Source: Octopus vulgaris (Eukaryota). Taken from it: a DNA stretch of 64,000 nt. The stretch is taken from positions 18,848,001-18,912,000 of the forward strand of contig OX597837.1 in the NCBI GenBank assembly GCA_951406725.2, written 5' to 3'. Shown in pieces: positions 1-64,000 of this stretch (positions are counted from its first letter, which is position 1; every line of letters begins with the position of its first letter). A program made the position numbers and the translations under genes. Under the pieces are notes generated by a model. It was given only the letters and a program-made list of their open reading frames with translations, was not told where the DNA came from and did no database searches.

Positions 1-261
1 TACTTGGAAAGAAACAACACAGTCGTTAATAAAAAGGGTTGAAATTAATGCATGCAAGATTTCACAGCTCTAGCATCACTCCTTCATAGCCAGCCTATGA
101 AATTCTCAGCCCACCCTCAAATGTGTCAAACTGACTGAATTATCCAGTTCTGTTTATAGTTCTGTTTCTGTGCTCTGCATTCAGTTCCACTAAGCTTAAC
201 TTTGCCTTCCATCCTTTTGGAGTTTATAAATAATTCTAATGGAAAGCAGTAGATTTGTAGA

Positions 262-716
262 ATTCTTAGAGTATCTTGGGGTATGTGTTTCAGCTCTGTG
301 TGTTTTGAGTTCAGCTTCAACCTCTCTGACACAATTAATGACCGGCTTAGGAACTCCTTTAAACAAGTAGCCAAATATTTTCTGCAGATCAGTCTTAATG
401 TCAGCATACCAGTTGACAGGAGAGAATAAAAGATGATTTCGAAGTCCCATACGCTCAACAAATGATGTGTGTGTGTGTGTGTTTGTGTTTGTCTTTTACT
501 GATGTATGTCTGTAGAAGACAATCAGAACAGACCAGCTAAAGCATAATATCAGTATAAATATTCAAACATTTTCTATTGCTAAAAGTGAGGTTAATAATC
601 AGAAAAATTATTATTTTATTATTTTAGAAGTATGTCAGTCCTCATGTTGGAACATTTTATCTTGTTCCTGTGTAATAAGGGGTTTCCTGAATAAGACTGC
701 TTCTAAAGAATTCATT
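262..716 (+). repeat. ~455-bp intronic direct duplication, copy 1
   Basis: Near-identical to 3718-4196, from attcttagagtatcttgggg to ttctaaagaattcatt; differs mainly in the (TG)n tract. Confidence 0.95.
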
Positions 717-748
717 ATGATTCTTATATATTCTTTCTAAATTCACAG

Positions 749-1026
749 GCTGGTGCTTTAAATCACAGTTTTACAGAATCTACAAGCTGTCAGAAGCCAG
801 CAGCTGCTCGTGACAAAGACAATCCTTGGAGCCTAATTTTGTCACCTGTGAAAGTTCCTGACAAAAGTCAAACAGGCTCTACTCGAACAGGCTCTACTCG
901 AACAGGCTCTACTCGAACAGGCTCTACTCGAACTCCTCCACAACCTCTACCACATCCACCACCACAAACTGTGATAAGTCTGACCAACATCATGGCAGAA
1001 CAACAAAGTCAATTGCCACAGCAAAA
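749..1026 (+). CDS. IBTK: IBTK-like gene, internal coding exon A (upstream exons lie outside the window)
   Basis: Acceptor ttctaaattcacag|GC at 747-748 and donor AAAA|gtaatt at 1027. Open frame AGALNHSFTE...DNPWSLILSPVKV...(TGSTR)4...ISLTNIMAEQQSQLPQQK ends in phase 2, compatible with the next exon. Confidence 0.75.
871..930 (+). repeat. Coding 15-bp tandem repeat (AACAGGCTCTACTCG)x4 encoding (TGSTR)4
   Basis: Four exact copies visible within IBTK exon A. Confidence 0.95.
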
Positions 1027-1847
1027 GTAATTACAATCTTTTACATCACATTATTTTTTAAGGATGAGTGTTTGTTTGTTTGTTTGTGAGATGGGGTTGT
1101 TTGTTTTGCTTTTTTCGTTTAGTCTGAAGTCTAAGTGAGTATCTTTGCATTATTGGCTAAAGAATCACATTTGGATAGAGTAAACAAATGGGTGTGATGA
1201 ATATCTCTGATATATTGGTCAAGGTATCACTTCTAGAATATTGGTTTAATAGGAAGAATTAGTGCTTATGGTTTATTACTCAGGGCATCACATCAGGCAT
1301 ATTCAATAAGCAGGAGCATCTATGGTGCAATTAATCAATTAGAATATCACTTGGAATGTTTGACTAATTATGGTTTCTTCGTGACAATAGTACACTTGGA
1401 ATATTAATAAAATGAGAACATCTATAACTTACTAATCAATCAGAGATTTCAATTTCAGATTTTGAATATTTGCTATATTAGAGTGGGAGTATCTGTGGAT
1501 GAAGAGCCCTAACATTTTGGTTAAGGCCCCTCTTTAGATAATAATAAGATTCCAGAATAACCTCTTCTCAAGGTACACAAAGCTTGGAGATGTATTCTTT
1601 TATTCTTTTCCTTGTTTCAATCATTTGACTGTGACCATGCTAGAGCACTGCCTTGAAGGGTTTTAGTTTAACAAATCAACTCCAAGATTTATTTCTTAAG
1701 CCTAGTACTTATTCTATCGGTCTCCTTTGCTGATATGCTAAGTTACAGGGATGTAAACACACCAACACTGATTGTCAAGTGGTGATGAGGGAGAAACACA
1801 GGCATAAAGACACATGTACACAAATATATATATATATATATATATAT

Positions 1848-2137
1848 GAAATTAGAAAAAAACCCACCTTTTATCAATTCAAAATAAACAATTAAATTAC
1901 ACCATCTAGAAACCAAAGTGATTTCTCTACTCCTATAATCATTTCTTAAATATAGCCGTGAAACACGTGTCGTTTTTCTACCTATTATATACATTTTTAT
2001 TATTGTTTTTGCAATTTACTTAATCTTTATATTTTATTGTTATTTTAATTTTAACTTTTCTATTATATGTAATTTTCTAGATGGTGTAATTTAATTGTTC
2101 ATTTTGAATTGATAAAAGGTGTTTTTTTTCTAATTTT
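1848..2137. repeat. Inverted-repeat (foldback) element inside (TA)n
   Basis: Arms 1848-1911 and 2074-2137 are reverse complements (aattaaattacaccatctagaaa / tttctagatggtgtaatttaatt). The interior contains GAAAC-ACGT-GTC near 1960. Confidence 0.85.
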
Positions 2138-2280
2138 TTATATATATATTATATTGTGTGAAATTTGATTTAGTATTTCTAAATTGAATTTTTTTTCCTT
2201 CTAAGTTTAAATTTTATTCCCTCAAATAATAATTATATATATATATATATCCGTGTTTGTATGATTGTGTATAGGATAAT

Positions 2281-2605
2281 ATATTAATCAATGAAATTCT
2301 AACTTAGTCTGATTTTCACAATTTATTATTTTCAATTTTTACAATTTTACAATATTGAAATAAACTAGTACTTTCATGCATTACACAATCATCAGGTTTA
2401 TGAAGTGACAGTCGTGTTCCACAATTGACAACTGTACACAACAATTGACACAGTTGTCAATTGTGGAACACGACCGTCACTACATAAACCTGATGATTGT
2501 GTAATGCATGAAAGTACTAGTTTATTTCAATATTGTAAAATTGTAAATATTGCAAAATAATAAAACATGAAAATCAGACTAAGTTAGAATTTCATTGATT
2601 AATAT
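2281..2605. repeat. ~325-bp palindrome with ~155-bp arms
   Basis: atattaatcaatgaaattctaacttagtctgattttca... mirrors ...tgaaaatcagactaagttagaatttcattgattaatat, with a short spacer at ~2436-2449. Confidence 0.95.
2484..2525 (+). ncRNA. Candidate minimal type-I hammerhead ribozyme motif (mirror copy on - strand at 2360-2401)
   Basis: ATAAAC-CTGATGA-TTGTGTAATGCAT-GAAA-GTAC-TA-GTTTAT: perfect 6-bp stem I, canonical core boxes, palindromic GTAC loop III and UA cleavage site. Stem II is weak and closes with U-U. Confidence 0.55.
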
Positions 2606-2621
2606 GTGTGTGTGTGTGTGT

Positions 2622-2995
2622 GTGTGTGGTAAGTAGCTTGCTTACCAACCACATGGTTCCGGGTTCATTTCCACTGCATGGCACCTTGGGCAAGTGTCTT
2701 CTACTGTACCCTTGGGCTGACAAAAGCCTTGTGAGTGGATTTGGTTGATGGAAACTGAAAGAAGCCCATCGTATATATGTATGTGTGTGTAAATGTTTGT
2801 GTGTCTTTGTTTGTCCCCCAACATCGCTTGACAACTGATGGTAGTGTGTTTACATCCTGTAACTTAGTGGTTTGGCAAAAGAGACTGATGGAATAAGTAC
2901 TAGGCTTCCAAAGAATAAGTCCTGGGGTCGATTTGCTCGACTAAAGGTGGTGCTCCAGCATGGCCACAGTCAAATGACTGAAACAAGTAAAAGAG

Positions 2996-2996
<1 letters not shown>
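2622..2996 (+). mobile_element. tRNA-derived SINE family A, well-preserved copy
   Basis: A/B-box-like head (tgtggtaagtagc...ggttccgggttca), ggcaccttgggcaagt core, central (TA/TG)n, tail ...gactgaaacaagtaaaagag. Other copies or halves at ~5516-5912, 7905-8330, 14618-14930, 15745-16085, 32100-33356, 35405-35800, 38540-38873, 59528-59920 and elsewhere. Confidence 0.85.
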
Positions 2997-3023
<27 letters not shown>

Positions 3024-3026
<3 letters not shown>

Positions 3027-3195
3027 CACCCACTACACTCTCGGAGTGGTTGGCGTTTGGAAGGGCATCCAGCTGTAGAAACTCTGCCAAATCAAGATTG
3101 GAGCCTGGTGCAGCCATTTGGTTCACCAGCCCTCAGTCAAAATCGTCCAACCCATGCTAGCATGGAAAGCAGACGTTAAATGATGATGATGATTA
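3024..3195 (+). mobile_element. RTE LINE 3' tail fragment ending in (ATG)n
   Basis: aaagcacccactacactc...agggcatccagctgtagaaac...catgctagcatggaaagc...gatgatgat is the reverse complement of the 3' end of the RTE at 54741-54910. Confidence 0.8.
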
Positions 3196-3557
3196 TGATA
3201 TATATATGCGATGGGTTTCTTTCAGTTTTCGTCTAACAGATCCACTCAGAAGGCTTTAGTCAGCCTGAGACTATAATAGAAGACACTTGCCTCAGGCGAA
3301 ACCGGAACCACACGGTTGGGAAGCAAGCTTCTTACCACACAGCCATGTCCATATATATTTTTTACAAAGTGAAATAGGAAGTCCTGATGCTGATGTTGCT
3401 ATTAAAGGCATAAATGATGAAAAAGAAATAAAAACTTAGATACAATAATACTTTGGCAAGTCTTGGTATTGATTTGAGTATTGTTTGCATATACTAGCTT
3501 CATTTTTCTCTCGTCTGTGCATGTTGATAATGTTTGATATTGCTTCATTATTTTTAG

Positions 3558-3632
3558 GGAGGTAAAGAGTCGGTGCCAGAATCTAAAAGCAGCAAAGTCT
3601 GGGAGCCATGAAAATAATAAAAATACTTTCAG
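3558..3632 (+). CDS. IBTK: IBTK-like gene, coding exon B
   Basis: Acceptor tattttttag|G and donor AG|gtaaga. 75 nt, phase 2 to 2, encodes (K)EVKSRCQNLKAAKSGSHENNKNTF(S) in frame with exons A and C. Confidence 0.75.
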
Positions 3633-3717
3633 GTAAGAATTTCAGATTTTAGTGCTGGAATTATGTATATAAATCATATAAATATGTGAACTGACTCCAA
3701 ACTGTCTATGATGTTTG

Positions 3718-4196
3718 ATTCTTAGAGTATCTTGGGGTATGTGTTTCAGCTCTGTGTGTTTTGAGTTCAGTTTCAACCTCTCTGACACAATTAATGACCA
3801 GCTTAGGAACTCCTTTAAGCAAGTAGCCAAATATTTTCTACAGATCAGTCTTAATGTCAGCATACCAGTTGACAGGAGAGAATAAAAGATGATTTCCAAG
3901 TCCCATACGCTCAACAAATGATGTGTGTATGCGTGTATGCGTGTGTGTGTGTGTGCGTGTGTTTGTGTTTGTCTTTTACTGATGTATGTCTCTAGAAGAC
4001 AATCAGAACAGACCAGTTAAAGCATAATATCAGTATAAATATTCAAACATTTTCTATTGCTAAAAGTGAGGTTAATAATCAGAAAAATTATTATTTTATT
4101 ATTTTAGAAGTATGTCAGTCCTAATGTTGGAACATTTTATCTTGTTCCTGTGTAATAAAGGGTTTCCTGAATAAGACTGCTTCTAAAGAATTCATT
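3718..4196 (+). repeat. Intronic direct duplication, copy 2
   Basis: Near-identical to 262-716. The duplication explains the twin spurious ORFs 126-461 and 3642-3917. Confidence 0.95.
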
Positions 4197-5117
4197 GGAC
4201 TAATAGATTAATGTATGACAGCTCATATAAACATGTTGCATTTCTGATATATAAATTTAGAATGACACAGTATAGCTGATATATCATATAAGCATGTGTG
4301 GTAAGGCAGTGTTGTGTAGCATATATCATAAAAACTTGTGAACTGACATATAAACATGTTGGCTGATTTACAGAACAGTGTTTATGTCACCAGACACAAA
4401 AGTAATGGAACTCTATCTAAAGTGTTTGCTTCTTAACTTCCTGGTTTAAAGAAAGTCTGTATCATAGAACAAATCTGTTCCATGACACAAACTTCCATCG
4501 AAATTTCATGTTAATTTATGTTGCAAACACCTGATTAATAATGTCAGTTATTTTAGTTAATTATTCAATATTTTAAAAAGTATTTTACAAAGGCAGTATA
4601 TTTCAACAGAAGGATTAAGTTTAAAAATAAAAGTTTCTATTGATTCCAATCCACTACTGTATATTAGGACATCTCTAAATCTCTGACTACTCAAAGGATC
4701 CTTAAGCTTCCAAATCCTTCTTTTCCAGACTGCTCTACTTGGAATCCTTTTAGCCTTCAGTCTGAAGTCACTATTGACTAACCTTCACTAGGGAAGGTCT
4801 GCGCATTTATGAGCAACCATGCATCTCACTTTCTGGTGAGAATGTGGTCAATCTGGCTAATATGGACACCAGATTGATAGGTTATCAGGTGACTGGCAGG
4901 CTTTCCGAAGCTGGTGTTGCAGATCATAAGGGTTTTATTTTGCATCACAGAGCTCCAGAAGCCTCGTTCCCTCCTCATTGCTGGAACTAACTCCATGGCC
5001 ACCATTCACACTGTCGAAGGCACCCAAGTGCTACTCACCATGTCCATTGAAGTCACCAATCATGTATACACACACACACCACATATTTACTTATGTATAT
5101 TTATATCTTTATTGTAG

Positions 5118-5346
5118 TTGGGGCTTAACAAGTTGTAGAAAACAGAAACTTTCAGAGGGATCTAGCTCAATGGAAGCTACATCTCCCACCAGCCCTCCTC
5201 CTCCTCCAGTAATTAGTCCCTGGCAGATAAAGAAGGCTCAAGTCAAATCCGATGCTAATCTTCAACTGGCTGACATTGTGAAAGATGAGATAGAGAAATC
5301 ACAGAACCTTTCCAGAACCCGTAATAAAACCCTCCATTACATTCAG
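5118..5346 (+). CDS. IBTK: IBTK-like gene, coding exon C
   Basis: Acceptor ctttattgtag|T and donor CAG|gtaaat. Encodes SWGL...SPTSPPPPPVISPW...LADIVKDEIEKSQNLSRTRNKTLHYIQ, matching the recalled IBTK C-terminal motif (human FASIVEEELQQEAALIRSREKPLALIQ). Confidence 0.85.
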
Positions 5347-5515
5347 GTAAATATTTCTGTTACCTTTCATTTATTAATTTGGCCAAAGTCAGTTTCAAGT
5401 CTAAAGAATTGGTACAGCCATATTTGTAAAACAAAGACGTGTTTGTGTGCCATGAAGCACAATGAACAAGGTTTCTTCATATTTTTAGAAGTTGCTGCAA
5501 ACAAAAGCTTGTGTT

Positions 5516-5710
5516 TTATCTTTTACTTGTTTCAGTCATTAGACTGTAGTCATGCTGGAACACCACCATGGAGAATTTTAGTTGTACAAATTGATCTTAG
5601 TATGTATTTTTATAAGCCTCCTACTTATTCTATCACTCTCTAAGTTACAGGGACATAAACAAACCAACACTGATTGTCAAGCAGTGATTGGGGATAAACA
5701 AAAACACAAA

Positions 5711-5754
<44 letters not shown>

Positions 5755-5912
5755 TACACACAATAGGCTTCTTTCTGTTTCTGTCTATCAAATCCACTCA
5801 CAGGTCTTTGGTTGGCCCAAGCTATAGAGAAGACACTTTCCCAAGGTACCATGCAGGGAAACTGAACCTGGAACCATGTGCTTGAGAAACAAACTTCTTA
5901 CCACACAGCTAC
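5516..5912 (-). mobile_element. SINE family A copy with central (CA)n
   Basis: Reverse complement of the 2622-2996 architecture. Confidence 0.8.
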
Positions 5913-8407
5913 ATGTAAATTATTCGATGAATGTTGACGGGCACTGAAACATCATCATCATTTAATGTCTGCTTTTCCATTCTTGCCTGGGAGTAAGACA
6001 GAATTTGTTGAGGCAGATTTTCTACAACCAGATGCCCTTCTTGTTGCTAACCTTCACCTGTTTCCAAGTAAGGTAATATTTCCCTTTGGCCAAACATGTT
6101 TTCTATGGAAGATTAGAAATGAACAATGTCAATTGTGTGACAGTGACTGATCATTTATAACTATCACATGATGTCATGACATGGGTACACACAAATAGAA
6201 ACACATGCACAATGTATGTGTGTATATATATAAGAGGGAACAGTGAAGATGTTCTGTGAAGAAAGGAGAATTTTATTGAAAGACTAAATCAAATAAAAAC
6301 CTGATGAGCAATGTTCCTTCTCATTTTTAGTAGTTGATGCACACAAAATCATATGTGGCCTCTGACAAATATGCAAATGCATGTAAACCCTCAATGTAAT
6401 TGTTTCAAGAGAATTCTCATTTCTTCAAAGAAAGGTCATTCTTCAGACATTATAACTCAGTATTCTTCATGGCAGAAAAGCCCAGCTTATTTTTCAAATT
6501 TTATCAGCTTTTATCAACACAGTGAAAATAATGATTTATTTTATCAGTTGGCAGATATAAGCACCATTCAGCAAACTGTTTATTTGTTAAAATTATAAGC
6601 AAAGGCCAATGGCTTGTTTAGGCTCAAAGGCCTGGGTGTGTCTGTCTGGTGAGACATGATATGCTGAAACAACTGTGTTCCAGAATCCTTTGCACCAAGA
6701 AACGGAGCTTGTTACAAACACACTGTCATCTTAAGAAGGAGAACTTTATCTCCTGTGACATACACAACAATCAGTTGTATATTTTGCACTTGAATCTGCT
6801 TGGACATATTAAGAATAAATATGCAATTATTATTTTTTTTAATAATGTTTTTTACTTTTATGTTTTCCTTTCATGTCTACGCAGGCCATTGCTATTTTCC
6901 TGGGACTTTTTTTTCTTTCAGTTTTACTGAAATTGGTAACTCTTGATACCAACTCAGTTGCAACTGCCTCTGGTCCTTATTTAAAAATATTCGTATTCAA
7001 ATTAAATCTTCATATAGTTTTATGTAAGAATTTTTTACTTGGTTCCAAACATAGAAGTTAATTTTACTAAACTAATCCAAATTCATTCCCCAAATTACCT
7101 GAAAAAGACAGTCCAATCCATGCCAGCATTGAAAATGGACATTGAATGGAGATGAAGAGGAGAAAGAGAATGATGATGGTGGTGGTGGTGGTGGTGGTGG
7201 TGGTGGCAGCACCTTCTTTCATTTTCCATCAACCAAAGCCACTCACAAGTCTTTGGTCAACTCAAGGTTACAATAGAAGACACTTGCTCAGGGTGCCATG
7301 CAGTGGAACTGAACGCAAGCAAACTTCTCAACCACACATCCATATCTGCGCCAAGGATGCTTTATACTGAATGTATAATTATTAATCAATAATATATAAT
7401 TATTAATTAATTCAGTGTAATAAATATTATTAACTTAGCAATTATAAAAAAAAAAAACCTTTTATGTATACATTAGTTTCTATGATTAAAGCATGTGTTA
7501 GCATACAGATGCACCCTGCATAGAAGAGGGTGCAGTGGAGATGAGTGTTGACATTTCAGGCATAGCTGTTCTGGAAAGAAATGTAAATTATATTGGAATG
7601 CTGTAGATCAAATAAAACGTGTCCGCGTGCAATGAAGCAAGATAAACAATGTTCCTTCTGATTTTTACTAGTTGGTGCTCACAAAACCTTATCTCAGCAG
7701 TTCTGTAAAATTAAAGGTAATGAGTGCTGCCCTTGCTGACCCAGTGGTAAAAATGAATTTAAATTCCCTAAAACCCTTCTGAATTTTTATAGATTTCGAT
7801 TTTGGAGTTATTCCCCCTGTCTTCGACCACACTCAATCTCTAATGCTATCAAGGTCCTTTTTTCTTCATACTTTTGTTTTCTTACTTGTTTCCATTGTTT
7901 TTTTAATTGTTTCAGTCATTGCACTGCAGCCATGCTGGGGCACCACCTTGCAGGGTTTAGTTGAACAATTCTACTCCAGCACTTAATTTTTTTTAAGTCT
8001 GATATTTATTCTATCAGTCATTTTGCTGAACTACGAAGTTACTGAGACATAAACCAACACTGGTTGTCAACACAAACACAAAGACAGACACACAAGCACA
8101 CGTACATATGTGTATGTATGTATATATATATATATATATATACACACACATACAAACATACATACATACATAAGGCTTTAGCACAGTTTCCATTCTTCAA
8201 ATTCACTTTCAAAAGTATTGGTCTACCTGGTGCCATAGTAGAAGACACTTGCCCAAGGTGCCATGCAGTGGTACTGAACCTGATACCACATGAATACAAA
8301 TTGATCTTCTTAACCACAGCCATGCCTGCACCTAAAGTACAACATCCTTTCAATTCTTCACAACCATTAAAATGAAGTATATGTTTATTTTGAGAAACAT
8401 TTAAATA

Positions 8408-8446
<39 letters not shown>

Positions 8447-8979
8447 ATAAATTAAATAGAGAGATACTATTGACAATCCAATAATTTATTTATATTATAA
8501 TATTACATGACATACTATGAATATAATATAGCATAATATTATATAAATTAACAGTTATTTAAAAAAAACTATAAAAGGCCAACAAATTTTTTCAACTTAT
8601 ATACATTTTCTGATATACATACATAATAACAGTTCCCTTATATATAACGTCACTTCAGGGTCATGGTTTAAAGATAGACCAAATTCCGTGTGAAAGAACG
8701 GTTGATTGTAAAAATTAATTCAAATGTCCTCTGTATTACGAGCGAGAGCGTTAACTATTCAATCATACATCAATTACAATTTAAAAAACAACAAAAACAG
8801 TCCAACGGATGATAGAACCAAGCAAGTGCAATCCACAACCATCGAAATTCACTTCATTACATCTCAAATACATACCAGTCGAAACCCTTTCATGTCCAAG
8901 ATAGTCTCTTGTATTGAAAATGTAATTGTTTCTATATTTTTGTTGCTGTTATACATTGGGGAAGACTTAGATACTTAAT

Positions 8980-9018
<39 letters not shown>

Positions 9019-9327
9019 CTATCTTATTGTTGTATGTTGTGGTGACAAGAGACTATGTTGGACATGATGCATTGCTTCAAATGAAGAATACTTTGAAGGC
9101 AATAAAAGTGTAAACATGTAAAGCTAAGTGAATAAAATAATATTGCAAACTTCCGGTTTCTTTTCGGTAACCCCTCATGTGTGTATAAATATATATATAT
9201 ATATAAGATAAACTGACTTGGAAATAGATGTGTGGCATTCAATCATATAATAATATAAATAATATATATAATATATATATACGGCGGTGCATCAGCATGG
9301 CCGCAGCTCTGAGCTGAAACTAGCAAA

Positions 9328-9360
<33 letters not shown>

Positions 9361-9777
9361 TGGTTCGTGGGAGCAACTGCCTTTCAAAGCCTCATATTGT
9401 CATTAAATGCTCGAAAGGAGGAGTAGATGGACAGCTGACAACTGATGAAGGGTCGTTCTTTATGTCACTTGTCTTGTTTTCCATTTGTTTCTCTCAGTGT
9501 TCGCATACCCAACTTTGTCTTCACATTTCATGTTGTTTACATTTTGTGACGTCCTGTACCCACTTATATATGGGTGGGGATTGGCAAAATCAGTTGGTCG
9601 TTGGACAAAATACTTTGGGGTATTTAGTTGTGTTTCTTTCTATTCTTATTTTGAATCCTACCAAGGTGGCCAGCAAGAAATGGTGGTTGGTTCTAATAAC
9701 AGACTGTATCTATTCTTCTAAAATGTGAGTGTGTATATGCAGAAAATTAATATATGTTGGATTTGTCTATTTTGCAG

Positions 9778-9948
9778 ATTGAAGAGAAAGCAATAACAGA
9801 CCTCATGGCATACTACTTAGACCAGGTATCTTTTGACGAAACCATCAGTGTCGAGAGGGAATATGTCCATATAGAACAGCCATCGTGGAATGTAAACCGC
9901 AAACTCCGATACAATGAGACTCTTCTTTCCTCCCTTCCTCACTCGTAG
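9778..9948 (+). CDS. IBTK: IBTK-like gene, terminal coding exon D
   Basis: Acceptor tctattttgcag|ATT, phase 0. IEEKAITDLMAYYLDQVSFDETISVERE...PSWN...TAG resembles the human IBTK end IEEHAIQDLLVFYEAFGNPEEFVIVER...PMWN. Confidence 0.85.
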   Translation: MEEKAITDLMAYYLDQVSFDETISVEREYVHIEQPSWNVNRKLRYNETLLSSLPHS

Positions 9949-10467
9949 CTATTAGCTGTGAGAAATATAAACTACATATGTGTGTGTTTATGTATGTGTA
10001 TTGACAAACCATGTGTGTAATGACAAAATAAGACAACCTCAATATTGTTGGTAATTGAAGACTAAATTTCTTAAATGACACAAGTAAGCATTCTACATCT
10101 GTGTCATTTTACATATATGATGTTATATTAGCTATAATCAACACTAATCCTTCATGACAAAGTATAGTAGTGATATCAACTTCAAAATGAACCTGGATCA
10201 AGTAAAGTGTATAAAAGTGCAACATATGCTTTTCATTTTTACTTATCTGAGATGAGTTGTTGCCTTTAAATTAGCTAAAGGCTTGGCAAAACTGTTAATG
10301 ACTGTATATATATATTTTTATTTGTGTATGTATGTGTAAATAAGACAACTTCAATATTGTTGGTAATTGAAAACTAAATTTATTAAATATATTTATATAT
10401 ATATATGTGTAAATACACCAAATCCAAAAACGAAATGCATATATGTATTTATGTATATATGTGTATA

Positions 10468-10618
10468 TATGAGATTAAATAAATGACAAGAGAACAGGAA
10501 TTATGTAATCATCTTCGTTAATTTACAACTGTTTCTGCTGTAAGAGTGCCCTGCATTTTATAGCAGAAACAACTGTAAGCTGATGAAGCCGTTCTTTTGT
10601 CATTTATTCAATTTCATA
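10468..10618. repeat. Imperfect hairpin element downstream of the IBTK stop
   Basis: Outer arms tatgagattaaataaatgacaagagaac / gttcttttgtcatttattcaatttcata; inner arms ttacaactgtttctgctgtaa / ttatagcagaaacaactgtaa. Confidence 0.75.
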
Positions 10619-10740
10619 TTACACACTGGACTTGCATTGCACTTTATTCTGAAGCATATGTATATTGAGTTCTAACACTAGATTATTAATATTGCTATGC
10701 CTAAGTGAAACCTTAAAGCATATATATATATATATATATA

Positions 10741-11020
10741 TCACCGTGACTGACCAGGCTATCACAATGCACTTCGCATTGTTTTAGCCTTCAAATGATG
10801 CCACCCCACTGGTTAAGCGAGCAGGCCAACAGAAGAAAGAGTGAGAGAAAGTTGTAGTGAAAGAGTACAGCAGGGATTGCCACCCACACCCCTGCTGGAG
10901 CCTAGTAAAGCTTTAGGTGTTTTCGCTCAATAAACACTCACAACGCTCGGTCTGGGAATCGAAACTGCGATCCTACGGCCGTGGGTCTGCTGCCCTAACC
11001 ACTGGGCCATTGTGCTTCCA
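10741..11020 (-). mobile_element. tRNA-derived SINE (family C)
   Basis: Minus-strand head tggaagcacaatggcccagtggttagggcagc...gcagtttcgattcccagac with A/B boxes, flanked by (TA)n. Part of it recurs at ~44484-44540. Confidence 0.7.
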
Positions 11021-11949
11021 CATATATATATTTATAATGTATGTATGTAACTTTTTAGGCTAATGGGTATATGTCAATTGGTGTGTTGAGTAAAGCATGT
11101 TCACAGTTTGGACTGCCTGGTGTCATCCACAGTTGGAGTATATATCTGCTGAATCAACATCAGGAACTCCACAATGTTAGCTGAGATAATGGTAACTGAT
11201 GAAGGAAACAGAAGATAGATTTAGCACTAGCCTTTATTCAGTTCAATGATTGTTTTGACCCATCCTGCAACTGTCCGTTATGGATTTGATTTTGTGCATC
11301 TAATAGTGTTGCATCAATCTGTGCAGTTTGTATCTCATCAGGTATATTTGGCGGGACATCCCCTTTTTTATGTATTTAGATGCATATACATAGGAGAAAT
11401 TACAATAAACACAAGTCTGTATCATTTGTTCCCGTGTACATTTCACCATTGTGGTTGTTTGAAGCTCTGCATTGGATATTCTAGATGCAATTTGATGTTT
11501 AACCACAATGGACCTCTCTAAGTAAATACAATAAAGTGTTCCCCAGTGATCTGTTGTGGTTAAGTATCCAATTGTTCTTGAAACATCAAATGCACAGTTC
11601 CAAACAACACAAGGGTGAAATGTATGTAGGAATAGATTATATAAGCTGGTGCTTATTATAATTTCTTCTACATTTGCTCTGTATATCACAACTAGCATAC
11701 TGCTAAGTATAGTAGTAGCTTAACCACTATACTGGAAGCCGACTGGACAATGGTAATCTACATGGAGCTCTAAACTTAATGGTAACTGTCGTACATCTAT
11801 TTCTACACATAAAATACACTATGTATATACATATATGTGTGTGTATATTTTTCCAAAGAATTGTTTCATCATGTACTACTTTTCTTATGTTTTAAATTTA
11901 CCTCCCACCATACGGACATAACATTTGCACTCAATATCTAAGGAAAGTG

Positions 11950-12420
11950 TTTGAAATAGCATCTGATTTAATCCTCCATTCTCATTAAATGTTGAATCTA
12001 ACGTGGCAAAATTTTCTTAGACTTTATAAATAAACGATTCCCTGTTAACCAGCATTACAAAAAAAAATTTTAACAGAAATGACACAAAGGAAGTTATTGT
12101 TGTATCGTCAATAGGAAAAACTAAACGACAATGTAACGCAACTAAACCAACAAAACTAATTTGCACACTCTTTAAGCTTGTCCTGAAATACTAAAGCAAT
12201 GATATGGATCAAAGATTTCTTCTGAAAAAATTAAACTCAGAGACAGAGCATAAAAATTATGCTGAAACCTTGATGGATAAATTTAAAATATGATAATGTC
12301 ACTGTACAGAAAAATAGAAAAATACATTTTCTTCAGTAATTAACAATTTCTGTAAGTATTTAAATATCTTAAGAAGGTAATTCATCTTGATTAATGAATA
12401 AGTAAAAACAGAATTACTAT
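11950..12420 (+). mobile_element. Degenerate Penelope-like element fragment (RT-endonuclease linker)
   Basis: Frameshifted translation FNPPFSLNVESNVAK..FLRL..NKRFPVNQHYKK.FNRN..SYCC resembles the recalled PLE motif WFNPPYSxNVxTNIGxxFLxLIDKHFP..KIFNR..KISYSCM. Confidence 0.65.
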
Positions 12421-12651
12421 GCGCCCTCAACTGTTTTCTTGATGCAGCTGCAGGCAGAAGTTGATATCCCTATTTTACTTTCAATTGTTGGTGCTAAAAC
12501 CATTCTTGGTTGTTCATTTGATGACTGCTACCAGAAGACACCTCTTCTGCTGTATGAAACTACAATTAATGTTGACCATAATTATTATAACAAAATAAAT
12601 ATATCACCTTTCTATACATAATTGAGTTCACTTGTTTATGAGAGTACATTT

Positions 12652-12683
<32 letters not shown>

Positions 12684-15600
12684 ATGTATATATATATATA
12701 CACACACATGTTATATATACGAATATGTATGTCTGTGTGTAAGCAATAAAACTACTTGTTTTAATTGTGTATGTGACTTGTGGTTGAGTGTTTGGCTAAG
12801 TATATGTGTTTGCATACACACATTACTGTATATGTATGTGTACTCGTGGTTGTTTATATATTTCTTCCCCCTTGTACACTCTTACAAACCTCCACCCACA
12901 CACCCTCCCAGTGTCTCTGTCCCCTATCACTACCACTCGCTTCATACCCTGAGGTGCTATCTGAATACATTATCTCCACTACATTTCTCTTTAGAGATAT
13001 TACTGACTCATCCTCACTCTCTCCCTTAAATATGTGTAACCTGGTATACCTCTTCAACAAGCTCTAGCTCTACCCTAACCTCTCTTCTCTTACACTTTAA
13101 CCCCCCATAAGGATGCACTCCCAACTCCCTTCACAGGATTTGCAGACTTGCAAGCTGCATGGTGGGTGATCTCAACAGTGTTGGTGACATGAAAGAAGTA
13201 CCCAGTAGAGTGGTTGGTGTTAAGAAGGGCATCTAGTTGTAGAAATCATGCCAAGGCAAACACTGGAACATGGTGTAGTCTTTAGACCCATGGGATCCTT
13301 GTCAAACTGTCCAGCATAGAACATGGATGTTGAATGATGATGATGATGATGATTGTATTTGCTGGCATATAAGATACACTTTTTTTTTTCATTTTTAAAT
13401 GTATTCAAAAATTGCCTTGCATCTAATATGACCATTTTACAGATAGGAAACCAAGCATCATAGGCTAGAAATCTAGGTGAGCATAAGCCTGCAAGGTACA
13501 ATAATTGTTACTTCTAATAAGATATCAAAAGCAAGCAAATATATATCATAGTCTGTTAGCACAAAATTTATCTTTTTCCACAAAATATACTTGTAAAATA
13601 TGAGTGCATCTTATTCATTAGCAAATACAGCATTTGTTTTTGTATGTATGTAAAGTTTGTGTGTGTATGCATGCATACATTTGTTTGTGGGTATTTATAT
13701 GTATATCTGTTTATTGTTGTGCTAAATTAAGTTTAAGCAACATCTCTTTTCTCTTTCAATATTTTATTTCATCTTTGTTCCTGATAAAGGACAGGTGTCT
13801 GAATCATTGAATTTTCCTCTCTTCTTTTCTGTGTAAAAATTATTTTCCATGTAGTCTTGTTGTCTTTTATTTCTAAAACATTTTTTCAGATATGTTTATT
13901 TACCTATATGTTTGTGCATATTTTTGTATATGTATAGGTGCAAGCATGGCTGTGTGATTAAGAAGCTTGCTTTGAGTTCAGTTACATGATATTTGAGTTC
14001 AGTTGCACGATGTTCAGCAAGTGCATTCTACAATAGCCTCTTGCTGAGAAATGTCTTGTGAATGAAATTTGGTTGATGGAAACTGCAGAATTCAATCCTG
14101 TGACAGGAAGAGCATCATGCTTTAAAATCTGACATGAAATTGTCCCCAATCAACACATACAAACACAAGAAAATGGACATTGAATGAATGAAAGAATAAT
14201 TGCCAATATTGTCAGAGTATAGGCTAAAATACCTTGTGATATTTTGTTCTGATTCTTTATACTCTGAGTTCAAATTCTACTAAGGTCAACTTTGATGTTC
14301 ATCCCTTCAGGGTTGATAAAATAAAGTAGCAGTCTCGAGCAGTGGATTGGAAGGATTGTTTGAATGTGAGATGAGATGCCTAGTGGTATTTTGTCCAGCA
14401 TTTTGTGTTCTGAGTTTCTTGGTTGGTAAACTCACTCCTTCACCTGGTCCTTGGGTGCTTCAAGCAGAGTCTAATGCAAGCGTTCAGCCCATGTCTCCAA
14501 TTTGGGGATAACATCCTCCTACCAGTCTCAGAGAACCAGAATAACAGGGATACAATTGTTACCCTCCCCCACCTAACTATAGCTGTAAAAAATATTTTAA
14601 AAAAAAGACTCAAACAGGCACAGGTGTGACTGTGTGGTAAGAAGTTTTCATCCTAGTCATGCAGTCTTGGGTTCAGTCCCTCTGCATATCACCTTCTACT
14701 ACAGACCAAAGTGACCAAAACCATGTGAGTATATTTGGTAGGCAAAAACTGAAAGAAGCTGGTTTTTTGTGTGTGTATGTATGTATATACTATGTTTGTG
14801 TTTGTCCTTCATGACCAATGTTGGTTTGATTTTGTCCCCATAGCTTAGGAGTTTGGCAAAAGGGACTGATAGCATAAGTACCAGGTTTAAAAAAGTAAGT
14901 GCTGAGGTTGATTCATTCAAATAAAAATTTGTCAAATAAAAATTCGCCTTATATTATATAGTTCTGCTGAGCGAGACATGTCGCAAGATTCACAAACAAC
15001 AGGTTGGACTGTGCAGATAGAGAGTGGTAGCCAAGAGATTGGAAAAGGCAACTAAGAAGGGATCTCTACAGTGATTGGAAGACAATTTAGTAAAATAATT
15101 TGGGCCAAGATGGCTGAGAATGGTGCAATCAAGAAAGAATGGGAAGCACATTGTGACCAATAGTGTATAAGAACTTCTGAAAGTTTAGTCAATACAAGTG
15201 ATAAATCTTTTACTTGTTTCAGTCCCTTCCCTGAAACTGTTGGCCTTGTGCCTAAATTTGAAACCAGCATTACACAGACTTCAGTGTTATATATCTGTCA
15301 ACTACTAACTAACCAGAATAGATTAAAACTCATTAAAATGAAATATTTCCAGAAAAGAAAATCAAAGAGGTTAGTGGTGGAAGGAGGGGTTTAAATTGAA
15401 ATTCATTATTTCAGTCATTGGTCTATGGCCATGCTGAGGCACTGTTTTGAAAGATTTAGCTAAACAAATCAACCCCAGGTACTTATTTTTAAGCCTGATA
15501 CTTTTTCAAGTGGTTCCTTTTTGCCAAACTACTAGATTACAGGGAGGTAAACAAACCAACTTTGGTTGTCAAGCAGTGGTGGGGCTCAAACTCAAAGGCA

Positions 15601-17015
15601 CACAGTTGTATACATATATCCAGGGTGGACTTAAAATCTGGAGACAGGTGAAAATGCTTATTTTCAATAATTCTTTTCAACAACATAAAATGAATAACAC
15701 TTTCAACAATGGACTTGTCCAAGACACTGTGTGTTTTATCCTTCATCTTTTTACTTGTTTTAGTCATTAGACTGCTGCCAAGCTGGGGCACCACCTTAAA
15801 GAATGTTTGGTCGAATGAATTGACCCCAGAACTTATTCTCTTCTTTAAGCTTGGTACTCATTCTATTCGTCACTTTTACCAAACTGCTAAATTACAAGAA
15901 ACACACCAGCAGTGGTGGGGACAAACACACTCACACATATGTATGTATATATGACAGGCTTCTTTCAGTGTCTGTCTACCAAATCCACTCACAAGGCTTT
16001 AGCTCAAGACAATTACCCAAAGTTTCATGAAGTGGGACTGAACTAGGAAGCATGTGGTTGGGAATCAAGCTTGTTACCATAGTCACATCCTAGAAGAGAG
16101 GAAAATTCTAGAAAGTCAGGAGGTATGAGATGAATATGTTTATTTCACCAGTTGATATCCATAAGATTATGATCTACATTACACTCTTATGTATTGGTTT
16201 ACTTTGTGGTTTATAACCTGGTCCACTAAAGAAGCTTTTTTGTGATTACCACTTTGCTAACTTGTGTAGTTTTGTTGAACAACTGTTGTCATATGTAGGA
16301 CAAATCTGGTTTTCAGCTAAGTCCGTCATGAAGATTGCTCTACCAACATTTTTTGACCAAGAAGGACAGGCAATTTTCTTTTGTTTAGCAACCATGGAAA
16401 AAGAAATTGTATACTGTACAAGATTGAACGAACTGAATTAAAACAATGCTCCCTTTGGTCAAGCCATCAAGTTCTTAAAGTTTGACTTGAAGAAGGAGGT
16501 ATTGCCTTCTATTGAATTTGCAGAAAGGTGGGTGGGAGTGGTGTGAATGGCTTGGAGGTGAGCCTGTTCTCATCATGTGCTTTTGGGGCAGACTGCCTGA
16601 CACTGGCCAGATTTGAAATTAGAATGTAAAGGTATGTAACAACTGAAATGTACAAATAATATTTAGTCATAACATAGGCTATAGATTTGAACAGTGGCTG
16701 CAGTTAATGATACTGATGTCTCCAAGAAGGATAAAAGGCAGAGTTGTCTCTGGGATGGTTTGAACTCACAACTTAAAGGGATACATTAAAATTGCAGAAA
16801 TTTACAAATGATTTATAAATGATAATTATTTTATGTATTTTGCTACAAAGTGTAGGGTATGGTAGTTGGTATAACTCCTTTATATACCCCTCTAGTACTT
16901 GACTGGTATATAATGTGATTGATTCCTGAAGAATGGAAAGAAAAGGCTGATTCAGCAGGATTTGAGCCCAGAAAGTCAAGGGATGTAACTAAACACCAAC
17001 AACTATAAATAAAAA

Positions 17016-17021
17016 TTTATT
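17016..17021 (-). promoter_or_regulatory. Candidate polyadenylation signal (AATAAA) of the STIP1-like gene
   Basis: tttatt on + strand about 950 bp beyond the stop codon, at the end of a largely SINE-free stretch. The motif is common in AT-rich DNA. Confidence 0.3.
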
Positions 17022-17969
17022 TATACAGTTGTATTTATCATAAATCTGTTATAGTGTTCTATAATTTTCAATTAGAGACCTAAAAACCATGTTTGAGGAG
17101 TGGAGTCATATAGTGGTGATAAGTGAGAGATGTTAACTCAAGATTGTGAGGAGAAAGGGAGATGTTATAGTGATATGTGTGAAATACTCCCTGGTCCAGT
17201 GATGTGTAAAATATAGCCAAACAGCTGCTACAAAGTACTCCTTGATCCAGTTTTGTGTGGAATGTATTTAGTCAGTGCTGATGCAATGTTGTACAATGAA
17301 GTACTCCTTGATCAATTGTTTTGTAGAATATGTTGATTCACAATAAAGTGCTACAACTCCATCCAATGTTGTAAGGTACTGCTTGAAATAATATTGTGAA
17401 GTCCTCTACAATCTCATCTTAGGAAGAATTTCCTTTAATGTGGAGTTCTGAGATATATTTTAATCCAGTAGAATATGCATGTGATATGTGTATCAATCTA
17501 GTATTGTAAAATAATCCTTTTAGTTTGGCATTGTGTGGATATTAGCATTCCATAAACCAGTTGTGAGACATGATTTTCACTGATTCTTCTTCTCCAGCTT
17601 CTGTCTTCTGAATCTTTGGTATTTTGGTGACAAATACTGTGTTAAACTCACCAAAATATACATGGATAACTCTATTATGGACAAGAACATGTTTGCTAAA
17701 CAATCTTTTTCACATTATTTTCTGAAAATATAACCAAGCATTTTATGAATATGAACTGAAGATTTCATACAAAATCAGTGAATCCTTACAATAAAAAAGG
17801 CGGGGAGAAGAAGGGTCAAAGCAGGGATAAGCAGGAGGATAAGAAAGAGAAAAAATGGCAAGTGAATTTCCAGTTTGATGTAAGAAGAATAGCAGAGAAA
17901 GGGGAGGAGGTAATTATTAATTATTGATGTAATTATTACCAGTAATATTAATACCAAAAAATTGTTACT

Positions 17970-18977
17970 TTAACATTCCTCTCCCATTACTGGATCAATT
18001 GTGAGTAAACCACATGCAATCAGTTTGTCAATCTTTTTGCGTATTTCTGGATCTTTCATATACATTGCCATAGAGTTTGGATTATTTTGCATGTCATAAA
18101 GTATTTTGCTTATTTCTGGTTCACTTAGAATGGCTCTCAATTCAGGGTTTCTCTGTATACGCCTTTGGACAACCTCTGGAGCAGTTGTGTCCAGTCCAGC
18201 TTCTTCAGAACTGATCTTGTATCCTTTTAAAGCTTCCTCACAGTTACTGTCAATATCTAAGGCCTTTTCATATTCTAGATGGGCTTTTGAAAAGGCCCTC
18301 ATCTTCCGAAATAGCTTGCCCTTGATAAGATAGGCTTGAATGTATGTAGGATCAATCCTAGAACAGGATTCTGCATCTTGCAATGATAGTGTATACTCTT
18401 GCATCTTCAGGTAGCAGAGAGCTCGGTTGTAATGTCGTCTGACATCGTTAGGACTTCTCTTAATTGCCTCAGTATAATGATTGAGAGCGTTGTTGTAATC
18501 TTTCTCTTTGAAACACTGGTTTCCTTTTTGATTTTCTTCTTCAGAAATATCAAAATTGATGTAAGCATTTTTGTGTTGTTCTTCGAGGTCCAGTTCCATC
18601 TTCTGAGCAATTTTTATCACTGCAGGATTTCTGTCTTCTATAATAGAATAGTCATAAAACTTCAGGGAATTCTCTAAATCGTTCAGTTTTTCATATGCTT
18701 TAGCCAAACGGTAATATGTTTTTGCTAAAGTTTTTCTATCAACCTTATTTTTGGGGTCCAACTTCAAAGCATTTTTGCAAAGTTCTACACATTCCTGGTA
18801 TTTTCCTTGATCAAGAAACACTGCTGCCTTGTTATTAATTACTGTTATATTATTAGGATCATACTCCAAAGCAATCTCATAATGTTTCAGAGCTTCATCA
18901 AAATTCTTTGCCTTGTATTCATCATTACCTTTAATTTTTTCTTCATCACACAATCTGCTCTGTTCTTTGTTATCCAT
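17970..18977 (-). CDS. STIP1/HOP (Hsp70-Hsp90 organising protein)-like protein, 335 aa, TPR2A-TPR2B-DP2 only, uninterrupted CDS
   Basis: Intact ORF. TPR motifs EKIKGNDEYK..FDEALKHY, NNKAAVF, LAKTYYR, AYINFDISEEENQKGNQCFK, YTEAIKR, plus a DP2/STI1-like end (NPELRAILSEP...DPEIRKKIDKLIACGLL). Collinear with human STIP1 from about residue 216 onward. Probably a paralogue rather than the orthologue, so no symbol is given. Confidence 0.92.
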   Translation of the reverse strand: MDNKEQSRLCDEEKIKGNDEYKAKNFDEALKHYEIALEYDPNNITVINNKAAVFLDQGKYQECVELCKNALKLDPKNKVDRKTLAKTYYRLAKAYEKLNDLENSLKFYDYSIIEDRNPAVIKIAQKMELDLEEQHKNAYINFDISEEENQKGNQCFKEKDYNNALNHYTEAIKRSPNDVRRHYNRALCYLKMQEYTLSLQDAESCSRIDPTYIQAYLIKGKLFRKMRAFSKAHLEYEKALDIDSNCEEALKGYKISSEEAGLDTTAPEVVQRRIQRNPELRAILSEPEISKILYDMQNNPNSMAMYMKDPEIRKKIDKLIACGLLTIDPVMGEEC

Positions 18978-19077
18978 TGTTCAGAGATGAAGGGTTTTCC
19001 TCCAAATTAAACAAACTCAAATGAACATGAAAGTCATTGGAAGGTTATTCCAATAAAAATTTACATCTGAAGTCAGT

Positions 19078-19090
19078 CTGTGAAGAAACA
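19078..19090 (-). other. Candidate splice acceptor of a 5'-UTR intron, 100 nt upstream of the STIP1-like ATG
   Basis: Minus strand reads atgtttcttcacag|actgac. Confidence 0.45.
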
Positions 19091-20949
19091 TATAATATAT
19101 TTATCAGTTTGAAGACATTAAGTAGAATATTTTGCTTTTAACACATGAAGATGACTATTACTGAGCTGTATTGAATTTTTGGTGTGAAAAACACCTCAAT
19201 AACTCCAGCAGAATAATTTAACAACCAATCAACAAAATTATTTCATTCACTAGTTGGTTTTACCTCATAATATAGCTAGATAGCATTAATGATTGCAAAC
19301 TGTAGCCTGCAGCAGACTGGGGTGGGGGTCAATGAAACACACAATTTGTTGCTATGGCAAGGTTAAGTCCACGTAATGAGATTTCTCTAGATTAATGTTG
19401 AGTAAAGAAGAGAAATAGGGTTGAGTGTGGGCAGATTAGTGAAATCCACAATTAGGCTAATAGCATTTAATGTGCCAGGGATTTAACTTAATACAATACT
19501 TCAGTTGTATGCGCATTTCAGTATTATACATTATTCACTAATATACATACTTCAATATTATACACACTTCAAAGGCAGTGAGCTGACGGAATCGTTAGTA
19601 CACTGGGTAAAATGATCAATGGAATTTCATCTGTCTTTACGTTCTGAGTTCAAATTTCACCAAGGTCAACTTTGCTTCTATCCTTTTGAGGTCAACAAAA
19701 TAGTACCAGTTGAGCACTGGAGTGAATACCACTCTTGGATACCACTCAATAACTGCACAGACTCACCTGTTGTCTGCGAATCTTGTGACATGTCTGGCCA
19801 GCAGAATTATATATATAGTCTGGTGTAGTCTTAGGCCTGGCCAGTTCATGTCAAACTGTCCTATCCATGCCAGCATGAAAAACAGACATTAAATGATGGT
19901 GATGATGATATATATATATACACACACACACGCGCGTGCACACACACACACACCATATTCACATATCTTAATATATCTTTTATCATTTACTTGTTTCAGT
20001 CATTGGACTGTGGCCATGCTGGGGTGATGCCCTGAAGGGTTTTAGTTGAATAACTTGACCCCAGTACTATTTTTTAAAGCCTGGTACTTATTCTATTGGT
20101 CTCTTTTGCTGAACTGCTAAACTGTGGGGATGAAAATTGCTGGTCTTGTGCCAAAATTTGAAGCCAATATTATACACACTTCAGTATTATACATACTTCA
20201 ATATAATACATACTTTGCCTGTAACTGTGTGGTAAGAAACTCGCTTCCCAACAATATGGTTCTGGGTTCAGTCCCATTGTATGTCACCTTGGGCAAGTGT
20301 CTTCTACTATAGCCTTGGACTTACCAAAGCTTTGTCAGTGGATTTGGTAGATAGAAACTGAGAGAAGCCTGTTGTATATGTATGTGTATGTGTATGTGTG
20401 TGGACAAGGGGGTTTATTTTGTGAATGAGGAAAACTAGACCGACATACATTGAAAGTATCTACCTTCTTATGACTATCCTTCACACCCAATGAGTAGTAT
20501 TGATTCAATTATTTCTTTAGACAAACTCATATTCAATTTGTGAAAGAAAAAAAAGCAAGAATATGACTGATGTTTTCCATGTATCCAAACTTTATAGTTA
20601 CCCTTCTATATATGATGAGCATCTTCCAGTTTCCACCTACCAACCATACAGGAATTTAAATTTCAAATTTTCATTGAAATTTCAGTCTAAGTTAATTTTA
20701 AAGCATTTTTTGGTTTCTATAGATTTTCAACATCCTAGTGAACTGAGTATTAAAAATAAAAATTAAAAAACATAGATAATTATAGGTGCAGCATTGGTAT
20801 GTTCATGTTCCTGTAATAGTGTCATTGGCACAAACAACAGAAAAAGAAATAGAATTCATGTATTTTGAAAAAAAAAAAAAGTTCAATGCAATCAAGTTTC
20901 TGTCAATGAGATTCTGTTGTGAATTCCATTTAGCATTACACTGTACCAC

Positions 20950-23170
20950 TATATCGATTTGACAGAATTATGCATTTCTTTCTCTTAATCTCTTTCTCAT
21001 CTGACCTTCTAGGTAAGAGAGATGAAGGCATTTAGTTATCCAGAACATGGATCCATAGAAAGGTTATAAACATATAGCTCTTCTGTTAAGAGGGAGATAC
21101 CTTACTTACTAAACTCCTTTAGTACAACTAACCAAACTTTCAACCACACTTTGCTGCTCATTTATGCTTTCCTTCTGCTCAAACTGCAGGCAGAACTGAA
21201 GAGACCATTATTCTCATCCAAACCATGTTTGGGTAAGAATACCAATACTCTATTTTTACACTCAATCATGCTTCATAAAAGTTGCTGGAGAAAAACACTT
21301 CCCTCTCTACCCTTACCACCAAGAGGTAATCCTTTTAGTAGGAAAGAAAATACCCTGTCCTAATCCCTTTCAGACCTGTCCATCTTTCTTCTTAGACACA
21401 TGCAAAGGAAAGGTGTCAGTCCTCCTTGGAAAAAGGAAGGTAGTAAGATGATCTCCACAAGAGAATCAGACAATAGCCAAATCTGTCCAACACATAATAA
21501 CTGTCAACATAATTCCATAAGATAGCAATGGACCAGTGCATGGAAAATGGTTTTACCCTCCCTCCCCACACACATACCACATCTTAGACCAATACAGTTG
21601 TACCTGTAGATAACACTTTAGAACTAAAGTCTTTTAGATATTATCCATAATTCCTATACGGAAAGCCTTACAGAATAGTCTCTGCAGAACATCTTCGATG
21701 ACATTGTAAATATCTTCTCCACTGACCTACTATAGGACATGTGGATTTGGTAGATGTTTAGCGAGGTGAAAAAGATGAATGTGGCCAAGGCCTTGATAAC
21801 ATTATAATCTTCTGGTTTCAAACAATTCATGATAGAGAGCATCAAGAAATATGAAGACAAGTTAAAGTTAACTGCCACATTTATTTCGTCACTAATAGAA
21901 GATACAGCAAACTGGTACACATGACTAATTCTGTCAATAAAAATACGTTGGTTTCTCATGCCACTTGAACATGAAGAAGTGTGCAGGAAAAGCATAAAAC
22001 ATGGCAACAAAAATCTCTGCTGACAATTCTCTCTTCACTGGTATCTCAAAAGAAATTCTTTATTTTTATAGCCATCAGGTGGGCTCAAAACAGACCACAT
22101 GTTTTCTGTGGTGGCCTGAGCTCTAATTAGCATCCAATTAGCATGTACAAGTGGTCAAGTGACCACTTGTAGAAAAACCAATGTAGGAGCCAAAATGGGC
22201 CAAAATGGGCCTATTTAAGTCTAGACAACTAAATAATGAAAATAGCATTCACTGCAGATGCAACATTGTAGATGTCAAATGTCCATCTTTGGTTTCTGCT
22301 CGATCCAGGACTGCAGTTAAGGTAATGAGCTGATGGAAACATGTTGCTGACAAATTATGGCTTCACTTGCTCTTTGTCCTGGAATCTGGCAGATGCTACA
22401 GCATCAGCTAATGCTTGTACACCATCAGCCATGTTATTTCATGACGCTTCTTAGAATAATTCTGGTTGTTGAATCTCTCAACTAAAAGAACATGTCTCTT
22501 TCTCTTGTAACAAAGGATCAAACGTTCCAATCTAGTCAGGTATTGCATGGTGGTAAGGTATGTTGATGAAAAAGTAAATCATGTACCCATTGCTCAACCT
22601 TCCATTGATAACTTCCTCACAGCACATGAACAGGGACAAGGTGAGAACCAGGGTGGCTGACTCAGGGAGTGGGTCAGCCACTGTGGTTCTCACCTTGTCC
22701 CAGTTCATACTTGCATGTTTGAACCAAACTGGACCCCAAGTATTTTAAACATACTTTGAGTTTAGTGACGATCACTAGTTGGTATGACCTCCCTCTGTGC
22801 TGAGTTTCAAGCCAACCAGCTTATCTCAGTTAATCTGCATTACATTTCTATAGCTGAATGCCAATCACATACCTGAAATATCAGGCAACTTGATAGTGAC
22901 ATCAGTTTCTTACATAGGTAGCATGCTCCAATATCTCATATCAAAGGGAATATTCCTCATTACTTCCATATTATGAGTTCATAAGACAAGCAGCACAAAG
23001 AAGGTACTGAAGATACCCAAATGAACACCAATTCATCTCATTAGCTAAATTTACTACAGGTATAAATTTGCACCAAAACATGAATCAACCTAACAAAGTC
23101 CTTTCAACACTCCCTATTAGCTATAAACAGGCCAATCAACTAGGCTCATTAAATTCTGTGAACCTTTTGA
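20950..23170. mobile_element. Highly degenerate element, possibly DIRS-like (tyrosine recombinase)
   Basis: Non-microsatellite, higher-GC block. Minus-strand peptide ..YNVIKALATFIFFTSLNIYQI.. weakly resembles the recombinase H-x-x-R box region. The assignment is tentative. Confidence 0.25.
22626..22708. repeat. 83-nt GC-rich hairpin (39-bp arms, 5-nt loop)
   Basis: atgaacagggacaaggtgagaaccagggtggctgactca-gggag-tgggtcagccactgtggttctcaccttgtcccagttcat. Confidence 0.9.
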
Positions 23171-24660
23171 CAGATTATCCAAAGTTAATCAAATAGAAGT
23201 TGATTGTCTTTCCACATGGTTGGTTCACCAGTCTGTTTCATTCTCTCACTAGATTAACAAATACCTACTAATATTCAAATTAGCGAATTTGTTTTTCTTT
23301 CTTGGCATACACTTGCGAATCTTTTTAGCTTGATAAGCTTTAACTCTATAGAAAGAACTTAATATCCCACTCTTTAACAAAAAATAAATTGCTGGTTTGC
23401 AACATTCCTCTCTTCTCCCCCCCCACCACTTTCTTTGGACATCTGTTGGCTTCCAATCTTTGAAATTTTTCATAATGAATTTAGTTATTCACTTGTTCCA
23501 GAAAATTTTTTGAAAAGTGTTACATAGCTTTAAAGTTTGATTATTTTTACATAATCAGAAAACAGATTTGGAAGGTGACATTTTCTGCATGACAACTTTT
23601 ATCAAACAAAATAAAAGCAATATATTGTAAAAGTTCTTTATTTAAAATCCTGTGTAGTTAAATTAGAACTGATTGCAAACTGGAGGAGGAGAAGGGATAG
23701 GATTATTTGTTAGCTGAAAGGACAATGTTATCTTTTTTTTTTTTAATTTCTGGGTATATAGAGAGAATGAGCTTGGTTTCTTGACACCTATACTTGTCCA
23801 ATGGGTGATAGAATCCTGTTGTTAAAACAGTGAAAGAGGGCTCCTTAGACTCGATAATTCACAGAATTTTCTGAAAATCAAAACAAAGGTAAAGCTTCTA
23901 GCTTTTTCCAATGATTTAGTATTTAAACTGAACATACCTACACAGTGTGCCCCCAACTTTGTTTCTTCATAACCCAGAAAAAAAATTTATATTTTTTAAT
24001 GAAATTTTTTAAAAATACACTTCAAATTGTGTACATTCTTATTATATTGGAATTTGTCATGAAAAAACACTTTCTGTAGGTGGGGAGAGGAGTTTCAGAA
24101 AATTCACATGAGTTAGCTTTGCTTCCCTATAACTTTCAGAAAAATTGGTACTTTTTTAAATGAAATTTACCTCCTGTCAGTTATATCGGAATTTAATAAA
24201 AATAAAAATGGTGAACACACATACATACTGACACATCACAATTTTTTTCGAAATTTTAAGTATGATTCTGTAGATGTACAATGATGTGTACGTATAAGTA
24301 CACCCATTTTTTTTCATATGAAATTCTGATATAATCCTAATCCACACACTGAAAGGTGTCTGTTGAAAATTTCATATATAAAAAAAAAAAAACGGTAAAT
24401 TTGGACAAGTACACCTACACACGGTTCACTAGGAAAAAACAAAACTTGTATTTTTCACACACAAACACAAAAATATCTCCAGGATATATATTCTTGAGAG
24501 TGTAGATTACAATTCAGTTTTGTCTTTTACTTGTTTCAGGCAGTGGACTGTGGTCTCACTAGGACACAGACTTGAAATGTTTTGTCAAATAAATCTTTAT
24601 ATTGATAAAATTTAGAAAAACGTTTTTGAGAAGAATTTTATATTATTCTTTATCTCTCCT

Positions 24661-24883
24661 TAGGTGGCGAGATGGTAGAAACGTTAGCACGCTGGTTGAA
24701 ATGCTTAGCAGTATTTTATCTGCCGCTATGTTCTGAGTTCAAATTCTCCTGAGGTCGACTTTGCCTTTCATCCTTTTGGGGTCGATTAAATAAGTACCAG
24801 TTACACACTGGGGTGGGGTCGATATAATCAACTTAATCCGTTTTTCTGTCCTTGTTTGTCCCCTCTGTGTGTAGCCCCTTGTG
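24661..24883 (+). mobile_element. tRNA-derived SINE family B
   Basis: ggtggcgagatggtagaaacgttagcac...gagttcaaattc..gaggtcgactttgcctttcatcct..ggggtcgat..aagtaccag. Other copies at ~19572-19720, 30855-31050, 34695-34885, 51345-51485 and 62220-62440 (-). Confidence 0.8.
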
Positions 24884-25441
24884 GGACCGACAGATTTAAA
24901 AAATAATTTTTTGAACTAAACACTTTCATACTTCTGACAGTGGTAGAATGTGTCATATAAAACATCTTTTACTCTTAGCGTTTTTGAGAAAAGCTTATAT
25001 TTAGGAAGTTATTTCATGTTAAAGTTCTCATATTTCGGTAATTTCAACCAATCAATGACGTGTATTCAGCTGAATAAAATTACTGCTGTTGTTTGTCAAC
25101 AACAACTATCGGAGGTGTATATTTCGTTTGTCACTGTTATTTATGACATCGTTCGAGCGTTTGTACTGGTTTTAGCTTTAAGTTTTTAGGATTAGGGTTA
25201 GGGTTTAGGGTTAGAGTTAGGGTTTTAGGATTAGGATTAGGGTTTTAGGGTTAGGATTGTCATAAATAACAGTGACAAACGAAATATACACCACCGGAAG
25301 TTCTTGTTGATAAACAACAGCAGTAATTTTATTCAGCTGAATACACGTCATTGATTGGTTGAAATTACCGAAATACTACAACTTTAACGTGAAATATAAG
25401 CTTTTCTCAAAACGCTAAGAATAATAAGGGGTTTGCGGTCC
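24884..25441. mobile_element. MITE-like palindrome with a telomeric-repeat core
   Basis: Arms 24973-25148 and 25258-25420 are near-perfect reverse complements; putative termini ggaccg...cggtcc. Confidence 0.8.
25186..25256 (+). repeat. Interstitial degenerate telomeric repeat (TTAGGG/TTAGGA/TTTAGGG)n
   Basis: About 11 units read directly from the sequence. Confidence 0.9.
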
Positions 25442-25949
25442 ATTAGGAAGGCAGGGTACTTGATTCTATGCGAAAATCCAAGTTTTATTTTTTTTTCCTT
25501 AGTGAACTGCGTGCTGGAGTACTTGTCCAAGTTTACAAAAAAAAAAAAAAACACTTATTTTTCTGAAAGCTATGAGGAAACAAAGCTAACTCGTGTGAAT
25601 TTTCTCAAAACCCGTCCTCACTCACTGAAAAATTGTTTCATAAAAAAATTCCGATATAATCGAAATCTACACTATCTGAAATGTATTTGTTGAAAATTTC
25701 ATTAAAAAAATACTCATCTTTCTGAAAAATTATGAAGAAACAAAGTCGTAGGGGGGGGGGGGCACACGTATGTAAGTATGCCTTAAACTGAATATATTTT
25801 GTATTAAAGATAGCATTTTAAACGGATAAACAATTTAGATTTAAAATGTTATCATTAGTAAAGCGACGGTTATCGAGCCTGTATCTTTAAAAAGGTAGGG
25901 TCCATTCTTGAGAAGAAAAAACTAAGGGATGGTCATGGTTAGAACGTCC

Positions 25950-27780
25950 TTAGTCAGCAACATTAATTATTTCCTTACTCCCCACGTCAAACGTGAATGA
26001 GATCAGTGTTTCTCATAGGAGAGGCGACATCTCCTTTGAGTACCTGTTAGGATTGAAAAGGAACGGGATAGACTAATTACCAAATTTAATAATTAACTTG
26101 TCCAACACCATAGCGAAGAAAGAAGAATTATATAGATACAAATCCTATTTTGTCGTTAATTGTGGAGGCCAGATCAAAATATTTTATTGATATTTTGAGG
26201 TGTGGGGCTCTGTTGTCAGTCTGAGAATCACTCGTCTAAATAGCATCTTCTCGTTCAGATGTGGCGAGTCTCTTATCTGAGATGCAAACGGGAAGAGGTA
26301 ATTTCCTGTTTGACATTCATAAAATCGGTGATCCAAAAAGTTTATTAAAGTAAAACATTTCATAATTATAAGTGGCATACCACTTTCAAGAATTCTCACA
26401 TACGTCCTGGGCATAAGTGAGAATTCTTCAATCCACGGCGAGCACACCAAGCAGTGTAAGTCTTCGAGTCAGTGTCGTAATTAAATGCGTTTCATTGATT
26501 GTCTTCTGATCTGTAAATATTTCGTTGGGATTCACGATAAAACGAGGAGCAGCATTGCGTCCACGAGACATGCTAATCTGGTTAAAATAAAATTGAAACC
26601 AAAACCATTTCAGTTTTTACGAACGTTAGACTGGAAATTACTCGGGAAGGCAGGATCTGTTTTGGTAAGGTTTCAGTTTGGTTTTCGTACATTTCTGGTA
26701 TCTGTCAATGCCGTGACAAAAGATCGTCAAGCAACTGACTCTCTTAAATGGTAAAATACATGAAAAGCGGCTTAATGAAATGTTATTTCTCAGAAGCGTT
26801 TTTCTGTGCAAACTGATGCAATTGTTGCATCCACGACGTCGTGACAAATTCTTTTCTTTTTTCTTTCTATTTTCAAGTTTGAAGACGAATTCTTCCGACG
26901 TTTTCAAACTTTTTTTAGGTAACTTCCCCATTTACCTCTTTCGTATACAAATGAAAAATGGTAATCTAGAATTATAGATGACTAAAATTCAATCGTTTTT
27001 CGATCTCTTCTTAAACAAATTACACAGTCACATCTATAATCAATAACTATATCAAACACAAGATGTGCAAAGCGGTTAAACAACAATCGCGTTTGATTTG
27101 TGCAACGAGACCGAAATTTTCCTGTCAAACAATTATTTACTGAACAACTTTCGGACGTGTTTTAAAGTTCACCGCTCAATTCAATATAACTATCCAGATG
27201 TGTATTTATTTACAAGCTGACTCTGTGAGAATCTAATTGTCGGTATTTAATTTATTATTTTTAAACTACCGATATTCTTTGTGTTCTTGTTTGATCATAA
27301 ATCGGCCATGGATCAGACAGGTCTATGATCAAAAGCATTCCAACCATGATCACCCCATCTTTTTGTGTATCTAACATTATATTTTACAAAACGTCTTTTA
27401 AAAAAGAATATATAAAATATAAACTACGGTTGTGTAAGCCGAGGTAGATTTGGTTGCTATTTCTCATTAATTCAGAATTCGCTGTGTGAATAGTCAACTC
27501 CTCCATCCAACCCAATGTTGTTATTGAATATATGAAGCATTCTTTTTTGTTTCCTTTCTATTGTTAATCTCAATTGTTTCTATCGAGTTTATAGATATGT
27601 TTTGTAAACGATTCCATCTTGTTGAGTAAATTGCGAAAAGCCGAAGAAAGTGGTGAGAATCTATTTAGCGACACTCCACAGAAGATTTCGTGAAACGTGT
27701 AGATTCTAATGTCTTGGATCTTGTCCTTCGATTGAGAGAGAAGAAAGCAGGAATAAGTGGTTTTGTTGTTTGAACTAGCG
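25950..27780. promoter_or_regulatory. Candidate bidirectional promoter / first-exon region
   Basis: Repeat-free and visibly CpG-enriched relative to the flanks. Strong + strand donor GCG|gtaagt at 27781 and possible - strand donor GAG|gtaaat at 26935. Lies between two divergently oriented genes. Confidence 0.45.
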
Positions 27781-28100
27781 GTAAGTAAAAAGGGGGGGAT
27801 GGAAACGGTTATGGTTCTTTACTTATCCTGTTGGCTTTGTTATGAATTAAGCTATCTTTTATGAATATCAGAACTATAAAATACAAACACACACATGTAA
27901 GTGCGTAGATACATACATTTACACATAGTGGTATGCACACATATACACACATATTCTGGCGTCTGTTAGTCTTGGAAGATCGTGGATTTTCACCTGGAAA
28001 GTTGTGATTTAGTCTTGTTGGCAGAGTACCATCTGCAGTGGCAGTAGAGGTCCCCACAACAGGAATCACAAATACTTTAGAAGTCCCGTTTGATAGTATA

Positions 28101-28104
<4 letters not shown>

Positions 28105-28155
<51 letters not shown>
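28105..28155. repeat. (CT)n microsatellite
   Basis: Read directly. Confidence 0.95.
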
Positions 28156-28169
<14 letters not shown>

Positions 28170-28244
28170 TTCTTTTCTTTTTTTTTTGTCAAGTATCTTT
28201 CATTCACCAACAAGCTTTAGTTTTCTTAATTAAAAAAAAAAAAT

Positions 28245-28620
28245 CTGTCTTATTCCAGCGGTCACTTGCAACGTCCTCCCATCTTTCAACATTCTTATCC
28301 AGTGACTTCATGTCTCACTTGCAGATATCTTTGAAATGAAGATGGAATTGTTAGAGGACTCACCCTATTCAGCATGTCTTTGGGGATCCTCATATTTAGT
28401 ATGCAGTGTGTATGACCCAGTATGAGGAAATGTTGCAACAGAACAAGGTATCTTGATGTTGGCCAGGATCCTATTGATTCAAATCCAACCTACTTGATAT
28501 TTAAGAAGCATGTCAGTCTATACAAAATGAGAAGTGTAGTGATACTATTCTTTGCCATAAAACAATGTGCTCAGAATTCAGGCTCTGAAGTCTGTAATAT
28601 TGCTGGATGTCTCTAGCTTG
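28245..28620 (-). mobile_element. RTE/BovB-like LINE C-terminal fragment
   Basis: Minus translation LGHTHC..MRIPKDML...LHFKDICK*DMKSLDKNVERWEDVASDR matches the RTE post-RT motif WLGHV.RM..GRIPKD.LY...RFKD.CKRDMK. Confidence 0.7.
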
Positions 28621-28639
28621 CTATTCTTCTAGTCTCTTG

Positions 28640-31600
28640 TTATCCACTCCATCCACTGATGCTTTATTTTTCTATCTCAATTAAGGCTTTGTTTTGCACT
28701 TCATTTGTGCAAATTACATTAATATAAAGGCTGGCAAGATTCTAAACTTGGTGCTTAGAATCTTCTGAAAAATCATCTTTGTTCCATAATTGTAAAGGGT
28801 CAACTCCTATATTACAGGTTGTCAACAAAATAGCAAATAAATCTCTTAACTGCTTTGGGGATTGGTTATGGCTGCTTTTTTTAAAGTGACTTCCCTTTGA
28901 CTATCATCTTCTAGTATTTCACATTTGTGGCATTCCTCTCTCTCTTTAAATGCAACACAAATATGACCATCAGCTGTCCTAAGGTCTTCAGAAGATCTAG
29001 ACCCTATAACTTCATGCAGATTCTTAAAAAAAATATTGGTTGGGATGACTAGTATAAACTCTGCTGAAAGTGCAGACAAATTTTACCTGTGGATGACCTT
29101 CAACTTTGCCTCCTCTCTTCTACTCCGTTTTCTGTTGTTCCATATATAATAAAGTAACAAGTGATGCAATGAAGTTTAAGCAAACATATCTTCTTGGCAC
29201 AGTGTAGAAAAAGTTGTAAGAGTAGTTTCTGTTGGAGTAAGAGCTTATTACTAAGCAGGTTTTTTATCGGTCTACTTTCTAAATGAAGTGCAAGTTACTG
29301 TACTGTAGAAAATCTTTCATGGTTGGGAGTGCCAAACATTTCCCAAAATATTTTATTGTTGCTTAAGTAACAACTTTGTTGATAGTTTGTCATTTCATCA
29401 GGTATAGTTTGTTGTTCATCAGACTTAACTATATCAGATCCCTTGTTCACATGATAGACTTGACAGAGTTACAAAATACAACCTTAATATGTACTTTAAT
29501 AAAAGCTTTTGTCAAGAGAGAGCAGTGGCGTACAATCCATTTATTTGCAACTAGCAGATACCTGGCATTGCTCAAGATTTAAATGGCATAGTTTGTATAT
29601 CCTAGTACAGTTAAGATGAAATGTGATACAGGGAAGAGTAGCATTGATGACAAAACATTTGTGGAGTAAATGAAGAGCTAATTCGACTAAGTGACATGTC
29701 ATGTGTCTGTTTGGAAGGTTCCAGGCCCTAACCATGTCATGAAAAAGTGGGGTGGGGGTGGGGGTATGTTATTTTTGAATGCACCAAAAAGCTCTCAGTG
29801 GATATACTTTCCTTTGTGGCTGATGGCACTGTCGCTACCATGCTGATCAATCAGCAGACATAAGAACCACATCTATGTGATAACTTAAGCCTGTGGGAAG
29901 GCTCAACAGCACTACATGAGAGAAAACTATATGAAAGAAATGAGGTGGTAAGGGGTGGTGATTGGCTGAAGCAGCATTCATGGTCAGGCGAATACTACAC
30001 GGCTCATCGCAGTAGCTGTACATGCAGCATTTTGTGATTGTCTAATTGAAGTTTCATGTGACATTTCATTTGCTCTCCTGTTCAATTTCTCTGCTACTAC
30101 TGTTTTTCAACGAATGGAGGATCTCTTCTTTGGAGACATTATGTCAAGAAATATGATGTAATAAACAATTGTATGTTAATGATGAAATATCAATAAAAAA
30201 AAGTAAATAATATCAATATCTTAGCAAATTTTAAGAAATACACACAATGAACTGAGACGACACTGTTATGTTAAGTAAATGTCATTAAAAAACATTAATT
30301 AATATCAATATTTTAAAAAGATGAAAAAGGTTCAATGGAAAAAGCTTTACCTAGTAATACACCCAAGTGGATTAACTGCACTGGATGTAAGGGAGACAAT
30401 CAATTTCCAAGAGTTCATCATCATCATCATTGTTCCACCGTGGTCGAGACAATGGAATTTACCATGCTACGCCAGACTTCATGGTCCATCATGGCATTAC
30501 GGAGGTCCTGTTGCTGGATGCCTGTATCCCTGGAGATTACATTGCGAGTAAATGGCTTCCAGAGTTACTTCATAGAGTGTTACCTCTCTTCTCCACATAA
30601 GTCGTATGTACCCTAGAAAAGGGAGTTTTCTGCTCCCAGAGACTCCATTACTCATTGTGTAAAAGATTTTAAGTCTAAGACCAACTCTGGAACATAAGTA
30701 ATATATGTTTCCAGTTTGGAGAAAATCTGTTGCGAACTTCAAAAGTTATGTAGGTTTACACAGACATACTTAGTTTTATATACATAGATTACATTTTGTT
30801 CAAACCTTATTGTAAAGCCTTCATCATCAGGTTTTCTGTTGCAATATGAAAGATAAACATTAGCATGCCAGGTGAAATGCTTAGCGGTATTTCATCTGTC
30901 TTTACATCCTGAGTTCAAATTCTGCCGAGGTCGACATTGCCTTTTATCCTTTCAGGGTGGATAAATTAAGTATCAGTTGCGTACTGGGGTCAATCTCATC
31001 GACTGGCCCCCTCCCCCAAAATTTCAGGCCTTGTGCCTAGAGTAGAAAACAATGTGAATGATAATCATCTCCTGTTAGAGTGTAATTTAAAAATGGTTTT
31101 GGATGATAATGTTTTGTCCATTTATTGTCCTTCATACAAAGTAATTTGAAATCTAGAGAATCCCATTGACTATGTATCTCTCAAGTTCAAGAGGTGCTTG
31201 TCTGTGTTAGGGTCCAGAAGTTCAGCTGAAATAAAGGAATCAATTTGATTAGCTGAATTTTGTTGGTCAGTCAAATCAAAATGTAAACATGAACCAGTCT
31301 CCTCCTTTGCTATTCAGTGGTATATACATGTGACTCAAAATATTGGGCTCAAAATTTTGGATTTTATCATTAAATTCATCAGGTTTAATTGTTTCAGCAA
31401 AACACTCTGGCTGTGTGGTCATATCTGATATAACATTTTGTACGTTTGTCCAGGTAGTAACTGATTTTAATTGTGATAAATAGGTCAGGTTGACCAAATG
31501 TGCAAATATATGTCAATACATCTTAAGTTGTTTGATGCATGTTATGTGCATTACCTGTAGAAGTTGAAGGAGGAATGCAAAGTTGGTCAAGGTCTTTCCC

Positions 31601-31650
31601 TGTTGCATTATTGTTGATACATATATTTGATGGTTTCTAATCTTTTAGCT
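28640..31650 (-). mobile_element. Helitron RepHel remnant, interrupted
   Basis: Collinear degenerate motifs. Rep region ~31080-31650: FGQPDLFIT, E*QRRRLVHVYILI, NQIDSFISAELLDP. Linker ~28640-29400: YLSNNKIFWEMFGTPNHER, PTETTLTTF..LCQED, SSEDLRTADGHICVAFKE..C....ILEDD, RDLFAILL. Confidence 0.8.
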
Positions 31651-32269
31651 CTCATTTTTATAAACTGAAAATTGGTGTAAAAATGTCTCTAGTAGATAAT
31701 GTTTTAGTGTGGTGATAATAAGGTAATATATCATTTTGGGAACCTGGAGAAAGCAATGTGTACATATATATTCTGGTATATTATTCTCTAAAATCTTTAT
31801 GGTTCCTTCACAGAATTCAACACTAATCCTTAACCCTTTTTTTTTTTTTTCCATATTTCCATTTAAATACTTTGTCCATGCTTTTCAATTCATTTTGGAA
31901 ATGATTTAGAATTTGGTAGGATTTTGCCAAATAATTGAATTTGTCATTTTTAAGATGGTGTTTGAACCAAATCTTAAGAAAAGTTCTTGCTTAAAATGTT
32001 TGTAACTACAAACATTTTAGAATTCAACGTTATGCATCATAAAACCAGTTGGTAGTGACAGAAATGATTGGGATCTAGAGGGTTTTAAATTCATACGATA
32101 TAGGTGCATGCATGGCTGTATGATAAAAAATTTGCTTTCTAACTACTTGGCTCCAGATTCAGTCCCACTGCATGGCACCTTGGGCAAGTGTCTCCTGCTA
32201 AAACCCTTGGCCAACCAAAGCCTTGTAAGCGGATTTCATAGATGGAAACTGGAAGAGGCCTGTTATATA

Positions 32270-33135
32270 CGAGGTGATATCAAAAGGTTCCTGGACTAGT
32301 TTATGTTTAATAAAAAATAACTTATTTACCTAAGTTTTAACATCATCTCCTTTGAAATAGTCACATTGCGTAGCAATACACTGGTCCCAGCATTCTTGGC
32401 ACTTTTGGAATCTAGCCTGGAAGTCATTTTCCGTAAGTGAATTGATGACTTAAAATTCGCTCTGAATCTTGACATTGGTGTTAAAATGGCAACCTTTGAG
32501 CTGCATTTTCATCTTAGAGAAGAGATGGAAATCTGCAGGTACTAAATCTAGTGAATAGGGAGGGTGCAGAAGCAATATGTTGATTTTGGCAAGAAACTCA
32601 TAAGTGAGGAGAGCTTATTGAAGAATCCAATTTTTTGTGCTCCACAAATCCGGTCGCTTTCACTAAATGTCCTCTCTCAAAAACTTCAAAATGTCGCAGG
32701 CTCTGGGAGATGAATTCTCAATGCTCAATACCACATTTCTGGAAATGACACTCGTGGCAGCTCTTCCAGATCATACATCATCTTCCAAAGACTTTCTTCT
32801 GCTTTTGAAGTGCCTGTGCCACTCAAAACATTTGCTACGACCCATTGCCTCATCACCATAAGCTTACTCAAGAATGTTCAATGTCTCTAGCAGACTTCCC
32901 AAGTTTAATGCAAAATTTCACATTGGCTCTTTGTTCCTGTCTCTGCCAAAATCACAGACTACAGCATAGACATGATCAAAAAACACAAATTTCATAACTT
33001 GCAAAGTAAACAGTGATATCACTTGGCACACTGCCCCATGAAGGTCATTGCTAGCTCTCACTGCACACACAACCATGTGCTGCCATCTGTTGTTGTACTG
33101 CAGAACTAACCCAGAAACCTTTTGATACATCCTTG
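32270..33135 (-). mobile_element. Mariner-type DNA transposon, internally deleted, inserted in a SINE
   Basis: TIRs cgaggtgatatcaaaaggttcctggactagtt / aactaacccagaaaccttttgatacatccttg with TA at the left end. Same TIR family as 42715-43131. Confidence 0.8.
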
Positions 33136-33591
33136 CACATATGTATGTGTGTGTGTGTTTGTCTCCTGCCTTCTCTTGACAACTGGGGTTGCTTTGTTTA
33201 TGTCCCCATAACTTAATCATTTGGCAAAAGAGTCCAACAGAATAAGTACCAGGCTTATAAAACTAAGTACTGGGTCAATTCATTTGAGTAAAACCCTTCA
33301 AGATGGTGCCCAAACATGGCCACAGTCCAGTAACTAACACGAATAAAAGATAAAAGACATTTACTTTTGAATCTGAGATAATTTGGTGTTCGGAGAAGAG
33401 AAACAAATCCTGATTTTATATTCCATTTAATTAAAAAATTTTCTTTTAACCAGAAACCTTTGCTGCCATAATGAAGAAAAGCACAAAACACTGTAATGCA
33501 GATGTACATTATCGAAGATATTTCAAGGCTCTTTCGGTAAAGAAAAGAAACAATTTGTCTATGTTTATACATTTTATCTTTGTATTTAAAT

Positions 33592-34019
33592 CAGGGGTGG
33601 GGAAAACGCTGCCTGCAGGTGCAATTGCACCTGCGAACTCATTTTATTGCGCCTGCAATCTGATATACTAGTATTTACTGAATATAGTAAGTTTTTCAAT
33701 TACAAAATTTATACAATACCCGTGTGCCTATTTGTGACATAGCTCACATTTCTATTACGAGTGAAAGCGGTCAGACTTAAACAGATATTGTCCGGTAATT
33801 GTCATTTGAATGGAAATTTTGTTTCCACTATAAAACACATTGCTAGGTTTGTACCACCCACTTGAGATCCAACTACACTCCAACTGAGAAAATTAAAAAT
33901 ATATTGCATGTATCGAAATAATTTTTATATGAAATGAAAGCGGAAGATACTGTGTAAAAATAATTCATATCCATCTCCACCCACAAACCTTTTTCTTTGG
34001 AAATTTTTGCCCACTCCTG
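33592..34019. mobile_element. hAT-type MITE
   Basis: TIRs caggggtggggaaa / tttgcccactcctg. 8-bp TSD atttaaat versus gtttaaat once the adjacent TTAA element is removed. Confidence 0.75.
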
Positions 34020-34025
34020 GTTTAA

Positions 34026-34244
34026 CCCTTTAGTATTTAAACCGGCCATATCCGGCCAAAATATTTAATCTGTTTTATGTTCAAACTGACCAGATCCAGG
34101 CTCTCACACCTACCCTACAATGTTATTCTACATTAAGTAATTACACCATCAAGATCTTGAAGATATGAGATAATGTATGATTAATTCAAATCAATGGGAA
34201 TCAATAGGCATTATGTTTGATTGAATAATCAGAACACTAAAGGG
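34026..34244. mobile_element. piggyBac-type MITE (TTAA target)
   Basis: TTAA|ccctttag...ctaaaggg|TTAA. Homologous copies at 53762-53969, 58454-58899 and 58513-58734. Confidence 0.85.
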
Positions 34245-35141
34245 TTAAATGTATGACAGAAATAGCTAGGTTTCTTTCTCTGATATTTACATAGTTCAAC
34301 CTATACAAGTGAATGAGTGAATTTTGAAAGTAGTAACTATAAAATTAGTTTTTAAGCATTGAATGGCTATGGGGATCCACCAGACAAAAATAGTCTAGAT
34401 CTTGTTTCTAGCTTGATAAGTTTCATGCTACTAAAGTTGCTTTTGCACTCAGGGGAGCTGCATGAGATTATATTTGAACAACCATTTCTTTGGGTTATAA
34501 AGTAGAGGATTCCCCAAATATATCTCTGTTTCTTTAATTTTATACTTTGTTTTACATTGACAGGCGGATTGGACAAAGAAGCCCAGTATCTGTAATGAAC
34601 CTGAAATTCTCCAGCAATATTTTAAGGAGGTATTATTATTTTATTTAGGCCACTTCAAACTCTGTCTTCATTTTTATCATTTTGCTTTTGTTATTGTGAC
34701 GAGCCGGAAAAAAAGTTAGTGTAGCACACTGGGCAAAATGCTGAGTTCAAATTCCACTGAAGTTGACTTTGCCTTTCATCCTTTTGGGGTCAATAAATTA
34801 GGTACCACTTCAGTACTGGAGTCGATGTAATCGACTAGTCCCCTCCCACAAAATTTCAGGCCTTGTGCCTATAGTTGAAAGGGTTATTATTACCATTGTG
34901 GGTTGAGATTGGTAGACTTGGTCAAGCATCAAATAAAATGTCTTGTGGTACTTAGTTCTTTCTATTTACATACTGAGTTCAGAGTCCATCATGTTCAATG
35001 TTTCCCTTTCATCCTTCTGCAGTGAGGAATTTATCAAAGTTAACAACAGCCTTTCTAGCATCTAGTATGTAGGTGATTGTTTTAGCATAACTAATGGCTT
35101 TCTTTGGTAGTGAGAGTATGATTGAGTCATAGTAATTATCT

Positions 35142-35228
35142 ATGCTGAACTGGATAAGCTATTTCAAGTTTATTCCCCATGTTTCTGAATCACCCAATTA
35201 TCTCTATTGTACTCACCTGCTGGATAAG
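35142..35228 (+). CDS. Unrecognised spliced gene, first coding exon (MLNWISYFKFIPHVSESPNYLYCTHLLDK)
   Basis: Acceptor ctaatggctttctttggtag| at 35110, ATG at 35142, consensus donor AAG|gtaagt at 35229, phase 0. Confidence 0.5.
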
Positions 35229-38200
35229 GTAAGTTTGCTGCTTAATCTTACCAGTTGCTTTACTTAAAGTCTTCACACTGATCTTACCTATGTATGACTT
35301 GGGCGTTGATCCAGTATGATCCAGGATTCTGAATTTCCCAGTTATTTTTATATTGTCCACAGAGGTTTATGTGTTTTTGTTTTTTTAATTTTAATGTAAT
35401 TTTGTACTTGTTTCAGTCATTGGACTGTGGCTATGCTGGAGCACCACCTAGAAGTGTTTAGTTGTACAAATCAACCCCAGTACTTAGTTTTTGAATTTTT
35501 TAAAAGTTTAGAACTTATTTTATTGGTCTCTATTTGCCAAACTGCTACGTTATAGTGAAGTAAACCAACACCAGTTGTCAACTTACGGTGGGGGACAAGC
35601 ACAAACATAAAGACACATACACACACATAGATATACATGCATACAATAAGCTTCTTTCAGTTTCCATCCACCAAATCCACTTGTAAGGCTTAGGTCAGCC
35701 TGGGGTTATAATAGAAGTTACTTAGTTGAAAGAGCCATGCAGTGAAAGACACTTGCCCAAGGTGCCAGAACCATGGTGTTAGAAAGCAAACCTTTTGGAA
35801 CACAGTACCACTCTTCATCAATTTTTGTGTACTTAATATGTTTTAGGTTTCCAGTGGTTTTAGCGAATCCAGGTTCTCATCGAAACTTCTAATTTTACTT
35901 AAGAGTTATTGTTGTTGCAATTAGTTCCTGTTTCTCTTAAATTTACTTCTTTTTACCATGGAAAATAAAGTTTCCAAGAACAGCAATAGTAATAGGTTGG
36001 GTGGCTGTGTGTGTGATATGTTCAAAACTTAAGTTTCTGCTTGTTGTAGCCCTCATTCGTGTCCTTCTGTTCACTTGTTGATGAAAGGAAGCCAGGTGCA
36101 TCAGTCTTGAGGTCAACAAACCATGAAATAATTTATAAGAAAACTTCCTTTCTTTTTTCTTTTACCCCACACATCAATAGCATAGGAAAAAATATATTTA
36201 CATTTTTATTTAATGCATAGTGAGGCTTTGTAATCTTGCTTTTGTCTTTTAATCTTTTACTTGTTTTAGTCTAACAAATTGGCTCTTCTTGTACCAGTTT
36301 CTTTTGCTGAACTGCTAAGTTACAAGGATGTAAATAAACGCCAGTTGTCAAGTGATTGGTTGAGAGTGGTAAACACAGACACAAAGATTTTCATATAGAC
36401 GTGTGTATGTATGTGTGATGATTGCTCCATCTTTACTGACGATTGCTGTCTCTTTATGCTTCCTTGTTGTTAATGACATTTCTGACTTTCCATCCATGGC
36501 CTGTCAGATGTCTGTTCAGTCCTACAGCAGATCTGCATAGTTTAAAGCAAGGGTGACAAATGGAAGTTGTAACTTCTGCTGGATTGATAAGCAAAGTCTC
36601 GTGCACTTTCCTCTGCTCAGTCACAATCATCTCCACTAGACTTGATCCCTGTCATAGGAAGACACAACAGTGATGCTAGGGTAAGTTTCCTGTCACCTAT
36701 GTGCATATTTGTAAAAGTGTGCTTCCACCTGGTTAGATCTGTATACATTGCCACTCTTCCATTGTTATGGGACTTTCAGTAGCTGGAATGACAAATGAGG
36801 CCACCATAAAGAGACTCATCATCATCATCATGATCATCTGTATGTCATTGGATTATAGTGATAAACACTCTCTGAGATTTCATGATTAGTATCAAGTGAC
36901 AGAGTGATGTGAGATGGCCAGTAATCACAAGAAACCACAGGTTTTACATCTGAGTGTCCCTCTCCAAGAAGGATACAGCTTAGGGTCCCAAATTCCTGGT
37001 GGTTTTATTTCATGCCCTGACACGATACCAACCAAATGTATTTCCATACTCAGATGGATCGTTGTCATCACAAATGCTAGTTAACTCATAGCTGGGACCC
37101 TGACAAGTGTTACTACTCTGGGTCAGACTAGACCTGGGAACAATAGCGGCCAAGAGATGGTTCCACACACCTCAAAACCCTGGAACTCCTGAACCATACC
37201 CATGAATCATACCCATGGCATATGTGTGTGTGTGTGTATTTGATAGGCTTCCAGACAATTTCCATCTACCAAATATACTCCCAAGCCATTAGTTTGCCAG
37301 GGGCTATAGTAGAATACAATCACCCAAAGTGCCACATAGTGGGATTGGACCTGAAATCATACGCTTGCAAAATGAGCTTCTTAACCAGTAGCCATTCCTG
37401 TGCCAAGAGACAAATAAATGTGCAATGTCGAAACTTTTGCAGTTAAAATTTAATAATTTAGTAGAATGAAATAACCACACTGCTAAACTCCCACACGAAT
37501 GTTTAGATTTATTTCAGTTCTTCTGATTAATTCTGTGTTGTGCATGAAGTAGATATTGTTACCAAAAGCACAATTATGAAAATTAGACTATTTACTATTG
37601 TGATACTGTAATTCATGACTTCTTTCTATAGTGGTTGATCAATGCTAGGGAAGGAAGCTGGATATGTCTTCTCTGAAGAGTGGTCAACAAACTTTGGACC
37701 AGTCTGTCAGGAGACTCCTCTCTTTTTCCTGCACATCATTAGCATAGAAAGAATGTATTTGCATTCTTAATTAACTCACCATGAGGCTTTGTTATGTTTA
37801 GATGTCTGTCTGTTTGTATGATATGTATATATGAAATGGGATTTTGATTCCAAGTCTTGGTGATACATTGAATTCTTGAGCAAAACACTTCATTTTATGT
37901 TGCTCTGAGATCATTTCAACATCTGACATTTGGCACGTCATGCATCTGTACAGACAGTGTCAATCTGATAGCGGGAGCAAGCAGACAGACATAGGAATGT
38001 ATATAGGGGCAAGCATGAATTATGTTTGGTAACTACATATACATAAAGTTTTATCCGTAGAAATGAATTCAACAAAATACTGCTTCACACTCAGGGGAAA
38101 CAATATTTTGTTGAACTCATTGTTTTTCATAAAGCATCTTACCACTTAGATTTTTAATTTTGAATTCATAATCCTAAATAGTCTGAGGATGTTCTGTTAG

Positions 38201-38883
38201 AACAAAGTATACTGCAGTAGATACCATGAGAGAAACTCTCATATTGGCTTTTGGTGAAAAATGCACTCTTGTTGATATTACTAGCAGGGAGAAAAATCCC
38301 TGTCACCCCCAGCACTGAGATCGCCAGATCACATGATTTCAACCTTTCTTGTTCACACCAATGTTGAAAGCTCAACCGCTTGGTCTCACCAATGATGGAC
38401 GCTCAACCACTAGAGATAGGAGTGACTCATCTTCTCACCAATGATATAGAGAAAAACAGTCCCAGAACAGGTACTGGTGTTGCAATTAACCAGTAAATCT
38501 CTTTCTCTTTCCCTGTGTGTAAGTACACACACACACACACAGAGGTGTAGCTGTATTGTAAGAAGTTTGCCTCACAACCACATGATTTCAGGACCAGTCC
38601 TACTGTGTGGCACTTTGGGCAGTGGCTTTCACTCTAGGCCAACCAAAGCTTGGTCAGTGGAAATGGAAAGAAGCCCAATGTGTGTATTTGTGTATGTTTG
38701 TGTTTATCTGCTCAACACTGCTTGACAGTTGGTGTTAGTTTGTTTATGTCTGTAACTTAGCAGTTCAGGAAAAAAGACTGATCCAAGTACTGGGCTCAAT
38801 TTGATCAACAAATCCCTTCAAGGTGGTGCCCTAGCATGACAGCATTCCAATGACTGAAACAAGTAAAAGATAAAACATATATA

Positions 38884-40182
38884 TAGGGTGTGGTAAATAT
38901 ATTGTCGTCTAAATTATGCAGGAATCAAAATAACACTGACATCTCATTTTAACAGATTTATTTGCCAAAATTACATAAAAATATCTTGAAATACTAAAAA
39001 GTAAATTTATTTAATAAAATTGCCATTGGCTTCAGCCACAGCCTTCAGACAACTTTGGAATCATCTGCGATTCTTCTGGATTGTCTCCTTGTTTAAGTTG
39101 GTGAATGCTGTCATAATCCTTGCCTTTAGTTCATCTTTGGTATTACAAGGAGTTTTGTTGGTCTCTTGCTCAACTGCAACTCACACAATAATCAAGAGGG
39201 TTGCAATTTGGTTAGTTAGGTCACCAGATGTTAGGGGTTATATGGTCACAGAAATTGCCTGACAGCCATAACTGTGTTCTCCTGCTTGTGTGGCATGGTG
39301 CAGAATCCTATTCCTAGACATAGGGTCTTCCAGCAGCTACCCTCCTGACCCAGGGCAGCATTACCTCTTCCAGGCACTTGATGTAGGCCCCCATGTTGAG
39401 TCTGAGGCCGTGTGGGAAGATGAATGGAGGCACAACATCGCCATCACTAGTGATCACTCGAAACACCATGATGTTGACTGGATGTTTAATTTTTATCACT
39501 GTTGGTACATGTTTTGGGGACACAGCAAGCCAATGGTTGTTTTGCGTGTTCATCATCTGGTCCTTGCAGAAATTTTTCTTGTCTGAGAAAAACCAAAATA
39601 TGTTTGGTTGGAGGGGATGCTTGAGTTTGTTCAAAAGCTTCGTAGTACGGTCTTTCCTCTTGTTTTTGATGGCTTGGGATAAAAATTAGTCCTTTCTCAT
39701 CTTGTATGAGGAATACTGAATGTCTTCATGCACTACCTGCCTGATAAGAAACCCAGACACTCCCATGTCCCTGGTGATGGACCTGATTGACTTGGAGGGA
39801 TCGTTGGCAATCATGGCCTGGATCTCACCAACAAATTCAGGAGTTCTTTTCTTATCAGAACGATCAGAGTGAGTCTTCCGAGCTGCCATACCTTCATAAT
39901 TACCATCAAATAGACTCATCCACCTCTTTCCAAATCCTCTGCACTGTCCTGAGATTGACACCCAAACACTCTGAAATGTTTGCATTGGAGCTTCTGGTGC
40001 GAATGCCAAGCAGTACAGCATGTTGTTTCCAAATTTCTGGCTGAGTGAATTGCGTCATGGTGCTGTTTTTCTCACAGACAGTGCCCAACTGGCCCTACTA
40101 TATTTGTAGTTAACAAATTCAAAAACAAACAATGCACATGCATGAAAATATGAAATAGTGACAATTTACCCATCGCACCCTG
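38884..40182 (-). mobile_element. maT-type (DD37D) Tc1/mariner transposon, near full length, pseudogenised
   Basis: TA-flanked TIRs tagggtgtggtaaat / atttacccatcgcaccctg. Transposase pieces FWFFSDKKNF...MVF..ITSDG, then D-SAPCH...W*PN*PNCNPL-D with 37 residues between the last two Asp. Confidence 0.88.
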
Positions 40183-40531
40183 TATGTGTATATATATACA
40201 TATTACCTTTTTTTTTTTTATCTTTTACCTGTTTCAGTCATTAGACTGCAGCCATGTTCCCTGTCACTACCTTGAAGAAATTTTAGTTAAAGGAATTGAT
40301 CCCAGTACTTATTTTTTAAAACCTGATAGTTATTCTTTTGTTCTCTTTTGCCAAACTGGTAAGTTATGGAATCTAAACACACCAGCACCAGTTGTCCAGT
40401 AGTGGTGGAGAACAAACACAGACACAAAGACACACACACACACACGCACACACACATAAATATATATATATATATATATACACAACACGCTTCTTTCAGT
40501 TTCCATATATATATAATTTTTATCATTGTAG

Positions 40532-40641
40532 CTCACCAAAACTCAAGATTCAGCGGTGAGGGTAAGGAAATTGCATCTTAGCATACAGATGGCCCGGCAG
40601 ATGTTTTATCAGGCAACATTAAATGAGTCTGCTTTCAAACA
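40532..40641 (+). CDS. Unrecognised spliced gene, coding exon 2 (LTKTQDSAVRVRKLHLSIQMARQMFYQATLNESAFK[Q])
   Basis: Acceptor ttttatcattgtag| and donor CA|gtaagg. 110 nt open frame, phase 0 to 2. Confidence 0.6.
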
Positions 40642-40866
40642 GTAAGGAAAAGATGTTTATTTTGTTGTTATTTTCTTTATTTACTTTTGTTTCAAAAATT
40701 TGATGTACATATATGGTCATATGTGTATGCATGTGTATTTGTATATTTGCCTATGTATCTATCTACCTATCTATATGTGTGTATGTATGTTTATATATAT
40801 GTTTTGCTTAGGCATTGCGATATTAATAGTTTAGTGTAGAACTCAGTATACATTTTTCTGAATGAA

Positions 40867-41604
40867 GTGTTATTCGAGTGCAGAGCAGTAATAAGAAAAA
40901 AAAGATGACAAAGAAACAGGCCTGGAAGGATGGGGGTAGCAAGGAACTGTACCAGGTAGCCAAAAGGGAGGCTGGGCGGCAGGTATACATATCCAAGGGT
41001 GAAGCGGAAAAGAAGTTTGCCAATGTCCAGCAGCATGAGGGCCAAAGAACTGAGGTAATATGCTGTGACTGCGAAGACTCGACAGTTAACGTGTGTTCAT
41101 GGCTGTTTCCTGCACCAGCTTCACATAGCAGCCCCAGCCCATCCATAGTACCCTGGATTGCAGAACGACCTGCTGTGCTTACCCTGGATTGTAGAGCAAC
41201 CTGCTGTGCTTGAAGAGACCTATTGAGTCAAATATATCAACATCAAAATAAAAATCAAGTGGAAATTGTAGTTGTGATACCTGTGCCAGTGGCATGTAAA
41301 AAGCACCATCCAAATGTGGACGATGCCAGTGCTGCCTTGACTTGGCTTCTGTGCCAGTGACACATAAAAAGCTCTAACCGATCGTGGCCATTGCCAGCCT
41401 CCCCTGGCCCCTGTGCCAGTGGCACGTAAAAAGCACCCACTACACTCACGGAGTGGTTGGCATTAGGAAGGGCATCCAACTGTAGAAACACTGCCAGATC
41501 AGACGGGAGCCTGGTACAGCCTCCTGGCTTCCCAGACCCTGGTTGAACTGTCCAACCCATGCCAGCATGGAAAACAGACATTAAACGATGATGATGATGA
41601 TGAT
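40867..41604 (+). mobile_element. Internally deleted RTE LINE (ORF linker piece plus 3' UTR and (ATG)n tail)
   Basis: KKQAWKDGGSKELYQVAKREAGRQVY..GEAEKKFA, followed by a 3' UTR homologous to 54741-55330 in reverse. Confidence 0.75.
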
Positions 41605-41899
41605 AGTCAATAAATCATAAATTTGAAAGAGAAGCACACTAAGTTATACAGTAGTATAGTATTTAGATAAAGATAGTTATGGCCAGTCTATGGAGTTACC
41701 CAAGGTTTCATGTCCATGAAGTGCTTCGCTTTACAGCGTCTTTACAGCATCTCTTCAGACCCTAATGGCCGGTGGTCTATAACCTCTCTTGAAAGTGGAG
41801 GGAGAAAAGACCTCATAGCTACTTGTTGAACACATGGATAAAGAGAATGGTTTAGCACAAGGGATTGTCTTCCTTAGACTGCTATCTGAAACTGACCTG

Positions 41900-42210
41900 G
41901 TTGGTTTGTGGGCCCCAGGACTTTAGTAGGAATCTCCTGAAGTGTAAGAAGGATCCGAAGACGTCTGTCCTGGAATTTAAGATGTTCCCTGGGTCGAGGG
42001 AATTCTTTAATATTCTCATCCATTTCAGCTATGCACAGCATGTTATGCTTGCTTCCGTTGATGTGGGGGCCTGATCTTTCTTGGATGTTCCATAAGATTA
42101 TGTGTGGAATCAATTCATCCTTCAGGTGCCACACATGGCTAGCAAGGGGTGTAGCGTATGATCTGTCTGGGATCCTAAATGAAGATCTGTGGTTGGGAAG
42201 GTGTTTCTGG
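41900..42210 (-). mobile_element. Penelope-like GIY-YIG endonuclease C-terminal remnant
   Basis: NHRSSFRIPDRSYATPLASHVWHLKDELIPHIILWNIQERSGPHINGSKHNMLCIAE matches the recalled PLE motif NHKSSF....T.LS.HIW.LKD..I.Y.I.W.I......Y.NG...C.LC..E. Confidence 0.75.
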
Positions 42211-42714
42211 AATATCCAATGTATCTTCATATACTGCTGCTGCTTCTGCTGGTGCTGGTGGTGGTTTTGGTGCTGTTGGTGGTTACAGCCATCATCGTTG
42301 CTGTTGGAGCTGTTATCAACGCTATATTGGTGGTGGCTGTTGTTGTTGTTGTTATCATTATTAGCATTATCATGATCAGTGATGTTGCTGCTATTTCTGT
42401 TAGAGTTGCTGCTGTTGCCATTCCTGCTACTGTAGTAGTAGTTGGGAAAGCTGCTGCTTCTATCAGGGTCAGATACCACCTAAGCTTTGTTAACAACCCC
42501 CTTGGTTTCACGTTGGCCTCCCACTGGGCATCTGCTGTTGTCCCTGCATTGAGCATCCTACCTCTGCTCATAGGCTAGGGGTGTTAACTAAAATACTCTT
42601 GATATTAGGGTCACAACCCTACATCACGGGTGGAAGTGGAATGCTCATGCAGGGACTACAACATATTCCCAGTGGGAGACTACAGGGACTACAGCAGATG
42701 CTCCCAGGGCCAAA

Positions 42715-43131
42715 CAGTCAATTGTTTTGAAGCGATTGAGGGAGAACATTCAGTAAAAGCAAGTGGACCTGTGGAGCGCAATAAACTGGATTCTTCACCG
42801 AGCTCTCCTCACTCATGAATTTCAAAAACAATGTGGTATTACTTCTGCACCCATGCTATTCACCAGATTTAGCACCTGCAGATTTCCATCTCTTCCTCAA
42901 GATGAAAATACAGCTCAAAGGTCATCATTTTAACACTATTGATGAGATTCAGAGCAAATCACAGAAGCTCCTTGGCTTGCTTACAGAAAACGACTTCCAG
43001 GCTGGATTCGAAAAGTGGCAAGAACACTAGGATCAGTGTATTGTAGTGCATGGTGACTATTTCAAAGAGGATGATGTTAAATTATATTTTTTTTTAAACA
43101 ACTAGTCCAGGAATCCTTTGATACCACCTCA
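42715..43131 (+). mobile_element. Mariner 3' fragment
   Basis: HPCYSPDLAPADFHLF..MK..LKG.HF motif followed by right TIR actagtccaggaatcctttgataccacctca. Confidence 0.88.
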
Positions 43132-44393
43132 TATATGTCCGCACTAATGTATATGATATAAATTACGGAGTACTATTTACATTTTACAAGCTAATACAGA
43201 TATCGAAGGCTAATTCATCAAATGTATAGAATATCATGGTTACATTGGTTCTTCAACTTCAGTATACAAAAAGCCATCTTCAAATATTAAAGTATGGAAA
43301 ACAATAAATTAATAAAATAGTTTTCAATAAAAGGGAGGAAGGGAGATTTTGTAAGATATTAAAAAGGAGCAGTGGGTAGTGGTGGTGGGAATTAAGATTG
43401 TGCATATGATAAAGAGAGAGAGAGAGAGCGGAGAGAGAGAGTCAGACAGCTTATTGTTAATAACCTGGAAATATTAATAATGGAGATAAAAAAGAAGAAA
43501 GTTTAATGAGATGAGAGAGGAGTTTGCAGATATTGTTTTCAAAATATAGCAATCAATATCAACAAAAGAAGAAAAAATGAAAGTAAAAATTATGATGAGA
43601 GAGAGGAAGACAGAGTAAGAACAATAGAAATTAGTATGGGAAACTGGAGGATACTAGGCTATATAAATCAAACAAAACACAGTGAATATTTATCATTTAG
43701 GAAGAAACAATGATACAAACCAAACTGAACAGTGTTTAGAAATATATAATTAATAATATAAGACAGCTAGATATATAAAAGAAATGTTGCTGCACCTTGT
43801 AAATTCGAATCCTGCTGAGATCCCTTTTGTCTTTCTTCTGTCTCTCAAAGTATGGGTTGAGAGACAGAAGTTGGTGACAGAGTTGATATGGTTGAGGATA
43901 GCCAGTATCTTTTAACTTTTACTTGTTTTGGTCATTGGACTGTGGCCATACTGGGGTACTGCATTGAAACATTTTAATTGAACAGTTTGACCCTAGTTCT
44001 TAACCTTAAGTTTTGTACATTTTTTATTGGTCATTTTCGCTGAACTGCTAACTTAAGAGGATGAAAACAAACCAACACTTGTTGTCAAGCAATAGTGGGG
44101 GAGGGGAAGATACATGAAAAGACACACACACACATATACATATGTGTGTGTGTGTATATTTATATTCTTTTATTCTTTTACTTGTTTCAGTCATTTGACT
44201 ATGGTCATACTGGAGCATCACCAAAAAGGTTTTTAGTTGAGGAAATCTACTCTAGGACTTATTCTTTGTAAGCTTAGTACTTATCCTATTGGTCTCTTTT
44301 GCCAAACAGCTAAATTATAGGGATGTAAGCACACCAACATTAGTTGTCAAGCAATGGTGTGGGGACAAACACAAAGACACACACACGTAAATA

Positions 44394-44465
<72 letters not shown>

Positions 44466-44564
44466 GGTATGTGTATATATATATTGGCCCGTTCGCTTAG
44501 CCAGCGGGGTGGCATCATTTGAAGGCTAAAACAATGTGTACACAAGTCCTCAACTGTCATAGCC

Positions 44565-45221
44565 CATGGCAATGAAAGATAGGCTATGAGAGCTGAGGAC
44601 ATAAGAGGAATCAGATGTGATGTGCAAGAGAGATGACTGTGCTGGTATGTTCATGTGATGCTTATGGACAAGGACAGCTGTGTAAAGAAGGGCCAATCTC
44701 TAACTGTGAAGGGAACCTGTGGTAAAGGTAGGCTTAGAAAGACATGGGACAAGGTGATGAAGCATGATCTTCAAACTTTGAGCCTCACAGGGGCAATAAC
44801 TGGTAACCGAGAATTTGGTAATGTGCTGTGCTTGAGAGGACCTATCAAGCCAAGTCCACCCATGCTGGTGGCACATAAAGAACATCTTTTGAATGTTGGG
44901 TCTCACAGAGGCAAAGTGGCTGAGTTCCTTTTGAGTGTTGTGCCTCATGGAGGCAATGACCATGTCTGTTGGCATTATATCATGCTTGAGAAGAAGACCC
45001 ATCAAGACGAGCAAAATCATAGTTGTGACAGATACTAGTGTCACACAAATGGTACATAAAAGCACCCATTACACTCTTGGAGTGGTTGGTATTAGCAAGG
45101 GCACCCAGCCATAGAAAACCATGCCAAATCAGACTGGAATCTGATGTAGCCTTCCAGTGTGCTAGCCCAGTCAAACCATCCAACCCTGGCCAGCATGGAC
45201 AATGGATGTTAAATGATGATG
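44565..45221 (+). mobile_element. RTE LINE 3' fragment
   Basis: MDKDSCVKK..LTVKGTCGKGRLRKTWDKVMKHDL is homologous to ORF 55296-55697; ends in an (ATG)n tail. Confidence 0.8.
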
Positions 45222-46045
45222 ATATATATATGCCAGGCTTCTTTCACTTTCTGTCTACCAAATCCACAAGGCTTTGGTCAGCCTGAGGCTACAGTAAGAG
45301 AAACTTGCCCAAGGTGTCATGCAGTAATACTGGGACCATGTGGTTGGGAAGCAAGCTTTTCATATATATATAGATATAGATAGATAGATAGATAGACATA
45401 CACAAACACACACACACACACAGAGGGCTTCTTTGAATTTCCATCTACCAAATTCACCCACAAGGCCCTGATTGGCCGAGGGCTGTGGTAGACACTTGCC
45501 TATGGTGTCATTCCTGCAGTAGGACTGACCCTAGAACTATAAGCATAATATCAATAGAATGAAGATTTAAGTGCAGTACAGGTTAAGGGTTGATATAACT
45601 GAAAATACCCAGTTTGGCCACAGTCACTGGAATCCTTGTTTTTATGGGAAGAAAGGGATGTGTGGTTTCATTTCTTGTGTATTTGTTTGTTCCTCCTCAC
45701 ACTCCTCCTCCTCCTTAATGGCTTGGCCTCCTCCTCCACCGCTTACTTTAAGATAAGAAATTACAGACCGACATTAATGCATGTTTAAAGATAAATTTTC
45801 AACTTCTGGGAAATCTATTTCAGTTGTTTATAATAAGGCAATGAGATATCCCAGAATTCTCTGTTGTGTAGCCATAATAAGAGTTTAGTTCTCAACATAC
45901 CATTGTCACCAGGTAAAAATCAAAGTAGCCGTACCTTCAATTATACAAGCATAATCTTTTGGTAAGTGTCTTTTATAATTTTGTATGCATAATGCAGTGG
46001 TGTAGTGTTTGTGTGTGTTTACGTACATGTATATATGTATGTGTG

Positions 46046-46098
<53 letters not shown>

Positions 46099-49000
46099 CC
46101 ACATTGCTTTTGTGAATTTATTATTTACAGTTGCTAAATATAAAAGTAGTAATCTCTCTCTTGTGTTTGTATGTATTGTGTATATTAATAGTTTCCTATA
46201 TTTTTCTGTGTGTGTGTGTGTGAGCATGTGTATGTATAAATAAACATAGAGTAGGCACAGGCATAGCTCTGTGGTAAGAGCTTCCTAACCACATGGCTCT
46301 AGGTTCAGTTTCACTGCATGGCACCTTGCGCAAGTGTCTTCTGCCAAGTCTGACCAAACCCTTATGAGTGGATTTGGTTGATAGAAATTGAAAGAAGCCT
46401 GTTGTTTATATATTAAATCAAGAGCCATATTATCCACACTAACGCGCAGTTATCATCTGAGGTGCTGTATGACAGCCAGGAAGACATAGACCCTCTCCAC
46501 TTTCCAGTTTTCATTTTTGTCAGTCGACTGCTACTGTTGTTGGTGTTGTTATTGCTTTACCTTAAGTCAACAAACCTATCATCAAAGACATTCTAGCCGT
46601 GGCCAAATCATGTTTTATTTCAGGTATTGTGTATTTATGACTACATTATCCTTGTGTCTTTTTCTGTTTTTCTTCTCTCCTTTTTTAAGATGGCAGAATG
46701 AGATCTGGGGAAGATTTGATTCATATTTCTAGCATGATGAATGACCACATGCAGGCCGTTTCATTGGTTGCATGTTTTAAAATTGTGGCTGGCCACAGCA
46801 GAAGCAAACAAAATGCATTTGGTTCATATGGGACAGTTGCTCTTTCTCTCCACTTACCAATGAATCTATTATTCTACTATAGTGTTCATACTATCCAATG
46901 TACCCTTTTTTTTTAGAGAAGAGAGCATAATATGAGGAAGATTAAGCTACTGTTTTTGTCAGGTCATGCAACCATGTGGAGGCTCCTACATTGACCCATG
47001 TGATTTGTTTCAAACATATGCCTTGGACAACATTTTTGTTTCATGTTCTGATCTGTTAAAGCATGGAGTAATCAGTGAACCTTGTCATTTTGGCCTTTTA
47101 ATAGTTTAATACTGACAGGGGTCACATACTCCGCCTGAGGATTGTATTTCTTCATTAGTAGAGACAAGTTCTCCTTTGGTGAAGCAGAAATTATGTAGGT
47201 CCAATGAATCAGTTTGTTGAAGCTTGCTCCACTGCATACCAACCTTCCACAATTCAAGACTGTGATTTTTTTATCATTGAGGTTTACTCCTCTAGGTATG
47301 TTTGGTCCAGGACTATTTATTTTTATGTTCACAGCAAATCTTCGTATCTGAATGCCTTTCCCCTGTCTGCCACACAGTGGATGGAAGTTTTCTCTCCACA
47401 TCATTTGGCCCTCAAAGCAGTGAAGTTGGACTGAGAAGTGTGGCAGGTAGACTTTGTTGCTGTGGCCCAGGTTGGAACCTGACTATAATAGAATAATGGA
47501 ATAAATTATCTGCATCATTTGTTAGGACACTGCATCCTTAAAAAATTTAATTCTTCCTGAAACTCACCAATGCTATTCCTACATCCTTTGCACTTTATGG
47601 CTTTTATACAATTCACTTTTTTGATGTCTTGTGAATTATCCTGTGTATTATGCATGTACTTTTGTCTACATTGCAGTCTTTCTTTACTTGTTGCTTTCTA
47701 GCTCTTCTTTTCTTCTTTTCTAAATGTAAGCTCATTATATATTTTTTTGTATTGCCTAATATATCTTTTTTTTTAAGATGGTTATGTATAACTAACCCAT
47801 TCTGCATGTGTCTCGGCATTGCTGACTTGTGAGGTTTATCCTGAACTGCTGCTTTTGCATGTGGGATAGATTCAGTTATCAGCTGAGGCCATAATGATGA
47901 TTGTCCCACGCCCTTCTTTAACTGGGCCAGAAAAGCAATTTTTTTTTTCTGGTTGTTCACTATAGTGAAAGAGATTCTGTGGTGGATGAAATGATTGTCA
48001 CACCACCTTCCTTTAACTGGGTCATGAAGGTAATATTCCTCTGGTTGATCACTATAGCAAAAGAAGTTGTGTGATGGGTGAAACTGGAAGGTTTGAGGAC
48101 AAACACTTTCCTCTTTGATCAGGCCAGGCATTTGTTCTTGGTGTTTATTGCAATTTTAGACCTGTTGTGTTTCTCGGTTAGATATTCTCTGTTTTAGGAT
48201 TGCTTCATTATTTAATTTTTGTATACTATTTATATATATTTGTATTTCATGCTTTACTTTTTAGTCATTCAATTTCCCATGTAAATCCTCACTTTTTGTC
48301 TATCTTCTGTCTTTGTGTCTCATCCATTGATAAGATAAAGTAGTGGGGTCAACGGTATCAACTGATCCCCTACCTTCAAAATTATTGGCTTTGTGTCAGT
48401 AATTTAGTAATTACCACCACTATTATTATCAATACTATTAATATGCCAACTTGTTGTTTTGGTGTGTATGTACCTGTGGTATGTGTCACATTTACTTCAA
48501 AGGAAGAAGTGAGTGGCAATTTGGGAGAGAGGAGGACAGAGAGAAAGAGAGAGAGACAGTGAGTGGTGACTGCGTTCGTTTTGTGTTTTTAAATGTTTAT
48601 CACATCACAAGAAAAGTAGATACATAGATCCAAAGGAAAGTTGATACATAGATACATACACACATTGTTAAATTAAAAGCAGGAGAGAGGAGGGACACAG
48701 AGAAAGTGAGAGAGACAGTAGATACATAGATCAAAAGAAAAGTTGATACAGAAACGTAGAGACATTGTTAAATAACTACAGCAAATATTAGATGTCACTT
48801 CCACTTTTCATTACCATAAAAGGATAAAATTAACTTGCAAGTAGCTGAATACTCCACAGACATGCTTACCATTAACATAGTTCTCAGGAAGATTCAGCCT
48901 CGCACAGAATATGACAAGGCTGGCCCCTTTGAATCATAGCTACAACTCATTTTGGCCAGCTCAGTGGACTGGAACAAGACAAACCTTCAAGTGGTTGGAA

Positions 49001-49269
49001 GAAAACGAAAAAAGATCCCATATAGAGGCAGGAAAATCTTTTTAGTCATTAGGGTCATTATGGGTGTTAATCCGGTCTTAACAGCGGCATTTGTGGGTCT
49101 CACAGATCAAGGGACCAAATCCCCAGATAAACACTGATGCACAGGCTGTTATCAAACTAAGCGTGAGACGAGGGCGAATACATGGTGGAATAGCAATTAT
49201 TTCGTCTTAGCTTTCACTGCTTATACTAAACACATGACATCTTTGCCTTACAATATGAAACATTTCCTC

Positions 49270-49575
49270 TTCCTTCACTCTTTTCAAAAAATGGCACTCT
49301 GTTGCTTACAACGACAAGGTTCTTGTTCATCTGATCAATGGAACTGTCTGCTTGTAAAATTAACATGCAAGTGGCTGAGTACTCCATAGACATGCATGCT
49401 ATAAGATAGTTCTCAGGGTGATTCAGCCTCACACAATGTGACAAGGCTGGCCCCTTTGAATTACAAGGTGAAGTAGAGTACCTTGCTCAAGAACACAGTG
49501 CACCGCAGGGTATTGTGCTCATGACTTTGCGAACGTGGGTTGAATACACATAACCACTGAGCCATGCATCTTCAC
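49270..49575 (-). mobile_element. tRNA-derived SINE (family D); partial second copy at ~48830-48980
   Basis: Minus head gcatggctcagtggtta...tgtgttcttgagcaag. Body aacatgcaagtggctgagtactcca...gacaaggctggcccctttgaat is duplicated nearby. A related head occurs at 58930-59270 (+). Confidence 0.65.
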
Positions 49576-50512
49576 TCTTAACCGTAGAGAAAAGGAGTGA
49601 AGTGATAGAGACAGAGAAAGGAAAGCCTCAGTCGTTTACAATGACAATTAGACTGAAATACAATCAATCTTTTCTAGCTTCTTTGCTTCTAACAATGAAG
49701 AAGAGTGGAAAGACATTTAGCAATGAATAGAGGGAAAGTCTTTCAAGTGTTTACGTTTTTATTCTGGGAGTTCTAGAACGATTGAGTGTTAGTTCTCTCT
49801 TCTTTCCCCCACCCCTGGTACTTATTTGCTCTCTTTCATAGTTCTTCAAGTTTTTTAGTTGGTAGGGAAAGATCATGTGTTTTTTTTTTAGGCATGTTTA
49901 ATGTTTTCTCTACAAACTACAAACAAGCGCCCCCCTTTTTTTTTCATACAAAAACTAATGCAAATTTCGAACAGGATATAGCTGTGAAAAGAGCCCATAA
50001 AAATGGGTAATAACCCCTACAAAATAGGTGGGGGAGAAAAGTTGCTAACAGGTGGATACACGAAATTCAACTCTACTTTAAAGAGTATTTTCTACTATAT
50101 GGTCTCAGGCCGACCAAAGCCTCATGAGTGAATTTATATATGTACATATATTTATGTGTCTGTGTTTGTCCCCAACCACCATTGCTTGACAACTGATGTT
50201 GGTGTGTTTGTGTCCCTGTAACTTAGCTGTTCAGCAGAAGAGATTGATAGAATAAGCACCAGGCTTACAGGAAATTAGTCCAGGGGTCAATTTCTTCGAC
50301 TAAAGGGCAATGCTCCAGCATGGCTACTGTCAAGTGACTGTAACAAGTAAATGAATAAAAGAATACCAGAAGAACATTCCGTAACACGAAACTAAGAAGC
50401 TTCTTTGAATATGTACGATGTATTTTAAGGTTAAATAGTAATTCTGTTTACATTTGCGTAACTGAGATATTTTGGTTGGATTATATAGTTATCAGTTTTA
50501 CACTTCTTTCTA

Positions 50513-51318
50513 TTAGGTTGTCAAGAAAGTTCTTGCGGAATTTTTAATTTTGGTTTTAAATGATGTATTTTCAAATTAATTTTCGTTAAATTACTTTGAC
50601 TTTATATGTCATTTTAAAGCCCATTTTCGCTCTATCCAATTGTGTTACTCTTTTTCTTTTTGAATAATTAGGCCATTTTTTCTGGAATGTTGAATACAAC
50701 ATGAACAATAAGCAAATTCGCACAATTTTCTTATTCCAGTTCAAGCTAGGCCGAAAAGCTGCTGAAACAGCTTGCAGTATCAACGGAACCACTAATGGAT
50801 GTACAGCACAATGGTGGTTCACGGAATTTTGTAGTGGTGGCGAGAGTCTTGAAGATGATAAGCGTAGTGGTTGGCCATCAGATGTTGACAATGATCAACT
50901 AAGAGCCTTAGTCGAAGCCAATATATGCACAACTGTTTGAGAGCTTGCTTCTGAATTAGACATAATGTATACGACAATTTCCAATCACTTGAAAGAGATT
51001 GGAAAAACAAAAATACTTGAGAAATGGGTGCCGCATGAATTGAACAACAACCAAAAAAAATGCCGTTTTGAAGTGTCATCTACCCCACTTTTACACAACA
51101 AGAACGACCTGTTTCTCGACTGGATTGTGACTTGTGATGGAAAGTGGATTTTTTATGACAACTGGCAATGCTCAGCTCAGTGGTTGGATGCCAACGAAGC
51201 TCCACAGCACTTCCTGCAGTCAAAGTTGCACCAAAAGAAGGCCATGGTGACTGTTTGGTGGTCTGTGGCTGGTCTCATCCATCACAGCTTTTTGGATCCA
51301 GGTGAAACCATTACGGCA
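50513..51318 (+). mobile_element. Hsmar1/cecropia-like mariner transposon, 3'-truncated pseudogene
   Basis: TA|ttaggttg... TIR. KQIRTIFLFQFKLGRKAAETA...AQWWF..F..G.ESLEDDKRSG.PS.VDNDQLRA and KWVPHEL...IVTCDGKWIFYDN closely follow the Hsmar1 transposase. Confidence 0.9.
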
Positions 51319-51489
51319 GCTAGTTGTTGTTGTTATTATTATTAGTTCAAATTCTGCTGAGATTGATTTTGACTTTCATCTTTTTGAGGTTGATAAAATA
51401 AGTACCAGTTAAGCACTGGGGTTGATGTAATTGGCTTACTGCCACCCTCAAAATTGCTGGCTTTGTGCCAAAATCTAAAACCATTATTA

Positions 51490-51492
51490 TCA

Positions 51493-51575
<83 letters not shown>
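51490..51575. repeat. Compound (ATT)n(AGT)n microsatellite
   Basis: Read directly. Confidence 0.95.
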
Positions 51576-51577
<2 letters not shown>

Positions 51578-51614
51578 GCAGTAAGCTGGTAGAGAAATAA
51601 CCCATACAAAGAGA

Positions 51615-52400
51615 ATCAAATAGAAAATTTTAGGCCTACAACTCTGCTTATAGTAGATGTCAAAATTTTGGCCAAGGCGTTAGTAAAGAGGTTGGTGCTT
51701 GTTGTTGATGGTCTGATTAGTGATTTGCAAATATTTACCATCCCAAGAAGATCCATCCAAAATAACCTCCACTTCATGCAATACATAATAAAGAGGCCAG
51801 GTAAAGAACCTGGTATGGGTTTGGTCCTGATCAATGAAATACCTTTGATAGGATTAAATACCAATACTTTGCAACTGTTCTCAAATCAGTCATATTTGGT
51901 CTTGTCTTCTGTGGCAGGATTGTCACAGGGTATAGTGGCATCTGCTTGGTTGTTTGGGTGAGTGGTAGACTATCAGAACCAATTGGTATGATGCACTCAG
52001 TTTGTCAAGGTTATTCCCTCTTGTCTCTTCTGTATGTATTGACTCTAGAACTAGAGTCAGTGCATACAGAAACTGAAGACATTGAGGGGTAGCCTGTGCA
52101 AACTAGGGCATGGAATAACTGTGTCAGCATATGCAGATGACATCACCATGTCATAGTGTCAAACACCAGACACGTAGACCTGATTGGCACTGCCCTAAAT
52201 GAATGCAAGGCGGTGACAGGAGCAAAAATCAACCAATAAAAGTCAGTGGGCCTGCAGTTTGGCACCTGGAGAGGCATGTCCATGCTGTTCAACATTGATG
52301 TAGGATGCTGTCAGATGTGGGGCAAATTTGGTTATCTGCTGAGTCTATATTGAAGATCATCCCACCACCTTATCTGTCTGGTGGCCTTTAGTAGATTGAA
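51615..52400 (+). mobile_element. Degenerate L1/Tx1-clade LINE reverse transcriptase fragment
   Basis: NFRPTTLLIVDVKILAKALVKRL...PRRSIQNNLH, SVCQGYSLLSLLYVLTLE, VSAYADDIT. Confidence 0.8.
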
Positions 52401-52890
52401 AAGGCTGAAGGCAAATATATTCCTTTTTAGTCAAATCCTCATCAATTTTCTCAAATTCCACTTGAAAAGGAAATTGAAGGTGGGGAGGGTAATCCTGCCT
52501 TCCAACCTATTTGTTGAAAGATGGGTGAATGTGGCTAGAATCATCTGAGTGAATGGGCCTATACTGAGCATGCAACTGTTGAGTGAGAGAAGAGGATGGG
52601 GAGAGGGCAACTGGTTTTGTGGGGTTTCCACGAACAGCCTTTAGCAGTTTCCTTCATTTTGAGAAATATTTTCTTGTTTGAAATTTTAATTTTTTGCTTT
52701 TGTTATCTTACTGTTTATATACCTTCATGTAATCATATCATATCATATATTGTATTGTCCTCTACTGTCTTTGGTCTTTGTATGAACCCTTAGTGATGAA
52801 TAAAGAAATCATCATCATGATCATCATCATCATCATCATCATCATTGTTATTATCATTATTATTATTACTACTAATTAATTAATTTATAG

Positions 52891-52951
52891 AATTTTAAAA
52901 CACCATAAAGTTGATTTTGGTTTAGAAATGAATCCCTTGAATTCATTTGAG
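52891..52951 (+). CDS. Unrecognised spliced gene, coding exon 3 (ILKHHKVDFGLEMNPLNSFE)
   Basis: Acceptor ctaattaattaatttatag| and consensus donor GAG|gtaagt. 61 nt, phase 2 to 0. Confidence 0.6.
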
Positions 52952-54414
52952 GTAAGTAATTTCTGGTACCTTCTTGGTGTATTGTGTATGTGGAAGAAAT
53001 AGGGAGAAATTGAATTTATGTGTTATATGTGTAACTGTAAACGTGTGTATGTCTCACTGCAAATATTTGTATGTTATTGTGAATATGAGTATGTAACTGA
53101 ATGTTCATTTGTGTGTGTGTGTGTGTAACTGGAAATATGTGTCTGTCATGATGGTCTGTATGTGATTGCGAATATGAAGGTGTAGGTGTTGTGCATGTGT
53201 GGTTATAAATGTGTATGATTGAGATTGTGAATATAATTGTAATTATAAAAATGTTTTGTGCACTTATAATTTGACAGTACTATAAATGCTATCAAAATCA
53301 GCCCATAATTTTCTTCTTTAACAGATTGAAGGTGAGAAAACATAAAGCAAAACTTGACAGATTCTAACAAATGGCCTACATTTATTTCCAGACTTGGCAT
53401 TTATTTGAGTACCATGCTCTCCCAAAAGTATATCCTGTATAGAAGCCTCTGTTGATCAAGGCTTATCATTGAATTGCAAATGTATGTGTAGGTCTGAGCA
53501 AGGTCTTATTTGTGGAAGATTGGCAGTTGCTCATGCATGGAACTCTCTCCTCCCCATGTTACTGACATGGAAAGATGTCCTCACCAAAATGAAGGATGAC
53601 CACACCAGTGTCATCGTAGGAACAAATATCCCATGGTATATTATCCAAAGATTGTGAGCTAGCAGAATTGTTAGCACACCAGGTGAAATGCTTAGTGCTA
53701 TTTCATCTGTCCATACATTCTGAGTTCAAATTCCACTTCATCTCCTTAATATTCACCTTAACCTTTTAGCATTTAAACTAGCCATATCCAGATCAAATAT
53801 TCTACCCATTCTATGTTAAAGCTTACCAGATCCAACCTTGTATACCTACACTACTATATCATTCTAAAGATAACCAGTCACATCAGCCAAGTGGTAATGC
53901 AGGATTAATTTAAAACAATGTGAATAAATAAGCATTATATTTGACAGAGTAATGTGAATGCTAAAAGGGTTAAGGTAGAGTTAGATAGGATATCTCAGGG
54001 TATTTGTTCCAAGTTCTTGAATTTCAGTTTCAAACCCTGCTAAAGTCAATTTGGTCTTTCATCCTTTCAGGATCAATAACAACAATACTAATCCAGAGCA
54101 GTGAATTGGTGAAATTGTAGAAATGTCAGACTGAATGCCTTGTGGTTCTGATTCTGGCTTTCATGTTCTAGCAGCAATGCTTGCAATAATATTAGTGCCA
54201 AGCTGTATGAGCCTTGCCTTTTCCTTGGATACTGTTAGTGGCAAGAAGAGATAGACTTCTATGCATGGCCAACTGTTGGACTGTCACAAAATAAAAGCCT
54301 CCTCAAACCTACATCTTAGAAAGGGACTTTTCAGGTGCAGAAACCCTTTATTCAGCCATGACTAAAACAAGCTCCCCCCACTCTCTCTCTCTCTCTATAT
54401 ATATATATATTTGT

Positions 54415-54665
54415 AAAAATGAACAGAGATGGCTTTTTTATGGGGATAAGTTTTATTTTAATCTTAATAATGTTTACAGTGAGTTACTCTGATATGAGTT
54501 TTGAGCTTCAAGTAGCCATTTTCAGTTTGATACTTGTAAGAAAAAAAATCTTTTGTAAAACATACATTTTTCAATTTGAAAATGGCTACTCGAAGCTTGT
54601 GTAAACATTATTAAGATTAAAATAAAAATGATCTGCCCCACCAAAAGCCATCTCTACTCATTTTT
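54415..54665. repeat. Foldback element beside (CT)n(TA)n
   Basis: Outer arms ..ttttattttaatcttaataatgtttaca / tgtaaacattattaagattaaaataaaa..; inner arms agcttcaagtagccattttca / tgaaaatggctactcgaagct. Confidence 0.85.
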
Positions 54666-54740
54666 TCCAGAACTTTCCAAGAACTTTCTTTTTATTATTC
54701 TGCTATATATATATATAACATACTATATACTTTATGATAT

Positions 54741-56835
54741 CATCATCATCATCATCGTTTAACGTCCGCTTTCCATGCTAGCATGAGTTGGACGGTTCAA
54801 CTGGGGTCTGGGAAGCCCAAAGGCTGCACCAGGCCAATCAGATCTGGCAGTGTTTCTACAGCTGGATGCCCTTCCTAACGCCAACCACTCTGTGAGTGTA
54901 GTGGGTACTTTTTATGTGCCACCAACACAGGTGCCAGACGAGGCTGGCGAACGGCCACACTCGGATGGTGTTATTTATGTGCCACCGGCACGGAGGCCAG
55001 GCGAGGCTGGCACGGCCATGATCGGATGGTGTTTGTTACGTGCCACCAGCAAGGAGGCCAGTCGATCCGGTACTGGCTACGGCCACGTTCGGATGGTTTT
55101 CTTATGTGCCACCGGCAATGGTACCACAAAACTACAAATTCCATTGATGTTCATCGATTTTGATTTGATTCTTTGATTTTTGATTTTCACTTGCCTCAAC
55201 AGGTCTTCACAAGTAGAGTTATGTGTCCCAAGAAGGAAGGTATGCACAGGTGGACTGACTACATCCCAGGTAGGGGCCATGGGTTATGGCCTCACTTATC
55301 CTGCCGGGTCTTCTCGTGCACAGCATACTTCCAAAGGTCTGGTCATTTCCTCGGTGAGACCTAAAGAGTGAAGGTCGTTCTTCACCACCTCGTCCCAGGT
55401 TTTCCTGGGTCTACCTCTTCCACAGGTTCCCTCAACCGCTAGGGTGTGGCACTTTTTCACACAACTATCTTCATCCATTCTTACTATGTGTCCATACCAG
55501 CATAGACGCCTCTCTTGCACACCACATCTGATGCTTCTTAGGTCCAACTTTTCTCTCAAGGCACTTACACTCTGTTGGGTATGAACACTGACATTACACA
55601 TCCAACGGAGCATACTGGCTTCATTTCTTGCGAGCTTACACATATCATCAGCAGTCACGGCCCATGTTTCACTGCCATGTAGCATGGCTGTTCGCACACA
55701 TGCATCATACAGTCTGCCTTTTACTCTGAGCGAGAGGTAAGAGCTCTCTGAACTTTGCCCAGGCTATTCTTATTCTAGCAGTTACACTTTCGGCACACCC
55801 ACCCCTTCTACTGACTTGGTCACCTAGGTAACGGAAACTATCAACTATTTCAAGTTTTTCTCCCTGGAATGTGGCGGAAGTTGGTCTCAGCATTTTCAGT
55901 GTTTTTTGCTCCTGAGCATCTGTCACATACAAAAACTATATTCCTAGTTAGCCTTCCTTTGACATTGCTGCACCTCTTATGTGTCCATAGCTTACACTTG
56001 GTGCATCTTATAGAGTTCCTACCTACGCCTTTTCTACAGATCAAGCAGGGCCATTTACCTGAAGGCGTTTGAGATTTGTCTACCTTCCTACTTATTAGGA
56101 CTTTGGTTTTAGCTAGATTGACTCTAAGGCCCTTTGATTCTAATCCTTGCTTCCACACCTGAAATTTCTCCTCCAGTTCTGATAGTGACTCAGCAATTAG
56201 AGCAAGGTCATCAGCATAGAGGAGCTCCCAGGGGCATCCTGTCTTGAATTCCTCCGTTATTGCCTGAAGGACTATGATAAATAGGAGGGGGCTGAGGACT
56301 GAGCCTTGGTGGACCCCAACCTCCACCCGGAATTCTTCACTGTACTCGTTGCCAACCCTCACCTTACTGACAGCGTCCCTGTACAGGGCACGCACAGCTC
56401 TCACTAGCCATTCATCTATCCTTAGTTTCCTCATTGACCACTAGATAAGGGAACGGGGGGGACCCTGTCAAAGGCTTTCTCCAGGTACAGAGTTTTATCT
56501 TTGGCTAGGTATTTCTCCTGCAGCTGTCTCACCAGAAATATGGCATCAGTGGTGCTTTTCCCTGGCACGAAACCAAACTGCATCTCGTCTAGGTTGACTC
56601 TCTCTCTAATCAGTTGGGCTATGACCCTTTCCGTAACCTTCATTACCTGATCCAACAGCTTGATACCTCTGTAATTACTTGTATCTAGGGCATCACCTTT
56701 ACCTTTGTAGCAGTTGACTATTATGCTACTACACCAGTCATTGGGTATGACTCCTTCGTGTATCACCTGGTTAACTATACGGGTGACTAGGCTATAGCCG
56801 ACACTGCCAGATATTTTGAGCATCTCAGCAGTAAT
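54741..56835 (-). mobile_element. 5'-truncated RTE-clade LINE (RT, PHD-like finger, 3' UTR, (ATG)n tail), frameshifted
   Basis: YKGKGD...NYRGIKLL, QFGFVPGKSTTDAIF, LEKAFDRVP, GVHQGSVLSPLLF, LLYADDL, FRYLG, MLHGSETW, GRGRPRKTW across ORFs 56431-56823, 55850-56434, 55705-55932 and 55296-55697. Confidence 0.95.
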
Positions 56836-58453
56836 TCAGCAGATATATATATAATATATTATATGATATATGCTGTAATATACTATGTAATATATACTAT
56901 AAAATATGTACCATATTATATACTATATAACATATCATCATCATCATGTAGCATGTATCTTCCATCCTGGCATGGATTGGACAGTTTGACAGAATTCAAT
57001 GAGTCGAGGAATTAGTATGCTGGACATCCTTTGTAATGCCAACCACTTTATAGAATGTACTGTGTCTTTTTACATGGTACCAGCTCAATAGAGATCATCT
57101 TGCAAAACTAAGATTTGAAACTGAAGGCGAATAGATGAGAGAGGGTGCAATGATTCTAGATAGGGTGATAAAAGAGGGTAACTGAGATGAGAGGGGCAGA
57201 TTTCTAGTTAGAACAGGATGGTAATGGAAAGAGTAGCAGAGTAGGCAGTAATTGAAAGGGAATGGCAGGGAACAGAGGAAGGGCATAGATTATGGGGTAA
57301 TGGATTATTGAGAAAGATGGATACAGAATAGGAAAGTGGTTAGGTGGATTATGTAGGTAGGTGTCTAGGATTATTCAACATAATGAATAGAAGATGTGAG
57401 GGAAAAGGGTCAAGGAAAGGGAGAAATAATCTAGAGTGATAAGGAATTGTGAAAGGGTCATCAAAAGAAAGAAAGGTATTGGGGGTTCTGTGTTTAAGTC
57501 AGATGAAGAGGAGGAGAGTATTCAGCATTAGGAACCATAGTAAAGCAGACATTGGTGCTTGGTGCAGCCCTCTGGCTCATTGGTTCCTTTCAAACCTCCA
57601 ACCCATGCCAGCATGAGAAAAGGGGCATTAAATGATGATGTTAATGATGAATAGACTTTTTGTCCCTAAATTTCAGTAATATATTTTATCCAAGTATTTT
57701 TTTTTATATGGTTCAAATGTACAAAAAAATGAAAGACAAGACAGGTAAGGGGACAACAAACAAGGTGTGTTAGTTTGGTTTGATGCTCAGGAAAAATGGA
57801 AAAGTTTTTGATGTTTTGATCTCCTGCTCTTCAGCAAAAAGGAAAGAGTAAAAAAGAAAATGGAAAGAATAAAAAAGAACATGTCTGGATTAACAGTTTC
57901 TTATGCTTCAATATCTTTTTATACAGTTTTGATCAAGATATTTTATATTAAGTTTCTCATATCATAACATCATCATCATCTTTTAATATCCAATTTCCTG
58001 TGCTTGCATAGGTCAAACGGCGTTCCTTACACATGCACTTTCTTCGGCCAGAAGTCCTTCCTGTCATATACCCTCGTCTGTCTCCAAGCAAGGTAATATT
58101 TCCCCATGGCCAGACATGGTCTCAGAGAACATTTATTGTCAAGAATTTACTCACGCAAACACAATAGGTCTCTTTCAGTTTCTCTCTACCAAATCTACTC
58201 ACAAGTCTTTGGTCGGCCCAGGGTTATTTTTGAAGACATTTGCCTAAAGTGCTACACATTGGAAGTGAACCCATAACCATGAGATTGGGAAGCAAAATTT
58301 TTACCACACAGTCCCACATGATTCATGTGTAATTTATCATCATTTTTATATCTATTTTTCCATAGTGCAATGGTTGGGAAAGGAAGTTTTGAGGTATTGC
58401 TTTGTGTTCAAATATACCTTTTTGCTTTTTACAGCACAATGAACTTACATTAC

Positions 58454-58899
58454 CCCTTTAGCATTCAAACTGGCCATACCAGGCCCAAAAATTCTATCTG
58501 GTTTATATTTAACCCTTTAGCATTCAAACCAGTTGTATTCGGCCTAAATATTCTACCTGTATTATGCTCAGACTAGAGAGATCGGGTTTCTTACAGGTAC
58601 CATACAATGACTGGCTAAAAATAAACAATGAAATCATTTATATAACTTGAAGCTACAAGATAATGAATGATAGATTTAAAACAATATGAGTAAATAAGCA
58701 TTACATTTGACAAAGTAATCTGAACTCTAAAGGGTTAAACTGGTCAGATCATGCTTCGTACACCTACCCTACAACATCATTCTTAAAATAAACAATCACT
58801 TCATCAAAATGTCAAAGCTACTAGATAATACATAATTAATTCAAAACAATGTGAATAAATAATCTCTACATTTGATAGAGTGATCTGAATGATAAAGAG
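58454..58899. mobile_element. piggyBac-type MITE with a second copy (58513-58734) nested at an internal TTAA
   Basis: The inner copy is flanked by TTAA at 58509-58512 and 58735-58738; the outer copy resumes collinearly with 34026-34244. Confidence 0.85.
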
Positions 58900-60366
58900 T
58901 TAAAGGCCAGGCTATGGTCTTCATAACATGTGAAGGAGCATGGCTTAGGGGTTAGAGCGTCAGGTTCACAATCATGAGGTAGTGAGTTTGATTCCTGGAC
59001 TGGGCTATGTGGTGTGTTCTTGAGCAAAAAACTTTATTTCACATTGCTCTGGTTTACTCAGCTGTAGAAATGAGTTGTGATGTCACTGGTGCCAAGCTGT
59101 GTCAGCTTCTGCCTTGACTTTGGATAACATCAGTGGCGTGGAGAGGAGAGGCTGGTATACATGGGTGACTGCTGGTCTTCCTTAAACAACCTTGCCCAAA
59201 CTTGTGCCTTGGAGGGTAACATTCTGGATGCAATGCCATGGTCATTCATGACTGAAGGGGGTCTTTACTCCTTACCCTTTTCATGATCCTAATAGATCGT
59301 ATCTCAGCTTTTAAAATTATTACCTTATATAAAAGTGAATGTATATGTTTCACGTTGTAGGCCATTGTTTGGCTCTTAAGTGACTGGAATTTGGCACAGA
59401 AGCATATCTTTCCCTGTTGCATCTACTGAGTTTTGTTCTTTTGAACATCTGATAGAAAAACTAAAACCATTGTATATACTTGTCCCAAGAACTAAACTAG
59501 GGAGTGAGAAAAATTTGTCTTTTATTTTTTATCTTTTACTTGTTTCAGTTATTTGACTGTGACCATGCTGGGGCACCACCTTGAAGGGTTTTAGTCAAAC
59601 AAATTGACCTCAAGACTTATTTTTTAAAACTCTGGCACTTATTCTATCAGTCTCTTTTGTTGAACTGCTAAGTTTTGGGTATGTAAACACACCAACACTG
59701 GTGGTCAAGCGGTAGTGGGGGACAAAGACACACACACTCACACACTACATATATATGCGACAGTCTTCTTTCAGTTTCCATTTACCAAATCCACTCACAA
59801 GCCTTTGTTCACCCCCAGGCTATAGTAGAAGATATTTGCCCAAAGTATCATGAAGTGGGACTGAACCTGAAACCATGAGGTTGGAAAGCAAGCTTCTTAT
59901 TACACAACCACACCTGCTCCTATAATGATTAGAAAAATAATTAATTTCCCATAATTATGTAAATTAGTACACTATTTTGAAAAAAATAGTTTCCCTCAAT
60001 ATAAAAAATTATTTTCTATATTTTGTTCATTATTTTTTTGCATATTCTTATGAATTCACTTCAACCATCTTCTGGATGCCTTGGATTCAAGAATTCTGAA
60101 AGAATCAACATTCCCAAACCGACTGAAGATAGTGAACATCTTTTTAAGAATACTTTATTCAAAATATAGTGAAATCATGTTATAGTATTTATTTTGGGAA
60201 TTATCTTGGGTAAAATCCAAAACCTTAGAATGGTTAATAACAGTCTGTGTTGACAACATTTAATCCATAAAAGAGTTGATAAAAGAATTTTGCAAGATAG
60301 AAAAAGAATTTAGTAAATTCAGCTGCCGTGGGGATTGGAGAATGTCATAGGTTTCAAACTTTTGCA

Positions 60367-61897
60367 CTTCATACGAGAGAGTGGGAGGGAGTGAATGTAA
60401 TTGTGCTGTACATATGAGAGAGTGGGAGGAGTGAATGTAATTGTGCTGTACATATGAGAGAGTGGGAGGGAGTGAATGTAATTGTCCTGTACATATGAGA
60501 GAGTGGGAGGGAGTGAATGTAATTGTGCTGTACATATGAGAGAGTGGGAGGAGTGAATGTAATTGTGCTGTACATATGAGAGAGTGGGAGGAGTGAATAT
60601 AATTGTGCTGTACATATGAGAGAGTGGGAGGAGTGAATGCAATTGTGCTGTACATATGAGAGAGTGGGAGGAGTGAATGCAATTGTGCTGTACATATGAG
60701 AGAGTGGGAGGAGTGAATGTAATTGTGCTGTACATATGAGAGATTGCGAGGAGTGAATGTAATTGTGCTGTACATATGAGAGAGTGGGAGGAGTGAATGT
60801 AATTGTGCTGTACATATGAGAGAGTGGGAGGAGTGAATGTAATTGTGCTCTTCATATGAGAGAGTGGGAGGAGTGAATGTAATTGTGCTGTACATATGAG
60901 AGAGTGGGAGGAGTGAATATAATTGTGCTGTACATATGAGAGAGTGGGAGGAGTGAATGTGCAATTGTGCTGTACATATGAGAGAGTGGGAGGAGTGAAT
61001 GCAATTGTGCTGTACATATGAGAGAGTGGGAGGAGTGAATGTAATTGTGCTGTACATATGAGAGAGTGGGAGGAGTGAATGTAATTGTGCTCTTCATATG
61101 AGAGAGTGGGAGGAGTGAATGTAATTGTGCTGTACATATGAGAGAGTGGGAGGAGTGAATGTAATTGTGCTCTTCATATGAGAGAGTGGGAGGAGTGAAT
61201 GTAATTGTGCTGTACATATGAGAGAGTGAGAGGAGTGAATGTAATTGTGCTGTACATATGAGAGAGTGGGAGGAGTGAATGTAATTGTGCTGTACATATG
61301 AGAGAGTGGGAGGAGTGAATGTAATTGTGCTCTTCATATGAGAGAGTGGGAGGAGTGAATGTAATTGTGCTCTTCATATGAGAGAGTGGGAGGAGTGAAT
61401 GTAATTGTGCTGTACATATGAGAGAGTGGGAGGAGTGAATGTAATTGTCCTGTACATATGAGAGAGTGGGAGGAGTGAATGTAATTGTCCTGTACATATG
61501 AGAGAGTGGGAGGAGTGAATGTAATTGTGCTGTACATATGAGAGAGTGGGAGGATGAATGTAATTTTGCTCTTCATATGAGAGAGTGGGAGGAGTGAATG
61601 TAATTGTGCTGTACATATGAGAGAGTGGGAGGAGTGAATGTAATTGTGCTGTACATATGAGAGAGTGGGAGGAGTGAATGTAATTGTGCTGTACATATGA
61701 GAGAGTGGGAGGAGTGAATGTAATTGTGCTCTTCATATGAGAGAGTGGGAGGATGAATGTAATTTTGCTCTTCATATGAGAGAGTGGGAGGAGTGAATGT
61801 AATTGTGCTGTACATATGAGAGAGTGGGAGGAGTGAATGTAATTGTGCTGTACATATGAGAGAGTGGGAGGAGTGAATGTAATTGTGCTGTTCATAT
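60367..61897. repeat. 40-bp minisatellite, ~38 units (GAGAGAGTGGGAGGAGTGAATGTAATTGTGCTGTACATAT)
   Basis: Head-to-tail near-identical units with no spacers; recurring variants tcttcatat, tgcaatt, gtcctg and 39/41-bp units. Confidence 0.97.
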
Positions 61898-62219
61898 TGT
61901 TCATATTGATGTGTAGTTTTTCTGTGTGAGTTTAGATTTGGGAACATTAACTTAATTCTGTTTTGATGCAAAGCTGGCCAATGAGCATAGGTGTAAGCCT
62001 GTGGTTCTTCTCTCTAAGTGCCATCAGATCATTGTTTCTAGATGCTGTGCGGTCTCTTTCCCTCACCACCCTAAAGTCACTCTCTCAAAGTAACTGTGAT
62101 GTCACTCTCTCTCTAAGTGCCTGCAGCATTCTCCTTCTTTGTACCATAAGTCTAGGTACTGTGAAATCACTCTCTCTAAGTGCCTATAGTTACCATTATG
62201 TTAGATTATCTAAATACCT

Positions 62220-62440
62220 ATTTCTTTATTATCCAAAAGGGGCTAAACATAGAGGGGACAAACAAGGACAGACATAGGTATTAAGTTGATTACATCGACC
62301 CCAATACATAACTGATACTTAGTTTATTGACCCTGAAAGGATGAAAGGCAAAGTCGACCTCGGCGGAATTTGAACTCACAACATAGATGAAATACGGCTA
62401 CGCATTTCGCCCGGTGTGCTAATGTTTCTGCCAGCTCGCC
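62220..62440 (-). mobile_element. SINE family B copy
   Basis: gaaaggatgaaaggcaaagtcgacctcggcggaatttgaactc...ttctgccagctcgcc is the reverse complement of 24661-24883. Confidence 0.8.
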
Positions 62441-62760
62441 AATATTGCCTTGAGCTACTGTTAAGTCATTGTCACTCCACTTAATGTGACATCATACAAA
62501 GTCCCTTTAATCACCATAAAATCACTTTGCTGAGTTGATTAGATCAGTGTGTCATGATATTTTAATGAATCACAACATTATATAAGTATATCTCCAAATT
62601 GAACATGTTCAGGATATTATATTCATATTTGTAGAAAAAATTTAAACATTGAACTTTTATTTTGACTGCACAGACTTATTCTTACACACAATCTCAAATA
62701 TGCTGCATTCAGTGGCAATGCTGTGTTTAGTTGAAATACATGCATGCATACACACACACA

Positions 62761-62803
<43 letters not shown>

Positions 62804-63801
62804 CCTATCATCATCATTTGATGTCTATGTTCTATGCTGGTATAGGGTGGACAGTTTGACATGATCTGATGGGTCCAAGGATCATGTCTCAGGATCTGCT
62901 TTGGTATGGTTTCTACAGCTGGATGCCCTTCCTAATGCCAACCACTTTATAGTATTTTCTAGGTGTTTTTTTCTTTTTCGTCCCACTGACATTTGTGAGG
63001 ATGTTGTGCAGCTTGCCTATCTACAAAATCCAAGGAGATGGGAATTTGCATCCTTATGCGCCCATTTAATCAGGAAGAAAAGGTAGTGAATATGGTCCTC
63101 TATGGGGCTCTCAGGACTAGTGTGAGTGGAGAAAGGAGGTATTCTCAAACCAGAAACTTAGATACTTGCAACTGTAGACTCTGCTAAAGGCACCCAAGGA
63201 TCAGCTAGTTGTGTTGAACCGAGCAATAAATTAAGTCTACTAGCCATATGTGATAACAGGATTCCATTGTTGGTCTTATTCGAGAAGATCAGCAAATGCT
63301 GGGGGAAGAAGAATTTTCTGAGTCTAAAGAGATTTTCGGTTACTTTTTTGCCATTTTGTCAGTTACAAGTTCTTCAGAAGAGATGAGAGTCCCATTGACT
63401 GAAATATTTAAAAGTGAGAAAATAATGGATGAAACCAGTTCTTTCAAAATTCCTATTTTGTTTTCTTCACACTAACTTGTGTAGGTTGAACTGTGTAAAA
63501 TGTTAGAGAAAGAAACTTGGCTGTTTCTTGAAATACATCGAAAGCAAAATTTTTTCAGGGTCCCTTAATATTCTGTTGCGGATCTCCAATTTACTTTTTT
63601 GTTGCATGGATCCACAAACATCTTATATGGACCCTGGTTGAGAATCACTGAGCTAGATGGCCTCTTGCATACAAATCTTTTAGCTAGAGCATTTCATTAT
63701 TTCATATGTCATAGTATCTTATATATTTCTTTTTAATCTGGTAGATTTTTTTTTTGTAATGTTTTGTCTTCATTATATTTTTTCTTTTGTTGTCATAACA
63801 G

Positions 63802-63924
63802 ATAGATGATGAACAAGATGTAGAATCTATGCCAGACTCGCCAATAGAAATCAAGTTTACTTCATATGATCAACCCCCTATGCCAGAACGGGCATTTGAA
63901 GAAGTTTACTATTTCGCTAAATAA
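63802..63924 (+). CDS. Unrecognised spliced gene, terminal coding exon (IDDEQDVESMPDSPIEIKFTSYDQPPMPERAFEEVYYFAK*)
   Basis: Long pyrimidine tract ending tgtcataacag|ATA, phase 0, 40 codons then TAA. Confidence 0.65.
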   Translation: MDDEQDVESMPDSPIEIKFTSYDQPPMPERAFEEVYYFAK

Positions 63925-64000
63925 TATCATTATAATTATTATGTTTAATGAAGACAACTTCACCTTACACTCATACACACAAAAAAAAGAGAATAATAAT

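Follow-up and report, generated by a model that had tools for sequence, protein, structure and literature searches.

An intronless octopod HOP-like protein with a conserved Hsp90 clamp and a degenerate Hsp70 clamp

Results

A HOP-like gene in a single exon

We analysed a stretch of 64,000 nucleotides of the Octopus vulgaris genome (assembly GCA_951406725.2, contig OX597837.1, positions 18,848,001 to 18,912,000), referred to here as the window. Its minus strand carries an open reading frame with an intronless coding sequence, in which Pfam recognises TPR repeats followed by a STI1/HOP DP domain at the C-terminus. A phmmer search aligns amino acids 7-327 of the octopus protein with residues 222-542 of human HOP (7kw7_E) with zero gaps, which confirms the constant offset of 215 to human numbering used in the preliminary description of this locus. 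The protein contains the TPR2A-TPR2B-DP2 module homologous to HOP, and this places it in the STI1/HOP family. The gene and its domains are laid out as follows.

16506..19255, minus strand: unspliced transcribed unit, represented by one presumed-RNA contig, with a leader of ~280 nt, the coding sequence and a trailer of ~1.5 kb
17970..18977, minus strand: coding sequence of the HOP-like protein, single exon, 335 amino acids, TPR2A-TPR2B-DP2, stop codon counted in
18576..18956, minus strand: TPR2A (amino acids 8-134), clamp K14/N18/N49/K86/R90 intact, predicted site for the Hsp90 MEEVD tail
18207..18575, minus strand: TPR2B (amino acids 135-257), fold retained, EEVD clamp degenerate
18018..18176, minus strand: DP2, a STI1/HOP DP domain (amino acids 268-320; PF17830, 66.8 bits), with L293, the equivalent of L508, kept

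The N-terminal TPR1-DP1 part of the canonical five-domain HOP is missing from the octopus protein. The TPR1-DP1 profile has no match in the window beyond the HOP-like ORF. Upstream exons encoding this part are ruled out by an in-frame TGA two codons 5' of the ATG, by the colinear unspliced contig and by the lack of any HMM or tblastn remnant in the window. The leader of the presumed transcript (18978-19255, 278 nt) carries seven upstream ATGs, which could dampen translation.

Elsewhere in the window, Pfam identified no cellular gene next to the HOP-like one among 145 ORF pieces, selected out of 185 that had passed a filter applied to 538. Positions 9775-9948 on the plus strand are likely the last coding exon of a neighbour gene, encoding a 57-amino-acid peptide and convergent on the HOP-like gene: in four presumed-RNA runs the contig match breaks off at 9775, beside an acceptor-like site. 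For this exon the Atlas gave only leads scoring below 0.8. LINE-type reverse transcriptase fragments with a PHD-like finger lie at 55299-56835 (minus strand), and a transposase fragment with a partial DDE domain at 50941-51342 (plus strand). Positions 60260-61931 are taken up by a long tandem repeat whose minus strand contains open frames, and 25184-25255 by a short degenerate TTAGGG-like array.

Changes on the Hsp70-facing side

The alignment with human HOP bears out the residue assignments made earlier for both clamps. The TPR2A clamp is fully conserved, K14/N18/N49/K86/R90 corresponding to K229/N233/N264/K301/R305. In TPR2B all three basic clamp residues are replaced, with N149, Q214 and I218 standing for K364, K429 and R433, and the two asparagines N153 and N184 are retained. 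The altered positions are located as follows.

18531..18533, minus strand: N149 for K364, by alignment with human HOP
18324..18338, minus strand: Q214 (18336-18338) and I218 (18324-18326) for K429 and R433, by alignment with human HOP
18417..18431, minus strand: Y183-N184-R185-A186-L187, with N184 kept and the bulky Y183 and L187 for S398 and A402
18735..18737, minus strand: R81 for the aromatic Y296, R in all six octopod sequences

By analogy, Y183 and L187 probably face the TPR2B groove; position 183 is H in one octopod sequence and position 187 is V in Argonauta. K191, R185 and K219 of TPR2B are also retained and, with N153 and N184, could leave some residual affinity for Hsp70. The replaced R433 presumably corresponds to R469 of yeast Sti1, judging from the alignment to 3uq3 and the yeast numbering.

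In yeast, TPR2B is reported as the high-affinity Hsp70 site, and the groove mutation R469A as lowering the affinity for Hsp70 (PMC4403447). The account of the cryo-EM loading complex places the Hsp90 tail in TPR2A and the Hsp70 tail in TPR2B, and describes HOP Y296 as inserting into the Hsp70 NBD, Y354/R389/E385/K388 as setting the interdomain angle and L508 of DP2 as touching the client (bioRxiv 10.1101/2020.11.05.370247). The octopus protein lacks two of these features of a bridging HOP: none of the three basic residues of the TPR2B clamp is present (0/3), and there is no aromatic residue at 296.

Conservation of the Hsp90-facing side

The window protein retains the whole interdomain network Y354/E385/K388/R389 and also L508 of DP2. 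One octopod sequence (P0032) has N for K388, and the first lysine of the TPR2A clamp is R in three of the six, the rest of the K/N/N/K/R clamp being present. TPR2A carries the further changes E271D and N308K. DP2 identity to animal HOPs is 38% for the octopod protein against 73% for Mya, and the strong divergence of the whole protein means that DP2 and the Hsp90-surface contacts may have changed as well. An AF2 model of the octopus HOP (pLDDT 89.7, pTM 0.56) fits yeast TPR2A-TPR2B with an rmsd of 2.1 A over 256 columns and, for TPR2A, the structures 1elr and 2nc9 with 1.6-1.7 A, although its interdomain angle and its fit to HOP may reflect memorised HOP structures.

Fixation of the changes in octopods

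For comparison we used the 367 of 389 fetched proteins that passed a coverage filter, six from octopods and 361 from elsewhere; this set is redundant and weighted to animals, and the counts are therefore descriptive. All six octopod sequences are 335 amino acids long. The octopod cluster (90%) holds Octopus sinensis (99% identical), O. bimaculoides (97%) and one further member, and two near-identical records of Argonauta hians are 72-73% identical to the octopus HOP. The preliminary description had named orthologues with K/K/R as evidence that would speak against a loss of the clamp. None of the six octopod sequences retains K/K/R, and the combination N/Q/(I or V) is fixed in all six, including Argonauta, which has V at 218. 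The matches include no orthologue from squid, cuttlefish or Nautilus, although the Argonauta cluster would conceal any with an identity of 50% or more.

The 361 non-octopod proteins have three basic TPR2B residues in 345 cases, two in 12, one in 4 (two of these four reflecting gaps) and none in 0. Taken singly, position 364 is K or R in 348 of these proteins, position 429 in 358 and position 433 in 357. None of the 361 has Q at 429 or I/V at 433, and nine have N at 364; the latter alone is not diagnostic, and it is Q214 and I218 that carry the signal. An aromatic residue (F/Y/W) is present at 296 in 346 of the 361, S at 398 in 322 and A at 402 in 323. Two full-length STI1 proteins of the set, P0231 and P0221, show a partly decayed TPR2B clamp (N-I-N-D-K and N-T-N-E-R) with TPR1 apparently intact.

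We counted 110 columns that are conserved in at least 85% of 270 other STI1 proteins; the five octopod sequences used for this count, which preceded the six-sequence counts, all lack 14 of them. Five of these 14 belong to the TPR2B groove: the clamp contributes three, and the other two are S398 to Y/H and A402 to L/V. A further one is Y296 to R in TPR2A. Loss affects four of the six Hsp70-contact columns but none of the ten Hsp90-clamp, network or L508 columns (0/10; Fisher p=0.008; p=0.002 against all other conserved columns), p-values with some circularity, since the finding was first raised by three of these six Hsp70 sites. Y296 is the only independent site, and by itself its loss has a chance of about 1 in 10, given that 10 of the 104 remaining conserved columns are lost too.

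The octopod stem in our careful tree has ~2.4 changes per column, compared with 0.1-0.4 for most other tips, and because of this long stem the tree left the placement of the octopod clade open. A quick tree from an incomplete search put the clade among lophotrochozoans with weak support. The 52 positions that are invariant in octopods and rare (<5%) in other HOPs comprise 16 in TPR2A, 18 in TPR2B, 5 in the linker and 13 in DP2. Together with the invariance of N149 and Q214 from Octopus to Argonauta, the share falling in TPR2B could suggest that the groove was remodelled to recruit a new, non-EEVD ligand to Hsp90, the protein serving as an adaptor. We regard this as distinctly improbable: variation at the groove changes is conservative (Y/H183, L/V187, I/V218), which is the behaviour of packing residues, every domain has its share of the new invariant positions, and no candidate ligand emerged.

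Selection and transcription

The ORF was compared with contigs of a related species on the basis of the 24 listed differences that two runs of this species share away from the ends (28 and 30 differences in all). Seventeen are synonymous and seven are replacements, which gives a dN/dS of ~0.11 (binomial p=3e-7). The octopus HOP gene is under purifying selection. The 2666-nt presumed-RNA contig (X10) is colinear, end to end, over 16506-19255. Four presumed-RNA runs cover the ORF 5-34 deep, compared with a depth of 0-2.3 over the unique stretch 21223-23690; no run with the gene is recorded as RNA, that status being a prediction, and the contigs show neither strand nor true ends. Two presumed-RNA runs of the species label that covers the gene best (X21, X23) have no contig on the ORF, which does not prove absence of the transcript there.

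A decaying processed pseudogene would, like this gene, be intronless and strongly diverged, but its reading frame would hardly stay open over 335 amino acids in six sequences out to Argonauta or be covered by presumed-RNA contigs. The selection signal effectively refutes this explanation, to which we attach next to no probability.

Search for a second HOP and for its chaperone partners

Animal STIP1 is a multi-exon gene. We queried the assembly with the octopus HOP itself, with the STIP1 proteins of Mya, Haliotis and Pomacea and another STIP1, with the TPR2B stretch and with PF17830. Canonical STIP1 was not found in the assembly by protein, family or pattern searches, nor was an orthologous exon, which leaves the earlier suggestion that the protein competes with HOP unsupported. 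The queries otherwise matched remote TPR or STI1-domain exons at 24-52% identity, presumably those of proteins such as HIP, CHIP, RPAP3 and UNC45. Two exact motifs, chosen for their presence in 37/38 and 38/38 lophotrochozoan STIP1s, gave 12 and 7 matches in the genome, where their reversed controls gave 23 and 8. One match is a real remote TPR exon, and no match has STIP1-like surroundings. The octopus HOP ORF has diverged from both motifs and so provides no control for these searches. A control family search for Aha1 found one exon only, and the per-exon sensitivity is therefore real but incomplete, in a genome assembly of unstated completeness. Among the best 120 of 2233 and the best 120 of 1926 database matches there is no cephalopod-named canonical HOP; short HOPs score near the lower end of these matches, below which a cephalopod canonical HOP could fall. 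We regard the absence of canonical STIP1 from the assembly as very probable, and its true loss as fairly probable.

These observations bear on the possibility that a clamp-intact canonical STIP1 is absent from the assembly or was missed, and that the octopus gene represents a specialised retro-paralogue, perhaps restricted to the germline, which modulates the canonical protein or competes with it. Such a paralogue would be compatible with the same non-bridging biochemistry. In its favour, the ORF is intronless, strong constraint succeeds a very long stem, as is typical of a specialised paralogue with a persisting parent, and HOP is reported to be required by mouse embryos (PMC8629791). The limits of the database matches, the unstated completeness of the assembly and the single Aha1 exon also leave room for a hidden parent. 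Nevertheless, the genome queries returned remote TPR exons and no orthologous one, motif matches did not exceed their reversed controls, the window holds no TPR1-DP1 remnant, and no cephalopod-named canonical HOP is among the matches listed. We consider a hidden parent somewhat unlikely.

On C15, at ~71.128-71.129 Mb (L005/L018), a co-chaperone with TPR and STI1 domains is encoded by one intronless 420-aa frame, which we take to be HIP/ST13-like; a decayed copy of this gene lies on C2 (L014). An intronless 664-aa frame with TPRs and a SET/MYND-like region, presumably SMYD4-like, is found at ~58.48 Mb of C15 (L004).

An exact-pattern search of the genome recovered two Hsp70 genes ending in GPTIEEVD, both on C17, and, among 19 MEEVD-stop matches, two Hsp90 genes ending in SKMEEVD. 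The two cytosolic Hsp90 genes with this ending lie ~3 Mb apart on C25. Since the Hsp70 tails are normal, the changes in TPR2B do not track a changed Hsp70 tail, and co-evolution with an altered tail is ruled out for the two GPTIEEVD Hsp70s found.

Discussion

Judged by its sequence, the octopus HOP is a member of the STI1/HOP family that fails the tests of a bridging HOP. The retention of the TPR2A clamp, the network and L508, together with the loss of TPR1-DP1, the TPR2B clamp and Y296, suggests that this octopod-specific intronless HOP likely docks on Hsp90 and is likely unable to hold Hsp70 simultaneously, a reading that we find slightly better than evenly balanced. The preliminary description had proposed that the protein binds Hsp90 without bridging Hsp70. 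The loss of bridging is supported by the sequence and is further backed by Y183/L187, by the missing Y296, by the fixation of the changes as far as Argonauta, by purifying selection and by the normal Hsp70 tails. The term 'Hsp90-only', on the other hand, exceeds the evidence: the intact TPR2A might bind the Hsp70 EEVD tail in a binary complex, and 'non-bridging' is therefore the safer description.

Under the proposed mechanism, TPR2A would clamp the MEEVD tail of the octopus Hsp90s, while the rigid TPR2A-TPR2B body would rest on the Hsp90 middle domain, keep the dimer open and slow its ATPase. DP2 at the Hsp90 lumen would form an additional client-binding surface, and TPR2B would be retained as a scaffold, not as a peptide binder. 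Hsp70 would reach Hsp90 by direct contact, without HOP as the link. In the literature, TPR2A-TPR2B is reported to suffice for Hsp90 ATPase inhibition, DP2 to be needed for client activation (PMC8629791), and cells without HOP to use a direct Hsp70-Hsp90 complex, HOP TPR mutants rescuing proteasome activity incompletely (PMC7688965).

The ordinary function of HOP might persist all the same, with Hsp70 bound through what remains of TPR2B or, alternately, through TPR2A, and with the changes representing tolerated drift. A sole HOP might be expected to keep bridging, competitive binding is reported for C. elegans STI-1, and yeast Sti1 itself differs from the human protein at two clamp positions. 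The retained N153, N184, K191, R185 and K219 and the partial TPR2B decay of the full-length P0231 and P0221 point the same way. However, both helix-3A basic residues are non-basic in octopods, jointly with the loss of K364, a combination seen in 0/361 other proteins; bulk is added by S398Y and A402L, and the Y296 contact has gone as well. Every clamp residue is retained in C. elegans STI-1 and in the short HOPs of snails, P0231 and P0221 retain TPR1, and no compensating change is present in the octopus Hsp70 tails. We think the persistence of ordinary function unlikely. The likelihoods given here to the alternatives overlap in part.

As the sole STIP1 found in the assembly, the octopus HOP has probably replaced the ancestral gene and does not compete with it; the replacement may have proceeded by retrogene replacement or by intron loss. 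A more tentative extension, which we hold possible but would not rely on, is that octopuses and argonauts have lost canonical HOP and keep only a non-bridging one, the hand-off from Hsp70 to Hsp90 occurring by direct contact. If so, a whole animal lineage would conserve HOP solely for regulating Hsp90 conformation and for docking clients, and the gene would be a natural separation-of-function allele maintained for tens of millions of years. Whether HOP acts mainly as a bridge between Hsp70 and Hsp90 or as a regulator of Hsp90 is debated, and HOP-knockout cells are reported to fold many clients well by the direct Hsp70-Hsp90 complex (PMC8629791, PMC7688965). The octopus HOP would separate the two roles, its Hsp70 EEVD sites and Y296 contact being dropped and its Hsp90-facing parts conserved, and it is directly testable in sti1-deleted yeast or HOP-knockout cells. 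Should it be the sole HOP in octopods, bridging would be dispensable in a complex animal; should a parent gene turn up, the octopus HOP would be a specialised paralogue of more modest interest.

Comparison with known HOPs

The open-access literature searched yielded no published account of the octopus HOP; a search for octopus STIP1 matched only an oyster paper, the best 25 of 1403 cephalopod papers contain no mention of stress-induced phosphoprotein, and no natural TPR2B-dead HOP is among the literature matches listed. Compared with human HOP and yeast Sti1 (TPR1-DP1-TPR2A-TPR2B-DP2), the octopus protein is gap-free over TPR2A-TPR2B-DP2 (human HOP) and 42% identical in the fold match. The TPR2A clamp, the Y354/E385/K388/R389 network and L508 are shared. 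It differs from them in the absence of TPR1-DP1 and in its single exon, and from human HOP in K364N/K429Q/R433I, S398Y/A402L and Y296R.

The absence of TPR1 is not unusual in itself, as nematode and many snail HOPs are equally short and keep both clamps. The nearest Atlas cluster to the octopus HOP is a nematode one of 320 amino acids. C. elegans STI-1 is described as a short, three-domain HOP that lacks TPR1 and is functional without it (PMC8629791). Unlike the octopus protein, its TPR2B keeps K/N/N/K/R (alignment to 4gco), and it is a reported competitive binder of Hsc70 and Hsp90. The short HOPs of the snails Pomacea, Littorina, Batillaria, Babylonia, Nucella and Elysia (324-342 amino acids) also lack TPR1-DP1, but in all six both clamps are intact, position 296 is F and S398/A402 are present, and they sit on short branches. 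In these snails (P0327, P0328, P0331, P0338, P0345, P0388) the N-terminal module was apparently lost independently, Haliotis and Gigantopelta having full-length proteins.

Engineered Sti1 proteins, either without TPR1 or with the groove mutations R469A, R465E or N435A, have the same sites disabled as the octopus protein, and Sti1 with only TPR2A or only TPR2B mutated is reported to still complement a sti1 deletion (PMC12265868). In contrast to these constructs, the octopus HOP lacks both Hsp70 EEVD sites and Y296 together, is natural and is under purifying selection. Its single exon, with no multi-exon parent gene found in a search covering the octopus assembly GCA_951406725.2, resembles an orphan retrogene, retroposition being one possible origin. 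Amphioxus SYCP1 is reportedly such an orphan retrogene and an example of retrogene replacement. The TPR1-less short HOP as such is already known as a type.
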